In this document: positions 1 to 64,000 of the stretch, piece by piece
Layout: each line of letters opens with the position of its first letter
Numbering within the stretch: position 1 is the first letter of the stretch
Assembly (NCBI GenBank): GCA_963667725.2
Contig: CAXXHO010000005.1
Coordinates: forward strand, 960,001-1,024,000
DNA length: 64,000 bases
Source: Treponemataceae bacterium
GTDB taxonomy: Bacteria; Spirochaetota; Spirochaetia; Treponematales; Rectinemataceae
Reading direction: 5' to 3'
The notes under the pieces: generated by a model
What the model saw: only the letters and a program-made list of their open reading frames with translations
The model's database searches: none
What the model was told of the DNA's origin: nothing
Translations under genes and position numbers: made by a program

Positions 1-803
1 TTCTTGAACAGACCGGCGATCGTCGTTACGACAGCTCCGACCGCGGAGCTTTCGACCAGGTTGGTGACGCCCATGAAAAAGAGGCCCGACATCATGAAGA
101 TAATGAAAAGGGGAATGATGCCGGCGCTGAGAAGTTTCAATTTTTTTGCTATGGGCACATGACGTTCCTCTTTTGGAAGAACGGGGCCGAGCTTCGGATT
201 GAAGGTGCATCGCACGAGAATATAGATGATGAAAATCGCGGCAAGCATCAGACCGGGCATAATGCCGGCCAGCCACAGCTTGCTGACGGGCTGCCGCGCG
301 ATCATGGCGTAGAGCACGAGGACGACGCTCGGCGGAATCATTATCCCCAGCGAACTTCCCGCCTGGATGACCCCCGTCACCATTTTCTTGTCGTATTTGC
401 GCTTGAGCATTTCGGGAAGAGCGATGCTGCTGCCGACAGCCATGCCTGCCACGCTGAGGCCATTGATTGCCGATATGATAGACATGAGAATGACGGTCCC
501 TATCGCCAGTCCGCCGGGTACGGGACCCATCCAGACATGGATCATCTCGTAAAGATCGTCGGCGATGCCCGACTTGGCGAACATATATCCTATGTAAATG
601 AAGATAGGCAGCGTGAGCAGAGGGTACCAGACGAGGAGCTGGAAGCTTGCCTGGAAGGACATGCCTATACCGCCCTTTCCCCATAACAGTACGGCAAAAA
701 TAGCGCCAACGCCGCCGATGACGGCGAAGATATGCCTTCCGGTGAGGAGGAGAACGATCATCGAAGAGAACATCAACAGTGCCATCAATCCATAGCCGTT
801 CAT
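1..803 (-). CDS. dctM: TRAP transporter large permease (DctM), runs off the window start
   Basis: ATG at 803 overlaps the dctQ stop (ATGA). The translation MNGYGLMALLMFSSMIVLLLTG... is hydrophobic and contains GILVPPS. Lies downstream of dctP and dctQ. Confidence 0.9.
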   Translation of the reverse strand, partial: MNGYGLMALLMFSSMIVLLLTGRHIFAVIGGVGAIFAVLLWGKGGIGMSFQASFQLLVWYPLLTLPIFIYIGYMFAKSGIADDLYEMIHVWMGPVPGGLAIGTVILMSIISAINGLSVAGMAVGSSIALPEMLKRKYDKKMVTGVIQAGSSLGIMIPPSVVLVLYAMIARQPVSKLWLAGIMPGLMLAAIFIIYILVRCTFNPKLGPVLPKEERHVPIAKKLKLLSAGIIPLFIIFMMSGLFFMGVTNLVESSAVGAVVTTIAGLFK

Positions 804-1342
804 TTTGTACCCTCTTCTTTGGGCTGCTCAGCCCTGGGGTCCTCACCTCTAAGCGTCGCGATATCCTTGATCAGTTCGGATATTACCTGAAGAAACATGA
901 GGAAGATGCCGGCGACCATGAATATTTTCACGGGAAGCACTTTAGGCGCCCATGAGGAATAGGTTACCTGGCCATATCGGGCGGCGTATTGGATGCCCTG
1001 TATGCCGCCGACCAGGAGGACGATCATATAGAAAAGGATGATGGCGAAGGTGATCACATCCGAAAGAGCCTTTCTTTTCGGCGACCATTTATCGTAGAAA
1101 ACATCCATCCTGACATGTCCACCCAATATTAACGTGGATGCGCCGCCGAGAAGGTAATAGGGAGCCATGAAAAACTGGGTCAATTCCACGGCCCAGACAT
1201 TGGGCCTGTTGAAGACTGTCCTCGTGATCGTGTCGTAGAGCAGGATGCCCATCATGACGAATATCAGGTACATCACGATCTTGCCGACCAATTTGCTCGT
1301 CGCGTCGACATATTTTACATATGTTTTTGCTGCCTTACCCAT
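800..1342 (-). CDS. dctQ: TRAP transporter small permease (DctQ)
   Basis: About 4 TM segments, W-x-x-E and GHVRMD motifs. Start placed at MGKAAK after CAGGAGG RBS. Confidence 0.9.
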   Translation of the reverse strand: MGKAAKTYVKYVDATSKLVGKIVMYLIFVMMGILLYDTITRTVFNRPNVWAVELTQFFMAPYYLLGGASTLILGGHVRMDVFYDKWSPKRKALSDVITFAIILFYMIVLLVGGIQGIQYAARYGQVTYSSWAPKVLPVKIFMVAGIFLMFLQVISELIKDIATLRGEDPRAEQPKEEGTK

Positions 1343-1379
1343 CGAAACCTCCTGATGATGGATCCGAGGTATCAAAGAA

Positions 1380-1412
1380 CCCCTATCCGACCCTGGGAAA
1401 GCCGGATAGGGG
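1380..1412. repeat. Stem-loop between dctP and dctQ (mRNA stabiliser or attenuator)
   Basis: CCCCTATCCG...CGGATAGGGG perfect 10-bp inverted repeat. Confidence 0.6.
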
Positions 1413-1452
1413 ATTCAGTAGTCCGGGATGAAGTACTTGCATCATGCCTACA

Positions 1453-2544
1453 TCAGTACCTGTAGGGAGCTCCCGCTTTCTTCATGGTCGCGTCGTATTT
1501 TTTCAGTATTTCGACGACTTTGGCGTTCCGCGGGCTCTTCTTCGCGGCCTCGTCCCAGAATTTCAACGCGGCATCCTCCACAACCTTCCATTCCTTGTCG
1601 GGAATGGTCGTCAGTTCGAGCTTTCCGCCATTGACGCGGAAGTTGGCCTCGCCGTACCAGTACCAGTGGAGTCTGTAATAGTGCGACTTGTCGATCGCGA
1701 GCCTCACCAGCTGCTGCAGGTGGGGAGGGATCTTGTTCCAGGCGTCCGTATTGACGAACCAGCCGCCGGACCAGGCGCCCGAGATCGGGTTCGTCAGGTA
1801 ATACTTCGTCACATCGGCCCAGCCGACCGTGTAGTCTTCGGTGATGCCCGACCAGGCGACGCCGTCGAGCATGCCGGTCTGCAGCGCCATCTCCACGTCC
1901 TCATAGGGCATGACGACGGGCACCACGCCGAACTGCTGCATGAACTGTCCGCCCGTGGGGAACATGTACATCCTCAGGCCTTTGAAGTCCTTGATCGACC
2001 GGATGGGTTTTGTCGTGGCGAAGTTGCATGGATCCCAGCTTCCCTGGCTCAGCCATGTCACGCCCTTTACCTCATCATAGGCTTCCTTCCATATCTCGTT
2101 CAGCCCATACCAGTTCCAGAGGACGTTGACGTCGAGGCCGTACCTGGCGGCGAGCGGGAAGTAGGCGCCGAAAATCCGCACATCGACGGGGGAGGCCATC
2201 GAGTCGTCGTCGCTGACTGCCATGTCGACCGTGCCTTCCTGCAAGGCTCTGAAAAGCTCGCCATGCGGAACGAGCTGGTCAGCCGTGTAAACCTCTATCA
2301 CCATCTCGCCGTTGGCGGCGATATTGAACTCGTCAATGGCGTTCTTGACCACATGGTCATTCAGGGCAGGTCCGGCGTATGACTGGAGCCTCCACTTGAT
2401 GACGTCTTTTTTGGCTTCTCCCTGGGCCGGGCCTTCTGCGACTTTTTCCTTCGCGCTGCAGGCGCCCAGGAACAAAGCGCATCCCACTACAATTGTCATG
2501 AGGATCAGGAATTTCGTATGCTTTCCCTTGACTCCAGATTTCAT
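1453..2544 (-). CDS. dctP: TRAP solute-binding lipoprotein (DctP), lacking the conserved carboxylate-binding Arg
   Basis: Lipobox LGAC; WRLQSY, DQLVP..E..RAL..G..D and DFKGLR motifs; start MKSGVK after AGGGGG. Confidence 0.9.
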   Translation of the reverse strand: MKSGVKGKHTKFLILMTIVVGCALFLGACSAKEKVAEGPAQGEAKKDVIKWRLQSYAGPALNDHVVKNAIDEFNIAANGEMVIEVYTADQLVPHGELFRALQEGTVDMAVSDDDSMASPVDVRIFGAYFPLAARYGLDVNVLWNWYGLNEIWKEAYDEVKGVTWLSQGSWDPCNFATTKPIRSIKDFKGLRMYMFPTGGQFMQQFGVVPVVMPYEDVEMALQTGMLDGVAWSGITEDYTVGWADVTKYYLTNPISGAWSGGWFVNTDAWNKIPPHLQQLVRLAIDKSHYYRLHWYWYGEANFRVNGGKLELTTIPDKEWKVVEDAALKFWDEAAKKSPRNAKVVEILKKYDATMKKAGAPYRY

Positions 2545-2904
2545 AGCGCCCCCTTGTGAGGTGAACCAGGCTTGTATACAGGAAAACCTGTAACAGCTAA
2601 CTCTTAGCCGATATTTTGCGTTCGTCAAGGATATTTTTTTAAATTCGTCAAAAATAATTGCATTTTTTATTCAAGTGGAACAAATTATGCACTTTATGCG
2701 CCGCGGACGCGGATCCGGCGGTTCGGTATTATAATTTTACAAAATAAATATTTGTTGACAACAGCGGATATGTCGGCATATTCTTGAACATCATTATCAT
2801 GTATGCCTGCGGCGCGTTTCTCCGCTTGCGTATGGCATCAGCCGTATATGACAGCTTATTAGCGAAAGCACGCCGTTGGCCGACATCGATGGGGAAGGAA
2901 GGCC

Positions 2905-3474
2905 ATGCCAAGCAAGAAAGAAGATGTCATGAGTGGTGTGTCGGGACCGGATGGCAAGATGACGGCGCAATGCCGCGAAATACGCATCCGCGTCAATGGC
3001 TCGTGGCGAAGCTTCAAACTTGAGGGCGACCTCGACAACGCCACGACGCTCTCCTACCTGCTGCGGGAAAAGCTTGGATATACGGGACTCAAGGTTTCCT
3101 GCGACGAGGGCGCCTGCGGCGCCTGTACCGTCATCATGGGCGATACGGCCGTGCTCTCGTGCATGGTGCTGGCCATCGAGGCCGACGGCAAGGAAGTCCT
3201 GACGATCGAAGGTCTTCCCAAAGATGATCCCGTCGTCGAAGCCTTCGCCGAACAGTCAGAACCGGGCTACGGCACCGCCATGCAGTGCGGCTACTGCACT
3301 CCCGGCTTCGTCATGACATCGAGAGCCCTCCTCAACGCCAACCCCACCCCGACGCTTGCCGAGGTGAAGGATGCCCTGGCAGGCAATATCTGCCGCTGCG
3401 GCTGCTACGCCGGAATCGCGCAGGCAGTGATGCGCGCCTCCGAGAAGATCGTGGCCAGAAGGAGCGTCAAATGA
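2905..3474 (+). CDS. Mo-hydroxylase small subunit, 2x[2Fe-2S] (XdhC/CoxS-like)
   Basis: CDEGACGACTV and QCGYCTPG...GNICRCG motifs. Confidence 0.95.
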   Translation: MPSKKEDVMSGVSGPDGKMTAQCREIRIRVNGSWRSFKLEGDLDNATTLSYLLREKLGYTGLKVSCDEGACGACTVIMGDTAVLSCMVLAIEADGKEVLTIEGLPKDDPVVEAFAEQSEPGYGTAMQCGYCTPGFVMTSRALLNANPTPTLAEVKDALAGNICRCGCYAGIAQAVMRASEKIVARRSVK

Positions 3475-5828
3475 TCGAACGATACAAGCCGCGCGTCCAG
3501 CGCAAGTTCGTGGGAGGCTACAGGCCCAAGCTCGATGGCCCGGACAAGGCCTCGGGTCGCGCCCAATACGCCGACGACATGACGCTGAAATCCCGCTTTC
3601 CCGATATGCTCTACGCGAAGATTCTGCGCAGCCCCTATCCGAGCGCGCGCATAAAGAAATTCGACAAGAGCAAGGCCGAAGCCCTGCCGGGCGTCGTCAC
3701 CGTGATGACCTACCAGGACCCGGAGTTCACCTCCCTGAAACTGACCAACGCCGGATGGACGGACTGCGTGGATACCGTCACCTGGGACAGGATGATGTTT
3801 CCCTTCCGCGACAGGCGCGTCTTGGGCGAATACGGGTGTTGGGCTGGCGACGAGATGGGTATCGCCGTTGCCGCCGAAACCGAGGAGATCGCCGAAGAGG
3901 CCTTGAAGTTGATCGACATCGAATGGGAAACGCGGCCCTTTGTCCTCGACCCGATAGAGGCTATGGGCAATAACGCCCCTCTCGTCCATCCGGACCTCAC
4001 CGACTCCAACATCCTCGCGCCCGACCCGACGGGCGGCCCCGACGTCTTCGAAAATCGCGGCGATGTCGACAAGGCCTTCAAGGACGTCGATGTCATCGTC
4101 GAGGGCAGTTCGACCTTCCACAACGCTACCCAGTGTTCTATGGACAACTGGTGCTGTGTCATGCAATGGAAGGAAGACCAGCTCACGGCATGGTCCAATA
4201 CATACGCCGCCGATCAGCTCCGCATGCATATAAGCGAGATGCTCGGACTGCCTCTCCATAAGATACGCGCTATCGCCTCCTATGTCGGCGGTCAGTTTGG
4301 CCGCGGCGATACAGGCGATCAGCCCTTCTTCCTCGTCACCAGCCTCCTCGCCATGAAGACGGGGCGACCGGTTAAATACAGGCATACTAGGCATCAGAGT
4401 TTCCTCAATACCAGGCAACCCGCCATCTACGATTTCAAGGCCGGGCTGAAGAAGGACGGAACCCTCGCGGCCCTCTACACGAAGGCGATCGGCAATGTCG
4501 GCGCCTATGCCGATCTTTCCATGTTCGCCCTCAAGTTCGTGCCCAAGGAATTGGCCGAAGTCTTCCTGGCCCACGTCCCCAACCTAAAGATGGAAGCCTA
4601 TGGGGTGTACGCCAACGTTATCCCCGGCTGCATGATGCGCGGCGTCGGCAACTCCCAGTTCAACCTCATCTTCGCCCATATGATAGACGCCTGCGCCGAA
4701 AAGCTGGGCATGGATCCGATGGACTTCTGCATCAAGAATTTCGCCACCGAGTGGGAGAAATTGCCTTCCGACAGCCTCATCGAAGTGCTGAAGGTGGGGG
4801 CGAAACGCCTGGGCTGGAAGGAAAAGCGACACGCCCCCGGCAAGGGAGCGTTGATCGATGGCGTGAAGAAGCGAGGGGTTGGCTTCTCCTGCCATCCCTC
4901 CTGGCACGCGGAGTGGCAGGAAAAGCGGCGCGGCAAGGTTCAGGTCAACCTGACGCTCAATCCGGACTGCACCATCCTCCTCAACGCCGCCACCATCGAA
5001 GTGGGCGGCGGCTCCAACACCTGCAACGTCCTTGGCTGCGCCGAAGCCCTGAGCTTCCTCGGCATCGGCGTCGAGGATATCTATTGGACACCGATCGTGG
5101 ACACGAAGGACGGCATCAAGGACTGTGTCCAGACCGACAGCGCCGTGTCCTTCCTGCAGTCGGAAGTCATGATCGATTCGGCCAAGGAACTCAAGGAAAA
5201 ACTCAAAGTAGCCGGCGCCGAAATACTGAAGATTCCGGCCGCGGACCTGGATTTCGCCGACGGCAAGGTCATCGTCGCGTCGAAACCTTCCTTCAAAATG
5301 ACGATCAAGGAAATGCTGCGCAAGGGTGACAACGCCCCCATCACCGTGGCCAAGAGCCGCTCGCCTGACGTGAAACTGACCGGCGTACCTTTCTTTGCCA
5401 ACTTCGCCGAGGTCGAGGTGGACACGAGCACGGGCAAGGTCGACGTGCAAAAACTGGTCGTCGTCAACGACTGCGGCACCGTCATGTACGCCTCGGGCGC
5501 CGAGTCGCAGCAGATCGGCGGCCAGTGCATGGGCATGGGCGAGGCTTTGACCGAAGAGATCATCTACGACAAGGCCACGGGCATCCCGCTCAATTTCAAC
5601 TGGGTGGACTACACCATTCCGACCATGGCAGACATGCCGGAAATAGAGCCAGTGCTCCTCGAGGTATGGAAGGGAGTGGGCGAATATGGCGCCTGCGGAA
5701 TAGGAGAAGGCACGGTTTCATGCACGCCGGGAGCCATCGCGAACGCGATCTACAACGCCATTGGGGTCAGGGTGAACGACATTCCGATTAAACCGGAAAA
5801 GATCCTGAAAGCCTTGGGAAAGGACTGA
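3471..5828 (+). CDS. Xanthine dehydrogenase family molybdopterin-binding large subunit
   Basis: DKASGRAQYADD, RSPYPSARI, VGGQFG, MRGVG and GIGE motifs. ATG 3471 overlaps the upstream stop (ATGA). Confidence 0.93.
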   Translation: MIERYKPRVQRKFVGGYRPKLDGPDKASGRAQYADDMTLKSRFPDMLYAKILRSPYPSARIKKFDKSKAEALPGVVTVMTYQDPEFTSLKLTNAGWTDCVDTVTWDRMMFPFRDRRVLGEYGCWAGDEMGIAVAAETEEIAEEALKLIDIEWETRPFVLDPIEAMGNNAPLVHPDLTDSNILAPDPTGGPDVFENRGDVDKAFKDVDVIVEGSSTFHNATQCSMDNWCCVMQWKEDQLTAWSNTYAADQLRMHISEMLGLPLHKIRAIASYVGGQFGRGDTGDQPFFLVTSLLAMKTGRPVKYRHTRHQSFLNTRQPAIYDFKAGLKKDGTLAALYTKAIGNVGAYADLSMFALKFVPKELAEVFLAHVPNLKMEAYGVYANVIPGCMMRGVGNSQFNLIFAHMIDACAEKLGMDPMDFCIKNFATEWEKLPSDSLIEVLKVGAKRLGWKEKRHAPGKGALIDGVKKRGVGFSCHPSWHAEWQEKRRGKVQVNLTLNPDCTILLNAATIEVGGGSNTCNVLGCAEALSFLGIGVEDIYWTPIVDTKDGIKDCVQTDSAVSFLQSEVMIDSAKELKEKLKVAGAEILKIPAADLDFADGKVIVASKPSFKMTIKEMLRKGDNAPITVAKSRSPDVKLTGVPFFANFAEVEVDTSTGKVDVQKLVVVNDCGTVMYASGAESQQIGGQCMGMGEALTEEIIYDKATGIPLNFNWVDYTIPTMADMPEIEPVLLEVWKGVGEYGACGIGEGTVSCTPGAIANAIYNAIGVRVNDIPIKPEKILKALGKD

Positions 5829-5838
5829 GGGGATAGCC

Positions 5839-8235
5839 ATGGGAATGCACAAATTTGATCATATCGCGGCGAAATCGCTCGATGATGCGGTGACGCAGAT
5901 CGGCAAGTATCGCAAGACTGCGGTCGTGGTGGCGGGCGGGACTGATATCCTCGGAATACTGAAGGACGAGGTCCATCCGGTATATCCCAAAGTCCTCGTG
6001 GACATAAAAACCATCGAAGGGCTCTCGTACATCCGCGAGGAAGCGGGCGGCTTGAAGATTGGGGCGCTCACCACCCTCTCCGAGATAACCAAAAACGGGA
6101 CGGTCAGGAAGAAGTATCCCTTGCTCGCCGAGGCGGCGCACGCGGTAGCCTCGCCGCAGCTGAGGAATATGGGCACCATCGGCGGCAACCTCTGCCAGGA
6201 ACCGCGCTGTTGGTACTATAGAGGACTCGACAACAGCTTCCACTGCCTCAGGAAGGGCGGAGATCACTGCCCGGCCCTGACCGGCGAAAACCGCTACCAT
6301 TCCATATTCGGCTCCATGCGGGTAGGCAGGCCGGGCTGTTCCTCTGAGTGCCCGGACAATATCGACATACCCCGCTACATGGAAAGGATCCGCGCCGGCG
6401 AGATAGCCGAAGCGGGGCGCATCATCCTGGAGAACAACCCGATGCCGGCCGTCACGGGTCGCGTCTGCCCGCATTTCTGCGAGCAGGGCTGCAACCGCGG
6501 CGAACAGGACAGCGCCGTCTCCATCAGGGCGGTGGAACGCCGCGTGGGCGATTACATCCTCGAGAATAAGAAGAAATACCAGAAGGCTCCCGCCAAGGAG
6601 AACGGCAAGAAGATTGCGATCATCGGGGGCGGACCGGCTGGTCTCTCCTGCGCCTTCTTCCTTAGGCTCAAGGGCTTCGGCGTCGTGATCTACGACAAAC
6701 AGCCCAAGCTCGGCGGAATGCTGCGCTACGGCATCCCCGATTTCAGGCTTTCCCCGGGCGTGCTGGACAGCGAGATAGATTTCATTCTCTCGCACGGCAT
6801 CGTCGCGAAGACAGGCCAGCAGCTCGGTAAGGATTTTACGCTCGACAGTCTCAGAAAGGAAGGTTTCAGCGCCGTCTTCCTCGCGATGGGATCCTGGCGC
6901 GCCAAGGGTATGGGCGTCGAGAACGAAAAGCATCCGAACATCCTCCCCGGCATTTCCTTCCTCGAAGGCGTCAAGTGGAACGGACCGCCCGCGATGAACG
7001 GCACCGTCGCCGTCGTCGGCGGCGGCAACACGGCCATCGACGCCGCGAGGACAGCGCTCCGCTGCGGGGCGAAGAAAGTCGTCCTCCTCTATCGCAGGAC
7101 GCGATCCGAGATGCCCGCCGAAGACGAAGAAATCGAGGACGCGATCAAGGAAGGCATCGAGCTCCAGTTCCTCGTCGCCCCAAAGAAAGTCGTGCTGGGA
7201 GGCGCGAAACTAGAAGGCCTCGAATGCTGCAAGATGCAGCTCGGTGAGCCTGACGCCTCCGGGCGGCCGCGTCCCGTCGAGATAAAGGGGAGCGATTTCC
7301 TCTTTAAGGCCGACTGGGTGGTTTCGGCCATCGGCCAGGACCAGAACCTGTTGGGTCTCGACAATACGTCCTATGGCGCCATCGCGCTGACCAAAGGCAA
7401 CGGCATCGATGCCGACCCCGAAACCTATCAGACGAGCGCGGCGGGAGTATTCGCCGGCGGCGATGTCGCGACAGGACCGGCCACGGTGGTGGAAGCCCTC
7501 GCCGCGGGCAGGAAAACGGCGGATTCGATAGAGGTTTACCTCGCCGGCGGCGCTTTGAAGAAAGCCGCTGAGGGGCCCGGAAGCGCGGGAAAACTCAGGC
7601 CGATCAACGACAAGGCGCTCAAGCCTTCGGAGCGGGCAAGCGTCAGGGAGCTGGATCCCTGCGATCGCTGCATGGACAAGGAAGACTACGCGACGCTCGA
7701 GGACGGCAAGGTGAGCATGGAAGCCCATCGCTGCCTCGACTGCAGCTGTGTGGCCGTCAACGCTTCCGATGTCGCTCCGGCGTTGATCGCGCTGGGGGCG
7801 ACGATCAAAACGACCAAGAGAAGCATCGCGGCCGAGGACTTCTATACCGTAGGGCTGATGACCACCACGGTGCTTGCCGTCGATGAACTCGTGACGGAAA
7901 TCTCCATACCGGCGCCCAAGGCCGGAACAAAATTCAGCTTCCAGAAATTCAGGGTGCGCAATTCCATAGATTTCCCGATCGTGAGCGTCGCCTCCGCCCT
8001 GGACTTCGAGAATGGAAAAATCAGCGGCGCCAGGATAGTGTTCGGCGCTGTCGCGCCCATCCCGCTAAGAGCCGTGAATGTCGAGGAAATCCTCATCGGG
8101 AAGACGGCGAGCGAAGAGACGGCGGAGATCGCGGGCGAGATCGGGGCGAAACAGGTGTTCCCGCTGGAGAGAAACCGGTATAAGGTGCAGATTCTGAAGG
8201 GACTTTTGCGCAAGGCCATAGTGGCGAGCAAATAA
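5839..8235 (+). CDS. Mo-hydroxylase FAD/[4Fe-4S] subunit (PaoB/HcrB-like) with an inserted GltD-like Fe-S flavoprotein module
   Basis: N-terminal AGGTD and RNMGTIGGNLC; middle CxxxCP, GRVCPHFCEQGC, IIGGGPAG, GGGNTAID, YRR and FAGGD; C-terminal CoxM-type RNSIDF and GAVAPIP. Confidence 0.9.
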   Translation: MGMHKFDHIAAKSLDDAVTQIGKYRKTAVVVAGGTDILGILKDEVHPVYPKVLVDIKTIEGLSYIREEAGGLKIGALTTLSEITKNGTVRKKYPLLAEAAHAVASPQLRNMGTIGGNLCQEPRCWYYRGLDNSFHCLRKGGDHCPALTGENRYHSIFGSMRVGRPGCSSECPDNIDIPRYMERIRAGEIAEAGRIILENNPMPAVTGRVCPHFCEQGCNRGEQDSAVSIRAVERRVGDYILENKKKYQKAPAKENGKKIAIIGGGPAGLSCAFFLRLKGFGVVIYDKQPKLGGMLRYGIPDFRLSPGVLDSEIDFILSHGIVAKTGQQLGKDFTLDSLRKEGFSAVFLAMGSWRAKGMGVENEKHPNILPGISFLEGVKWNGPPAMNGTVAVVGGGNTAIDAARTALRCGAKKVVLLYRRTRSEMPAEDEEIEDAIKEGIELQFLVAPKKVVLGGAKLEGLECCKMQLGEPDASGRPRPVEIKGSDFLFKADWVVSAIGQDQNLLGLDNTSYGAIALTKGNGIDADPETYQTSAAGVFAGGDVATGPATVVEALAAGRKTADSIEVYLAGGALKKAAEGPGSAGKLRPINDKALKPSERASVRELDPCDRCMDKEDYATLEDGKVSMEAHRCLDCSCVAVNASDVAPALIALGATIKTTKRSIAAEDFYTVGLMTTTVLAVDELVTEISIPAPKAGTKFSFQKFRVRNSIDFPIVSVASALDFENGKISGARIVFGAVAPIPLRAVNVEEILIGKTASEETAEIAGEIGAKQVFPLERNRYKVQILKGLLRKAIVASK

Positions 8236-8249
8236 GCGGGGCGGGAAAA

Positions 8250-8283
8250 GGGGCTGTTTATTTTAAACTTAGTAGACAGCCCC
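8250..8283. terminator. Hairpin between convergent genes
   Basis: GGGGCTGTTTA...TAGACAGCCCC inverted repeat just after the xdh operon stop. Confidence 0.6.
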
Positions 8284-8320
8284 CGAAGCCCTTCTTTATC
8301 GTTTTCCGGGCCGCATCGGC

Positions 8321-11038
8321 CTAACTCCGCATTTTTCGCGAATCCAGCCAGCTCCGAAGCGGCGGCAGCGATTCCGCCACCAATCCGACCAGGTCGGTTC
8401 CCATATCCTCGTCGTATCGCGAAAGAATGAAACCGGTGAGTTCCTCGTCAAGCTTGGGCCGATCCAGAGCGCCCAGAAAATCGCCGAGAGATCGCGTTGG
8501 CGCCCTGTCTTCGCCGTTTCGCGTCAGCGCCGCGCCCCTACCGCCCCATAGCCTCGAAACGGGAGAATTCGACAGCTCGAAAAGCGAGATGAGCGAATTC
8601 CTTGTGCGAGGTTCTTCGCGGTAGAGGTAGAGGAGATCGAGAATGGCTATGTATTTCTCCTCTCCCTCGTTTTCTATGATCCTCGGTATGATTTCCTCGA
8701 TATTATGCCTGCGCAGCCTCAGAACGGCCATGTATTTCCCGCCGCCCTCGATGAATCCGGCGACGAAGTCCGACCAGATCTTCGTCTGGACGATGCTGGG
8801 TATTTTCAGCATATTGCCGAGCGGGGCGAAAACGGCCGCGAAGGGCCACGCTATCACGCTGCGGAAGAAGTTCGCGCGCACAACTTTTTTATCGAAGCCG
8901 CGCAACGTGTTGTGAGCGGCGAGGTACAGTCCGTTCGCGAACGAGATGACGAAAAACTTGGCCAGGTTGAAAAACATGCCGTCCTGCGCCCATGGCCATA
9001 CGATATCGAAATTCGACTTGACGAATCCGAGGATGGGCACCGAAAAGCCAGTCCAGAACAAGGATTGGGCGACATTGTCGAAATTGATGCTTTTCAGTTT
9101 CCATTCGCTGAGCCGACCGCCTCGGTTCGACACGAGGTCGGCGACGCTGTTCCTGAAACCGGTGATGCCCAGCCAGAGCAGCGCGTACGACCAGCCTATG
9201 AAATGATTGGCCACGATGAAACCGATAAAGGCGTAAAGATAATTCTTCACGGATGGGTTGAGATAGCGCCATACTTTTTGGGGCGGTATGAAAGCGGTTT
9301 CGGCCGACGAACCGTCGCCTACGCCGCCCCACTCCGAAAGCTTGCCCAGGCAGACGATGGGCGATACCGAACTTGCGTCGGATTCCCGGACCGGCCTTCC
9401 TTCCGCGTCGATCATGGCCGAGATGAAGGGCGTGAGCGCAATGTGCCGCGAGAGGAAATTTCCTTTGCGCGAACCGAGGATCCTGTCTTCCCGGGTAAAC
9501 CCCATGCCGGGTATTTTCGGATGCCGGCCGGTGGAATCGCTTCCGCATACGGGGATGTAAGGAGCCGTGCCTTCTTTTAGCGCGCGTTCATTGAGCGCGT
9601 TGATGTGGCCGGCGAAGCTTCGCATTTCTTCCGGACCGCGGCTTACGCAGTCCTGGATATTGTAAAGTTCGACGAGATCGATGACGCCGCGGTATTCCGT
9701 CAATACTTCGACCGCCTTCTCTACGCCATGCTCCAGCGGATGGAGCATTTTAAGCCTGCATCCCGCCGTCGAAAGCATCGATTTTACCGCCGCTATATCG
9801 TCGAAGGCGGACTGGTAGTCGATCAGGGAGGGGCCGTCGAAGTACTGCTTGAGGAGGCTGTCCGGCGACATGCCCTTGAAGGTCTTTTTCAGGTCTGAAT
9901 ATGCTTCATCAATGGCGCGGTACTCGGCTTCCGTGCCGCGTTCGCGTTTCCATTCGTCCTGGGCCTTGCTTTTCCGCACTTTAAGCAGAAGAAGTCTGTT
10001 GAACATGACCGGTCTCAGCGTGCTGTAAAGGAATTCCGCCAGATGGATGCGATTGATGCTCATCGTGGGAATGAAAGCGTTCAACGCTTCAAAGGTCAGT
10101 TCCGGAACCGTGTAGAGCGGTTCGTCCGGGAACCCGCCGTTCAGGGCTTCGAGCGAGGCGGCGTTGAATTCCTGCAGCACCCCGCGCACCGCCTCTACTC
10201 GATTGTTCTGGTTTTTCTCGAGATCGGCGAAAAAATCACGAAGGGCATCGGCATTCGTCCGGAAAAAGGCCCTGGCGTCGGCCGGCGTCCTCATCCGGGG
10301 CAGGATCGCCATGAAATGGAAACGGCGGCCTTGGACGGCCATGCTGAACTCGAAGCCGATGTTGATTCTGATGCCGATGATCCGTCCCGCCTCCAGGACT
10401 TCTTCCATCATCTCGATGTCGGAGGGAGAGCCGTAGGCCACTGTAAGCTCGGAAATGCCTTTTATGAAGGCGTCGATAATGAGCTGAGTGGGATTTTTCC
10501 GGCCCGAGGTGGCCGTGTCGTGGACATGGTCGTCCCAGCCGTAATTAAAATCCTCGAGCCTTGTCCCGTTTTCCGGTAGGAGAACGATATTGAGCTCATC
10601 GCAGAGCCTCTGGATTACCTGTTTCTGGCCATGCGTGGATATGGAAAAATCGTGGAGCAGCTCCAGCTGCCGTCTTTTGTTCTGCCTGTTCTTCACCGCT
10701 TCCTTCATGAGCGCCATCTGGACGCGGGCGGTGTTGAGGGGCAGGTCGAGGCTTTTCGAGTTGAAGGACGCGTCGACGAGGACGCGAAGGGCTTCGAGCC
10801 TCGAGCGGGAATGCCTCGAATCGAGGTTTGAAACGACCATAAGGTAGGACTCAGCGATCGAAATCCTCCGGTGCGAAAACCAGCGGTTTACGCACCGGAC
10901 ACTGGAGGAGGGAGCGGCGATGCTGTCAGGGCTGTCTATTTTGGCGTTCAGCTCGCGCCGCATCTTGCGTAGCTCGGCGGAAAAGCTGAGAGAACCGATA
11001 GCCGATTTATAGACTCTCTGGACGGCTGATTTCTTCAT
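8321..11038 (-). CDS. Large hypothetical protein: PHP-like metallo-phosphoesterase domain plus C-terminal multi-TM region
   Basis: 905-aa ORF; DDHVHD, GFEFS, HP, ELYN and GSDS PHP-like motifs; several hydrophobic segments from about aa 600 to 750. Confidence 0.7.
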   Translation of the reverse strand: MKKSAVQRVYKSAIGSLSFSAELRKMRRELNAKIDSPDSIAAPSSSVRCVNRWFSHRRISIAESYLMVVSNLDSRHSRSRLEALRVLVDASFNSKSLDLPLNTARVQMALMKEAVKNRQNKRRQLELLHDFSISTHGQKQVIQRLCDELNIVLLPENGTRLEDFNYGWDDHVHDTATSGRKNPTQLIIDAFIKGISELTVAYGSPSDIEMMEEVLEAGRIIGIRINIGFEFSMAVQGRRFHFMAILPRMRTPADARAFFRTNADALRDFFADLEKNQNNRVEAVRGVLQEFNAASLEALNGGFPDEPLYTVPELTFEALNAFIPTMSINRIHLAEFLYSTLRPVMFNRLLLLKVRKSKAQDEWKRERGTEAEYRAIDEAYSDLKKTFKGMSPDSLLKQYFDGPSLIDYQSAFDDIAAVKSMLSTAGCRLKMLHPLEHGVEKAVEVLTEYRGVIDLVELYNIQDCVSRGPEEMRSFAGHINALNERALKEGTAPYIPVCGSDSTGRHPKIPGMGFTREDRILGSRKGNFLSRHIALTPFISAMIDAEGRPVRESDASSVSPIVCLGKLSEWGGVGDGSSAETAFIPPQKVWRYLNPSVKNYLYAFIGFIVANHFIGWSYALLWLGITGFRNSVADLVSNRGGRLSEWKLKSINFDNVAQSLFWTGFSVPILGFVKSNFDIVWPWAQDGMFFNLAKFFVISFANGLYLAAHNTLRGFDKKVVRANFFRSVIAWPFAAVFAPLGNMLKIPSIVQTKIWSDFVAGFIEGGGKYMAVLRLRRHNIEEIIPRIIENEGEEKYIAILDLLYLYREEPRTRNSLISLFELSNSPVSRLWGGRGAALTRNGEDRAPTRSLGDFLGALDRPKLDEELTGFILSRYDEDMGTDLVGLVAESLPPLRSWLDSRKMRS

Positions 11039-11134
11039 CTATTCCTATCCCCATCATGATAAGCGAAGGGATAGTGTAGAATTCGCGCGACGGATGGTCA
11101 ACCGGATGCGTTATCCGACCTGGCGCGAAATGCG

Positions 11135-11758
11135 TCAGGGATTTTGCTTTTGCCCTACTTCTATCCACTCCGCGAGCGTTTCGGCGAGCGTTTCGCCCAG
11201 ATACCTGGTCGAGTAGAGATACGTCGCTCCGTTCGACGCGGCGCAGCGCTTGATATCGCACATGTCAGGGCGAAGCTCCATCCTCCCGAGCGCCTGACGA
11301 AGCTCCCTCTCGGTCATGGAGAAGGGAGGATCGGTAAAAAACGTCAAATCGGTCGGCCGCGGGTAGATTCTGGATTCATCGCGCACTGTCTCCGCGATGA
11401 GCATCAAGGGATCTTTCTCCTCGGTCCTGAGAAGATGAAGCGCGTAGTTGCCGGTCATCGTGTTTTCGCTGAAATACCACGCATCCGATGAACCTTCCAT
11501 TTTTTTCAGGTCGCCGGCCTCCGGTACTTCCGCGATCGCGGAAGCGATGCTAAAGCCAAGTTCCCTGCTCAGTTCATCGGGCGGAGGAAATCTCGAAGCG
11601 AGCGCGGAGAGGCTCGTGAGCCGACCGGCGGACGACTCGGCGCGTATGAATTCGATGAGCCGCGACGTGTATGCTTCCCTATCCGCCGGTAAGGCTCCGG
11701 GATTATCGGCGACGGCTCCCGCAATTTGCTCTTTTTTGTCGGGGGAAATGACTCCCAT
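11135..11758 (-). CDS. ydhW: YdhW-family oxidoreductase accessory protein
   Basis: EFIR..S.AG.L, YFS...M..NYA, YPRP, YLYS and C-terminal EW.EV.Q.QNP resemble E. coli YdhW; directly downstream of ydhV. Confidence 0.8.
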   Translation of the reverse strand: MGVISPDKKEQIAGAVADNPGALPADREAYTSRLIEFIRAESSAGRLTSLSALASRFPPPDELSRELGFSIASAIAEVPEAGDLKKMEGSSDAWYFSENTMTGNYALHLLRTEEKDPLMLIAETVRDESRIYPRPTDLTFFTDPPFSMTERELRQALGRMELRPDMCDIKRCAASNGATYLYSTRYLGETLAETLAEWIEVGQKQNP

Positions 11759-11816
11759 CTATATGACACTCCTTGGCGCGATAGTGCGATGGCGCTATCG
11801 CGCGATAGCAGCTGAA

Positions 11817-13937
11817 TCAGCCGGGCAGAAGCTCCGCCGCGGCAAGCCTGTCCGCCACGTCCTTTAAGCCGACGGACTCCAGGTACGATCGAGTCGGGGC
11901 GCCGGTCGTCTCATCCCAGCCAAACTCCTTGTAGACCATGGTTCGGCCCAGCTCCAAATCCGACTTTTCCATCTGTATGCTTCCCGGCGTGAATTGTGGG
12001 ATGTTCGAACCGTCCTTGGCATGGTCCGGGGTGATGGGCCATTCGGTGGTCTGGTCGTGCGCGTTCCGCAGATCGGCTGTCCTCATCTGCATGATAGTGT
12101 AGGCGCGCTGGAGCGTGAAGCATTTCGCGGCCGTCTCGTCCAGCTCCTTTTCGCTCATCCGGATACCGGTGGCGAGAGAGTAGAATTTGGACTCGAGCGA
12201 AGTGTCGCCGCGGTACTTGCGCTCCTTCAGCGGGCTCACGGCCATGGGCCACATCCAGTTGCAGAGGGTGAGCGAGTTGTGAAGCATGGATCGTACCAGC
12301 GAGTACTTCACGAACTTAGCCTTGTACACGTTCATTTTCGTATATACGGCCGGGGCGTCGAGAGCCTCGGGCGAACCGAATATCTCGCCCGCGATCTCTT
12401 TCTGCAACGCGACCGGCAGCTTGGAGCCGATGAAGTTCATGTGCGAATGGTTCTGGGAATCGCGGTTGGAAAAACAGGAGATGAGCGCGCCGACCTGGGC
12501 TCCCGCCTCGTTCGAATGGTGCACGGGATAGCCGCCGCGGGTCCAGAGCTTGCCGCTCTTGTCGTTCCAGTAGTCATCGCCGAGGTTCCAGCGTTGCGCT
12601 ATCCAATACGATCCGTCGGCGATGTGGGAGAACTCGCCTTTCTTGAAGGCCACTCTTTCGTAGAAATCGAAGTAGAAGGACGCGTCCCCGCTAAGGAGCT
12701 TGCTCCATGGAATCGAAGCGTACTCTTCGGCGCTCAGAACACGCTTGAAGACGCCTTTGTCGTAGCAGTACTTGAGATCGCGGCCTATCTGCGCATAGTT
12801 GCACCAGACGCCATAATCGTCGGCAAGGGTCGTTCCGATCGCGTTGCCCACGATGCTTGCGTCGGAACCCGTATTGCCGTCGAAATCCTTGATCCCGTAG
12901 CACATGACGCCGCGCGGTCCGGACCAGCCCACGCAGGTGTTGGCCACGTATGGATCGAGTCCGTACTTCTCCAGCTGGGGAACCTTGAGCTGCGAGTGGC
13001 AGCGGATCGGGCAATGCGAACAGCCGCCCATTCGCACGGTGTATTTCTCCGCGCCCGCGCCCAGGTCGAAGATCGCCTTCATCGTGCGCAATCCCACGGA
13101 CTGCATGTCGTGAGGATCGCATTCGCCCGTTTCCACGGGGGGATTCGCGGCGCCCCAGAAGAGACCTTTGCGCCCAGTCCAGCGCGAACTCTTGTCCGAA
13201 TACTCCGCCCAGGGCTGCGGCGTGGAGGGAACGACCATCTGGTTGTTCGCGCCTATGATGCTCATCATGTACGCGTCGAGCTCGAGCCAATCCTTGCCGC
13301 TCGCCGCGATTTTCACCGAACCGGTGCCGTGTACGCCTATGGCTTTCAGATTCTTGGAACCCATGACGCCGCCGTGTCCTCCGGCCGAATGCGAAGCGCC
13401 GGTGCGGATCACCGAAAGGTTGACGAGGTTTTCTCCAGCCTGCCCGATGGCCGCGACCTGGGCTTCCTTGCCCATGAAGGAGGCCACCATGGCCTGGGTG
13501 TCGAAAATGCCCTTTCCCCACATCCAACGGGCGTCCTCGATTCTCACCTTTTCATCTTCGATTCTCAGCCAGACGGGTGATGCCGCTTTCCCCTCGATGA
13601 CGATCAGATCATAGCCGGCATACTTTAGCTCGGTGGCGAAGTAGCCGCCCATGTGCGAACTCGCGATGCCGTAAAAGGGGCTCGAGGGCAGGAGGCTGGT
13701 TATATTGGTGCGGCCGGAGCAAGGGGCGCCGGTTCCGCAGAGGGGGCCAGCGCCGAAGATGATCTTGTTTTCCGGCGCGAAGGGGTGTGTGCCCGCCGGC
13801 ACCTCGTCCCACATGATTTTCATCGACATGCCTTCGCCGCCGATGAATTCCTTGTATTTGAGCGTGTCGTCGATGGAAACCGAGCCAGCGCTCAAGTTCA
13901 CCCTGAGAATTTTTCCGGTATATCCAAATGTTTCCAT
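11817..13937 (-). CDS. ydhV: Aldehyde:ferredoxin oxidoreductase family, YdhV-like
   Basis: GYTGKILRVNL, SHMGG, IGQAGENLV, GVMGSKNLKAI, CSHCPIRC and GWDETTGAPT motifs. Confidence 0.9.
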   Translation of the reverse strand: METFGYTGKILRVNLSAGSVSIDDTLKYKEFIGGEGMSMKIMWDEVPAGTHPFAPENKIIFGAGPLCGTGAPCSGRTNITSLLPSSPFYGIASSHMGGYFATELKYAGYDLIVIEGKAASPVWLRIEDEKVRIEDARWMWGKGIFDTQAMVASFMGKEAQVAAIGQAGENLVNLSVIRTGASHSAGGHGGVMGSKNLKAIGVHGTGSVKIAASGKDWLELDAYMMSIIGANNQMVVPSTPQPWAEYSDKSSRWTGRKGLFWGAANPPVETGECDPHDMQSVGLRTMKAIFDLGAGAEKYTVRMGGCSHCPIRCHSQLKVPQLEKYGLDPYVANTCVGWSGPRGVMCYGIKDFDGNTGSDASIVGNAIGTTLADDYGVWCNYAQIGRDLKYCYDKGVFKRVLSAEEYASIPWSKLLSGDASFYFDFYERVAFKKGEFSHIADGSYWIAQRWNLGDDYWNDKSGKLWTRGGYPVHHSNEAGAQVGALISCFSNRDSQNHSHMNFIGSKLPVALQKEIAGEIFGSPEALDAPAVYTKMNVYKAKFVKYSLVRSMLHNSLTLCNWMWPMAVSPLKERKYRGDTSLESKFYSLATGIRMSEKELDETAAKCFTLQRAYTIMQMRTADLRNAHDQTTEWPITPDHAKDGSNIPQFTPGSIQMEKSDLELGRTMVYKEFGWDETTGAPTRSYLESVGLKDVADRLAAAELLPG

Positions 13938-13955
13938 TGCAGTTTTCCTCCCCGC

Positions 13956-14669
13956 TTAGGCAGTCGCGCCGCTGACGACCGTGGCGCCGGAATTGGCATC
14001 GGCTCCCCACAGAAGTTTTTCCGCTTCTTTGTAATCCATATAGCGTATCGCCCCAGTCGGGCAGAGCCTCACGCAGGTCGGATCCCCCTCGCAGCTCGTG
14101 CATTTCGACGTCTTCCTGGTTTCCGGATCGACGGTGGGCAGATTCCACGCGCAAGCCTGGACGCATTTCCCGCATCCGACGCAGCGCTTGGCGTCGATGA
14201 CGCGGGCGCCGGTTTTCGCGTCGGCATAGATAGCGTTCATCGGGCAGGCGTTGCCGCACGCGGGTTTTTCGCATTGGCGGCAGGTCTCGGCGACGATCCT
14301 GAAGTTGCCCATCTGGCCATCGGCCTTCGCGTAGGCCGCCGTGACGCCTTCGACGCCGTAATTGAGATTTCTGGAGACTTTGATTCTGGAAAGCTCGGCG
14401 CTCACTTTGCCCGAATTCCTCGTCGAGCAGCCGAATTCGCAGCGCTTGCAGCCTACGCAGCGGCTCGGGTCGTGGACGATGACGCCCGAAGGAATCGCCC
14501 ATACACGCAGCTCCTTGGCTTCGGGGTCCTCCCACTTGCCAGCCCCGGCGAGGGAGGCGGTGACGAGAAGTCCCGCGATGCTTCCTCCCGCCATTTTGAG
14601 GAAATCTCTTCTTGATCGGGGTTTTTCAAACCAGCTTTCGCCTTCCCGCTTCTCTGGAAAGTCTTTCAT
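13956..14669 (-). CDS. ydhY: Tat-exported 4x[4Fe-4S] protein, YdhY-like
   Basis: SRRDFLK twin-arginine signal; CVGCKRCEFGC, CRQC..PAC...CP, CVGCGKCVQAC and CTSC...C...CP motifs. Confidence 0.85.
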   Translation of the reverse strand: MKDFPEKREGESWFEKPRSRRDFLKMAGGSIAGLLVTASLAGAGKWEDPEAKELRVWAIPSGVIVHDPSRCVGCKRCEFGCSTRNSGKVSAELSRIKVSRNLNYGVEGVTAAYAKADGQMGNFRIVAETCRQCEKPACGNACPMNAIYADAKTGARVIDAKRCVGCGKCVQACAWNLPTVDPETRKTSKCTSCEGDPTCVRLCPTGAIRYMDYKEAEKLLWGADANSGATVVSGATA

Positions 14670-14716
14670 CGCTCCCGCCTCCCTTATTCGGACATATGTC
14701 CGCGAGGTCTAGGATG

Positions 14717-14859
14717 ATCGCTTTCTTTCCAATGTTCCCTCAAGGAGCGGAACGGGAGGCGTATCCGTTTCCGGGTACGCCTTCGGCGCGGGGCAGAGCC
14801 GCGCGCCAAGACCGAAATCCATGGCACCAACGCGGTAGGATTGTCGGTTCGAAATCGAT
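14717..14859 (-). ncRNA. Moco RNA motif (molybdenum cofactor riboswitch)
   Basis: The minus strand reads ...AGGCGTACCCGGAAACGGATACGCCTCCCGT...TTGGAAAG, with GAAA-capped stem, CCTCCCG and GGAAAG hallmarks. Closing stem ATCGATTTC/GAAAGCGAT. Lies upstream of a Mo/W-pterin enzyme operon. Confidence 0.8.
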
Positions 14860-14891
14860 GTCCATCGAGTGCTTTAAAGCACGATACGATT

Positions 14892-14919
14892 ATTCTATCC
14901 GGTCTCTGAACCATGTCAA
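14892..14919 (-). promoter_or_regulatory. sigma70-type promoter of ydhYVW
   Basis: TTGACA-N16-TAGAAT on the minus strand, just 5' of the Moco RNA. Confidence 0.6.
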
Positions 14920-15000
14920 GATTTAAAACGGTCCGGGGGCGATGAAAGCGATGGACATGGCTTAGTGGCAAAGGCAATAATGCAAGGGAAAGGAGCTGCC

Positions 15001-15936
15001 ATGAAGAACATCGCGGTTATTGGCATAGGCGGAATCGGCGGGTATTTCGGCGGGAAGCTCACCCAGCTTCTTGGGCGGGACCCGCGGGTCAATATTTATT
15101 TCATCGCGCGTGGTCGGCAGTTGGAAGCGATACAGTCGGGCGGCCTCGTCCTGGACGCCGAGGAAGGGCGGATGACCTGCGTTCCCACGAAAGCGATGGA
15201 ACGCATCGCGGACCTGCCTCAGCTGGATTATTGCCTGATATGCGTCAAGGGATATGACTTGGCTGAGGTGCTTCGGCAGCTGAAGGACAAGATCTCCGAC
15301 TCTACCGTGATCCTGCCCCTGCTCAACGGCGTCGACATATTCGAGCGCGTGCGCGCCGTCGTCAAGAACGGCTATCTTCATCCCGCCTGCGTCTACATCA
15401 GTACTTTCGTGGAAAAACCGGGCGTCGTGATTCAGCGCGGGCCTTCGAGCACGATACTTCTTGGCCCCGATCCGGGGCGCAGTCCGGAGGACAGGTCTAT
15501 TCTCGCCCTGCTCGAGGCGGCGGGGATTAAGCATGGCTGGAAGGAAGAACCTTTCGTCGAAATCTGGAATAAGTACCTTTTCATCGCTCCCTTCGGCCTC
15601 ATCACCGCGAATACGGGCAAAACCATCGGCGAAGCGCTGCGGTCCGAAGCAGATCTGAGCGCCGTGAAGTCAATCATGGGCGAGATCATGGCGCTCGCCC
15701 GCGCGAAGGGGATTGGGCTGTCCGCCGGCATCGTCGAGGAAACGCTGGCGAAGGCGGCTAAGTTTCCCGCCGAAACCAGGACTTCTTTCCAGAGGGATGT
15801 CAGCGTGGCGGAGAAGCCGGACGAAAGGGATCTGTTCGCCGGCTCGATAATCAGGATGGGCAAGGATTTCGCTATCCCCACCCCCGTCACTGAGGCGGTT
15901 TTCGCTTCGATCGAGCGAAAGAAGCCGGGGCGCTAG
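15001..15936 (+). CDS. panE: 2-dehydropantoate 2-reductase (ApbA/PanE family)
   Basis: GIGGIGGYFG, CVKGYD, LLNG, IWNKY and TSFQRD...E motifs; AAGGAG RBS before ATG 15001. Confidence 0.85.
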   Translation: MKNIAVIGIGGIGGYFGGKLTQLLGRDPRVNIYFIARGRQLEAIQSGGLVLDAEEGRMTCVPTKAMERIADLPQLDYCLICVKGYDLAEVLRQLKDKISDSTVILPLLNGVDIFERVRAVVKNGYLHPACVYISTFVEKPGVVIQRGPSSTILLGPDPGRSPEDRSILALLEAAGIKHGWKEEPFVEIWNKYLFIAPFGLITANTGKTIGEALRSEADLSAVKSIMGEIMALARAKGIGLSAGIVEETLAKAAKFPAETRTSFQRDVSVAEKPDERDLFAGSIIRMGKDFAIPTPVTEAVFASIERKKPGR

Positions 15937-15939
15937 CGA

Positions 15940-16368
15940 ATGCTGAACGAAGAAACCGTCAGGGCCCTCTGGTCGAAAACCTACAACACGCAGGGAAAAC
16001 CCGACTGGTCCCATATCTACCCCTACTACCATCCCGATATTGTCTTCCAGGACTCGATACAGAGAGTCGAGGGAATCGAGGAATTCAAGGCGCTCTGCGA
16101 GCGGCTGACCGAACGCTGCCAGGAACTCAGGATGGACATCCATGCCGTGGCCCGCGACGGGAAGGTCATATTCCTGCAGTGGACCATGACGATGATGTTC
16201 AAGAAATTCCCGAGCACGCCCGTCTATGGCTCGACGGTGCTCACCCTCCACGAGGACGGCAGGATCATAGGACAGCGCGATTATTACGATTTGTGGGGCG
16301 ATATTTTCAATGGCATTCCCTGGTTCCGGGCGCGATACCGGAAGTTCATGCGCAAGCGTTTTGGCTGA
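15940..16368 (+). CDS. SnoaL/NTF2-like protein
   Basis: YHPDIVFQD, WTM and GRI..QRDYYD pattern. Confidence 0.8.
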   Translation: MLNEETVRALWSKTYNTQGKPDWSHIYPYYHPDIVFQDSIQRVEGIEEFKALCERLTERCQELRMDIHAVARDGKVIFLQWTMTMMFKKFPSTPVYGSTVLTLHEDGRIIGQRDYYDLWGDIFNGIPWFRARYRKFMRKRFG

Positions 16369-16381
16369 GTCTGGAGAAACG

Positions 16382-17317
16382 ATGAAACGAGAACTGCCCG
16401 AGCAGCTGCGGTTCCTGGCGAGCAGGAAGGCGACGCAGAAAACCTGTACGGAATCGATGAGAGGAAAGTGCTGTGTCGTCACCGGCTCCACCTCGGGCGT
16501 GGGCTTGCAGGCGCTGCGGCGTCTCGCCCGGGCCGGCGCCGATATCGTCATGGTCTGCCGCGACAAGGCGAAAGCGGAGTCGATCGCCGCGGAAGTCGCC
16601 GCCGCTTCCGAGGCGAGCCTTCAGCGGGTGCGCGTCGACATAGTGGTCGCGGATTTCAGCGACTTGAGCCAGGTAAGGAAGGCCGCGGCCGAGATCCTCG
16701 AGCGCTGTCCGCGCATAGACGTCCTCATCAATTCGGCGGGACTCCATTCGACGACGCGCAAGCTCGCGCGCGAAGGTTTCGAGCTGGTGTTCTGCGTCAA
16801 CCACCTCGCTTCCTTTCTGCTCACGAGCCTCCTGCTCGACCGGCTCAAGGAGAGCGCGCCTTCGCGCGTTATCCAGGTGAATTCCGAGGGGCACCGTTTC
16901 GGCGGCCTGGACCTGGACGATCTCGACTGGAGCAAGCGACGTTATGCGGGATTGAGGGGCTATGGCGCTTCAAAAATCGCACAACTTCTCACCGTCTGGG
17001 AATTCGACGATCGGCTTCGGGGCAGCGGCGTTACCATCAACGCGGTTCATCCCGGGGATGTGCGCACCAACATCGGCAACAACAACGGTCCGCTCTACAG
17101 GTTTTTCAAGAACACGGTCATATGGCTGATGCTCAAGGATCCCGTCATTTCGGGGGAAGCCCTGTACTGGCTCGCCGCGTCCGGGGAAGCGGGAAAGGTC
17201 AGCGGGAAATTCTTCCATCTGACGGTGGAGGAAAAACCCACCAAGACGGCGCTGAACCGCGATCTGGGCAAAAGAGCCTGGGAGATTAGCAGAACCTTGA
17301 CCGGGCTGGACGCTTAG
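16382..17317 (+). CDS. SDR oxidoreductase (retinol dehydrogenase-like)
   Basis: TGSTSGVG, NSAG, VNHL, YGASK and VHPG motifs. Confidence 0.9.
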   Translation: MKRELPEQLRFLASRKATQKTCTESMRGKCCVVTGSTSGVGLQALRRLARAGADIVMVCRDKAKAESIAAEVAAASEASLQRVRVDIVVADFSDLSQVRKAAAEILERCPRIDVLINSAGLHSTTRKLAREGFELVFCVNHLASFLLTSLLLDRLKESAPSRVIQVNSEGHRFGGLDLDDLDWSKRRYAGLRGYGASKIAQLLTVWEFDDRLRGSGVTINAVHPGDVRTNIGNNNGPLYRFFKNTVIWLMLKDPVISGEALYWLAASGEAGKVSGKFFHLTVEEKPTKTALNRDLGKRAWEISRTLTGLDA

Positions 17318-18379
17318 GCCGGCTGCTGTTTCCGCAGGTCCTTTATGATCCTGTCGGAAGCCAGCTTGCCCGTCAGGATGGAGATGGGCAGTCCCGAAGG
17401 GCTGAACGACCACTGTCCGGCCTGGTAGACACCGGGAATAGGTGTCAGGACAGAGCGGGCGACCGATGGAAGGCTGTGTACGGCCGGCATGCCGTCGTTG
17501 GTGAATGCCCAGCCGGTGATGGCCTCGTCGGTGTTCCCCGTGATAGCCTCGATGGTCAGCGGCGTCGAGGTGAAGCTGTCGAGCACGGCGGCTTTCAGTC
17601 CGGGGAAAATCGCCGCTTCCAGCACCTCCACGATGCGGTCGGCGCAGAAATCCTTGAATTCATCGTACCAGCCCAGATCCCTGAAATGTCTGACCAAGGA
17701 ATAATCCATAAGCGAACTGATGATGAGCCCTGTCTTTCCCTCAGGCGCCAGGCTTGGGTCCCTCAGGGCAGGGCAGGATATCTCGTAGGTGGTATAGTCC
17801 AAGTAGCGCCCGAGCCAGTCGAAGAGCTTCTGCCTGTCTCCCGTCAGGGAGGGCTGGCTTGCGGAGACCGTTTCGCCGGGAACCTGGAGTTCCGCCCAGG
17901 GGACGGCGGATAATCCTTCCGTGAGGGGCGTCTAGAAGAAATGGGCGCTGGCGATCCGCGAAAAATAATCGGGCGGGAGATCCAGGGCAGAATGGTCTTG
18001 AAGACGTATTGGGGGTCGCTCTTGAGGTCGAGGAAGAGCGGATTGTCGATGCCGTAGAGCACTTCCATGTACTCCATCACTCGGGCGATTTCGCCGGAGG
18101 AAAGCTTGACAATCTCGTCGCCAAAACCAATTGATACGGTGCTGGGGAGAAAGTCGAGGTCTATCCCGAGCTGCTTCAGCATCGGGAGGACGATGCCGGA
18201 ATTTTCTATGGCGCGGATTCCTCCGTCGAAGGTGAAGCCGCCGCGGTTGAAGGAAGTGACGAGGCCGCCGATGTTTTTTCTTTTTCAAGGAGGATTGTTC
18301 CGAGGCCGGCCTTGCACAGGAAGGCCGCGGCGGTGAGGCCTGCCATCCCCCCGCCCACGATCACTACGTCATGCCGCAT
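17314..18379 (-). pseudogene. Phytoene desaturase-like NAD(P)/FAD oxidoreductase, frameshifted and internally deleted
   Basis: Starts MRHDVVIVGGGMAGLTAA. The frame breaks in the A-run near 18275 (EKEK then IGGLVTSF in another frame). The C-terminal fragment keeps DPSLAPEGK, TPLT and GVYQAGQW...GLP. Total length is far below a full-length family member. Confidence 0.8.
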
Positions 18380-18552
18380 GCTGCCCCCGATCGCTTACAG
18401 ATATTGCTGTAAATGCATGATACAATATATAGAAGCAAAGTCAACCGAAGCCTTTTCTCGAAAAGGCTTGCCTTGAAAGCCCGCGGATTTGGGCGTACGC
18501 TGTTGGCGCGGGTTTCATGCCCGCCGCGCATCCGATCGGCAGAAGGATAACC

Positions 18553-19215
18553 ATGAGAAAAGCGAATATCGTTGTAGTGCTTTTGGCGACGCTCGCCGTC
18601 GCGGGCGGATACGCGTCAGGGGAAAAAGGCGGATCCGCTGACGTCGTATCGAGCCCGAGCGCGTCCGGAAAGGAAATGCCCGCGATAACGGATTCGCTCA
18701 AGCCCGTCGGCGACGGAGCGCGGACGCTCGTCGTCTACTTTTCGCAAGGGGCGGCGACCAGAAGCGTGGCCGAGGACTTCGGCATTCTTTTGGGCGCGGA
18801 TATGGAGCCTATCGTCGAGAAAAAGACACGATCGACGGGGCTGTTCAACTTCATGCGCTCCGGATATCAGGCCACGTTCAGAATCGCGAGCCCCATCGTC
18901 TCTCCCCTTCGGGACCCCTCCTCCTATGACAGAGTGATCGTTCTCACGCCGGTATGGTCCTGGAACCTCTGTCCGCCTGTGCGCTCCTGGCTCAGGCTGA
19001 TGAAGGGAAAGCTCCCAGCCGCCGCCTTCGTGACGGTTTCGGGCGATACCGACCCCGACAAGATCGTCGCGGCCATGACAAAAGAATCGGGAACCGAACC
19101 CCGCGCCGTCGCCGGTTTCCGCGACAAGGATTTTCTTCCTGAAAACCGCGCCGTCTATATCGGGAAAATCGCTGACCTCTGCATGACCGGTTTCGGCATC
19201 GCGGGCCTGCGATGA
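18553..19215 (+). CDS. Flavodoxin-like protein with N-terminal signal peptide
   Basis: LVVYFSQGAATRSVA and YDRVIVLTPVW motifs; signal-like N-terminus MRKANIVVVLLATLAVAGG. Confidence 0.7.
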   Translation: MRKANIVVVLLATLAVAGGYASGEKGGSADVVSSPSASGKEMPAITDSLKPVGDGARTLVVYFSQGAATRSVAEDFGILLGADMEPIVEKKTRSTGLFNFMRSGYQATFRIASPIVSPLRDPSSYDRVIVLTPVWSWNLCPPVRSWLRLMKGKLPAAAFVTVSGDTDPDKIVAAMTKESGTEPRAVAGFRDKDFLPENRAVYIGKIADLCMTGFGIAGLR

Positions 19216-21443
19216 GCCCAGTAAGGTCGGAAAGCATGAAAGCGATACTGGTTCAGCCGCCCTTTACCCAGCTCAACGCGCCCTATCCGGCGGTTCACTG
19301 CCTCGAAGCCTTTCTCCGCGGCCGAGGCGCGTTGGCAGTCTCCTATGACCATTCGATCGATCTCTACCGCCGAATTTTTTCGAGGAAGGGGCTGACGAAA
19401 GTGTTCGCCGACGCGCGCGCGGCCCTCGCGGCGCAAGCCGCTTTGGGGAGCGAAGAATCGAGGACGCAGGTCGAGCGCTACTTTTCTTATGAAAGGCTTT
19501 ACATCGAATGGATCGACAGCATCACGGACTTTCTCTCGGGGAGCGATCCCGCCATGGCGCATCGGCTGGCTTCGGCGGTCGAACTGCCTCAGGGCGCGCG
19601 TGCCAAGGCTTTCCTGGATGAGCGCGACGGGCGCATCGGTCCCGACGAGGCTCGTTCGCTCGCCACCCGCATCCTCGACGACCTGGGAGACTTCATTGCC
19701 TACGCCCTCGATCCCGCCTTCGGCACGGTACGCTACGCCGAGCGCCTCGCCTCCAGCCGCGCCGACTTCGGCGAGGTGCGCCGCGCGCTCGATTCGTCGT
19801 GGCTAATAAAAGAGTTTTATGTACCGATGCTCGAAGAATTCTGGACGGCGCGCGCGGCCGAGGCTTCCCGGGAACCCATCGACCTTATCCTCATAACCAT
19901 ACCCTTTCCCGGCTGCCTCATCGGGGCCCTGGCCTGCGCGCGGGTCGCGCGCGGGGTTTTCGGCGCTCATGACTCGGGGCCGCGCATCGTTTTCGGCGGC
20001 GGCTATGTCTCCACGGAACTGAGAGGCCTTCGCGATACGGGCATTTTTGACTTCTGCGACTATCTCTCCTTCGACGCTGGCTACGGGAGTCTCGCTTCCA
20101 TCATAGACAAGGTCCCGGCGCCCTATAAAACCATGACGCGCCGCGGCGACGATGATGTGCTTTTCAACGACGGCGCGTCGGAGGAGAAGTACAGGCTTCT
20201 GGAGCGCGAGGCCGTGACCACTATATTTCCCGATTTCCGCAGCGTCGATTTCGGCGCCTACCTGAGGATTGTCGACTCCGAGAACCCGATGCACCGGCTC
20301 TGGTCGGATACGCCATGGCTCAAATACAGCCTCGCGCACGGCTGTTACTGGCGGCGCTGCTCCTTCTGCGACACCGAACTCGAGTATGTCTCGGACTTCG
20401 CGCGCTCCAGCACCCAAGCCCTGCTCGCCGCTGCCGGCGAGGCAAGCGCGCGCAGCGGCCTCTACGGCATACACTTCGTGGATGAGGCCATGCCCATGGC
20501 CTCCCTCCTCGACTTCGCCCGCGTCAATCGCGCGCGCGCTTCCGGCGGCGAGCGACCCTTCTCCTACTGGGGGAATGTCCGCTTCGACGCCTCGTGGACA
20601 CAGGGCCGCTGCGAATTCCTGGCCGCCTCGGGGCTCGTCGCCGTTTCGGGCGGAATCGAGATCGCGACCGAGCGCGGACTCCGCATGACCGACAAGGGCT
20701 TCGACCTGGCGAGCCTCGTCCGGACCCTCGTCGCGATGAGGCGGGCCGGTCTTCTCGTGCATACCTACCTGATCTACGGCTTTCCGGGACAGCCTGTCGG
20801 TGACATCGTTGACTCGGCGGAGTTCTGCCGCCAGCTCTTCGCCTCGGGCCTCGTGGATTCCGCCTTCTGGCATCGCTTCGTGCTCACGAGACATTCGCGC
20901 ATGTACAGGGAGTGGCGGGACGGAAAGCGGCAGGCGCTCAAGCCTTCGGACAAGCCCTGGCGTTTCGCCAACAACGACCTGTCCTTCGCGGGAGAGGAAG
21001 CCTTCGACCGCTTCGACGCCCCCCTCGCGGCTGCCCTTTCCTCCTGGATGGAGGGCAGCGGGTTGGACATGCCCGTATCGACCTGGCTCGGCAGAGGCCT
21101 CCCCAAGGCATCCATCTCCCCCGACCTCGCGGAAACCCTCATCGCTTCGGCCGAGGAAGCCCTCGACGCAACTGTCCCCGCGCCGAACGCCCGAGCGTTC
21201 TGGATTGCGGGCCTGCCGATAGTAACCCCATCGTCATCAGGACAGGCTAGTTTGAAGTGGGTATACAGGGGCGATCTGCGATCGGTAGTCCTCTCTGTGG
21301 AGATGGCCGAAAAAGCCCGCCGCGCGCTCTCGTCGCCCGAGCTCTCCATCGCGGGGATGCCCCTCGCGGAACTCGACGCAGCGTTGGACCTGCCGCGCGC
21401 GATCATGGCGGAGTTTCTGTCGGGCGGTCTAGCTCTCGCCTAA
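19212..21443 (+). CDS. Radical SAM protein with B12-binding-like N-terminal region
   Basis: CYWRRCSFC, FVDE, GGIE and YLIYGFP motifs; N-terminal PPFTQLNAPYP and FGGGY. Alternative start at 19236. Confidence 0.85.
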   Translation: MSPVRSESMKAILVQPPFTQLNAPYPAVHCLEAFLRGRGALAVSYDHSIDLYRRIFSRKGLTKVFADARAALAAQAALGSEESRTQVERYFSYERLYIEWIDSITDFLSGSDPAMAHRLASAVELPQGARAKAFLDERDGRIGPDEARSLATRILDDLGDFIAYALDPAFGTVRYAERLASSRADFGEVRRALDSSWLIKEFYVPMLEEFWTARAAEASREPIDLILITIPFPGCLIGALACARVARGVFGAHDSGPRIVFGGGYVSTELRGLRDTGIFDFCDYLSFDAGYGSLASIIDKVPAPYKTMTRRGDDDVLFNDGASEEKYRLLEREAVTTIFPDFRSVDFGAYLRIVDSENPMHRLWSDTPWLKYSLAHGCYWRRCSFCDTELEYVSDFARSSTQALLAAAGEASARSGLYGIHFVDEAMPMASLLDFARVNRARASGGERPFSYWGNVRFDASWTQGRCEFLAASGLVAVSGGIEIATERGLRMTDKGFDLASLVRTLVAMRRAGLLVHTYLIYGFPGQPVGDIVDSAEFCRQLFASGLVDSAFWHRFVLTRHSRMYREWRDGKRQALKPSDKPWRFANNDLSFAGEEAFDRFDAPLAAALSSWMEGSGLDMPVSTWLGRGLPKASISPDLAETLIASAEEALDATVPAPNARAFWIAGLPIVTPSSSGQASLKWVYRGDLRSVVLSVEMAEKARRALSSPELSIAGMPLAELDAALDLPRAIMAEFLSGGLALA

Positions 21444-21525
21444 GCTGCTGATAAATTCCTTATATCAATAAACACAAACTCATTCTTCACCGCATCCCCG
21501 GCGCGAGTTGAAAGTAAATTTTTTA

Positions 21526-21553
21526 TTGACAAACTCAGAATATGTGGTAAAAT
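21526..21553 (+). promoter_or_regulatory. sigma70-type promoter of the IclR operon
   Basis: TTGACA-N16-TAAAAT in an AT-rich intergenic region. Confidence 0.6.
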
Positions 21554-21590
21554 GAACTAATAGTACGCCTGGTGAACTATTGGAGTAGTC

Positions 21591-22430
21591 ATGGAAAAAG
21601 AGGGATCGCTCGTTAGGGCTTTGGAGCGTGGGATAAAAGTGCTTTTCGCGCTCGAGTCCGCCGGAAAGCCTTTAAGCCTCAGGGAACTCGCGGCTGCGAT
21701 AGAGCTCTCGAATGCCACGACTTTGCGCATGATCGCCACGCTTGAGGAGTATGGTCTCGTTGAAAAAGCTCACGCCGGTTATAGACTAGGACTCTCCGTA
21801 CTCCCTCTTACGCATGGGTATCTTCTCGGAAATGAACTGACGCTGGCATCATTGCCGGTTCTCCAAGACTTGGCGAGAAGTACAGGGGAAGCGGTTTCCC
21901 TCTTTGTTCGATTCGGCTTCGAACGCATCGTCATTCAGCGCGTCGATGGTCCCGCTGCATTGCGCTACCTCTATCCTGCCGGGCAGCGACTGCCCTTGTT
22001 CCTCGGTGTCGGTAAGGTGCTAGCCGCCGCCATGCAGCCTAATGAGCTCGAATACCTCCTTGAAATCGCCTGCAAGACCAGGTTGGCTACGGGCGAGCCT
22101 TTTCTCCGCTCCAAATTCCTGGAGGAGATGGAGCAGATCAGAAAAGTCAAGTTCGCGATTTCCAGAAATGAACGTGTTATGGGTGTGGCTTCGGTAGCCG
22201 CTCCAATCGTCAACGCCTCGGGCGCCACGATTGCCGCTGTGAGCATAGCTGGCCCCTCGGATCGCATGACCATGGAAAAGCTCAACGAATTGTCGGTGGA
22301 GATCAGGAGAGGAGCAAAAGCGATATCTGACCAATGCGGATACGCGGAAAGTCCCGTCGTCGCAGGCGGAAGGCCTGGGTTCCCGGGCGAGGTCACGGCA
22401 GCGCGTCGATCGACCGACTACACCATGTGA
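21591..22430 (+). CDS. IclR family transcriptional regulator
   Basis: N-terminal HTH (RALERG...LRELA...TTLR); GKVLA and SVAAPI...AAVSIAGP motifs. Confidence 0.92.
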   Translation: MEKEGSLVRALERGIKVLFALESAGKPLSLRELAAAIELSNATTLRMIATLEEYGLVEKAHAGYRLGLSVLPLTHGYLLGNELTLASLPVLQDLARSTGEAVSLFVRFGFERIVIQRVDGPAALRYLYPAGQRLPLFLGVGKVLAAAMQPNELEYLLEIACKTRLATGEPFLRSKFLEEMEQIRKVKFAISRNERVMGVASVAAPIVNASGATIAAVSIAGPSDRMTMEKLNELSVEIRRGAKAISDQCGYAESPVVAGGRPGFPGEVTAARRSTDYTM

Positions 22431-22469
22431 GCGCGATCCTCACGACTAAAAAGCATAACGGGGGAAGTG

Positions 22470-23441
22470 ATGAAGAAGTATTCCGTCGTGGTCACCGGCA
22501 AAATCGCCGATGAAGCCATGAAAATTTTGGAGCCAGCCTGCGAGGTCGTATGCACAAAACCTTATTGTCCCGAAGATGATTTCGCGGCGCTTATGGCCGA
22601 GGTCAAAGCCGACGCCCTCATTGTTCGAGGTGTGGCGGGGAAAGTTTCCAAGAAGATCATGGAGGCATCGGGTCGGCTTCGTGTTATCGCGAAGCATGGC
22701 GTAGGCACGGACAATATCGATGTCGCCGCCGCGACGTCCTTGGGAATTCCCGTCCTCAATACGCCAGAAGCAAATTTCGAAGCTGTCGCCGAGCACGTTC
22801 TCGGTATGGTCTTGAGTCTGGCGAAAGATCTCGCGAAACAGGACGCGCGTGTGCGCGGCGGTTTCTGGGACAAACTCGACTATCGCGGCATGGAGCTCAA
22901 TGAAAAGACTCTAGGCCTCGTGGGGTTCGGGAGAATCGGGCGACGTCTGCGAGAACTTGTGGCTCCGCTTAACATGAAGGTGCTCGTCTATGATCCCTTC
23001 CTGCCGGTCGATGCTAGGACAGGCGACGTGATGTGGGTCGATGCGCTCGACGATCTTCTGGAAGCCTCGGACATCGTAAGTCTGCATTGCCCGCTCACGG
23101 ACAAGACCAGGGGCATGATTGGGGCCAAGCAGTTTGAGAAGATGCGGCGTTCCGCTTTCCTCATCAATACAGCGAGAGGGCCAATCATCAACGAGGAAGA
23201 TCTCGTGGTGGCGCTCAAGGAAAGTAAAATCGCAGGGGTCGGTATGGACACTTTCGCGAAAGAGCCTCCTGAACATGTTGCCGAAATCGCGGAAGCGGGG
23301 AAAGCCCTTTTCACCCCCCACCTCGGAGCAGCCACCGAAGAAGCCTTTATCCGTATGGGCGTTGGCGCGGCGCAAGGCGTGCTCCATGTGCTGGAGGGAC
23401 AGGCCCCTGATCCCGGATGCCATGTAAACCGTAAAAAGTGA
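22470..23441 (+). CDS. D-isomer-specific 2-hydroxyacid dehydrogenase (SerA-like, no ACT domain)
   Basis: GVGTDNID, GFGRIG, SLHCP, INTARG and TPHLG motifs. Confidence 0.92.
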   Translation: MKKYSVVVTGKIADEAMKILEPACEVVCTKPYCPEDDFAALMAEVKADALIVRGVAGKVSKKIMEASGRLRVIAKHGVGTDNIDVAAATSLGIPVLNTPEANFEAVAEHVLGMVLSLAKDLAKQDARVRGGFWDKLDYRGMELNEKTLGLVGFGRIGRRLRELVAPLNMKVLVYDPFLPVDARTGDVMWVDALDDLLEASDIVSLHCPLTDKTRGMIGAKQFEKMRRSAFLINTARGPIINEEDLVVALKESKIAGVGMDTFAKEPPEHVAEIAEAGKALFTPHLGAATEEAFIRMGVGAAQGVLHVLEGQAPDPGCHVNRKK

Positions 23442-23454
23442 AAGGAGCAGAAAA

Positions 23455-23934
23455 ATGACCAAAAGAGTTCATCAGGGTACAGCCATTGGCGGCATCGCTA
23501 TCGCGATCTCCATCATAGTTGGATCCTTGGAATTGCAGTTCTATACAAGATTGGGTCCTGGACCCGGATTCTTTCCTCTCATACTCGCCGTCATTTTTGG
23601 CATTCTTTCCCTCGTTTGGCTCATTCAGTCGACAGTATATAAATCCGAATCGGGCGAAAAAAAGTTCCTTCCAGATAAAGCCGCGCTTGCGAGGATAGGC
23701 GCTATCGTCGTCAGCCTTATCGGGGTGAGAATTCTGATGAACCCGCTCGGCTATCAGCTTACGATGTTCATGTTTCTCTTCATTCTAATCAAGTTCCTCG
23801 GTAAGAGGAAACTTGTCGAAACGGTGATTGTATCGTTATTTGGAAGCGTTGGCGTTTATTATCTATTCGGGAAAGTCTTAGGTCTCCTGCTCCCGACTTC
23901 TTCAATCGCTTTCTTGGCCGCGATCGGGCTTTAG
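23455..23934 (+). CDS. tctB: Tripartite tricarboxylate transporter TctB
   Basis: GPGPGFFP motif, TM-rich, precedes tctA. Confidence 0.85.
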   Translation: MTKRVHQGTAIGGIAIAISIIVGSLELQFYTRLGPGPGFFPLILAVIFGILSLVWLIQSTVYKSESGEKKFLPDKAALARIGAIVVSLIGVRILMNPLGYQLTMFMFLFILIKFLGKRKLVETVIVSLFGSVGVYYLFGKVLGLLLPTSSIAFLAAIGL

Positions 23935-23943
23935 GAGAAATTC

Positions 23944-25446
23944 ATGGAATCGTTCAGCAATTTATTGATGGGGTTTTCTGTCGCCCTCCAGCCAGGGAAC
24001 CTGCTTCTCGCTTTTCTCGGTTCGGCGCTTGGTACCTTGATTGGCGTTCTGCCCGGTATTGGACCTTCGGCTGGCGCCGCGATTCTAATTCCCCTTACAT
24101 TCCAGATGGATCCGACGGGCGCCATCATAATGCTCACCGCGCTATTTTATGGCACGCAATACGGCGGCACAATCACCTCGGTGCTCCTTAACGTCCCCGG
24201 CGAAGCAGCCTCAGCCATCACTTGCTTAGACGGCTATGAACTCGCAAAGCAGGGCAAAGCCGGAACAGCTCTCTCCCTGGCGGCAATCGGCTCTTTTATT
24301 GGTGGACTATTCGCGACTATATGCCTCGTCTTGGCGGCGGCGCCTTTAACAAAAATGGCACTTCAGTTTGGCCCTGTCGAATCCTTCGCTCTTCTCACCG
24401 TCGGCCTCTCCCTCGTGATGGGACTGGCGGGAAAATCGATGGTGAAAGCTTTGATGATGGGTGTTCTGGGACTCCTCCTTTCGATGGTAGGACTGGATCC
24501 TGTGCGAGGAATGCCTCGATTCACTTTTGGCCGGCTCGAACTCATGGAAGGCCTTGATTTTGTGCCTGTCATCATGGGTATATTCGGGCTGGCGGAAGTC
24601 CTCGCCAACGCCGAAGAGGGATTCGGCGAGATAACCCTCGCGAAAATGAGCTCGCTCTTTCCCTCAAGGAGCGATTTAAAACGATCGGTAAAGCCGATAA
24701 TCCGTGGAAGCTTGATAGGGACAGGGCTTGGACTTATCCCGGGCATGACCGGCTCCGCCGCTTCTTTTCTTTCCTATATAACCGAGAAGAAATCATCCAA
24801 GACGCCCGAAAAATTCGGAACAGGAATGGTCGAAGGCGTTGTAGGCCCCGAGACGGCGAATAATGCGCACGCCAACGGCGCGCTGATCCCTCTTTTCACG
24901 CTCGGCATTCCCTCGTCGCCCACGGTCGCCGTCATCATGGGCGCTTTTATGATGCATGGACTCGTCCCCGGCCCATTTCTTTTTACCGAACATCCTGACA
25001 TCGCTTGGGGTGTGATCGCGAGCTTTGTCATCGGCAATATCATTCTATTAATTCTCAACCTCCCTCTGATCAGAATCTGGGTGAAAATCCTTAAAATTCC
25101 TTACGGACTGCTATTCGCGGTAATTCTTGGCTTTATGGTCCTTGGCGCCTTCAGCGTGAACAACAGCGTTTTCGATATCATGATCATGCTCGGCTTCGGT
25201 CTCTTCGCATTCTTCATGAAGAAAATGGATTTCCCGATGGCTCCTCTCATCCTTACCCTGATCCTGGGACCGCAGATGGAAAGAGCCTTAAGACAGTCCC
25301 TCGAAATCAGCCAAGGCTCGTTCTCCATTTTCATCGAAACGCCGCTTTCGGCGATCCTTTTTGTTCTAGCCGTGATCATTTTAATAGCGCCAGCCTTTAA
25401 ATCGCTCAGAAAACGAAAGGAGAAGGTTTCCGGGGAAGGCGCATGA
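23944..25446 (+). CDS. tctA: Tripartite tricarboxylate transporter TctA
   Basis: GVLPGIG, YGG.ITS.L.N.PG, PETANNA and LGIP motifs. Confidence 0.95.
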   Translation: MESFSNLLMGFSVALQPGNLLLAFLGSALGTLIGVLPGIGPSAGAAILIPLTFQMDPTGAIIMLTALFYGTQYGGTITSVLLNVPGEAASAITCLDGYELAKQGKAGTALSLAAIGSFIGGLFATICLVLAAAPLTKMALQFGPVESFALLTVGLSLVMGLAGKSMVKALMMGVLGLLLSMVGLDPVRGMPRFTFGRLELMEGLDFVPVIMGIFGLAEVLANAEEGFGEITLAKMSSLFPSRSDLKRSVKPIIRGSLIGTGLGLIPGMTGSAASFLSYITEKKSSKTPEKFGTGMVEGVVGPETANNAHANGALIPLFTLGIPSSPTVAVIMGAFMMHGLVPGPFLFTEHPDIAWGVIASFVIGNIILLILNLPLIRIWVKILKIPYGLLFAVILGFMVLGAFSVNNSVFDIMIMLGFGLFAFFMKKMDFPMAPLILTLILGPQMERALRQSLEISQGSFSIFIETPLSAILFVLAVIILIAPAFKSLRKRKEKVSGEGA

Positions 25447-25526
25447 ATGAATCTTGCCATGGCGCGTATTTCATATCGGCAGTAAGGACGAATATCGTCC
25501 TATAAATATTTTAGGAGGCTTTTGAA

Positions 25527-26513
25527 ATGAACTGCAAAAAATCGCATGGATTCATGGTGACTGTGGCTGTGGCCGCTCTCTTTGCTCTCTGTCTAGCGCC
25601 CCTCTCCGCTCAAGCCAGTTGGCCTGCTAAGGGCAAATCCATCCAGCTCTGGATCGGCTACGCCGCTGGTTCTGGAACCGATGCCGGAGCGCGCCTGATG
25701 GCCGCGGGGCTCGAGAAGGAGCTTGGCGTTTCGATCGTCCCGATGAACAAACCGGGAGCCAGTTCGCAGATAATGTATTCCGAGCTTGCGAAAGCGAAAG
25801 GCGACGGCTATGTTTTCGGCACCATCAACTTTCCCTCGGCCGTCGTTAGCTATATAGACCCCGACCGGAAGGCGACATATACGAAGAAAAACTTCGATCT
25901 TCTGGCCCTCCATATCGTGGACCCGGGGATTATCGCCGTGCTTCCCAACAGTCCCTATAAGACCCTCAGCGACCTCGTGGCGGCAGCCAAGGCTAACCCA
26001 AGGAAGGTCACGATCACGACGTCCGGTATCCAGAGCGATGAGCATTTCGCTCTCCTTCAGCTTCAGGAAATGACCGGCGCGCAGTTCGCTTTCGTCCACT
26101 TCTCGCAGGGTGCGGCTGCGGCAATTGCTCCCTTCCTTGGCGGAAAGGTTGATGCCTATACCGGTAACGTGGCTGATGTTATCGCCCAGTATAAGGCTGG
26201 ACAGGTCAGGATACTTGGCGTCATGGACGATGTTCGCAGCCGCTTTTATCCCGAAGTCCCGACTTTCGAGGAACAGGGCTTTAAGCTCTACAATTCCGCT
26301 AACCGTGGCTATGCCGTTCCCGCCGGAACGCCTAAAGCAATCGTCGATAAGCTGAGCGCCGCCATGAAGAAAGTCATGGAGTCGCCCGAACACATGAAGC
26401 AGGTCGAAGACATGGGTCTTACGCTCCGTTATCTCAATTCCGAGCAATATTCAAAGTTCTGGGACGATTACGCGGAAACTGTCAAACGTCTTCTTCCGCT
26501 GAGTAAGGAATGA
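25527..26513 (+). CDS. tctC: Tripartite tricarboxylate transporter substrate-binding protein TctC (Bug family)
   Basis: Signal peptide; WP.K.I, AGSGTD..AR, NKPGA and VPTF.E.G motifs. Confidence 0.9.
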   Translation: MNCKKSHGFMVTVAVAALFALCLAPLSAQASWPAKGKSIQLWIGYAAGSGTDAGARLMAAGLEKELGVSIVPMNKPGASSQIMYSELAKAKGDGYVFGTINFPSAVVSYIDPDRKATYTKKNFDLLALHIVDPGIIAVLPNSPYKTLSDLVAAAKANPRKVTITTSGIQSDEHFALLQLQEMTGAQFAFVHFSQGAAAAIAPFLGGKVDAYTGNVADVIAQYKAGQVRILGVMDDVRSRFYPEVPTFEEQGFKLYNSANRGYAVPAGTPKAIVDKLSAAMKKVMESPEHMKQVEDMGLTLRYLNSEQYSKFWDDYAETVKRLLPLSKE

Positions 26514-26542
26514 AGATTTTCTAAATTAAGAAAGGAGAATCT

Positions 26543-27241
26543 ATGTCCATTGGCTTCAGAGTATTTTTAAAACGCGACCTTCCGCCTGCGGAACTAGTCG
26601 CGGCGTTCAAAGAGCTTCCGCCGGCTAACGTCGCGGATACGATGAACCGTCTTTGCGCGCTATCTTCCGAGATCATGCTTCTTTCCGCGCCACGGGAGGA
26701 GATTATGGTGGGAGTCGCTCTCACCGTGAAGGCCAGGCCAGGCGATAACCTCATGATTCACAAAGCTCTCAACATGGCCGGTCCCGGCGATGTGGTAGTC
26801 GTGTCGAACGAAGGCGACCGAAGCCAGTCCCTTGTGGGTGAAATCATGGTGACGTACGCAAAATCCAAAGGTATAACTGGGCTGATTTTCGACGGGCCGA
26901 TCCGCGACATTGGAGCCATTTCTGAAATGGATATTCCCGTGTATGCGACGAGCACGACACCTGGCGGTCCTTTCAAGGAAGGCCCAGGGGAAGTCAATGT
27001 GCCCATCGCCTGCGGGGGTGTCTCCATTGAGCCAGGCGATATTGTCCTCGGCGATCAGGATGGCGTGATCATCATTCCTAAGAAAGACGCTGCCGCGGTT
27101 CTCGAGGCTGCTCGCAAGTTTAAGGCGAGCGATAGCGCCAAGCTGCTGGCTGCCCAAAACGGTACGGCCGATCGCAGCTGGGTGGACAAAACGCTCGCAG
27201 CGAAAGGCTGCGAAATAATCGATGGGGCTTTTGGCGACTGA
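26543..27241 (+). CDS. RraA / HMG-CHA aldolase family protein
   Basis: GDNL, GE, DGPIRD and PGD.V.GD.DGV motifs. Confidence 0.88.
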   Translation: MSIGFRVFLKRDLPPAELVAAFKELPPANVADTMNRLCALSSEIMLLSAPREEIMVGVALTVKARPGDNLMIHKALNMAGPGDVVVVSNEGDRSQSLVGEIMVTYAKSKGITGLIFDGPIRDIGAISEMDIPVYATSTTPGGPFKEGPGEVNVPIACGGVSIEPGDIVLGDQDGVIIIPKKDAAAVLEAARKFKASDSAKLLAAQNGTADRSWVDKTLAAKGCEIIDGAFGD

Positions 27242-27267
27242 GCGGAAGCTGAAAAGATCGAATCTTG

Positions 27268-27306
27268 GGGCTGATCGTGGATATTTCCGCGATCAGCCCT
27301 TTCTTT
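27268..27306 (+). terminator. Rho-independent terminator
   Basis: GGGCTGATCGTGG...CCGCGATCAGCCC followed by TTTCTTT. Confidence 0.75.
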
Positions 27307-27320
27307 ATATAAAATTTACG
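27304..27320 (+). promoter_or_regulatory. Putative KdpE-type binding site upstream of trkH
   Basis: TTTATA-TAAAA-TTTACG resembles the E. coli KdpE site TTTATA-N5-TTTACA; a -10-like TAAAGT lies at 27363-27368. Confidence 0.5.
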
Positions 27321-27383
27321 GCAGACCCCAAAAAACCTCCACCATCTTTATATCGCCCTCGCTAAAGTAAGCGTCGAACACCC

Positions 27384-28871
27384 ATGAACTTCCAATTATC
27401 CGGCACAAAGGCCGAAGGATATCAGCTAGTCGCCGGCTATCTCGGCGCGGCAGCTATGGCGGCAGGCGCCGTTGTCCTGCTCCCTCTCCTCTTTCTGCTG
27501 GCTTTTCCGGAAGAAATGCCCTACGCCGTCGATTTCATAGCCCCGGGCGTCGCGAGCATAACAATCGGATACCTCCTCCTCCTGTTCATCAAAGGCAAGC
27601 ACAGAAGTCAGCTTAAAAAGCACCAGGACTCGGTCGTCATCGCGGCCTCGTGGATCATCGCGATCCTGGTTTCCGCCGTGCCCTTCGTCATGACGGGCCG
27701 ATACGATTTCCCGCAGGCAGTCTTCGAGGCAGCGAGCGGATATACAGCGACGGGACTCACCGTCGTCGACGTCGAACAGAGCCCGAAAATATTTCTCGCC
27801 TTCAGGAGCATCATGCTCTATTTCGGCGCCGTCGGCTTCGTGCTCGCGATGACCTCCATTCTCTCCGACCGCTATGGGATGCGTCTCTACACCGCCACCG
27901 GACACAACGACAGACTCATTCCCAACCTCATCGCGTCGATGCGGACCGTGTCGGCCATCTACACCGGATATATCGCGTCGGGCACGCTTCTCTATCTTGT
28001 TTTCGGCATGAGCTGGTTCGACGCGCTGAATCACTCGATCGCGGCCCTCTCCACGGGAGGCTTCTCCACGAAAGCCCTGAGCATCGGAGCCTATGACAGC
28101 TTCCCTATCGAAATCGTCACCATCGTCCTGATGCTTCTCGGTTCCACGAACTTCTTCGTCCACCTCCTCATCATCAAGGGCAAATTCTCGGGCTGGCTTC
28201 GCCACTGCGAGACGAAGTTTTCCCTCGTCCTCATCGGCCTCGCCGCGCCTCTGATCTGCGCGCTCCTTCTGGGAGGGGTCGCCAGGGACCTGCCACGAGC
28301 GGCCAGGCTCGCGCTTTTCCAGACGGTATCGGCCTTGACTACCACGGGATTCCGCACCGCCGGCGATTTCGCGGCTTGGCCTTCTTCGGCGCTCTTCATT
28401 CTGATAATATTGATGCTGGTCGGCGGCGGCGCGGGATCGGCCTCCGGAGGCATCAAGCAGGCAAGAATAGTAATTATTCTCAAATCTGCGTTTCGAAACC
28501 TGCGGCAGAAATTCAACGACAGGAGAATCATCGCGCCCGATACCGTCCACGCCCTGGGCGGGGAAAGCGTCATAAGCGACGAGGACAGGACCCAGGCGGG
28601 CTTATTCGCCCTCGTTTACCTCGCCATATTCGCCATGGGAACGCTCGCCTATTGTTTTTTCGGCTATTCGATACAGGATTCGGCCTTTGAGTTCGCGTCG
28701 GCCCTGGGAACGGTCGGATTTTCGACGGGCATAACCGGCTATGCCGCTCCTTCCGGCGTCCTATGGGTGGGGATCGCCGGGATGCTGCTGGGGCGGCTGG
28801 AAATCTATGTCGTATTCATGGGGTTCGCGCGAATCGCCAAAGATGCCGCCGACGCGATTCATGGAAGGTAA
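27384..28871 (+). CDS. trkH: TrkH family potassium uptake membrane protein
   Basis: Four pore-loop motifs (TATG, STGG, TTTG, GTVG) plus GGIK..R and GRLE. Confidence 0.92.
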   Translation: MNFQLSGTKAEGYQLVAGYLGAAAMAAGAVVLLPLLFLLAFPEEMPYAVDFIAPGVASITIGYLLLLFIKGKHRSQLKKHQDSVVIAASWIIAILVSAVPFVMTGRYDFPQAVFEAASGYTATGLTVVDVEQSPKIFLAFRSIMLYFGAVGFVLAMTSILSDRYGMRLYTATGHNDRLIPNLIASMRTVSAIYTGYIASGTLLYLVFGMSWFDALNHSIAALSTGGFSTKALSIGAYDSFPIEIVTIVLMLLGSTNFFVHLLIIKGKFSGWLRHCETKFSLVLIGLAAPLICALLLGGVARDLPRAARLALFQTVSALTTTGFRTAGDFAAWPSSALFILIILMLVGGGAGSASGGIKQARIVIILKSAFRNLRQKFNDRRIIAPDTVHALGGESVISDEDRTQAGLFALVYLAIFAMGTLAYCFFGYSIQDSAFEFASALGTVGFSTGITGYAAPSGVLWVGIAGMLLGRLEIYVVFMGFARIAKDAADAIHGR

Positions 28872-28872
28872 T

Positions 28873-30342
28873 ATGGATCATAAGCACAGCGCCATGGCCA
28901 AGCATGCCGCCGAGACCTTCGGCATCCTTCTCCTCTCCACCCTTGTGGCATTCCTCATCCGAAGCCTCAACCTGCGGGTCGAGAATATCCTCATAATCTA
29001 CGTGCTAAGCATCCTCGTCATCGTCATAGAGACGAAACGCTATATTTGGGGCGTTCTCTCTTCCTTCTTCTGCATATTCACCTTCAACTATTTTTTCACC
29101 GAACCTCTGCATACATTCGTGATCGACGACCCTTCCTATTTCGTCTCCCTCGGAATCTTCCTGATCTCGGCTTTTATCGTCTCCACGCTTACGTCGAGAC
29201 TCCAGAGCCAGATCGCCATCTCAGCGCGCAACGAGGAAATGACGGACAAGCTCTATAAAGTCAGCAACGGCTACCTGAACATCTCCGAAAGAGAAGAGAT
29301 TGTCTCCTACGGCGAGAAGAGCATCACCATGCTCATCGGCAAGCCCTGCGTCATTTTCTACGGCGAGGCTTCTGCCCTCGCCGATCCGGAGGCCGCCGCC
29401 TGCTTCGCGAAAAGTCCAGCCGAAAGCGTGGAAGGCTATGGTCCCATGATAGCCGGGAAGCGCTTCATCCCCATCATGAACCAGAACAAGACCGTGGGTG
29501 TGCTCAGGATCGACTGCTCGGAAGGCGACATCGCCAAGGACGAAAGACTCTATCTCGAAACCATACTCTCCCAGTTCGTCATGGCCATGGAGCGCGAGGA
29601 ACTGCATCAGGCCGAGGAACGCCATCGCATCAACATCGAAAAAGAGCGATTGAGAAACAACTTGCTGAGAAGCATCTCCCACGATCTCCGGACCCCCCTC
29701 ACCGCGATCGCGGGAGGTTCCGAATTCCTGCTGGACCGCAGCAGGGACATAGACGAGGAAACGAAGCGGAGCCTGCTCGCGGATATCCATTCGGACGCGG
29801 TCTGGCTCGGAACCATGGTCGAGAACCTCCTCAACATGGCCCGCATCCAGGAGGGGAAGCTCATCATCAAGAAACAAGCCGAGATCGTGGACGATATCGT
29901 AAGCGAAGCCCTCTCGAGAGTAGCCAAGAATATCGGGCAGCACCGTCTTTCCTATATTCCTTCCCAGGGGATTCTTCTCGTTCCCCTGGACGGGCAGCTC
30001 ATCATCCAGGTGCTGATAAACCTCCTCAACAACGCGATCGAGCACACGAAGGCCGACTGCCATATCGTGGTCAAGGTCGAACAGCGACAGGACAGTGTGG
30101 TGTTTTCCGTGTCCGATGACGGGGGAGGCATGGAAAAGGATGTCCTGGATCACCTGTTCGAGAGTTTTGGTACGTCGGGAAAGAACGCGGCGGAAAGCAG
30201 GAAAGGCGCGGGGCTGGGCTTGAGCATCTGCAAGGCCACGATTCTGGCCCATGGGGGCTCCATAACTGGCATGAACAATGCCGAGGGCGGAGCCACCTTC
30301 TCTTTTTCTCTTCCTATTTTAGAGGAGGAAAGCCATGGATGA
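28873..30342 (+). CDS. KdpD-like sensor histidine kinase (DUF4118-type TM region, no N-terminal KdpD/Usp domains)
   Basis: FNYFFTEP...F; E.LRNNLLRSISHDLRTPL H-box; NLL.NA, D.G.G and G.GLGL boxes. Confidence 0.88.
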   Translation: MDHKHSAMAKHAAETFGILLLSTLVAFLIRSLNLRVENILIIYVLSILVIVIETKRYIWGVLSSFFCIFTFNYFFTEPLHTFVIDDPSYFVSLGIFLISAFIVSTLTSRLQSQIAISARNEEMTDKLYKVSNGYLNISEREEIVSYGEKSITMLIGKPCVIFYGEASALADPEAAACFAKSPAESVEGYGPMIAGKRFIPIMNQNKTVGVLRIDCSEGDIAKDERLYLETILSQFVMAMEREELHQAEERHRINIEKERLRNNLLRSISHDLRTPLTAIAGGSEFLLDRSRDIDEETKRSLLADIHSDAVWLGTMVENLLNMARIQEGKLIIKKQAEIVDDIVSEALSRVAKNIGQHRLSYIPSQGILLVPLDGQLIIQVLINLLNNAIEHTKADCHIVVKVEQRQDSVVFSVSDDGGGMEKDVLDHLFESFGTSGKNAAESRKGAGLGLSICKATILAHGGSITGMNNAEGGATFSFSLPILEEESHG

Positions 30343-31027
30343 GGCAAGAGTCTTGATCATAGAGGATGATAAAAGCATCCAGAACCTGCTGAGAATCTCG
30401 CTCAAAGCCAGCGGCTATCGCTGCGATACGGCGGAGTCGGGCCTTTCCGGCATCTCGCTTTTTCTCGCCAACAACCCGGGCATCATCCTCCTGGATCTTG
30501 GCCTGCCCGACATCGATGGTTCCGAAGTGCTTGCCCAGATACGGATGCGTTCGCAGGTTCCCGTCATTGTCATTTCTGCGCGGGATCAGGAGAGGGAGAA
30601 GGTTGTGGCCCTGGATGGGGGGGCCGACGATTACATAACCAAGCCCTTCAATATCCCTGAGCTCCTGGCGAGGATTCGCGTCGCCCTCAGGCATGCCGTC
30701 CCCCGGGATATCGAACCGACCATATTCTCCATCGGAGGGCTCTTCATCGATTTCGAGCGGCGCGTCGTGACGGTAGACGGGAAGGATGTGCATCTGACTC
30801 CCATCGAGTACAAGCTTCTTGCCCTTCTCGCCGAGCATTCCGGCAAGGTCTTGACCCATCAGTTCATACAGAAAAAGGTATGGGGCTACGAAACGACCGA
30901 CGAATATCAATCCCTTAGAGTATTCATGGCCAATATACGAAGGAAGATAGAACCGGAGAGTTCGCATCCGCTCTACATTCTGACGGAAATCGGCATCGGC
31001 TATAGATTGGTCGAAGAGTTGACTTGA
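30335..31027 (+). CDS. kdpE: KdpE-like OmpR-family response regulator
   Basis: LLDLGLPDIDG, ALDGGADDY.TKPF, LRV.MANIRRKIE and P.YI.TE.GIGYR motifs. Confidence 0.88.
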   Translation: MDEARVLIIEDDKSIQNLLRISLKASGYRCDTAESGLSGISLFLANNPGIILLDLGLPDIDGSEVLAQIRMRSQVPVIVISARDQEREKVVALDGGADDYITKPFNIPELLARIRVALRHAVPRDIEPTIFSIGGLFIDFERRVVTVDGKDVHLTPIEYKLLALLAEHSGKVLTHQFIQKKVWGYETTDEYQSLRVFMANIRRKIEPESSHPLYILTEIGIGYRLVEELT

Positions 31028-31048
31028 AGGATATTCAGAGGAAAAGGC

Positions 31049-31318
31049 ATGAAGCAAATCTTTAAAATCACGTTTCCGAACAATAAAATCTATATCGGAA
31101 AGGACTTGACCGGAACGCTGACCTATTTCGGGAGTTTCGATCCGCGCGACGTAAAGGCGGACTACAAGAATGTAAAAACTCCCCATTTCGTCATAAAAAA
31201 GGAGATCCTCTGGGAATCCGAGACGGCGGATGACGAGGATGTGGCCAAAAGGGAAGCCGCCTACATCAGGATATTCAATTCGGATAATCCCAAGATAGGA
31301 TATAACCGGCAGGGCTGA
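31049..31318 (+). CDS. Small GIY-YIG nuclease-like protein
   Basis: IFKITFPNNKIYIGKD...E..YI...NP.IGYN pattern. Confidence 0.65.
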   Translation: MKQIFKITFPNNKIYIGKDLTGTLTYFGSFDPRDVKADYKNVKTPHFVIKKEILWESETADDEDVAKREAAYIRIFNSDNPKIGYNRQG

Positions 31319-31339
31319 TGATGCAGGAATGATGATAAT

Positions 31340-31371
31340 AAAAAAGCCGTTCCCGAAGGAGCGGCTTTTTT
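31340..31371. terminator. Bidirectional Rho-independent terminator
   Basis: AAAAAAGCCGTTCC-CGAA-GGAGCGGCTTTTTT between convergent genes. Confidence 0.85.
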
Positions 31372-31394
31372 CACGGCGCTAAGACTTTTGGGTC

Positions 31395-31667
31395 TTAGTA
31401 GCGATCGTTGCTGCGGCGGGGCTTGTCCATGGCTTCGTTCACTTTGATCTGGCGACCATCGAGATCGATACCATTGGTACCATTGATTGCTGCCATAGCT
31501 TCGTTGTCCGAACCCATTTCCACAAAGCCGAAGCCTTTGGAAACGCCGGTGTCGCGATCAGAGATGATTTTCGCCGAAGCGACAGTACCGTAAGTCTGAA
31601 AAAGATTTCGAAGGCTGTCCTCAGAAGTATTGTAGCTCAGATTCCCGACATAAATTTTCTTGCCCAA
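31395..31667 (-). CDS. RRM-domain RNA-binding protein
   Basis: RNP2 IYVGNL and RNP1 KGFGFVEM; TTG start after GGAGG. Confidence 0.92.
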   Translation of the reverse strand: MGKKIYVGNLSYNTSEDSLRNLFQTYGTVASAKIISDRDTGVSKGFGFVEMGSDNEAMAAINGTNGIDLDGRQIKVNEAMDKPRRSNDRY

Positions 31668-31870
31668 AGTAAATTCCTCCACCCGAAGCGTTGCATCGGG
31701 CATCTAAAACCTGTATCCGCGGTAAGCGTGGATATGCTGAACAATGGATTTTTTGTATCCATTCTTAAGTTAAGGGTAGTGTATCACATTGTTCAAACAA
31801 TAAATAGGTGGCTGGGACCTATTTTCTTCCTTAAACCTCGCGAACGCGGTTTTAAGGGCAAAAGAAAGGG

Positions 31871-32893
31871 TTAAATCGCCTTTCCAGCTAAAATTTCCCC
31901 GTAATCGGCATAATTTTTCGCGAGAAGCGCGGGAGTATCCAGATTGTAGGGGCATCGGGAACTGCATTGGCCGCAGTGGAGGCAATCCTCGATCTTCCTC
32001 ATCATCGCCCGGGACTCGGGCGAGAGCAGTTTTTTCGGCGGAGATCGGCGTATCATCAGGGACATGCGCGCGCAGATGTTGATTTCTATGCCGACAGGGC
32101 ATGGCATGCAGTAGCCGCAGCCGCGGCAGAATTCGCCCAGGAGTTCAGTCCTGTCCTTTTCTATGAGGGCGCGGATTTTATCAGTCAAACGGGGGGGATC
32201 GGCTATGTAGGAGAGGAACTCATCCAGCTCGCTTTCCTTCTGGATGCCCCATATGGGAAGAACGTTGTCGAACTGATCGAGATAGGCATAGGCGGCCGCC
32301 GAGTTGGTGATCAGGCCGCCGGAGAGCGCCTTCATGGCGATGAGCCCCATGTCGGCGTTTTTGCATTTTTGGACCAGTTCCAGGTCTTTGGCCGTCGCAA
32401 GGTAGGAAAATGGAAACTGGAGGGTCTCATACAGACCTGAATCGACGCTTTCATGGGCGATCTGGAGTCTGTGGTTGGAAATGCCGATGTGACGGATCTT
32501 CCCCTTTTCCTTGGCCTCGAGCATCGCCTCGTACAGGCCCGTGCCATCCCCCGGTTTCGGGCAGAAGGCGGGATTGTGGAATTGATAAAGGTCCAGATAG
32601 TCGGTCTGGAGATCGCGGAGGCTGGTTTCGAGGTCGGCGCGCAGGTTTTCGCCCGTCTTGGCCTGGGTCTTGGAGGCTATGAATACCTTCTTCCTGACGT
32701 CCTTTAAGGCCGCGCCCAGCTTCTTCTCGCTGTCGGAGTAGCCTCGCGCCGTATCGAAGAACCTGATTCCGCCCTCGTATGCTTTCAGGACGAGAGCCGC
32801 GGCTTCATCCGGCGGGATTCGCTGTATGGGCAGGGCTCCGAAGCCATTCTTGTTTACCTTGATGCGGGTTTTTCCCAATGTGACCGTGGACAT
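31871..32893 (-). CDS. Aldo/keto reductase with C-terminal Fe-S dicluster
   Basis: GFGALP, FFDTARGY..SE and DLYQFH motifs; CRGCGYCMPCP and CLHCGQC...CP. Confidence 0.9.
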   Translation of the reverse strand: MSTVTLGKTRIKVNKNGFGALPIQRIPPDEAAALVLKAYEGGIRFFDTARGYSDSEKKLGAALKDVRKKVFIASKTQAKTGENLRADLETSLRDLQTDYLDLYQFHNPAFCPKPGDGTGLYEAMLEAKEKGKIRHIGISNHRLQIAHESVDSGLYETLQFPFSYLATAKDLELVQKCKNADMGLIAMKALSGGLITNSAAAYAYLDQFDNVLPIWGIQKESELDEFLSYIADPPRLTDKIRALIEKDRTELLGEFCRGCGYCMPCPVGIEINICARMSLMIRRSPPKKLLSPESRAMMRKIEDCLHCGQCSSRCPYNLDTPALLAKNYADYGEILAGKAI

Positions 32894-33004
32894 GGCGTTC
32901 CTTCCTTGTGCCGCCCGTTTTACCATGAAGGCGCTGAACTATGGAAGCGATTATGGATGCGATTATGATAGCGGCCAGGAAATCGTGTTGACAGCGGTTC
33001 CCGC

Positions 33005-33122
33005 GGCAGGCGGCGAGGCATGGCCACGTCTGCGTGATTCTGGCTTCGATTTCAACGATGAAACATTGGAGCGCGGTGTTTCACTCCTGGTGGCTTTGGC
33101 TCTTGGGTACGGGAACGCATAA
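33005..33122 (+). pseudogene. Remnant C-terminus of an M20 amidohydrolase-like gene
   Basis: AGGEAWPRLRDSGFDFNDETLERGVSLLVALA resembles the LH...FDF.DE.L..GV tail of M20D peptidases; no upstream body. Confidence 0.45.
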
Positions 33123-33182
33123 ATTATCACTATATAGTCATATTTGCTAATAAACGACAACAAACATTATTAAAACTTTTAA

Positions 33183-33210
33183 TTGACATAAGGATTTTTC
33201 TGTCTATACT
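33183..33210 (+). promoter_or_regulatory. sigma70-type promoter of the creatininase-dpp operon
   Basis: TTGACA-N16-TATACT. Confidence 0.65.
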
Positions 33211-33388
33211 TGGGAACTTATTGGGATATGGTGATGCGCCTATATATGCATAATCTTCTCCGACGCGGTTTTCCAAACCCCAGGGAGGATTCTTAAGCAG
33301 TCTCTATTAAGCCAGGTGTCTTAGCCGACCGAATATTGATACCGCGACAGTGCGTAAAATCAGCCCATAACCCTCAGGGAGCAGCGAT

Positions 33389-34141
33389 ATGACGTATAAG
33401 ATAGAAGAGATGAGCTGGACGGTTTTCGACGAGCGCAGAAAAATGACGGACACGGTGATAATTCCGACCGGCGCGGTGGAGATATATGGACCCCACCTGC
33501 CGATGGGCTCCGATACCATCGTCGCCGAGGCGCTCGCGCTCCGCGTAGCGGAGAAGACGGGCGCTCTCGTGGCGCCAGCCATCGGAATGGGCGACTCGTC
33601 GATGCTCCTGGATTATCCGGGCACGCTCACGCTGCGGAAATCCACCTACGAAGCGGCCATGGATGATCTGTGTACCGCTCTTATGGACTACGGATTCAAG
33701 AACCTCATGTTCATAAATGGTCATGCCGGCAATGTGGACATGGTGAATTATCTGGCCAGGCGTTACCAGAGAGAGCGCAAGGTGAAATGCGGCCAGATCG
33801 ACTGGTGGCGTTTCGCCGCCGCCAACGGCAATGACATCTTCGAGCTGAAGGGGTATATGGCTCACGGCCACGCGAGCGAATGCGGCACTTCGGTCTTGCT
33901 CTATCTGCGGCCCGACCTGGTGGACATGTCCAAGGCCACGCGGATCGAACCTCCCTCCGAATTCTACCAAGACTTTACCGACGTGATCCGCTATATCCCT
34001 TTGAGCGCCAAGACTCCCAACGCCACCGTCGGCGATGCCACGATCGCGACAGCCGAAAAGGGGAAAGCCCTCGTAGAGAAGTGCGTCGACCGGATTGCCG
34101 CCTATATGGCACATGAATTCAGTATCGAACTAAAGGCATAG
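33389..34141 (+). CDS. Creatininase family amidohydrolase (variant metal site)
   Basis: PTGAVE.YGPHLPMGSD, PGTL, INGHAGN and HA....TS motifs. Confidence 0.88.
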   Translation: MTYKIEEMSWTVFDERRKMTDTVIIPTGAVEIYGPHLPMGSDTIVAEALALRVAEKTGALVAPAIGMGDSSMLLDYPGTLTLRKSTYEAAMDDLCTALMDYGFKNLMFINGHAGNVDMVNYLARRYQRERKVKCGQIDWWRFAAANGNDIFELKGYMAHGHASECGTSVLLYLRPDLVDMSKATRIEPPSEFYQDFTDVIRYIPLSAKTPNATVGDATIATAEKGKALVEKCVDRIAAYMAHEFSIELKA

Positions 34142-34172
34142 ACTAAATTTTTTTAAAGGAGACCCAGAAAAC

Positions 34173-35672
34173 ATGAAGAGAAAGGTAATCTTGATGGCCA
34201 TGGCCATCGCGCTGCTGCTCGCCGCGACCGTCGGCGCCGCGGACAACGCCGGCAGGAAGCTCAAGGACACCCTGAGGGTGGCGACATGGGAAGATCTGAA
34301 GACCATGGATCCCCAGGCATCCAATTTTGTTAGCAATTGGATGGTTCAGCTGAATATCTTCGACAAGCTCGTCTACGAGGATGCCGAAGGCGTGGTGCAT
34401 CCCCGTCTCGCCACCGAGTGGAAATTCCTCGACGACCTCACCCTGGAAATGAAGCTTCGTAAGGACGTCAAGTTCCACGATGGCGGTAAATTCACCGCCG
34501 AGGACGTTCTTTTCACCTTCAAGCGCGGTAAGGCCAACTCCATCAGCGCCTCCACCTTCGCTCCCTTCGATACCGACAACACCGTGATCGTGGATCCCTA
34601 CACCATCAGGATCAAGTTCAAGACCCCCTACGCGGCGATCTTCAACACCCTGACCACGGGACGCGGCGCCATCGTGAGCAAGGCCGCCGTCGAGCGGATG
34701 GGCGCCGACGCTTTTGCCCGCAATCCCGTCGGAACCGGTCCCTACAAGCTCGCTTCGTGGAAATCGGGTTCCGAGATCTCGCTTGTGCGCAATGAGGAAT
34801 ACTGGGGCGAAAAAGCGATCACGAAGAACGTGATCTACTCCATCATTCCCGAAGCCGCCAACCGCGTCATCGAGCTGGAGACCGGGGGCGTGGACGCCGT
34901 CTTTGATGTCAGCGCCAACGACGTCAAACGAGTGAAGAACCTGAAGGGCGCCCATATCCTCATGGGCGATTCCAGCCGCTACATGACCCTCACCTTCAGC
35001 ATGAAGGACAAGCTCCTCAGCAACAAAGACGTCAGGTACGCCTTGTCCTACGCCATCGACAAGGTCGCCCTCGTGGATGCGGTGTATGAAGGGACGGCCT
35101 CAGTGGCGAACGGCCTGTATCCGCCCACCGTCTTCGCGTTCAAGAACAAAGGCGTTCTGCCCTACGACCCGGTCAAGGCCAAGGAACTCCTCGCGAAGGC
35201 CGGCTATCCCGATGGCTTCACCATGAACTTCCTGCTTGAGAACCGCGAAGCCGACATTAGGCTCGCCTCCATCATCCAGAACATGTGGGCCGCCGTCGGC
35301 GTGAAGGTGAAGATTTTCCAGATGACCGCTTCCACCTACACCGCGCAGGGCAACAAATTCCAGGCGGGCATGAGAGCCGGCAACGTCAACGAGCCCTCCA
35401 ACATTCTCATCATCTACGACTCCGCCTTCGGCGAACGCCTCGAGCCGAACGATCCCTGGATCGACAAGAAGCTCGCTGCCGCAAAGACCATCTACGACAG
35501 CAAGAAACGCGCCGCGGCCTATGCGGAGATCCAGGATTACCTCTGGGATATCCGTTACACCGTGCCCTTCGCCTTTACGCCCGTCATCTACGGATTGAGC
35601 GACAGGGTGGAAGGCTGGACCTGCGATCCGATGCAGCAGGTGGAAATGGCCAAGGTTTCCGTCTACAAGTAA
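34173..35672 (+). CDS. Peptide/nickel ABC transporter substrate-binding protein (family 5)
   Basis: Signal peptide; LA..W, LRKDVKFHDG..FTAEDV and PVGTGPY motifs. Confidence 0.92.
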   Translation: MKRKVILMAMAIALLLAATVGAADNAGRKLKDTLRVATWEDLKTMDPQASNFVSNWMVQLNIFDKLVYEDAEGVVHPRLATEWKFLDDLTLEMKLRKDVKFHDGGKFTAEDVLFTFKRGKANSISASTFAPFDTDNTVIVDPYTIRIKFKTPYAAIFNTLTTGRGAIVSKAAVERMGADAFARNPVGTGPYKLASWKSGSEISLVRNEEYWGEKAITKNVIYSIIPEAANRVIELETGGVDAVFDVSANDVKRVKNLKGAHILMGDSSRYMTLTFSMKDKLLSNKDVRYALSYAIDKVALVDAVYEGTASVANGLYPPTVFAFKNKGVLPYDPVKAKELLAKAGYPDGFTMNFLLENREADIRLASIIQNMWAAVGVKVKIFQMTASTYTAQGNKFQAGMRAGNVNEPSNILIIYDSAFGERLEPNDPWIDKKLAAAKTIYDSKKRAAAYAEIQDYLWDIRYTVPFAFTPVIYGLSDRVEGWTCDPMQQVEMAKVSVYK

Positions 35673-35701
35673 GCGTTCAAGAACATTTTTCCGCAGTACA
35701 T

Positions 35702-35755
35702 GCGTAAAGGACCCTCGATCCGGCAAAGCCTGCCGGGTTGGGGATCCTGTTTTAT
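35702..35755 (+). repeat. Stem-loop after the SBP gene (mRNA stabiliser or partial terminator)
   Basis: GGACCCTCGATCCGGCA...TGCCGGGTTGGGGATCC followed by TGTTTT. Confidence 0.55.
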
Positions 35756-35794
35756 GGAGTCGGCATATATTCCGCCGGGAAGGAGAATGGTTCC

Positions 35795-36766
35795 TTGATC
35801 AAATTCATATTCAGAAGGCTGGTGATGATGATACCCGTGCTGCTGGGGGTGTCATTCGTCATTTTCGGCATGCTTTTTTTCGCGCCGGGGGACGCTGCCG
35901 ACGCCATTCTCGGCGATATGGCCACGCCGACGGACAAGCAGCTTTTCCGCGAGCAGCAGGGCCTGGACAAGCCTTTTTTCGTCCAGTATCTGCGCTATAT
36001 GAAAGGCGTCGTCTTCGAAGGCGACCTTGGGACATCGTACGTGACGAGGCAGCCTGTCACGGATGAGATCCTGCAGCGCTTCCCGGCCACGCTCAAGCTT
36101 TCCGCGCTCAGCGTGCTGCTGGCCGTCATCATCGGCATCTCGGTGGGCATCATTTCGGCGACAAGGCAATATTCATTCATCGATCAGTTCGCGACCTCGA
36201 TTTCGATGATCGGCGTATCCATGCCCAATTTCTGGCAGGGGATGATGCTGATAATCGTCTTCGCCGTGTGGCTGCGATGGTTCCCGCCCTCGGGATTCAG
36301 CACGCCCATGCATTGGGTGCTTCCCGTCGTCACGGTGGGGACCAACGCTTCGGCCAATATAATGCGCATGACCCGCTCGAGCATGCTCGAGATAATCCGC
36401 CAGGATTACATCAGGACGGCCCGCGCCAAGGGACAGTCCGAAAGGGTCGTCATCTGGAAGCACGCGCTCAAGAACGCGTTGATCCCCATCATCACCGTCG
36501 TGGGGCTTTCCTTCGGAAGGCAGCTCGGCGGCGCCGTCCTGACGGAATCCATCTTTTCCATCGCCGGCGTCGGCAAACTCATGGTGGATGCCATAAAGCT
36601 TAAAAACTTCCCGATGGTCCAGGGCGGCGTCCTTTTCATAGCCTTCGTCATGTCGCTGGTGAACCTTCTGGTGGATATCTTGTACAGTTTCGCTGATCCC
36701 AGGATCCGTTCCATGTACACCCGACCCAGGACGAAAAAGCCGCAGCCGGCGAAGGAGGCGGCATAA
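35795..36766 (+). CDS. ABC transporter permease (DppB-like)
   Basis: PGD, GDLG.S, PNFW and DYIRTARAKG..E..V..KHALKN motifs; TTG start after AGGAG. Confidence 0.92.
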   Translation: MIKFIFRRLVMMIPVLLGVSFVIFGMLFFAPGDAADAILGDMATPTDKQLFREQQGLDKPFFVQYLRYMKGVVFEGDLGTSYVTRQPVTDEILQRFPATLKLSALSVLLAVIIGISVGIISATRQYSFIDQFATSISMIGVSMPNFWQGMMLIIVFAVWLRWFPPSGFSTPMHWVLPVVTVGTNASANIMRMTRSSMLEIIRQDYIRTARAKGQSERVVIWKHALKNALIPIITVVGLSFGRQLGGAVLTESIFSIAGVGKLMVDAIKLKNFPMVQGGVLFIAFVMSLVNLLVDILYSFADPRIRSMYTRPRTKKPQPAKEAA

Positions 36767-36767
36767 T

Positions 36768-37646
36768 ATGGCAGACAACGAAGTCCTCTCCGTAAAAATG
36801 AAAAAGCGCGGCCAGTCCAAGGAGATCTGGCGGCGTTTCGTCAAGAACAAGGGGGCCGTGCTCGGCCTCGCCTTCATCGTTCTCCTGACGATACTGGCCC
36901 TCGTCCCTTCGCTCATAGCGCCCTATGGATTCGACGAACAGATGCTCTCCCGCCGTTTCAAGGCGCCCTCCCTCGAGTATCCCTTCGGAACCGACGAATT
37001 CGGCAGGGACATATTCAGCAGGGTCATCTTCGGCTGCAGGATCTCGCTTACCCTGGGGCTGGTGTCGGTCACGATATCCTGCCTGATCGGGATCATCCTG
37101 GGGTGCATCTCGGGCTATTACGGCAAGGTCGTGGACAACATCATAATGCGCTTCATCGACGTCATGCTCTCGATACCGAACATACTCCTGGCCGTTTCGA
37201 TCGTCGCCGCCATGGGCACGAGTTTCTTCAACCTGATCCTCGCCATAGGAATCGGCGCGGTGCCCGGCTACGCTCGCGTCGTGCGCGCTTCCATCCTCTC
37301 GGTGAAGGAACAGGAATACATCGAAGCCGCCCGCTCCAACGGCGCCAGCGACTGGCGCATCATCACGCGCCATATCATTCCGAACTGCATGGCGCCCATC
37401 ATCGTCCAGGCTACGATGAGCATAGCTGCCGCCATCATCCAGGGCGCGGGAATGAGCTTCATCGGATTGGGCATAATGCCCCCGACGCCGGAGTGGGGTT
37501 CGATGCTCGCTTCCGGCAGGGCTTTCATCCGCGATTACTGGTGGGTCGTCACTTTCCCCGGACTCGCTATAATGCTTACGGTTTTTTCCATCAATCTTCT
37601 GGGCGACGGGCTGCGCGACGCTCTCGATCCACGGCTCAAGAGCTAA
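36768..37646 (+). CDS. ABC transporter permease (DppC-like)
   Basis: FGTDEFGRD, EYIEAARS.GA and GDGLRDALDP motifs. Confidence 0.93.
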   Translation: MADNEVLSVKMKKRGQSKEIWRRFVKNKGAVLGLAFIVLLTILALVPSLIAPYGFDEQMLSRRFKAPSLEYPFGTDEFGRDIFSRVIFGCRISLTLGLVSVTISCLIGIILGCISGYYGKVVDNIIMRFIDVMLSIPNILLAVSIVAAMGTSFFNLILAIGIGAVPGYARVVRASILSVKEQEYIEAARSNGASDWRIITRHIIPNCMAPIIVQATMSIAAAIIQGAGMSFIGLGIMPPTPEWGSMLASGRAFIRDYWWVVTFPGLAIMLTVFSINLLGDGLRDALDPRLKS

Positions 37647-37657
37647 GGGGACGGTGA

Positions 37658-38623
37658 ATGAACGACAATATTCTCGAGATCAAGAATCTCGTTGTCCATT
37701 ACGTGACGGACACTACCACCGTTCACGCCGTAAACGGAATGACTATTTCGCTGAAGAAGGGCGAATCCCTCGGCTTGGTCGGCGAGACGGGCGCGGGTAA
37801 GACCACCACGGCGCTCAGCATAATGCAACTGATCCCCGATCCGCCCGGGAAGATCGTCAGCGGCGAGATACGCTACGACGGGCAGGACCTCGTCGCCATG
37901 TCGCCCGCCGAAAAGCGCTCGATACGCGGCAACAAGATTTCCATGATTTTCCAGGATCCCATGACGGCCCTGAACCCCGTCCTCACGGTCGGCGATCAGA
38001 TAGCGGAAGTTGTGCGCCTTCATCAGAAAATATCCCGCGCGAAGGCTTCCATAAAGGCCCAGGAAATGCTGGAGCTTGTGGGCATTCCGGGCGAACGTTA
38101 TGCGGAATATCCGCACCAGTTTTCCGGCGGCATGAAACAGCGGGTGGTCATCGCGATCGCGCTGGCCTGCAATCCCGAGCTGCTGATAGCTGATGAGCCG
38201 ACCACGGCCCTCGACGTGACGATACAGGACCAGGTGCTCGATCTCATGGAAAAGCTCATGAGGGACAGGGGTACGTCGCTCATCCTCATCACGCACGACC
38301 TGGGCGTGGTGGCCGAGATCTGCCAGAAAGCGGCCATAATGTACGCGGGTGAGATCGTGGAATATGGTACCTTGGAGCATATTTACAATAACACCAAACA
38401 TCCCTACACGATCGGTCTATTCGGTTCGATTCCCAACCTGAACGAGGATGTCGACCGGCTCCAGCCGATCACCGGTTTGATGCCAGATCCGACGGATCTT
38501 CCTCAGGGCTGCGTTTTCGCGCCGCGATGCCCCGATGCCTCGGAGAAATGCCGCGCCGCGGCTGTGCCTGTCGTGGAAGTGGAGCCTGGGCATTTCGTGA
38601 AATGCGTGAAGTACCATGGGTAA
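37658..38623 (+). CDS. ABC transporter ATPase (DppD-like)
   Basis: [16 protein letters not shown] and ADEPTTALD motifs. Confidence 0.95.
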
Positions 38624-38632
38624 GAGGTTGAT

Positions 38633-39598
38633 ATGAGCGCACTTATAGAAGTCAAAGATCTCAGGAAATATTTCAAGACACCCAGGGGCGATCTTCATGC
38701 CGTCGACGGCGTATCCTTCGCCATCGAAAAGGGCAGGACGCTCGGCGTCGTGGGTGAATCGGGCTGTGGCAAGTCGACGCTCGGCCGGCTGACCATCCAC
38801 CTTCTGGAGGCCACCTCGGGCAGTATCCATTTCGAGGGCGAGGATATCAGCCAGCTGAATCGCGCCGACCTCAAGCGCTATCGCCAGGATATGCAGATGA
38901 TTTTCCAGGATCCCTTTTCATCCCTCGATCCGAGAATGTCGGTGAGCAATCTCATCGCTGAGCCCCTGAAGATCTATAATAAGTTCAAGAACCCCGCTGA
39001 ACTGAGCGAGCAGGTCGGAAAGCTTATGGATACGGTAGGTCTCGCGCGCAGGCTTTCGGATTCCTATCCGCACGAGCTGGACGGCGGCCGCCGCCAGCGC
39101 ATCGGCGTGGCGCGCGCCCTGTCCCTCAATCCGAAGTTCATCGTCTGCGACGAACCTGTCTCCGCCCTCGACGTATCCATCCAGGCTCAGATCCTCAACC
39201 TGATGCAGGATCTGCAGCAGGAGAGAAACCTTACCTATCTCTTCATCACGCATAACATGGCCGTCGTCAAGCATATCTCCGACAACATCCTCGTCATGTA
39301 TATGGGCAAGATGGTCGAGTACGCGCCCGTGAAGGAAATTTTCAAGTACCGCTTTCATCCCTACACCAAGGCGCTGCTCGCCGCGGTTCCCGTGCCCGCG
39401 CTTGGCGCGAAGAAGGGCAGGCGTCTGCTCAAAGGGGAAATTTCCTCGCCCATTAATCCGAAACCCGGCTGCAGGTTCGCCAAGCGCTGCGAATACGCCA
39501 CCGAAATCTGCTCTACCACGGAGCCTGCGTTCGAAAAGGCGAGAGAGGATTATTACGTTGCCTGCCATCATGTCAAAGCCATCAACGGCCTTGTTTAG
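38633..39598 (+). CDS. ABC transporter ATPase (DppF-like)
   Basis: GESGCGKS, LDGGRRQR and CDEPVSALD motifs. Confidence 0.95.
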   Translation: MSALIEVKDLRKYFKTPRGDLHAVDGVSFAIEKGRTLGVVGESGCGKSTLGRLTIHLLEATSGSIHFEGEDISQLNRADLKRYRQDMQMIFQDPFSSLDPRMSVSNLIAEPLKIYNKFKNPAELSEQVGKLMDTVGLARRLSDSYPHELDGGRRQRIGVARALSLNPKFIVCDEPVSALDVSIQAQILNLMQDLQQERNLTYLFITHNMAVVKHISDNILVMYMGKMVEYAPVKEIFKYRFHPYTKALLAAVPVPALGAKKGRRLLKGEISSPINPKPGCRFAKRCEYATEICSTTEPAFEKAREDYYVACHHVKAINGLV

Positions 39599-39608
39599 AG
39601 GAGTGAAT

Positions 39609-40439
39609 ATGATGAGAAAATTCCTGATCGGGATCATCCAGCTGGATACGCAGAACGATAAGGGGAAGAACCTGGCCCAGATCTGCGAATATATCGACGA
39701 AGCCGCGAGCAAGGGCGCGCAACTCGTCGCCCTTCCCGAGGTGATGAACCTTCTGGGAGACAATATCGGCGAAGGCGGCGGGGCTGAACCCATCCCCGGC
39801 TACAGCACGAAAATTCTGGCGCGGAAGGCCAAGGAACTTGGCATATACATCCATTGCGGCAGCATCAAGGAGGAAATCCCCGGCGAGACGAAAGGATTCA
39901 ATACCACCGTCATGCTGGACAGGGAGGGCAGGATCATCGCGCGCTACAGAAAACTCCACACCTTCGATGTCACCCTCACGGACGGCACCGTATGCAACGA
40001 GTCGGCCAGAATCCAGCCAGGCGCGGAAATCGTTACCGTGGACAGCGACCTGGGCAAGCTTGGATTCTCCATCTGCTACGATATCCGCTTTCCCGAGCTG
40101 TTCCGTCTTCTCGCCCTGGATGGCGCCCAGATCATCTTTACGCCAGCCAACTTTACCTTGCCCACGGGCAAAGATCACTGGGAGCCCATTCTCCGCGCCC
40201 GCGCCATCGAAAACGGCTGCTATATAGTCGCGCCGGCTCAAATAGGCAAGAAACCCAATTTCACCGCATTCGGCAACAGCCTTGTCGTGGATCCCTGGGG
40301 AACCGTCATCGCGAGATCCAAGGATCAGCCGGGCGTGACGTTGGCTGAAATCGATTTGGATTTCCTGGACAAGATCCGAGGGCAGATCCCGTCGCTGAAG
40401 AACAGAAGGTCTGATATTTATGAGCTCAAAATTCGCTAA
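39609..40439 (+). CDS. Carbon-nitrogen hydrolase (Nit1-like nitrilase superfamily amidase)
   Basis: Catalytic E-K-C motifs LPE, YRKLH and ICYDIRFPE; HWE..LRARAIEN. Confidence 0.9.
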   Translation: MMRKFLIGIIQLDTQNDKGKNLAQICEYIDEAASKGAQLVALPEVMNLLGDNIGEGGGAEPIPGYSTKILARKAKELGIYIHCGSIKEEIPGETKGFNTTVMLDREGRIIARYRKLHTFDVTLTDGTVCNESARIQPGAEIVTVDSDLGKLGFSICYDIRFPELFRLLALDGAQIIFTPANFTLPTGKDHWEPILRARAIENGCYIVAPAQIGKKPNFTAFGNSLVVDPWGTVIARSKDQPGVTLAEIDLDFLDKIRGQIPSLKNRRSDIYELKIR

Positions 40440-40451
40440 GCGAGGTTAATA

Positions 40452-41114
40452 ATGGCAATTCCGCAAGACATCATCGACCGGTTCATGAAAGTGGATCCGG
40501 CGACCATCGGTCATTATATCGGCGGCGGCTACATGCGCCCCGAGATGAAGCCGATCAGCAAGAACTCGAAAATGGTCGGGCCCGCCTATACGGTGAGGCT
40601 GCAGGGCAAGGATTCCTGCGCGCTCTATTACGCCATGGAACACGCGCCGAAGGGATCGGTCATCGTGATCGACCGCTGCGGCGATACGACCTATGCCTGC
40701 GTGGGCGAAATGGTGGCGTTATTCTGCGAGTGCCAGGGCTTCGCCGGCATCGTCATCGACGGTCCGGCGACCGATTCCCTGGCCATTGAAAAGTCAGGAT
40801 ATCCGGTTTTCTGCACCGGCCTATCGGTGGTGACGACCAACGTCATCGGAATCTCCGGCGAGCATGACGTCACGGTCAGCTGTTCGGGCGCTGTCGTCCA
40901 TCCCGGCGATCTCGTCTTCGGCGACGCCGACGGCGTCGTGGTCATTCCTCCCGACAATTACATGGACTTGCTCGTCAGGGCGGAGGAATCCGTAGCCAAG
41001 GAAGTGGAACTGCGCAAGCATTTCCGCGCGGGTGGATTCCCCAAGATTAACGTTGAGCGACTCTATAATACTGATGTCATGGCCATGATAAACGAGCTGA
41101 AAAAGTTCGATTGA
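40452..41114 (+). CDS. RraA / HMG aldolase-like protein (second paralog)
   Basis: GPAYTV, GE, DGPATD and PGD.VFGD.DGV motifs. Confidence 0.85.
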   Translation: MAIPQDIIDRFMKVDPATIGHYIGGGYMRPEMKPISKNSKMVGPAYTVRLQGKDSCALYYAMEHAPKGSVIVIDRCGDTTYACVGEMVALFCECQGFAGIVIDGPATDSLAIEKSGYPVFCTGLSVVTTNVIGISGEHDVTVSCSGAVVHPGDLVFGDADGVVVIPPDNYMDLLVRAEESVAKEVELRKHFRAGGFPKINVERLYNTDVMAMINELKKFD

Positions 41115-41118
41115 GCCG

Positions 41119-41457
41119 CTAGTTCCTGATGAAAAGAACGCTCTGGATGAGGTCGCCGTCTACCTTGTAGATGGCGACGACTTCCAGCGGCTTGTCTCCC
41201 GCACTTACACCATCGACCAGTTCATGATCGATAACGTAATTGCCCTTGACGATCCTGTTCGCGATCCTGGCCTTGAGCGCGGGGTTCGAAAACTTCTTGC
41301 CGTATATTTCCCTCAGCTCGTCCTTCGAACTCGCCAAAGCGCCTGCCTCGCCCATATTCCTCAGCTCCGCGTCATCGGCGTAACATGAGCAGAAACCTTC
41401 CAGGTCGTGCGCGTTGTAGAGTTCCAGCTGCCTGGAAACGATTTCCGCTTGTGTCAT
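41119..41457 (-). CDS. SnoaL/NTF2-like protein
   Basis: QL..YNA.DL..F...Y, VIDHE and VAIY motifs. Confidence 0.8.
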   Translation of the reverse strand: MTQAEIVSRQLELYNAHDLEGFCSCYADDAELRNMGEAGALASSKDELREIYGKKFSNPALKARIANRIVKGNYVIDHELVDGVSAGDKPLEVVAIYKVDGDLIQSVLFIRN

Positions 41458-41487
41458 ATTCGGTCTCCTTCGGCGAGTATCGTCGTA

Positions 41488-42177
41488 CTATTTCATCTCC
41501 GCGAGGAGTCTTGTCGCGTCCTTGTTGCCTATAGACGAGGATTTCTGCAGATCGGCTTTAGCCTCGGCCGCTTTGCCCATGTCCTTGTAGAGTTGTCCGC
41601 GGAAGTACCACGCGTCGCTGTTCGCGTCCGACTTCTCGCCGAAAAGCGAGATATATTCGCTGAAAAGCTGTTCAGCCTTCTTCCTGTCCTGACCCGCTAT
41701 CCCGGGCAGCACCTGCCAGAAGCGCCCAAGCGAAAGAATCGGGCCACCCTTGTCGTACATCTTGTCGTATTTATAGGCGTTCTCGAAGCCTTTCTGAGTC
41801 TTGCCCTTGAGGCCTTCGGCGAGGGCTTTGATGATGCTTACGCAGTCCGAGTATGTGCCGACGCAGAGTCCGTAATAATACCAGCCTTCTATGCCGGTCG
41901 GATTGATCGAGCAGGCAATCTCTCCGAACTTGATGCCTTCTTTGGCGACAGCGCGAGCGGAATCCTTCCAGCCCGAGACTTCTTCCTCCACGAGGAAGTC
42001 CCCATACCTGCGCGCGGCTTCGGCCGCTTTCCAGTTGAGTTCGTAATCCTTTGGCGCTCCGGAAGCGTTTTTTGCGGCGACTTCATACTTCGCCTTGAGT
42101 TCGGCTTCAGAGGCTGCCATCACCGGAACCAGGGCGAACAGTGCCAAAACGATCGCCAACGTCAGCATTCTTTTCAT
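41488..42177 (-). CDS. Secreted TPR-like helical repeat protein
   Basis: Signal peptide; TPR-like helices (GWYYYG, AWYFRGQLY); GGAGG RBS. Confidence 0.65.
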   Translation of the reverse strand: MKRMLTLAIVLALFALVPVMAASEAELKAKYEVAAKNASGAPKDYELNWKAAEAARRYGDFLVEEEVSGWKDSARAVAKEGIKFGEIACSINPTGIEGWYYYGLCVGTYSDCVSIIKALAEGLKGKTQKGFENAYKYDKMYDKGGPILSLGRFWQVLPGIAGQDRKKAEQLFSEYISLFGEKSDANSDAWYFRGQLYKDMGKAAEAKADLQKSSSIGNKDATRLLAEMK

Positions 42178-42298
42178 TTGAAATCCTCCTTGATACGGAA
42201 ACATCGACAGATGAACCGTACACGGCCCGGGAGCCGCGGTCAAGATGGAGCGATTCCCGGGATAAACTTATGCAGTTAGTTATGATATTGTAGTCATC

Positions 42299-43306
42299 AT
42301 GACGAAAAATAACTTCTATTACTATTCGCCCAATGGCGCGGTGGTCGACGCGCATACCCGCGAAAATGCCTTGAGCATGAAAAAGGAAGGCGGGTTCGTC
42401 TGGCTCGCCTATGTCTCGCCTGACAAGGCCGATCTCGACCCCCTGGTCGCCGAGCTCGGTATTCATCCTCTCTCCATTGAGGACTGTTTCGATGAGGATT
42501 ACCTCCCGAAAATCGACATATTCACCGATTACACGGGAATCCTGTTCAACGATTTCCTTGCCGAAAGCGAGACTTTGGGCATCAGGGAAGTCAATTTTTT
42601 CCTCGGAAAGGATTTTCTCATTTCGGTGATCAGGGATGGGTGCGCGGATCTCTACCGCTGCGAGGATATTATCAGCGAACTCGCCGTCGATGCCGCCAAA
42701 CCGGTTCGGGGACCGGCGCGCGTCCTGTACGCGCTTCTCGATAGAATGATCGACAACAAATTCGGGGCCGTCGAGAAGGTGGGAGACCGTATTTCGGAGT
42801 TCGAGGATTTGATTCTCACCCAAAGCGGCCCCGTCGACAACGCGAAGCTGCATGGCATTAGGCAGAACCTTATGGTCATGCGCAAGAGCCTCTTTCATGA
42901 GCGCGAAATATTGGTGAGGATCTGCAGGCACGACAGTCCTCTCATCAAGGAAGGGGATCTGGCCTATTTCAGCGATCTTTACGATCATCTGGCGAAATTC
43001 GTGGAAATCGTGGAATCCAACCGCGAAACGGTGACGAACCTGGTGCAGATCCAGCTTGCGCTGACGAGCAACGCGATGGCCGAATCGTCGAACCGCACCA
43101 ATCACTCAGTGAATCGCCTAACGTTGATCACGACGATATTCATGCCGCTCAGCCTGATCGCCGGGATCGGCGGCATGTCCGAACTGACGATGATAGCCGG
43201 ACCGGAAAACTGGAAAATCACGTATCCGATCCTCCTCGGCGCCATGGTCTTGGTGGGCATCGCCAACTACGCGTTCTTAAAATGGCTCGACAACAGGAGA
43301 TCCTGA
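42299..43306 (+). CDS. corA: CorA family Mg2+/divalent cation transporter
   Basis: HPL..ED, PK.D, D.YDH and LT.IT.IFMP...IAG..GMS (variant of GMN). Confidence 0.88.
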   Translation: MTKNNFYYYSPNGAVVDAHTRENALSMKKEGGFVWLAYVSPDKADLDPLVAELGIHPLSIEDCFDEDYLPKIDIFTDYTGILFNDFLAESETLGIREVNFFLGKDFLISVIRDGCADLYRCEDIISELAVDAAKPVRGPARVLYALLDRMIDNKFGAVEKVGDRISEFEDLILTQSGPVDNAKLHGIRQNLMVMRKSLFHEREILVRICRHDSPLIKEGDLAYFSDLYDHLAKFVEIVESNRETVTNLVQIQLALTSNAMAESSNRTNHSVNRLTLITTIFMPLSLIAGIGGMSELTMIAGPENWKITYPILLGAMVLVGIANYAFLKWLDNRRS

Positions 43307-44610
43307 TGGAAGCGGTAAAAAAGTTCGACATGGCGAAAAAACCCGTCAAGCAGCGATGGTTCCTGACGCCGGTAGCCTGGCTCCTGAGTTTTCCCGAAAT
43401 TCTCCAGCGGAAGCTGAAGATCACGAAAATCAATATGGAGGGAGTGAAACCTCCCTATCTGCTTTTATCCAACCATATGGCCTTCGTCGACTTCAAGGTG
43501 ACGACGCGGGCCATCTTTCCCCATCGCGCGAACTACGTGGTGGCGATCGACGGCTTTCTCAAGGGCGAATGGCTTCTCAGGCAGGTCGGATGCATCTGCA
43601 AGCGAAAATTCACCAACGATATTCTTCTCGTCAAACAGATGAAGCATTCGCTGCTGGAGCACAAGACTATCGTGGCGCTGTACCCCGAAGCGCGGTATTC
43701 CTATTGCGGAACGACCTCGGTCCTGCCCGATTCCCTCGGCAAGCTCATCAAGCTGTTCAAGGTGCCGGTCGTCATGCTGACGCAGCACGGGAATTACCTG
43801 TCCCAGCCGGTGTGGAATCTCGAGAAAAGAAAATGCAGGCTGGAAGCGACGATGGAGCGGCTCTATACGGCGGGGCAAATCGAGGCGGCAAGCGTCGACG
43901 AGATAAACCGGAGAGTAAACGCCGCCTTCCGGTACGACGAATACAGCTGGCAGAAGGACAATGCCGTCGCCATCGATTTCCCGAACCGGGCCAAGGGGCT
44001 TCATCATATTCTCTATCAATGCCCCCACTGCCTGACCGAATCCAAGATGAACTCCGACAAGAACGAGCTATGGTGCGAGCATTGCCATAAGCGGTGGACG
44101 ATGAGCGAACTCGGGGAACTGTCCGCCGTCGAGGGCATTACCGAATATTCCCATATTCCCGATTGGTTCGAGTTCGAGCGGAAGATGGTCCGAAGGCAAA
44201 TCGAGGATGGGACATACTTTTTCAGGGACAGGGTCATGGTCGATTCCCTGCCCAACGCAAAGGGCTACATCCGTCTCGGCGAGGCAACCCTGACGCATTC
44301 CTCCGAAGGCTTCGTTCTGGAAAAACTGGAAGGCGACAGGCAGTTCCGCCTGGAAAAGAAGCCCTCGTCGCTCTACAGCCTCCATATCGAGTTCGATTAT
44401 TTCGGAAAGGGCGACTGCCTGGACTTGTCCACCATAGAGGATACTTTCTATCTCTACCCCCTCACCGCCCAAAACGCGGTCACCAAGCTGCAGTTCGCGG
44501 TGGAGGAGATGTACAAATTCCAGGAAAAGAAAAAAATGGACGAAATGTCGGCCAGGAAGGCGGCGGCAAACGAGACAGCCGCGGTCTATGAGACGACGGC
44601 GGCAATGTAG
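43306..44610 (+). CDS. Lysophospholipid acyltransferase family protein with Zn-ribbon-like C-terminal part
   Basis: NHMAFVD (HX4D) and YPEAR motifs; CPHC...CEHC. Confidence 0.8.
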   Translation: MEAVKKFDMAKKPVKQRWFLTPVAWLLSFPEILQRKLKITKINMEGVKPPYLLLSNHMAFVDFKVTTRAIFPHRANYVVAIDGFLKGEWLLRQVGCICKRKFTNDILLVKQMKHSLLEHKTIVALYPEARYSYCGTTSVLPDSLGKLIKLFKVPVVMLTQHGNYLSQPVWNLEKRKCRLEATMERLYTAGQIEAASVDEINRRVNAAFRYDEYSWQKDNAVAIDFPNRAKGLHHILYQCPHCLTESKMNSDKNELWCEHCHKRWTMSELGELSAVEGITEYSHIPDWFEFERKMVRRQIEDGTYFFRDRVMVDSLPNAKGYIRLGEATLTHSSEGFVLEKLEGDRQFRLEKKPSSLYSLHIEFDYFGKGDCLDLSTIEDTFYLYPLTAQNAVTKLQFAVEEMYKFQEKKKMDEMSARKAAANETAAVYETTAAM

Positions 44611-44719
44611 ATAATTTTCCATCGATATGTTGGGCGTTTCTCGCGGTTTGTGCTATCTTTTGCCTAAAGCGTGCCCGCTCAGGACAGCTACGTCTGAATC
44701 CGCCCGAATGGGGGATAGC

Positions 44720-45751
44720 ATGAAACATTTTCTTTTCATTATCGCCGCGGCGACCATCTTCTTTTTCCCCGCAACCACTCTTTTTGCCTTCGACTATGTT
44801 CCGATACAAATATCCGTCGTCCCGGGCGTAGCCCTGCCCTTCAGCGCCGACCGGGCCGGCATCGTGCTGGGTTCGATCGGGAACATATCGGGCAGGGTGG
44901 ACCTTCTCCAGGCGGCCGGCGTCTTCAACATCGCCGATGATATTCGCGGAATGCAAGCCGCGGGCGTATTCAACATCGCGGACGATACCATGGAAGGCAT
45001 CCAGGCGGCCGGCGTGTTCAACATAGCGGGAGATGCCTATACCCCCGTGCAGCTAGCCGGCGTATTCAACATAGCGGATGGTGTGGAGGGGATCCAGGCC
45101 GCCGGCGTGTTCAATATCGCCGGCGATGTCGATGGTGCGCAGGTCTCGCCGGTGTTCAACATCGCGGACGACGTGCGCGGATTCCAGGTGGGAATCGTCA
45201 ACGTGGCCGATCGCGTGGATGGCATCCAGCTCGGACTCGTGAACATATCCTCCAACGGCGTCTTCGAACTATCGGGATCCTGGGAATCCCAAACCGAGTA
45301 CGTCTACGGAACCTTGAAGACGGGCAATACCTCGGTGTTCGGCATTTACTCGATCGCCATGCCTAGGGACGATTGGTTCAATATTCCCGACAACACCGTG
45401 CTGTCGGCGGGGCTGGGAACGAGGATCGGCGATTCGCGCAGCCTCCATCTCGATCTCGCGGTATCTGCTTCCCAGGCGACGGGACCTGACATCGACGGAT
45501 TTTTCGATGCTTTGGGCTATCGCGGGGGCCTCAGACCGGAAGATGTCCTGGCGCCATGGCCAACCCTCGACGCAAGCCTTTCCCTGAAGCTGGGCGCGCT
45601 CCGCCTGACCGGAGGCTTCCGCTCCGACATCCTTCTCGCCGCGGCGCCGAACCTGCCATCAGCCCTCGCGAAAGGCTGGGCTTTCTCCGACACGTGGTTC
45701 GGCGAGAGCTTCACGGCCTGGACCAAATGGTACATCGGCGTGGGATTCTGA
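44720..45751 (+). CDS. Secreted or outer-membrane protein with G.Q.AG.FNIA repeats (LA_2272-like)
   Basis: Signal peptide, about 8 repeats of 15-16 aa, C-terminal YIGVGF. Confidence 0.75.
   Translation: MKHFLFIIAAATIFFFPATTLFAFDYVPIQISVVPGVALPFSADRAGIVLGSIGNISGRVDLLQAAGVFNIADDIRGMQAAGVFNIADDTMEGIQAAGVFNIAGDAYTPVQLAGVFNIADGVEGIQAAGVFNIAGDVDGAQVSPVFNIADDVRGFQVGIVNVADRVDGIQLGLVNISSNGVFELSGSWESQTEYVYGTLKTGNTSVFGIYSIAMPRDDWFNIPDNTVLSAGLGTRIGDSRSLHLDLAVSASQATGPDIDGFFDALGYRGGLRPEDVLAPWPTLDASLSLKLGALRLTGGFRSDILLAAAPNLPSALAKGWAFSDTWFGESFTAWTKWYIGVGF
44909..45247 (+). repeat. Intragenic tandem repeat, 45-48 nt period
   Basis: CAGGCGGCCGGCGT.TTCAACAT.GC unit recurs in frame. Confidence 0.8.
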
Positions 45752-45832
45752 CTATACCATCAGGCGAAAAATAACCTATAGTGGGGGACATCCCGCGAAA
45801 ATAGTCGCGCGCGATCGAAGAGGCTATTTACA

Positions 45833-47155
45833 ATGGATGTCCTGCTCGGTGTACTGCTGACGTTTCTGCTGCTGGTATTTTCCGTCCTGAATGGGGTATT
45901 TGTCGGCTATGCTTTGCTCGCCGGCTTTTTCGCCTTCGCGTTCATAGCCTGGAAAAGAAAGTTCTCGGTGAGGGCGATCGCCAGGATGGCCTGGGTAGGC
46001 GGCGGCAAGGCATTGCACGTAATAAGAGTATTCGTGCTGATAGGCGGGCTCACCAGTATCTGGATGGCTTCGGGCACGGTACCCGGAATCATCTATTATG
46101 GGATCATGTATCTGAACCCGAAATACTTCCTCTTATACGCCTTTCTCATAAGCAGCTTAGTATCGTTTCTCCTGGGAACCTCGCTGGGCACCGCGAGCAC
46201 GATAGGCGTGGCCCTGGCCCTCATCGCCAGGAGCGGAAACATAAACATGAGCATGCTCGCGGGCGCCGTCATGTCGGGTGTCTATTTCGGCGACCGCTGT
46301 TCGCCAATGTCTTCGAGCGCCTATCTGGTAGCCACCCTGACCGGGACCAGGCAGTACGAGAATATAAAGAATATGCTGAAGAGCGGCGCTCTACCCTTTA
46401 TAGCCGCGCTTACCTGCTATCTCATCCTCTCGCTCCTGAATCCGCTGACCTCTCTCGACATGAAGACGACAAGCGAGATCGTGAAGGCTTTCGACATCAA
46501 CATTCTGGTTCTGGTGCCTGTTCTTCTCGTCCTCCTTTTCTCCCTATTGAGAGCCAGAATCGAATATACGATCTCGATCGGTCTCGTTTCCGCTTTCGGC
46601 ATCGCCATGGCGCTGAACCATTACGGCTTTCTGGAGCTGACGCGTTTTATCGTCACGGGCTTTGCTATGGAACCGGAAAGTCCTCTGCGGGGCATGCTGA
46701 AAGGCGGCGGACTCCTTTCCATGGTGAAGGCCTCGATTGTCGTCCTGATTTCCTGCGCCCTTTCGGGTATTTATGACGGAACCGGCATGCTGAAGGATAT
46801 AGAGACGCTGATGATGAAGGCTAGAAGCCGCAGAAGTCTCTTCGTTCGTACCCTGGCTGTCAGCGTAGGAACGGCTTCCTTCGGCTGCAGCCAGACGATC
46901 GCGACCGTCCTGACCCATCAGATAATGAGGAAAAGCTACGAGTCCAGGAAAATAGACCAGTATCAGTTCGCGCTCGATCTCGAAAATACGGGCATCGTTC
47001 TGGCCGCCATGATTCCGTGGAACGTCGCGGCATTCGCGGTTACCTCGTCTCTCGGCGTGGACAACGTCGGATATCTGCCCTATGCCTTTTATCTGTATCT
47101 TCTTCCGCTTTTCGGAATTTCCGGGATAGGAAGCTGGCGAAAACTCAAATCATAA
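45833..47155 (+). CDS. NhaC family antiporter
   Basis: W..SGT.P, GTS.GT..T.G, SG.YFGDRCSPMS and IPWN motifs. Confidence 0.88.
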   Translation: MDVLLGVLLTFLLLVFSVLNGVFVGYALLAGFFAFAFIAWKRKFSVRAIARMAWVGGGKALHVIRVFVLIGGLTSIWMASGTVPGIIYYGIMYLNPKYFLLYAFLISSLVSFLLGTSLGTASTIGVALALIARSGNINMSMLAGAVMSGVYFGDRCSPMSSSAYLVATLTGTRQYENIKNMLKSGALPFIAALTCYLILSLLNPLTSLDMKTTSEIVKAFDINILVLVPVLLVLLFSLLRARIEYTISIGLVSAFGIAMALNHYGFLELTRFIVTGFAMEPESPLRGMLKGGGLLSMVKASIVVLISCALSGIYDGTGMLKDIETLMMKARSRRSLFVRTLAVSVGTASFGCSQTIATVLTHQIMRKSYESRKIDQYQFALDLENTGIVLAAMIPWNVAAFAVTSSLGVDNVGYLPYAFYLYLLPLFGISGIGSWRKLKS

Positions 47156-47168
47156 CAGCCGAGGAACC

Positions 47169-48560
47169 ATGGAAAATAACGACGCACAATATATTAAGAT
47201 GACGCAGCGGCCCATAGGAAGGCTGATTACATCGCTGGCAGTCCCGACGATTATAAGCATGCTGGTAACCTCGATTTACAATATGGCCGATACTTTTTTC
47301 GTTTCCAGGATAGGGACGAGCGCGTCAGCGGCGGTTGGAATCGTGTTTTCCCTCATGGCGATCATACAGGCCGTGGGATTCACCATCGGCATGGGATCGG
47401 GCAGCTGGATTTCCCGGCTACTCGGAATGCACAGGATCGAGGAGGCGAACAAGGTCGCCTCGAGCGGATTCTTCATGTCCATCTTTCTGGGCATACTGCT
47501 CACCATTTTCGGCGTCATTTTCACCGATCCCCTCATGCAGATTCTGGGCGCGACCGATACCATCCTGCCCTATGCCAAGGCTTACGCGAGCTATATCCTG
47601 CTCGCCGCGCCCATCATGATGGCTTCTTTCGTGCTCAACAATATCCTGCGCTCGGAAGGCAAGGCCAAATTCGCCATGATCGGCATCGCGACGGGCGGCA
47701 TCCTCAACTGCGGCTTGGATCCGCTTTTCATCTTCGCGTTCAGGATGGGCATAGCGGGAGCGGCCGTCGCCACAGCCCTCAGTCAGCTTGTTAGCTTTAT
47801 TATTCTCCTGGCTGTCTTCCTGAACGGCCGGACTATCGTAAAGATTGGCGCGGGACGCATGGCCAAAAGACCCGATACCTATCTGCGGATCATAAAAAAC
47901 GGGCTTCCCTCTTTCTGCAGGCAGGGGCTCGCGAGCGTTTCCACCGTCGCGCTGAACGTGAGCGCGGCCTTCTACGGAGACGCCGCCGTGGCGGCGATGA
48001 CCATCGTCACGAAGATATTCATGTTTATCTTCTCCATCATCTTAGGCATCGGACAGGGATATCAGCCGGTGGTAGGGTACAACTACGGCGCGAAAAAGAT
48101 GGGGCGAGTGAGGGAGGCCTTTTTTTTCACGCTGAAAACCAATGTCGCGGTGATGACCACCTGCGCGATCGCGGGATACCTGGCCGCTCCGACGCTGATA
48201 AGGCTTTTCATTGCCAGCGATCCTGAGGTGATTCACATCGGGACCGTGGCTTTGCGGGCGCAGTGTCTCGCGATGCCGCTTATGCCCCTCGGCGTAATGT
48301 GCAACATGACCTTCCAGTCCATCGGGAAATCCTGGACGGCGACGATTCTATCGGCGGCCAGGCAGGGCATTTTCTTTCTGCCGCTGATTCTCGTCCTGCC
48401 GGGATTCTTCGGTCTTCTGGGCGTCCAGGTCACCCAGCCTCTGGCCGATCTCTGTACCTTCCTGTTCTGCGTCCCCTTCACGTTCCACTTTTTTATGAAG
48501 GTTGGCGAAGACAGTAACCCTTCCATCGCGAAGGATTCGTCGCCATCGCTGAACAACTGA
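47169..48560 (+). CDS. MATE family efflux transporter
   Basis: YNMADTFFV, LDPLFIF, GAA.AT and QP..GYNYGA motifs. Confidence 0.92.
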   Translation: MENNDAQYIKMTQRPIGRLITSLAVPTIISMLVTSIYNMADTFFVSRIGTSASAAVGIVFSLMAIIQAVGFTIGMGSGSWISRLLGMHRIEEANKVASSGFFMSIFLGILLTIFGVIFTDPLMQILGATDTILPYAKAYASYILLAAPIMMASFVLNNILRSEGKAKFAMIGIATGGILNCGLDPLFIFAFRMGIAGAAVATALSQLVSFIILLAVFLNGRTIVKIGAGRMAKRPDTYLRIIKNGLPSFCRQGLASVSTVALNVSAAFYGDAAVAAMTIVTKIFMFIFSIILGIGQGYQPVVGYNYGAKKMGRVREAFFFTLKTNVAVMTTCAIAGYLAAPTLIRLFIASDPEVIHIGTVALRAQCLAMPLMPLGVMCNMTFQSIGKSWTATILSAARQGIFFLPLILVLPGFFGLLGVQVTQPLADLCTFLFCVPFTFHFFMKVGEDSNPSIAKDSSPSLNN

Positions 48561-48599
48561 TACAGCGATGGCGCCTTGTCTTGGTATCCACTCTTTTCT

Positions 48600-50384
48600 C
48601 TATCGTCCCCAGGCGGAACCTGAAGAACTCGCCTCTAGCATACCTTTTAATGCTGCATCGGCGAGATCGAGCCCTTTCTCCCAATGTTGTTCGCAGAATG
48701 CGTCGAGCGCTTCCTGGGCTGCCATTACTTTTCCCGTTGCTTTCAGATCGATATAGCTTTTTTCCATCGCCGGCATCTCTGTGAAAAGGCTTTTTTCATA
48801 GGGGTCGAATATACTCCGGATGCTCTCATGGTAGTTCTTATACGCGCCGAAGGCCAGTTTCGATATCATGAGGAATTGGGATCCGGCTTCCGGGGTGGCG
48901 TATCGGGAATCCACCGATGATGCGCCTACATAGAACGGGATGAACAGACTGTTACAAGGTTGATTGTAGGCATGGAGCATGGCGCCCAGTTCGTTCGGCA
49001 TATCTTGTCGAGCCATAAGGATCGCCGTCGCGGCCGTCGTTCCCTCGAAAGCATGATGACAAATCGCGCGTGGGAATATTGAGACGTCTATGGTATCCTT
49101 GCTCGGGAATTCCGTCATCCACTCCTGTCGGTCGTAAACATAATCGGTGCTGTAAAAGGGAACCTGGTCGAGCTTAAGCGTTTTCCCGCTCGGAAGCGTA
49201 TAGCTGTCGTAATGATCTCTGGAGCAGGGAATAAGGGTCTGCGCGGATATTTTTCCGGAGATGCCCGCAAGAAGTTCCATAGCCCTGCTGTAGCGTATCT
49301 CCGTATTGTAGAGAATTTCGGCCGCGGGGCGCGAAGCGATGTTATCGTTGTTCTCGGGGTAGAAACCGGTCGTTCCATAGACTGCCCTAAAATTTATCGT
49401 GGCGACGTCTTTGCTTATCCATCCATTGGCCCGGGCATAAGGCAACAGATCCTCCGAACTCAGCTCATAATCATCGGTTATCTGGAACTGGTTGGATCTG
49501 GCTGTGTAGCAATCCTGGTACCGGCGGGCTACCCAGCGCTTGCCCGCTATCTCTACAATCCACATTTCCTGCGGATCGCCGATCTCGAAAATTATCGAAT
49601 TCCACGCCTGCCCAAATTTTTCCGTGAGTTTCGTCAGGACTTCGACGCCTTCCCGCGCCGTTTTAGCGCGTTCGAGGACGAGGCGCACATAATCGTTGTC
49701 GTGAAGACCATCGGTGAATGTCATCTCATCGCGCGCGGGGGCGTCGTTGTCCGAAACGATGACCTGGAATTCATTGATGCCCATTCCATATCCCCATCGT
49801 CCGGCCGAACGGGAACCGATAAAGGAATATGTCTGTTCCGCTTGAGGTATATCTATATAAGCAGCTCGATAAAGCTCAGTCGGCGAGTGGGCGCCTCCCG
49901 TTTGTTTAGCCACCTCCGAGATGGTATTAGGCCCAAGGTCACGGTTCTTGGATATGATGCTTCCTTTTCCACCGGCAAGAACGCTGCCCTGCGCCACAAA
50001 GGTGGTGCATTCCCCGATGAATCCAGTCATGAGTCTGTCCGCCATATTGAAAACGAGAATATCCTGATAGGGTATTCCCGATCCTTCGGCGACTCCTCGC
50101 ATCCAATCGATTTTTTCCGGCAAGATATTCAGCGTCAGCGCTTCCCGCATTTTAGACGCCTGGAGAATCCTCGCATAATCGATATCGCGTTTTTGGGCTA
50201 TGGCTTTCATGTCATAGATATTAGCCAGAATCGCCAGCCTTTGGGACGATCCCGTCAGCAAGCCTTCTTGATAGGATGTTCCTTCTATGGCTCCAAGAGG
50301 CAGTATCGCGAAAAGCAGCAACATGGAAAAGAACACCGCGATGCCACGCAATAGGTTTTCGTTCTGTCTTTTGCCCGTCAACAT
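48600..50384 (-). CDS. Secreted Ntn-hydrolase cysteine peptidase (C45/C69-like)
   Basis: Signal peptide; internal ECTTF nucleophile, KNRD, GINE and LVLERAKTAREGV motifs. Confidence 0.75.
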   Translation of the reverse strand: MLTGKRQNENLLRGIAVFFSMLLLFAILPLGAIEGTSYQEGLLTGSSQRLAILANIYDMKAIAQKRDIDYARILQASKMREALTLNILPEKIDWMRGVAEGSGIPYQDILVFNMADRLMTGFIGECTTFVAQGSVLAGGKGSIISKNRDLGPNTISEVAKQTGGAHSPTELYRAAYIDIPQAEQTYSFIGSRSAGRWGYGMGINEFQVIVSDNDAPARDEMTFTDGLHDNDYVRLVLERAKTAREGVEVLTKLTEKFGQAWNSIIFEIGDPQEMWIVEIAGKRWVARRYQDCYTARSNQFQITDDYELSSEDLLPYARANGWISKDVATINFRAVYGTTGFYPENNDNIASRPAAEILYNTEIRYSRAMELLAGISGKISAQTLIPCSRDHYDSYTLPSGKTLKLDQVPFYSTDYVYDRQEWMTEFPSKDTIDVSIFPRAICHHAFEGTTAATAILMARQDMPNELGAMLHAYNQPCNSLFIPFYVGASSVDSRYATPEAGSQFLMISKLAFGAYKNYHESIRSIFDPYEKSLFTEMPAMEKSYIDLKATGKVMAAQEALDAFCEQHWEKGLDLADAALKGMLEASSSGSAWGR

Positions 50385-50481
50385 CAGCGCACCTCCATAG
50401 TAAACAATTATTAAAAAACTTTCTGAGCGATATGCTAGGACCGTATTTCGTGGTTGTCAATCCAATACCGCTTGATTACGG

Positions 50482-51525
50482 CTAGGACCGGCGCAGCAGA
50501 TCCATGTAGCCGGCCAGCGACTCGCAGCGGAAGCCCTTGAAGCCGGTTACCGAGGAAGCACAGACCATGGAATTCAGCACCGCTTCCTCGGTGCTTTCCG
50601 CCGCGGCCCTGAAGAGAAGCTCGAGGCGCTCTTCCCTGACCATCGAAATTTCGAGGATATCGCTGTCTCCGGAAACGCTCTGGGCTGTCGAGAAGCCAAG
50701 GAACACCTCGCCCGAGCCGTGGCCGATGAAGGAACCCAGGCGCGCCAGGCCGACCGATCCCCGCTTGATCACGCGTTTAAGCTGCCGGCTCGACAGCGGC
50801 GCGTCGGTGGCGAAGACGAGGATGACGGAGCCTTTGTCTTCGTTGTTAACGGCTTCCCGCTTTTTCATGATTTCCCGGCCGATGGGCTGGCCAGCTATCG
50901 TCAAGTCGCCCAGACGTCCGTGGTTGGTGAGCGCCACTACGCCTAGCGTGAATTCCCTGCCGCCGAGGGTGAATATCCTCGATGCCGAGCCTATTCCTCC
51001 CTTGAGACCATGGCAGATCATGCCCTTGCCGGCGCCGACGTCGCCTTCCGGGAAATCCTTCCTGGCATCGGCGACCGCCCTCTTCACATGTTCCGCGCGC
51101 ACCGCTCTGCGCTTTATGTCGTTGAGATTGGAGTCGTTGCACTCCATCACGATCGGATTCACGGAGCGCAGTTCCAGGGCATCCTTTTCGCAGCGTTCGA
51201 TCATGTAACCGACGGCCGCGTCGTGGACGAGGCCTACGTTGAGCGTGTTGGTAAGGAAAATCGGAGTCTCGATGCAGCCCAATTCCTCGATCTGAAGCAG
51301 GCCTTGACTTTTACCGAATCCGTTCAGGACGAAGGCCGCGGCGGGAAGCTTGCGCGAGAAAGGATTCGCGGTCGATGGCGATATGAAGGTCACGCCGGTT
51401 TTATTGGCGTCGGTGTCGATCGTACAATGCCCCACGAGAACGTCCTCTACGTCGCTGATCTTGTTGAGCCTGCCCGCCTTCATCTCACCGATTTCAATTC
51501 CGTAATCTCGAATGCGCTTCTGCAT
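50482..51525 (-). CDS. dmpA: DmpA / P1 family (S58) aminopeptidase
   Basis: N.I.DV..V.VGH, TGVT, NGFGK..G, ECND, GAG.GM, KGGIGSASR, GSGE and EEA.LNS motifs. Confidence 0.88.
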   Translation of the reverse strand: MQKRIRDYGIEIGEMKAGRLNKISDVEDVLVGHCTIDTDANKTGVTFISPSTANPFSRKLPAAAFVLNGFGKSQGLLQIEELGCIETPIFLTNTLNVGLVHDAAVGYMIERCEKDALELRSVNPIVMECNDSNLNDIKRRAVRAEHVKRAVADARKDFPEGDVGAGKGMICHGLKGGIGSASRIFTLGGREFTLGVVALTNHGRLGDLTIAGQPIGREIMKKREAVNNEDKGSVILVFATDAPLSSRQLKRVIKRGSVGLARLGSFIGHGSGEVFLGFSTAQSVSGDSDILEISMVREERLELLFRAAAESTEEAVLNSMVCASSVTGFKGFRCESLAGYMDLLRRS

Positions 51526-51684
51526 GATTTACCCCTGATCCGCTGTCGCGAAATTTGGCCTTTTGCATAATAGCCTCCGGCGAGTTGCGTTACCAGCTCG
51601 GGCCAGGTATTGCGGCCGACGGTAAGACGTCAATCGCGAATTTGGCGAATGAAGACATGAAAAATATCGGAATGATTATTTCTG

Positions 51685-51742
51685 TTGACAAGTCTGGAAG
51701 GTCATGTATTATGATAGTGTATTGGTATACCGGTATGCCAAT
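51685..51742 (+). promoter_or_regulatory. Promoter and FadR/GntR-type operator upstream of the opine dehydrogenase
   Basis: TTGACA-N16-TATTAT followed by near-palindrome ATTGGTATACCGGTATGCCAAT. Confidence 0.7.
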
Positions 51743-51794
51743 ATCGATGTCGTCTGAACGTCGGAAGGTTATCGTTCTTGCGTCGAGGTGGGTT

Positions 51795-52880
51795 GTGAAA
51801 ATTGCAGTTCTGGGGGGGGGCGGCGGCGCTCATGCCATGGCGGCGGACTTGGCGCTGGCCGGACATGAGATCAGGATGGCCGAGCTGCCTTCAATGGGCG
51901 AGAACATCGCCGCCGCGCAGGCATTGGGCGGCATACAGCTCACGGGCACGGCCCCGATGGGGGGCAGTCCCGGCTTCGCTCGTCTCGCCCTCATCACGAC
52001 AAACATCCCCGAGGCGGTAGAGAATGCCAAGCTTGTGATGGTTGTCGTGCCCGCCTATGGACACGAAGCATTCATGCGCGAGCTCATCGGCTGCGTCCGC
52101 AAAGACCAGACAGTCGTTTTCCATTCCAGCTATTTTTCCTCATTGATATTCGCGAAAATGCTCAAGGAAGCGGGGCGCGAGGGCGAGATCCTCTTCGGGG
52201 AAACCACGTCGCTGCTGTACCTTGCCCATCTGAGAGGAGCGGGCAGGGTCTGGATCAAGGCTGGGAAGCGCCGGATGCCTTTCGCGGCTTTTCCCGCCAA
52301 CCGCACCGAAGAAGCTTTGAAGCGCGTCAACCCCGTATATCCCCAGTTGGTGCCCGCGCGGAATGTTTTCGATACAAGCCTGAACGAAGCTGGAGTCCTC
52401 GTCCATCCGGTCACCACGCTGCTGAACCTCAGCCGCATCGAACGGAATGGCCCATACAAGAGCAATTACTATGATCTCACTCCCGGAATCGGAAAGGTCA
52501 TGGACATCGTCGACGGCGAAAGACAAGCGGTTCAGCGCGCGCTGGGGCTTCCTCCCGTTTCCCTGCCTTCGATGATCCACGATTTCTTCAATGTTTCGGG
52601 CAAAAATTGCTACGAAGCGATCTACAACTGCCCTAACTACAGCAAACAGACAACGCCGGACGGGCTTGAGCACCGCTATATAAGCGAAGATGTGCCTTTT
52701 GGCCTGGTACCCACGACGGCCATAGGCGAGCAGATGGGATTGGACATGTCGACGACCCGGAGCATCGTCCAGCTGGCAGGTTCAGCGGCCGGAAAAGATT
52801 TCTGGAAGGAAGGCCGTTCGCTGGAAGTCATGGGCCTTAGCGGCATGGACTCCGCGCAGATGCTTCGCCATGTCAGTTAA
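51795..52880 (+). CDS. NAD/NADP opine (octopine/nopaline) dehydrogenase family
   Basis: KIAVLGGGGGAHAMAADL, VPAYGH, N....VHP, D.ER and RYISEDVPFGL motifs; GTG start after GAGGTG. Confidence 0.88.
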   Translation: MKIAVLGGGGGAHAMAADLALAGHEIRMAELPSMGENIAAAQALGGIQLTGTAPMGGSPGFARLALITTNIPEAVENAKLVMVVVPAYGHEAFMRELIGCVRKDQTVVFHSSYFSSLIFAKMLKEAGREGEILFGETTSLLYLAHLRGAGRVWIKAGKRRMPFAAFPANRTEEALKRVNPVYPQLVPARNVFDTSLNEAGVLVHPVTTLLNLSRIERNGPYKSNYYDLTPGIGKVMDIVDGERQAVQRALGLPPVSLPSMIHDFFNVSGKNCYEAIYNCPNYSKQTTPDGLEHRYISEDVPFGLVPTTAIGEQMGLDMSTTRSIVQLAGSAAGKDFWKEGRSLEVMGLSGMDSAQMLRHVS

Positions 52881-52902
52881 TTCGGAATTCTTAGTATAAG
52901 CA

Positions 52903-52963
52903 TTGACAAATCCGGATAGTGGATTATGATGGAGATTGGTATACCGGTATATCAGTATACCAT
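52903..52963 (+). promoter_or_regulatory. Promoter and FadR/GntR-type operator upstream of the regulator gene
   Basis: TTGACA-N16-TATGAT followed by ATTGGTATACCGGTATATCAGTATACCAT. Confidence 0.7.
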
Positions 52964-52986
52964 AAAATATTTAAATTGGAGGCTTC

Positions 52987-53748
52987 ATGCGAACGGATAT
53001 GATCGAACCTCTTGACCGATCGACTTCATCCGGCGGGAGCATGCTGTATACGCAGATATTCCACCAGATTCGTCAGTGGATCAGGGAAGGCAAACTCAAG
53101 GAAGGCGATATCCTTCCTTCCGAACGCGATCTTGCGCAGTTATTCGACGTAAGCCGGGTTCCTGTTCGCGAAGCGCTGAAAATTCTGGAGTTCACCGGCG
53201 TCGCGGAACAGGTTCGCGGCAAAGGCCTCTTCATCAAGAAGATCAGCATCAACAACCTGATAAGCAACATAGACTTCGTGCTCATGGACAGCGCGCACAC
53301 CTTGCTGGATCTTTTCGAGGCGCGCGAGGGAATCGAGATACAGGCCGCCTCTCTCGCCGCGCAGCGATGGAATGAGGGCGATATGGCCATCATGGAAGAA
53401 GCCATAGCCTCCATGGAAAAGAAACTCCGCACCGGGGAGGAAATCCTGGACACGTCGATGAGTTTCCATACGGCGGTCATCGCGGCTTCGCACAATAAGG
53501 CCATGTGGGAAATCAATCTTTACATTTCGGACTGGCTGCACATCGCCAGGGAGGCCATCTACAAGCAGACGACGTTGCACGAGGAAGGCCTGCGCGACCA
53601 CCAGGAGATTCTCGACAGAATCAGGCACCACGACAGCGAGGGCGCCGCCCAGAAAATGAAAAATCACCTGATACGCTCGAAGAAAGTGATCGAAGAGGCT
53701 GTCGCCGCCGCGGCGCTGTCGACCAATACCAAAGCATCCAAGGAATAG
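52987..53748 (+). CDS. FadR/GntR family transcriptional regulator
   Basis: LPSERDLA..F.VSR..VREAL HTH; FCD domain FH.....ASHN. Confidence 0.93.
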   Translation: MRTDMIEPLDRSTSSGGSMLYTQIFHQIRQWIREGKLKEGDILPSERDLAQLFDVSRVPVREALKILEFTGVAEQVRGKGLFIKKISINNLISNIDFVLMDSAHTLLDLFEAREGIEIQAASLAAQRWNEGDMAIMEEAIASMEKKLRTGEEILDTSMSFHTAVIAASHNKAMWEINLYISDWLHIAREAIYKQTTLHEEGLRDHQEILDRIRHHDSEGAAQKMKNHLIRSKKVIEEAVAAAALSTNTKASKE

Positions 53749-53752
53749 CATC

Positions 53753-54745
53753 ATGCGGAAAATTGAACGAGTGAAGAAGGCCCTCCGTGGAGAGGCCGTC
53801 GACCGGATACCCTACAGTATCTGGACGCATTTCCCGATCGTCGATCTGGATGCGGCCGGGCTCGCGAAGAGCACGATGGCTTTCTATCGCGAGTACGACC
53901 TCGATTTCGTGAAGAGCATGCCGAACGGGATGTTCTCGATAGAAGACTACGACTGCGGATGCGATTTCAGCGAAGTGCCCAAGGGCGGAGTGGCCAAGGC
54001 CACGAAGCTCGCGGTGACAAGGCCTTCCGACTGGGAGAAGTTGAGCGATCTTGATATTGAAAGCGGCGCCCTCGGCAGGGAACTGAAATCGCTCAACCTG
54101 ATTCTGGACGAGATTCATGGCGAAGCGCCGGTGATCGCCACGGTATTCTCTCCTCTCACGACGGCGCTGAAACTTTCCGGACCGAACCTGATGGCGCATA
54201 TACTGACCGATCCGGAAAAAGTGAAAGCCGGACTGGAGATCCTCACTTCGACCACCAGGCGCTTCGCCGAAAAGGCTATTGAAATGGGCTGCGCCGGCAT
54301 CTTCCTCGCGAGCCAAATGGCGCAGCGCGGCAAGATGAGCGAAGTGGAGTATAGGGAGTTCGGTCTTCCCTATGACCTTCGCGTGCTCGAAGCGGTCAAG
54401 GCGAAGTCCTGGTTCAATATCATGCATATCCACGGCGATGACATACTGTTCGATCTTCTGAAGGACTATCCAGTGCAGGGCTTAAGCTGGCATGTCTGGG
54501 AGACGGCCCCGACGGTCGAGGATTTCGTGGCGGCGGACACTGATAAATGCCTTGTGGGCGGGCTTCGGAGATTCAAGATCACCGAAGGCGAGCTTCCCGA
54601 GATCGCGAAGGATATTTCGGAAACGATACGTCAGACCGGAGGCAGGCGGCTTTTCCTGGCGCCTGGCTGTGAGATACGCGCGCCCTACAACGCGGCCGCG
54701 TTCGAATTCATCAAACGCGCCGTCTCCGAAACGGCTTCGAATTAG
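53753..54745 (+). CDS. URO-D/CIMS-like TIM-barrel protein (not canonical HemE)
   Basis: ERV..AL.GE.VDR.P, T.FSP.T, G..GIF.A, HIHG and LAPGC motifs; no RQAGR. Confidence 0.8.
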   Translation: MRKIERVKKALRGEAVDRIPYSIWTHFPIVDLDAAGLAKSTMAFYREYDLDFVKSMPNGMFSIEDYDCGCDFSEVPKGGVAKATKLAVTRPSDWEKLSDLDIESGALGRELKSLNLILDEIHGEAPVIATVFSPLTTALKLSGPNLMAHILTDPEKVKAGLEILTSTTRRFAEKAIEMGCAGIFLASQMAQRGKMSEVEYREFGLPYDLRVLEAVKAKSWFNIMHIHGDDILFDLLKDYPVQGLSWHVWETAPTVEDFVAADTDKCLVGGLRRFKITEGELPEIAKDISETIRQTGGRRLFLAPGCEIRAPYNAAAFEFIKRAVSETASN

Positions 54746-54759
54746 AGGGAGGAATTGCT

Positions 54760-55206
54760 ATGAAGAAAAAGCTGCAGGCAGGCGCCTGGGCAGGAATCGT
54801 TTTCCTGGCCATTGGCATTCTTTTCTTTGCCTACTCGCTGATCTATCCGTATTCAAGCGAGGTCGGCCCCGGTTCCGGTTTCTTCCCGATTTGGATTTCC
54901 GGCTTCCTGATCGTTCTGGCCCTTATCTACATCTATGAAAGCGTCAAGGGCAACGACTCGGCGGAAGAAATAACCAGGGAGAGTTTCACGAAAGTGCTCA
55001 TGATCGTCATCTTCATGGTACTGTTCGTGCTTTTCCTCCCCATCGCGGGTTTTAATATCAGCGGTACGGCATTCCTGTTCGCCATGTTCTTCAAGTCTTA
55101 CGGGCTGGTAAAGAACCTGATAATCTCCCTCGTCTCGACCTTGGCGATCTATTTCCTGTTCTTGCTTCTGGGCGTTCAGTTACCGCTGAACGCGCTCGGA
55201 TTCTAG
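54760..55206 (+). CDS. tctB: Tripartite tricarboxylate transporter TctB
   Basis: GPGSGFFP motif, TM-rich. Confidence 0.85.
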   Translation: MKKKLQAGAWAGIVFLAIGILFFAYSLIYPYSSEVGPGSGFFPIWISGFLIVLALIYIYESVKGNDSAEEITRESFTKVLMIVIFMVLFVLFLPIAGFNISGTAFLFAMFFKSYGLVKNLIISLVSTLAIYFLFLLLGVQLPLNALGF

Positions 55207-55218
55207 GAGGCGGCACAA

Positions 55219-56724
55219 ATGGAAGCACTTAATCTGCTCATGCACGGATTCCAGACTGCGTTCACATTGAACAACCTCCTGTTCTGCCTCATCGGCGTGA
55301 CGGTCGGCCAGTTTATCGGCGTCCTTCCCGGCCTCGGGCCCGTCGCGGGCATGGCGATCCTGATCCCCCTGACCTACGGCCTGGAGCCCACGACGGCCAT
55401 CATCATGCTGTCGGGGATTTTCTACGCGGCGATGTACGGCGGAACGATAACCTCGGTCCTTATCAACACGCCCGGGGAAAGCGCCTCCACCATCACCTGT
55501 CTTGATGGCTACCAGATGGCGCGCCAGGGACGAGCCGGCGCGGCCCTCGGCATCGCGGCCATAGGCTCCTTCGTCGGCGGCGTCGTCGCCCTGGTATGCC
55601 TCACCTTCCTGGGGCCGCCCATCGCCAAGTTCGCCGTCCGTTTCGGTCCGCCCGAGTTCTTCGCCATAATGTCCTTCGGCCTTCTCCTGATCGTCGGATT
55701 GATGGGCAAATCCATCGCCAAAGGAATGATAGCGGCGGTCTTCGGCATTCTCCTGTCGCTGATAGGCATGGATCCCGCGACGGGCACGGACCGTTTCACT
55801 TTTGGCCAGCTCTGGCTCCTGGACGGCGTCGAATTCGTCGTCCTCGCCATGGGAATTTTCGGCATCTCGGAAATCCTGGTCAACGCGGAAAAGAATATGG
55901 ATATTCCGGTTCCCCCGAAAGTGAAGGGCTTCATTCCCAAAAGAAGCGAGTGGGGAATTTCGGCCAAGGCCATCGGAAGAGGCACCGTGATCGGCATGGT
56001 GTTAGGACTGATCCCGGGGGCGAGCGCCTCCGTGGCTTCCCTCATGGCTTATTCGACCGAGAAAAAAGTGTCGAAGCACCCCGAACAGTTCGGCAAAGGC
56101 GCCATCGAAGGCGTCGCTGCTCCGGAGACGGCGAACAACGCGTTTTCCGGCGCCGCCATGATCCCCCTTCTCACGCTGGGCATCCCGAGCTCCCCGACGG
56201 TCGCCATGCTCATCGGCGCCTTCACGATGCATGGGCTCGTGCCGGGACCTCTCCTCTACGAGAAGAATCCCACCTTCCTCTGGGGCCTCATCGCCTCCAT
56301 GTTCATCGGCAACGTCGTCCTACTCGTGATGAACCTTCCCATGGCCAACATGTGGGCGAAGGTGGCGCGCATTCCTTACAAGCTGCTGGGGCCGCTTATC
56401 ATTCTCATCTGCATGGTCGGCGTCTACAGCGTCAACAGGATGATACCCGAGATCGCCCTTTTAACCTTGTTCGGCGTTGTCGGGTATTTCATGAAAAAAC
56501 TCGAGATCCCGGGCGCTGCGGTGATCCTGGCCTTCATCCTGGGGAACAATCTGGAATATACGCTCATCCAGACGCTGAGCATGTCCAATAATGGACTGTT
56601 ATACCTGTTCCAGAGACCGATTTCAGGCGTGATGATGGGGCTCTGCATCCTCATCCTGATTGGCTCGATCGTCTCTTCGGTGATGAAAAAGAGGGACAAG
56701 CTGGCGGCGGATCAGGAAGTCTGA
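55219..56724 (+). CDS. tctA: Tripartite tricarboxylate transporter TctA
   Basis: GVLPGLGP, YGG.ITS.L.N.PGE and PETANNA motifs. Confidence 0.95.
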   Translation: MEALNLLMHGFQTAFTLNNLLFCLIGVTVGQFIGVLPGLGPVAGMAILIPLTYGLEPTTAIIMLSGIFYAAMYGGTITSVLINTPGESASTITCLDGYQMARQGRAGAALGIAAIGSFVGGVVALVCLTFLGPPIAKFAVRFGPPEFFAIMSFGLLLIVGLMGKSIAKGMIAAVFGILLSLIGMDPATGTDRFTFGQLWLLDGVEFVVLAMGIFGISEILVNAEKNMDIPVPPKVKGFIPKRSEWGISAKAIGRGTVIGMVLGLIPGASASVASLMAYSTEKKVSKHPEQFGKGAIEGVAAPETANNAFSGAAMIPLLTLGIPSSPTVAMLIGAFTMHGLVPGPLLYEKNPTFLWGLIASMFIGNVVLLVMNLPMANMWAKVARIPYKLLGPLIILICMVGVYSVNRMIPEIALLTLFGVVGYFMKKLEIPGAAVILAFILGNNLEYTLIQTLSMSNNGLLYLFQRPISGVMMGLCILILIGSIVSSVMKKRDKLAADQEV

Positions 56725-56792
56725 TCCGGAATTTGATTCGGTGACGAAACCCGGTTCGTTAGAGCCGGGCTAGAGATAAAGGAGGGAACTAT

Positions 56793-57770
56793 ATGAACAT
56801 GAGAAAAGGTTCGCGGATCGCGATGGTGCTGGCGACATTGCTCGCGCTGACGGCGCTCCTGCCTCAGGCCGTTTTCGCCCAGGACTATCCGAAAAGACCG
56901 ATCACGGCGATCGTGGCCTTCGGCGCCGGCGGCGGAACCGACCTCGCCGCGCGCATCATCCTGAAGTTCGCCGAAAAATACATCGGCGGCATCTTCGTCG
57001 TCGAGAACAAACCCGGCGCCGGCGGCGCCCTCGGCTTCACCGCCATAGCCCAGGCCAAGCCCGACGGCTACACGATCGGCATGATCAATCCGCCGAGCGT
57101 TCTCTTCAACCCGATCCAGCTCGGCGATAAAGTAAAGTACAAGCTCTCCGATTTCGCCCTCATCGCCAACTTCGTCAGCGACCCGGGTGCCATCATGGTT
57201 TCGTACGACAGCAAGTTTAAGACACTGCCGGAGGTCGTCGCCTGGGCAAAGGCGAATCCCGGCAAGCTCCGCATCGGTTACGGCGGCCCCGGAACCCAGG
57301 AAGCGCTCACGCTGAGAAAGTGGATCGCGGACAACGATCTCAAAGTGCTCAAGGTTCCCTTCGAAGGCACCGGCACCAACCTGACCGCTCTTCTGGGCGG
57401 CAACACCGAAGTCATGTTCGCCAACGCTTCCGAAATCATGCCGCAGTATGAGGCGAAGCAGATCCGCGTCCTCGCGGTCGGCACCGAAAAGCGCTTCAGC
57501 TGGATGCCCGAAGTTCCGACCTTCAAGGAAGGTGGATTCAACGCCACCCAGATGGCGATGCGCGGTCTCGCGGCGCCCAAGGGCATCGACCCGGCGAACC
57601 TCAAGAAGCTCGCCGACGCGATGAAGAAGACCTTCGACGATCCGGAATTCCAGGCCAAGGCCAAGGAAGTGAATCTTCCCCTCGATTATCAGGGCCCGGA
57701 GCAGTTCCTCAAGACGCTTCAGACCCTCGATGTTTTCTATCGCGCCGAATACGCCGCGAATCCCTGGTAA
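56793..57770 (+). CDS. tctC: Tripartite tricarboxylate transporter substrate-binding protein TctC
   Basis: Signal peptide; YP.RPI, AGGGTD..AR, NKPGAGG and PDGYT motifs. Confidence 0.92.
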   Translation: MNMRKGSRIAMVLATLLALTALLPQAVFAQDYPKRPITAIVAFGAGGGTDLAARIILKFAEKYIGGIFVVENKPGAGGALGFTAIAQAKPDGYTIGMINPPSVLFNPIQLGDKVKYKLSDFALIANFVSDPGAIMVSYDSKFKTLPEVVAWAKANPGKLRIGYGGPGTQEALTLRKWIADNDLKVLKVPFEGTGTNLTALLGGNTEVMFANASEIMPQYEAKQIRVLAVGTEKRFSWMPEVPTFKEGGFNATQMAMRGLAAPKGIDPANLKKLADAMKKTFDDPEFQAKAKEVNLPLDYQGPEQFLKTLQTLDVFYRAEYAANPW

Positions 57771-57781
57771 TGTAACCGCTG

Positions 57782-57825
57782 CCCGGGCCGTCATGGGGAA
57801 ATCGTCCGTGACGCCCGGGTTTTTT
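57782..57825 (+). terminator. Rho-independent terminator after tctC
   Basis: CCCGGG.CGTCA...TGACGCCCGGG followed by TTTTTT. Confidence 0.7.
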
Positions 57826-57853
57826 CGAAATACAATCTAAAAGGAATCCACGA

Positions 57854-59143
57854 ATGACCGAAACCCGCCCGCTTTTCTACGATGCCTATCTCGCGATCCT
57901 GCGCGAGGAACTCGTGCCCGCGATGGGCTGTACCGAACCTATCGCCGTGGCCTTCGCGGCCGCGACCGCGCGTGACATTCTCGGCTTGCGTCCCGAGAGC
58001 GCCGAGATACGCTGCAGCGCCAATATCATCAAGAATGTCAAAGGCGTCACGGTTCCGAATACCGGAGGCATGCGCGGCATCAGGGCGGCGGCGACGGCGG
58101 GAATTGTGGGTGGCAACGCGCAGGCCAAGCTCGAAGTGCTCAAATCGGTCACGAAAGAAGATTTGGTCGAGGTGAAGCGGCTGCTGGCTGTAGGATTCTG
58201 CAAGGCCGCGCTCGCCGAAGGTCTTGAAGGGCTCTATATAGAGGCGATCGTCCACGCCGGCGGCCAGAGCGCGGAAGTCGTCATCAAGGACAGCCATACC
58301 GGCGTTTCGCGCATTCGCAAGAATGGCGTCACGGTTTTCGAAGCCGAAGGAAAGAAAGTGGGCGGCGATGCCGTCGCGGCGCGTCCCGGCTACAATCTCC
58401 TGAACGTGCGCGATATCCTGGAATTTGCCAATACCGTTGACCTCTCCGAGGTATCCAGCCTCCTCGAAGGGCAGATACGGATGAACGGGGCGATTTCAGA
58501 CGAAGGGATGATCAATGACTACGGCGTTTCCGTAGGCAAGACTATCATCGCCAGGGAAGGCGGCAATGTCAGGTCGCGCGCGCGGGCCAGAGCCGCGGCG
58601 GGCAGCGACGCGAGAATGGGCGGCTGCGCCCTTCCCGTCGTCATCAATTCCGGCAGCGGAAACCAGGGCATCACCGTTTCGATCCCCGTCATCGAATACG
58701 CCAGCGAATTGAAGTCCGATCATGAAACGCTGCTGCGCGCCCTCATCGTATCGAACCTCGTCGCGCTCGAGCAGAAAGAATATATCGGCAAGCTCTCGGC
58801 GTACTGCGGCGCCGTTTCGGCGGCGGTGGGCAGCGGCGCTGGCATAACCTACCTCTGCGGCGGCGGATACGACAAGATCGCCATGACCATAACGAACGCC
58901 ATCGCCACGGCGGGCGGAATGTTCTGCGACGGCGCGAAGTCCTCCTGCGCGGCGAAGATAGCCACGGCACTGGAAGCGGCGATAACCGCTCACGAAATGA
59001 GCCTGCAGGGGAAGAGCTTCTCCTCGGGCGAGGGCCTCGTCGGCGAGGATGTCGAAAAGACCATCCGCAATATAGGAAGCGTCGGGAAGACGGGGATGCG
59101 CTCCACCGATATCGAGATAATCCGAATCATGCTGGATGAGTGA
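57854..59143 (+). CDS. cyuA: L-cysteine desulfidase CyuA/YhaM (serine dehydratase alpha-like) family
   Basis: PAMGCTEP, NIIKN..GV.VP, SDARM.G...PV....GSGNQG, LSAYCG and CDGAK.SCA motifs. Confidence 0.85.
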   Translation: MTETRPLFYDAYLAILREELVPAMGCTEPIAVAFAAATARDILGLRPESAEIRCSANIIKNVKGVTVPNTGGMRGIRAAATAGIVGGNAQAKLEVLKSVTKEDLVEVKRLLAVGFCKAALAEGLEGLYIEAIVHAGGQSAEVVIKDSHTGVSRIRKNGVTVFEAEGKKVGGDAVAARPGYNLLNVRDILEFANTVDLSEVSSLLEGQIRMNGAISDEGMINDYGVSVGKTIIAREGGNVRSRARARAAAGSDARMGGCALPVVINSGSGNQGITVSIPVIEYASELKSDHETLLRALIVSNLVALEQKEYIGKLSAYCGAVSAAVGSGAGITYLCGGGYDKIAMTITNAIATAGGMFCDGAKSSCAAKIATALEAAITAHEMSLQGKSFSSGEGLVGEDVEKTIRNIGSVGKTGMRSTDIEIIRIMLDE

Positions 59144-59285
59144 GCTTGCCAGAGCCCGCTATAGCCGCGAGGATTCCTGATCGGCCTAAACGCAAATCGA
59201 CAAGTCTTAAATAAAACACGATCGCGAAACAAAATGTTTATACATCTTGAATGTATGACTATATAGTTGTATATTCTCATACGTT

Positions 59286-59732
59286 ATGACAAAGAAAATA
59301 GATTTATCGGAGCGCGAACGCGAAACGAAGCGCTCCACGATATACATCAACGAAAAGCTCGGCGCGCTTCTGTCGAAATACCTGCGGAGGAAGAACGACA
59401 CGAGCGGCAAGAACGAAGGACAGAGCGCGACGATCACGCGCATCATGGATCGTTACGATGTGTTCATGCGGATCGAGCGGCGCACGATCCGCGATGTTTT
59501 TACCCGCGATGAATTCAGCGTCATGCTGAAAAAAGCTTTTTACAAGACCTTCCATCCGGCCGAGGGCATCCTCGGCGCCGTGCTCGACGAGGCTATCAAC
59601 GAAGCGGACAACACCTTCCTGCTGCACAACGTAGACCGCGAAACCCTCATAGGAAAGCTCAATGGATTGACGCCGGGCCAGCAGCTTGCGCTGGTGGACT
59701 GGCTGGAAGAGATGCGAGCCGAAGCCGTCTGA
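59286..59732 (+). CDS. Hypothetical protein, possible ribbon-helix-helix DNA-binding protein
   Basis: Clean 148-aa ORF; N-terminal beta-strand-like RSTIYIN followed by helices; C-terminal KL..LT..Q.LALVD. Confidence 0.5.
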   Translation: MTKKIDLSERERETKRSTIYINEKLGALLSKYLRRKNDTSGKNEGQSATITRIMDRYDVFMRIERRTIRDVFTRDEFSVMLKKAFYKTFHPAEGILGAVLDEAINEADNTFLLHNVDRETLIGKLNGLTPGQQLALVDWLEEMRAEAV

Positions 59733-59836
59733 TACCTACCGTGTAGATTCCAGCTCAGTGCATTGAGCTTATTCCATAGTAAATATGGACATATACAGTT
59801 ACATCACCGCAAAGCCTCACTATAAGGAAAGAATCA

Positions 59837-60916
59837 ATGAAAAAATTCATAAAAGCCTGTTGCATGACAGTGCTCCTCGCCGGCTTCATCGTGGGATGCG
59901 CCGCGCCCCTAGCCGACAATCTTACCCCGCCGACCGTGAGCTCCACGGTTCCGACCACCGGCGAAAACGGCATGCCTCTTAATGGCAACATCTCCGTCAC
60001 CTTCAGCAAGGAAATGGCCCCCGCGACGGTCAATGCCACCACCTTTACAGTGACTGGTCCCGCGACGGCCGTAACCGGCACAGTAGCGATGAATGACGGC
60101 CTCACTGGCGTCTTCACTCCCACTGGCTCACTCGCCGGCAATACGCTCTACACTGCCACCGTCAGCACCGGAGTGCAGGACGTGTATACCAACGCGATGG
60201 AAAGCGCCTATACCTGGAGCTTCACCACCGGAGCCAGCGTTTCTTCCAGCCCGGCCATCGTCAACCTTGGCACGGCGGGCAATTTCGTCATTCTGGCCAA
60301 ATCCGCCGTCTCGACCACGGGCACCACCGCGGTCACGGGAAACATCGGGCTAAGCCCGGCAGCCACCAGCTTCCTGACTGGATTTTCTCTAACGATGGAC
60401 CCCACGAACGTATACGCGACCTCGAGCCTCGTGACCGACAGGCTGTACGCCGCGGACATGACTCCCCCCACTCCCGACAATATGACCACCGCCGTGGCTA
60501 ACATGGAAACCGCCTATACCGACGCCGCCGGACGCGTGACGCCCGACTTCCTCAACCTGGGCGCTGGCGACGTGAGCGGACTTACCCTCGTCCCCGGCCT
60601 CTACAAGTGGGGAACCGGACTCCTGATGGCTTCTGATATCACTATTTCGGGCAACGCCACCGATATCTGGATTTTCCAGGTGTCGGAGAATCTGACCGTG
60701 AGCAGTGGCGTCATGGTAACCTTGAGCGGCGGCGCTCTGCCCGAGCACATTTTCTGGCAGGTAGCGGGAGATGTATCGCTCGGAACTACTTCGAACTTCA
60801 AGGGAATCATCCTTTGCCAGACGCAGATAGTGATGCGGACAGGCGCGGTGCTGAATGGCAGGGCGCTCGCCCAGACTCAGGTAACCTTGGATGCCAACGC
60901 CGTAACCCAGCCTTAA
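59837..60916 (+). CDS. Ice-binding (DUF3494) lipoprotein with N-terminal Ig-like domain
   Basis: Lipobox IVGC; PTV.ST.P...TFS..M...WSFTT Ig-like domain; LGTAGNFVILAK, AY.DAAGR, L.PGLYKW, WIFQ, IFWQVAG and GRALAQT motifs. Confidence 0.9.
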   Translation: MKKFIKACCMTVLLAGFIVGCAAPLADNLTPPTVSSTVPTTGENGMPLNGNISVTFSKEMAPATVNATTFTVTGPATAVTGTVAMNDGLTGVFTPTGSLAGNTLYTATVSTGVQDVYTNAMESAYTWSFTTGASVSSSPAIVNLGTAGNFVILAKSAVSTTGTTAVTGNIGLSPAATSFLTGFSLTMDPTNVYATSSLVTDRLYAADMTPPTPDNMTTAVANMETAYTDAAGRVTPDFLNLGAGDVSGLTLVPGLYKWGTGLLMASDITISGNATDIWIFQVSENLTVSSGVMVTLSGGALPEHIFWQVAGDVSLGTTSNFKGIILCQTQIVMRTGAVLNGRALAQTQVTLDANAVTQP

Positions 60917-60941
60917 CGCCGAGCTATACTTAAAAACGACG

Positions 60942-60980
60942 AGGGGCTGCCCGGAATTTTCCGGGCAGCCCCTTTCTTTT
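60942..60980 (+). terminator. Rho-independent terminator
   Basis: AGGGGCTGCCCGGA-ATT-TTCCGGGCAGCCCCT followed by TTCTTTT. Confidence 0.85.
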
Positions 60981-61048
60981 GCCCCAGGCAGGGGGATTCA
61001 TCGACAAGGTCCATCGATCCGCATTACACTTTATGCCATGGAGCCAGC

Positions 61049-62101
61049 GTGAGCGAGGAAGAAGGGCGGCACGTTCGCCGCAAGCGGTACAGGGGGAATC
61101 ATCCCCGCTCGTTTTCCGAGAAATACAAGGAACATGATCCGCAGAAATACGCTCAGGACCTCGAACGCGTCCTCGCGCGGGGCGACACGCCCGCGGGCAC
61201 TCACCGTTCCATAATGGTCAAGGAAATACTCGAAGCGCTTGCGCCGCGCCCGGGCGATACAGCCGTCGACGCGACCCTGGGCTACGGCGGCCACGCCAAG
61301 GAAATCCTGAAGGCGATTCTCCCCGGAGGACGGCTCTACGGTTTCGATCGCGATCCGCTGGAATTGAGGCGGACGACGGAACGGCTTTCCGCGTCGGTGA
61401 TTCCGCCTGAAGCCCCTGACGGCACCTTCGTTCCGGTGAACGCCAATTTTTCTACGATCGCCGAGTATTTCGCCGCCTCATGCATAGGCGGAGCCGATGT
61501 TTTCCTCGCCGATCTCGGCCTGTCTTCGATGCAGATCGACAATCCCGAGCGGGGATTCAGCTATAAGCAGAACGGGCCGCTCGACATGCGCATGAATTCG
61601 GAAAAAGGCCAGTCGGCCAGGGAATTCCTCGCCGAGGCGCCGGAAGGAAGGCTGCGCGACATCCTATCGGCCAATGCCGACGAGGCGATGGCGGCGGAAA
61701 TCGCCCGCGCGATTTGGCTCCGGCGCGGAAGCCTCGCCACGACGCGCGATCTGGCCGAAGCGATCTGTTCGGTTTTCCCCAAGCTCGCCTTCAAAGATCC
61801 CGAGATGACGAAAACCCTGCGCCGCTGCTTCCAGGCCATCCGCATCGAGGTGAACGGCGAGTTTTCCTCCCTCGAGACGCTTCTCGCAAGCCTCCCTTCC
61901 ATCCTGAAGCCGGGCGGCCGCGCCGCCTTCCTCTCCTTTCATTCGGGAGAAGACCGCCGCGTCGAAACCGCTTTCGAGGCCGGCCTGGCCAGCGGCCTTT
62001 ATTCTTTCGTGTCCACGGACGTCATCAGGCCCGGCCACGAAGAGCGCTACAACAACCCCCGCTCGACTTCCGCGAAACTTCGCTGGGCAATCCGCGCCTA
62101 A
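61049..62101 (+). CDS. rsmH: 16S rRNA m4C1402 methyltransferase RsmH/MraW with N-terminal extension
   Basis: H..IM..E, DATLGYGGH, DLGLSSMQID...RGFS....PLDMRM, FQAIRIEVN, SFHSGEDR and NPRS.SAKLR motifs. Confidence 0.92.
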   Translation: MSEEEGRHVRRKRYRGNHPRSFSEKYKEHDPQKYAQDLERVLARGDTPAGTHRSIMVKEILEALAPRPGDTAVDATLGYGGHAKEILKAILPGGRLYGFDRDPLELRRTTERLSASVIPPEAPDGTFVPVNANFSTIAEYFAASCIGGADVFLADLGLSSMQIDNPERGFSYKQNGPLDMRMNSEKGQSAREFLAEAPEGRLRDILSANADEAMAAEIARAIWLRRGSLATTRDLAEAICSVFPKLAFKDPEMTKTLRRCFQAIRIEVNGEFSSLETLLASLPSILKPGGRAAFLSFHSGEDRRVETAFEAGLASGLYSFVSTDVIRPGHEERYNNPRSTSAKLRWAIRA

Positions 62102-62247
62102 GAATCGCCTCGAAATCGCGTTTATCCGCCGGCTGAAAAATTCTTCAAGAAATAATTTGACAAACCCCATCCCGTGCATTAAAAGAACATTGTCACGCCT
62201 CTCTGTCGCGAATTGGTTCTTGCGGGCAAAACCGCAGGGAGCGCATC

Positions 62248-62730
62248 ATGAAAAAAGCGATATGTCCGGTGCTGGTCATTGGGGCGTTTTGTGTCGGCTG
62301 TTCTCCCTTCGCGATCAATATCCAAGGCTACACCTATATCGAGGAAAACCTCCGCGACGCGTGGATCGATGTGGCTTCGCATAAATACATCAATGAGTAT
62401 CTCGAGTACTGGGCCAGCCCGATGGAGTTCGAGGCCAGGGGCGGCGGCGACTGCGAGGACTTTGCCTTCGCCTTGGTATACAGGCTCGGCAGAAGCGCTT
62501 CCTCCGTATGCGTCCTGAACCCAAAGGGCGGCTTTCACGAGATCGTGAAGTTCAAGGACCGCTATCTGGAGCCCCAGCGCTATGGAATGTACTACGACCC
62601 CAAAAACCTGACCATTCTCTGGGTGGCGGATTACGACAAAACGATGAGCATGGCGACCCTGTGGGGCGCGAAGCATGCGGACGCGGCGCCATCGCAGACG
62701 CCAACCTCCGGGCAGGCTCCGTTTCCGTAA
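62248..62730 (+). CDS. Small lipoprotein with transglutaminase-like cysteine peptidase motif
   Basis: Lipobox-like CVGC; YW.SP.E....GGDCEDFA and a downstream His. Confidence 0.65.
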   Translation: MKKAICPVLVIGAFCVGCSPFAINIQGYTYIEENLRDAWIDVASHKYINEYLEYWASPMEFEARGGGDCEDFAFALVYRLGRSASSVCVLNPKGGFHEIVKFKDRYLEPQRYGMYYDPKNLTILWVADYDKTMSMATLWGAKHADAAPSQTPTSGQAPFP

Positions 62731-62838
62731 AACTTCATAAATAGTTCGCAACAAAATAAGTTGACACGTTTCAATTTCCATGGCAATAATGCTTCAACAG
62801 TCTGCCTGCTGCATGCAGGAGGACACAGGGAGGATCAG

Positions 62839-64000
62839 ATGAAGAAAAGGATTCTATCGCTTCTGCTTTTGTGCATGCTGGCGCTGTCGTTCACCGCGGC
62901 CCAGGGATCGAAGAAAATCGAGCTGACCTTTTTCTATCCGGTGCAGGTAGGCGGACCGCTTACCAAGCTCATAGAGAAAATCTGCGCCGACTTTACCGCC
63001 GAGAATCCGAATATCGTGGTGAAGCCAGTGTATACCGGCAATTACGATGACACCGTGGTCAAGATCCAAACCGCCAGATCGGGCAAGAATCCGCCAGAGG
63101 TGTTCGTCAACCTCGCGACCCAGCGCTTTTCCATGGCCTCCACGGGAACGGCGATCGCTCTCGACAGCCTGATCGCCGCGGACGGAGCGGCGGGAAAGGC
63201 CTATATCGGCGACTTCCTTCCCGGATTCATGGAAGATTCCTATGTCGACGGCAAAATCTACAGCATACCCTTCCAGAGAAGCACGATGGTGCTCTTCTAC
63301 AATAAAGACGCCTTCGCCGAAGTCGGCCTCAACCCCGAAGCTCCGCCCAAGACCTGGGATGAACTTGTCGAGTATTCGAAGAAACTCGTGAAGAAAGACG
63401 CGGCGGGCAACGTTACGCGCTACGGCGTGGGCATCGCTCTCAATTCCGGATCGGCTCAGTGGGCATTTACCGGCTTTGCCCTCCAGAACTCGGAAGACGG
63501 ACGCAACCTGATGAGCGAAGACGGGAAAAAGGTCTATTTCGACACTAAGGGCAACGTGGAAGCGCTCCAGTTCTGGTGCGATCTGCAGGCCAAGTACAAG
63601 GTCATGCAGCCCGGCATCGTGCAGTGGACCGATCTGCCCGGCCAGTTCATCAACGGATCCGTCGCCATGATCTACCACACGACCGGAAACCTGACGAACA
63701 TCAACAATAACGCCAAGTTCAAGTTCGGCACCGCGTTCCTTCCCGGCAGCAAGCGCGTCGCGGCGCCTACAGGCGGCGGTAACTTCTATATCTCCGCCGA
63801 TCTTCCCAAGGAACAGGAGCAGGCAGCGTGGAAGTTCATCAAATTCGCCACGGACGCCGAACGTCTGGCCCAGTGGAATGTCGACACCGGGTACGTGGCG
63901 CCCAGAAAGTCCTCTTTCCAAACCGCGATCATGAAGGCCTATTGGGCGAAAGTGCCTCAAGCCCGCGTAGCCTTTGACCAGATCCCCTTCGCCAAGCCGG
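62839..64000 (+). CDS. ABC transporter substrate-binding protein (UgpB/sugar family 1), runs off the window end
   Basis: GGGAGG RBS, signal peptide, YTGNYDD, IPFQRST..L.YNKD.F and P.TWDEL motifs. Confidence 0.88.
   Translation, partial: MKKRILSLLLLCMLALSFTAAQGSKKIELTFFYPVQVGGPLTKLIEKICADFTAENPNIVVKPVYTGNYDDTVVKIQTARSGKNPPEVFVNLATQRFSMASTGTAIALDSLIAADGAAGKAYIGDFLPGFMEDSYVDGKIYSIPFQRSTMVLFYNKDAFAEVGLNPEAPPKTWDELVEYSKKLVKKDAAGNVTRYGVGIALNSGSAQWAFTGFALQNSEDGRNLMSEDGKKVYFDTKGNVEALQFWCDLQAKYKVMQPGIVQWTDLPGQFINGSVAMIYHTTGNLTNINNNAKFKFGTAFLPGSKRVAAPTGGGNFYISADLPKEQEQAAWKFIKFATDAERLAQWNVDTGYVAPRKSSFQTAIMKAYWAKVPQARVAFDQIPFAKP

Follow-up and report, generated by a model that had tools for sequence, protein, structure and literature searches.

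A molybdenum-hydroxylase FAD subunit interrupted in its cluster loop by a GltD-like cassette: a candidate NADP(H)-linked variant of the UxdC layout

Does the 798-aa open reading frame at positions 5839..8235 of a 64,000-nucleotide stretch from a Treponemataceae bacterium (the window) encode a genuine FAD subunit of a molybdenum hydroxylase with a flavoprotein module set inside its [4Fe-4S] loop, and, if so, what would such a subunit do? The first-pass annotation had proposed a two-flavin, multi-cluster subunit wiring Mo chemistry directly to NADP(H), possibly by electron bifurcation or confurcation, and had ranked it the strongest novel-enzyme candidate in the window. Our analysis confirmed that the medium subunit is an HcrB/PaoB-type FAD subunit interrupted by a GltD-like module. 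The reading that we favor, at a probability of roughly 0.7, is a heterotrimer with a linear electron wire and an NADP(H) port in its medium subunit, without flavin bifurcation.

Gene order and anatomy of the interrupted subunit

The ORF belongs to a three-gene operon in the order small, large, medium, the same as the Uxd FOC order, and the ATG of the large-subunit gene overlaps the stop of the small-subunit gene. A promoter scan found six sigma-70-like sites (2.0 expected) in the gap between the operon and a divergent transporter gene, and the promoter/terminator scan made no terminator call downstream of 8235. XdhC and NTP_transf_3 proteins (cofactor maturation) are also encoded in the source genome. 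The features are as follows.

800..1345, minus strand: DctQ, the small permease of the TRAP system; the DctM gene next to it is cut off by the window start (Pfam, neighbor clusters)
1453..2544, minus strand: TRAP solute-binding protein, divergent from the operon (4uab_A, E 4.8e-136; next match 1e-16)
2905..3474, plus strand: small Fe-S subunit (Pfam Fer2 and Fer2_2; 43% to UxdF over 159 aa)
3471..5828, plus strand: molybdopterin-binding large subunit, 785 aa (Pfam Ald_Xan_dh_C, MoCoBD_1, MoCoBD_2)
5839..8235, plus strand: FAD medium subunit with inserted GltD-like cassette, an open ORF of 798 aa
5839..6327, plus strand: host N-half, aa 1-163, with XDH-type FAD motifs GGTD (33-36) and GTIGGN (112-117)
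6208, 6244 and 6268, plus strand: predicted loop-cluster ligands C124, C136 and C144 of the host N-half (alignment, conservation)
6328..7746, plus strand: permuted GltD/NfnL-like cassette of StnC/NfnA type, aa about 164-636, about 473 aa (structure superposition)
6337..6537, plus strand: cassette Fe-S domain, with predicted proximal ligands C171, C210, C214 and E233 and a putative distal half, C167 and C218 (NfnA alignment)
6625..7098, plus strand: cassette nucleotide core, with GGGPAG at 263, R303, GGGNTAID at 394 and NADP-type YRR at 418-420 (motifs)
7720..7749, plus strand: hinge EAHRCLDCSC (EAHRCLDC at 628-635, then C637), invariant in 224 of 224 rows
7747..8235, plus strand: host C-half, aa 637-798, with S643-D644, R707/D711/F712 and CO_deh_flav_C (Pfam, alignment)

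Along the ORF, the Pfam order is FAD_binding_5 (two stretches, best 5-120), Fer4_20 (164-244), Pyr_redox_2 (258-557) and CO_deh_flav_C (702-794); the annotation had anticipated a FAD_binding_5 domain split around the two cassette domains. The annotation had likewise placed three loop cysteines ahead of an insert of about 470 aa (roughly nt 6331-7746) and a fourth behind it, and these positions stand. C124, C136 and C144 align with C122, C138 and C146 of HcrB and with C119, C129 and C138 of PaoB; C637 aligns with HcrB C155, with C158 of 5Y6Q_B and, by matched range, with PaoB C157. The HcrB and PaoB cysteines listed here we take to be ligands of the [4Fe-4S] cluster. Since S159 aligns with PaoB residue 153, the fourth cysteine would be expected near residue 163, where the insert starts. 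Every one of 224 full-length homologs keeps all four cysteines, as do all 110 rows of another full-length set; across the 224 full-length rows the same holds for all cluster ligands and both FAD sites, except C167 (222 rows).

The AlphaFold model of the single chain without cofactors (pLDDT 89.9, pTM 0.87) is least confident in the loop region (blocks 121-140 average 62-67). Its two host halves superpose as a single body on 5y6q_B (315 of 330 residues aligned, rmsd 2.0 Å, Z 36.4), on 1rm6_B (307 of 323) and on 5g5g_B (305 of 316), and are thus predicted to refold into an intact domain. Alignment and whole-domain superposition together make C637 the predicted fourth ligand. At the end of the cassette, C632 and C635 would complete the distal cluster of the cassette itself and C637 the loop cluster of the host; C167 and C218 were assigned to the distal cluster by elimination and are probable ligands.

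Kinship of the cassette and probable exchange of its nucleotide core

The insert is a complete GltD/NfnL-like module with its own FAD and NADPH motifs, as first described. VIA-align laid it on residues 98-567 of 8oh5_C (StnC) with Z 46.5, rmsd 2.2 and 457 residues aligned, and on 9bov_A with Z 48.1; over the StnC/NfnA set, Z was 45.6-48.1, identity 39-44% and rmsd 2.2-2.9 Å. The cassette of StnC spans 102-565 according to the StnABC paper, and other host proteins match the cassette profile over about 163-630. C171, C210, C214 and E233 align with C108, C147, C151 and K170 of Csac NfnA, which are the A7 ligands (PMC11829005).

The cassette starts with CxxxCP, lacks an N-terminal RCxxC and carries EAxRCxxC at its C-terminal end. 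In classical GltD/NfnL loci, RCxxC stands just ahead of CxxxCP in 39 of 84 by pattern, a count that leaves 39 of the 84 loci unclassified and serves for examples only. Judged by motif order, the circular permutation that had been noticed is real relative to classical GltD/NfnL; its being special to this protein does not hold, and we rejected a new permutation event in the medium subunit because StnC and NfnA already have the same order. The outgroup cassettes came from a related-locus search with generic GltD motifs, in which a single one of the 80 loci was a full fusion. The C-terminal RCxxC is present in 92 of 98 cassette rows without XDH host motifs, a set that includes a few fusion fragments missed by the patterns, and all 39 StnC-type rows in which HxxDC precedes the cassette have the CxxCxC hinge. 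The same hinge is in use where a cassette splits a NuoG-type cluster motif.

Partners with YRR and with CLE at the nucleotide site occur with Mo subunits that are 62-95% identical, and quick trees suggest that the NADPH-type core was exchanged by recombination; swapping of the nucleotide core between lineages, taken alone, is likely. YRR and CLE would probably set a preference for NADP and NAD, respectively. Sphaerochaeta pleomorpha carries a YRR-type homolog of 63% identity (WP_014271707.1). If the proposed wire holds, the coenzyme choice could change by a core swap only, with the Mo subunit unchanged, and the YRR and CLE partners offer a natural matched pair for testing it.

The proposed electron wire, its substrate and the rival readings

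The product of the three genes would be a heterotrimer of the xanthine oxidase family, cytoplasmic and laid out like UxdFOC. By homology, electrons would run from Mo-MCD through [2Fe-2S] I and [2Fe-2S] II to the host FAD, on to the loop [4Fe-4S] (C124, C136, C144, C637) and the distal [4Fe-4S] (C167, C218, C632, C635), and then through the proximal [4Fe-4S] (C171, C210, C214, E233) to the cassette FAD and NADP(H), the CxxCxC hinge setting two of the clusters two residues apart and neither flavin bifurcating. The loop cluster of HcrB is the entry point of ferredoxin, the electron donor of Hcr; the cassette would stand in for this external carrier and supply a hydride-transfer site instead. The idea of a two-flavin subunit with three [4Fe-4S] clusters linking Mo to NADP(H) has thus fared well: the ligands and FAD sites are conserved, and the host halves refold in the model. 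In StnC and both NfnA structures, the cassette FAD is the terminal NADPH site of a linear chain and not a bifurcation site. Purified Ucdh dehydroxylates on NADH alone, indicating that a pyridine nucleotide is able to drive such chemistry, and PaoABC, with its uninserted loop, does not use NAD+. If the wire works, a widespread Mo-enzyme family of anaerobes has swapped ferredoxin docking for a built-in NAD(P)H port.

The substrate is a matter of more tentative evidence. The large subunit has a catalytic-type Glu746 in GEG, and E746 and R390 are invariant in 121 of 121 rows; the ESM Atlas gives it generic XdhA names only, and it falls below every NCBIfam cut-off (4-hydroxybenzoyl-CoA reductase, 375 bits against 994; XdhA, 392 against 780; PaoC, 245 against 1180). 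The closest solved match of the divergent TRAP binding protein, 4UAB, is Csal_0678 with ethanolamine (PMC12410723), and 4 of the 69 family genomes encode the protein, always adjoining this operon. We consider this ethanolamine-type neighbor a weak lead: as a first, tentative guess, the enzyme might use NADP+ to oxidize a small aldehyde that derives from a phospholipid head-group amine such as ethanolamine, and the ethanolamine link without bifurcation is, if anything, slightly more doubtful. Near the operon we saw neither an ethanolamine-activating nor a dehydrogenase gene, and EutB was not found in the source genome (97% complete). With EutB not found, the conserved Mo-subunit clade beside an ethanolamine-type transporter might point to an anaerobic route that has yet to be described. 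The ABC transporter that adjoins the operon in other relatives is present as well in 12 genomes in which we did not find the enzyme.

The rival that survives best is an NADPH-driven reductive dehydroxylase of a (hetero)aromatic, like HcrCAB or UxdFOC, in which the same wire would carry electrons toward Mo; it differs from the favored reading in substrate and direction only. Among solved structures, the large subunit matches HcrA best (E 1.7e-71, 245 bits vs 175 for PaoC), the only member of the layout with demonstrated activity in the available literature, UxdFOC, is a dehydroxylase, and the source genome (G000) and G450 each carry genes for an NCS2 permease and an amidohydrolase immediately upstream. 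Set against this are the 27% identity to UxdO, the wide shortfall from the cut-off of the HcrA model given above, and the neighborhoods, where neither a CoA ligase nor an aromatic pathway is recurrent and the recurring genes are amine or organophosphate-type transporters. A dehydroxylase is a serious alternative, though less likely than not.

Bifurcation, which the annotation had offered as a possible function, is unlikely. It would make the cassette FAD NfnL-like, or the host FAD a branch point, so that Mo chemistry is bifurcated or confurcated to NADP(H) and ferredoxin or NAD(H). The medium subunit does hold two flavin sites, and at the flavin-proximal cluster all 224 fusions have Glu (E233), as in NfnB/NfnL, where StnC and NfnA have Lys (K170); R303, which by alignment is StnC R239 and NfnB R201, is equally invariant (224 of 224). 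In StnC the Arg is too distant from FAD N5 to act, and here R303 and E233 are both present. A proximal Glu like that of bifurcating NfnL, and an Arg kept next to FAD N5, count against a purely linear wire, and the Stn/Nfn papers call the meaning of Glu vs Lys unclear; the fusions give a direct test of that question. However, this cassette does not bifurcate in any of the three solved complexes that contain it, both of its clusters lead into the host so that a second branch is absent, and 23 of the 98 other cassette rows have the Glu as well. Neither NfnS nor BfuBC was found in the three-gene operon or in the scanned recurring neighbor clusters (representatives only), and the genome's two NfnS-type (PF10418) matches are on another contig (C3), one of them adjoining its own NfnL-like gene; recruitment of such a distant partner is conceivable. 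A still bolder version is less probable again: a first bifurcating or confurcating xanthine-oxidase-family enzyme catalyzing the aldehyde step of a B12-independent ethanolamine pathway with NADP(H) and ferredoxin, its core swapped between NADP and NAD. That version pictures a Glu-ligated NfnL-like cassette, a low-potential aldehyde and an anaerobic pathway from a phospholipid head-group.

It is more improbable yet that the insertion destroyed the loop cluster or the host FAD site and left the cassette as a loosely attached NADPH oxidoreductase, unwired to Mo: although model confidence is lowest in the loop, neither the four loop cysteines nor the host FAD motifs vary, even in rows as distant as 39% identity, the junction segments form one clade, and the host fold is almost completely recovered in the model. 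The assembly chimera or chance fusion that the annotation had allowed for can be dismissed, the estimated contamination of the source genome (6.3%) notwithstanding, since every row of the two full-length sets (110 and 224) has the same ligand set and a same-genus genome holds an intact, 97% identical copy; in addition, there are hundreds of independent full-length homologs, the cassette and host C-half share one open frame in 17 of 20 positive family genomes (contig ends cut the other three), and GC3 is even across the junctions (0.76/0.80/0.77).

Comparison with known systems

The 4-hydroxybenzoyl-CoA reductase HcrCAB of Thauera aromatica (1RM6) and two aldehyde oxidoreductases, PaoABC (5G5G) and KY4400 (5Y6Q), have the three-subunit plan in common with this enzyme, and their medium subunits carry FAD and, as here, four cysteines in register within an additional [4Fe-4S] loop; unlike the present ORF, these are chains of 318-330 aa without a cassette or a built-in NAD(P) site. 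Classical GltD and NfnL/NfnB (2VDC, 5JCA, 4YLF) have the Fer4_20 and Pyr_redox_2 core in common with the cassette, together with a Glu-ligated proximal cluster and a conserved Arg near FAD, whereas their RCxxC is N-terminal and they align only to model residues of about 160-575; NfnL bifurcates together with NfnS, a partner that the operon here does not encode. StnC of Sporomusa ovata StnABC (8OH5) and NfnA of NfnABC (9BOV, 9N5U) have the same permuted domain, the same YRR site, and a CxxCxC at the cassette end that leads into a host cluster motif. Their host is a NuoG/Fdh-like chain tied to the bifurcating BfuBC, in contrast to an XDH-family FAD subunit here, where the BC module is not in the operon, and their proximal cluster has Lys in place of Glu.

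The closest layout is that of UxdFOC, the 10-hydroxy-urolithin dehydroxylase of Enterocloster spp. from the gut (Pidgeon et al., 2025; PMC12658268). UxdC (WP_117776984.1, locus L143) is 39% identical to the medium subunit over 812 columns; it has 810 aa against 798, an identical Pfam order with XDH FAD, 4Fe-4S and FAD/NAD(P) domains, the same N-junction, the EAxRCxxCxC hinge and all cluster ligands including the Glu, and differs in having CLE where the present subunit has YRR. Its authors predicted two FAD and a 4Fe-4S shuttle from distal-FAD to proximal-FAD (PMC12658268). UxdO of active species is >93% identical (PMC12658268) and 27% identical to the large subunit here, below what an ortholog would require, so the substrate probably differs from that of Uxd. 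As to whether the architecture is already biochemically characterized, the answer is divided: the available text of PMC12658268 demonstrates UxdFOC activity, in vivo only, and in that text UxdC is unpurified and evidence on its cofactors or donor is absent. The words 'permut' and 'glutamate synthase' have no match in its main text, and its available passages describe neither the insertion inside the cluster loop nor the permutation or the StnC link; our literature searches found the architecture in no other paper and no purified member of the layout. Since UxdC, with its two-FAD medium subunit, is already in print, and since the permuted insert was already known as the cassette of StnC/NfnA, the architectural novelty had been overstated. 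The medium subunit is an NADPH-type variant of the UxdC layout and not a new kind of enzyme; what is new here is the hinge common to both hosts, the Glu in place of the Lys of StnC, and an NADPH-type core that was apparently exchanged.

Anatomy and conservation of the medium subunit

The protein studied here is encoded by the third and last gene of the following operon:

2905-3474: two-[2Fe-2S] subunit, first gene of the operon
3471-5828: molybdopterin (Mo) subunit, its start overlapping the stop of the preceding gene
5839-8235, + strand: medium subunit, 798 aa, last gene of the operon

Our Pfam scan of the medium subunit found FAD_binding_5 in two stretches, Fer4_20 (residues 164-244), Pyr_redox_2 (258-557) and CO_deh_flav_C (702-794); a GltD-like cassette (residues ~164-636) splits an HcrB/PaoB-type FAD subunit. 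C124, C136 and C144 align with C122/C138/C146 of HcrB and C119/C129/C138 of PaoB, and C637, beyond the insert, aligns with C155 of HcrB and C158 of 5Y6Q_B; we take the aligned cysteines of these solved, insert-free subunits to be cluster ligands. Since S159 aligns with PaoB residue 153, the fourth cysteine would be expected near residue 163, at the N-terminal border of the insert. Every motif was found where the first-pass annotation had placed it, three cluster cysteines before the insert and the fourth after it, and the anatomy is exactly as reported there.

In a cofactor-free AlphaFold2 model built from 99 sequences (pLDDT 89.9, pTM 0.87; within the host, confidence is lowest in the loop region), the two host halves flanking the insert fit as a single unit onto 5y6q_B (315/330 residues, rmsd 2.0, Z 36.4), and also on 1rm6_B (307/323) and 5g5g_B (305/316). 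The modelled insert superposes on 9bov_A (Z 48.1), 8oh5_C 98-567 (Z 46.5, rmsd 2.2) and T. sibiricus NfnA chains; on classical NfnL/GltD, superposition reaches only to about residue 575.

A first homolog search gave 120 rows (the query plus 119 matches), and the cysteines and E233 are kept in all 110 rows of at least 770 aa. A second search, started from a Bacillota member, together with UxdC itself (medium subunit of the urolithin dehydroxylase UxdFOC), brought this to 241 rows, 224 of them full length; in all 224, C124, C136, C144, C637, C171, C210, C214, C218, C632, C635, E233 and R303 are invariant, as are the host FAD residues G33, G34, D36, S643, D644, R707, D711 and F712, and C167 is kept in 222. 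Named homologs include Spirochaetes, Sphaerochaeta, Dehalococcoidales, Acidobacteriota, Deltaproteobacteria and Bacillota, and 27 of the best 150 representatives (50% identity clusters) cover nearly the whole profile. Within the window's family the C-terminal part was matched in 20 of 69 genomes, 17 of which carry the cassette and host C-half in a single frame, the other three ending at contig edges; an even phylum sample yielded 7 positives in 401. An assembly chimera at the junction, a doubt raised by the first-pass annotation itself, is excluded by the many full-length homologs with invariant residues, by the single frame in relatives and by GC3, which is even across both junctions of the gene.

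The cassette and its nucleotide core

The insert had been described as circularly permuted. Its order does differ from that of classical GltD/NfnL loci, where RCxxC lies directly before CxxxCP, but the feature is not specific to this protein: StnC and NfnA, solved proteins, also carry RCxxC at the far end, so the permutation is older than this fusion. The inserted module is an already known mobile cassette. C171, C210, C214 and E233 align with C108, C147, C151 and K170 of Csac NfnA, given in the available text of PMC11829005 as ligands of the flavin-proximal cluster on a path FAD-A7-A6-A3; by elimination, the distal cluster would be held by C167, C218, C632 and C635.

In other host proteins the matched stretch of the profile runs from about position 163 to 630. 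XDH host patterns are absent from 98 of the 150 representatives (our unfused set, a few being fusion fragments). Of these 98, 92 have the C-terminal RCxxC and 47 have CxxCxC; HxxDC precedes the cassette in 39 rows, all 39 of which have CxxCxC. Judged by these motifs, the StnC-type cassette would split a NuoG-type cluster motif (HxxDC...xC) likewise, a putative parallel case in which an insertion separates cluster ligands, suggesting that the hinge joining clusters two residues apart is reused.

Loci with StnC-type examples of the putative parallel insertion: L013, L015, L018, L021, L039, L069
Homolog proteins of the same type: P0489-P0526

Two further arrangements were seen. P0442 (1730 aa) fuses a Mo subunit and a cassette-bearing FAD subunit in a single chain. 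In the source genome (G000), a protein of ~1000 aa at locus L003 (C3:1555848-1557074) ends in a second permuted cassette, which has His as its proximal-cluster residue; the flank suggests a NuoF-type host.

At the nucleotide site, residues 418-420 are of two types among the 224 full-length rows, YRR (58 rows) and CLE-like (166 rows), counts that come from two best-120 lists and are not family frequencies. NADPH-binding StnC and NfnA have YRR; CLE is presumably NAD-type, by general Rossmann-fold inference. In the window's family, Mo subunits that are 62-95% identical are paired with either type. Identity between this protein and CLE-type relatives is 54-62% over the host N-half plus Fe-S part and 32-43% over the nucleotide domain; with StnC-type proteins, the values are 34-39% and 48-55%. 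In quick, unrooted trees (68 rows), a branch with SH-aLRT 97 separates all 41 fusions from the remaining rows when the Fe-S and hinge segments are used. Core segments give no such split: the clade of this protein groups with a pair of StnC-type rows (92), and a further YRR group is joined to other unfused rows (99). An AU test under a simpler model (38 of the 68 rows) rejected a single clade for 22 fusion cores (p 0.003), and gave p 0.0002 for a second group chosen after tree inspection. Convergence at NADP-binding residues is possible, and we put at roughly 70% the simplest reading, namely one insertion followed by repeated exchange of the core.

Neighbouring genes and substrate

The Mo subunit keeps the GEG glutamate E746 in 121/121 rows; its closest solved chain is HcrA (large subunit of HcrCAB), it misses every NCBIfam cut-off, and G000 encodes XdhC and NTP_transf_3 proteins. 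For the divergently transcribed TRAP binding protein, the best match by a wide margin is 4uab_A (E 4.8e-136), which is Csal_0678 with bound ethanolamine in the accessible part of PMC12410723; according to that of PMC10132767, a homolog binds ethanolamine with a Kd of 7.9 uM. This binding protein occurs in 4/69 family genomes, adjoining the operon in each. A second transporter was found as follows:

SBP_bac_6 ABC transporter, relatives: L123-L132, L157, L161
SBP_bac_6 ABC transporter, G000: C5:1320019-1321101, ~350 kb away from the operon

In 12 family genomes other than those with the TRAP protein it lies next to the operon, on one side or the other; four of them add a glycerophosphodiester phosphodiesterase gene and some a PAP2 phosphatase. 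The closest solved chain of this transporter is 5t1p_A, PhnS-type matches being weak. Of the 69 family genomes 30 have it: 18 of the 20 enzyme-bearing ones and 12 that lack the enzyme. One transporter or the other is present in 20/20 enzyme-bearing family genomes, which are kin rather than independent. EutB was not found in G000. An amino-alcohol or head-group-derived aldehyde is a tentative substrate lead, and a reductive dehydroxylation is about as likely.

Other genes were noted nearby. Beside the TRAP permease, just upstream of the window start, G000 and its same-genus relative G450 (L141/L121) carry an NCS2 nucleobase permease and an Amidohydro_3 gene, the amidohydrolase being at the same place in G410 too. 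At 8321-11038 (-) lies a 905-aa protein with a hydrophobic C-terminal part and zero Pfam or NCBIfam matches, whose HVHD...GSDS pattern suggests a PHP-type metallo-phosphoesterase; ESM Atlas returned unnamed Spirochaetota clusters (0.97-0.98) and, as a lead only, a PHP cluster (0.80), and G450, G427 (29% identity), G403 and G424 have homologs close to the operon. At 11817-14669 (-) is a YdhV-like aldehyde ferredoxin oxidoreductase that scores above the cut-off of NF007354; its partner is ferredoxin-like and has a TAT signal. This block was not seen at the corresponding place in G450. Elsewhere in G000, L164:13302-15601 (-) holds a tandem pair of genes with Ig-like and ice-binding domains.

Electron path and comparison with UxdFOC

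The medium subunit is likely a two-flavin wire. Bifurcation or confurcation, which had been proposed as its function, we consider improbable: Glu, as in NfnL, does replace the StnC/NfnA Lys in 224/224 fusions and the Arg near N5 is retained, but Glu also occurs in 23/98 other cassette rows, the Stn/Nfn papers call the meaning of this ligand unclear, and the cassette FAD of Stn/Nfn complexes is described as the terminal NADPH site, not the site of bifurcation, which requires a separate BfuBC-type (BC) module (PMC10482914, PMC11829005, PMC12018979). Neither a BC module nor NfnS (the partner of NfnL) is present in the three-gene operon; the genome has two PF10418 matches, both on a different contig and one adjoining its own NfnL-like gene. 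Neither NfnS nor BfuBC turned up among the representatives of recurring neighbour clusters that were scanned. Since PaoABC does not use NAD+ as far as the accessible portion of PMC3958847 describes it, and purified Ucdh is reported to dehydroxylate with NADH alone (bioRxiv 2025.01.17.632430), a plain wire suffices.

The architecture had also been put forward as novel, which does not stand: the layout of UxdC is already in print, and the insert is the StnC/NfnA cassette. The available text of PMC12658268 describes UxdC as extended by a 4Fe-4S and a FAD/NAD(P) domain and predicts that its opposite ends each hold one of 2 FAD, electrons probably being shuttled via 4Fe-4S clusters; activity was shown at culture level, in C. 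sporogenes cultures carrying uxdFOC, and any domain map in its figures may depict the insertion. Our literature search, with subscription journals mostly outside its coverage, found no other description (further background: PMC8097209, PMC11760930). With the published uxdC primer we located L143, a three-gene locus of 5,248 nt that encodes products of 171, 758 and 810 aa, sizes as in PMC12658268; its computed mass is 130 Da above that published, so L143 may be a near-identical allele. UxdC from L143 shares its junctions and Pfam order with the medium subunit, at 39% identity in 812 aligned columns; the large subunits are 27% and the small subunits 43% identical. With UxdC's layout and the StnC/NfnA module, this protein is thus new only as a variant, in its NADPH-type core, its Glu ligand and its Mo-subunit clade.
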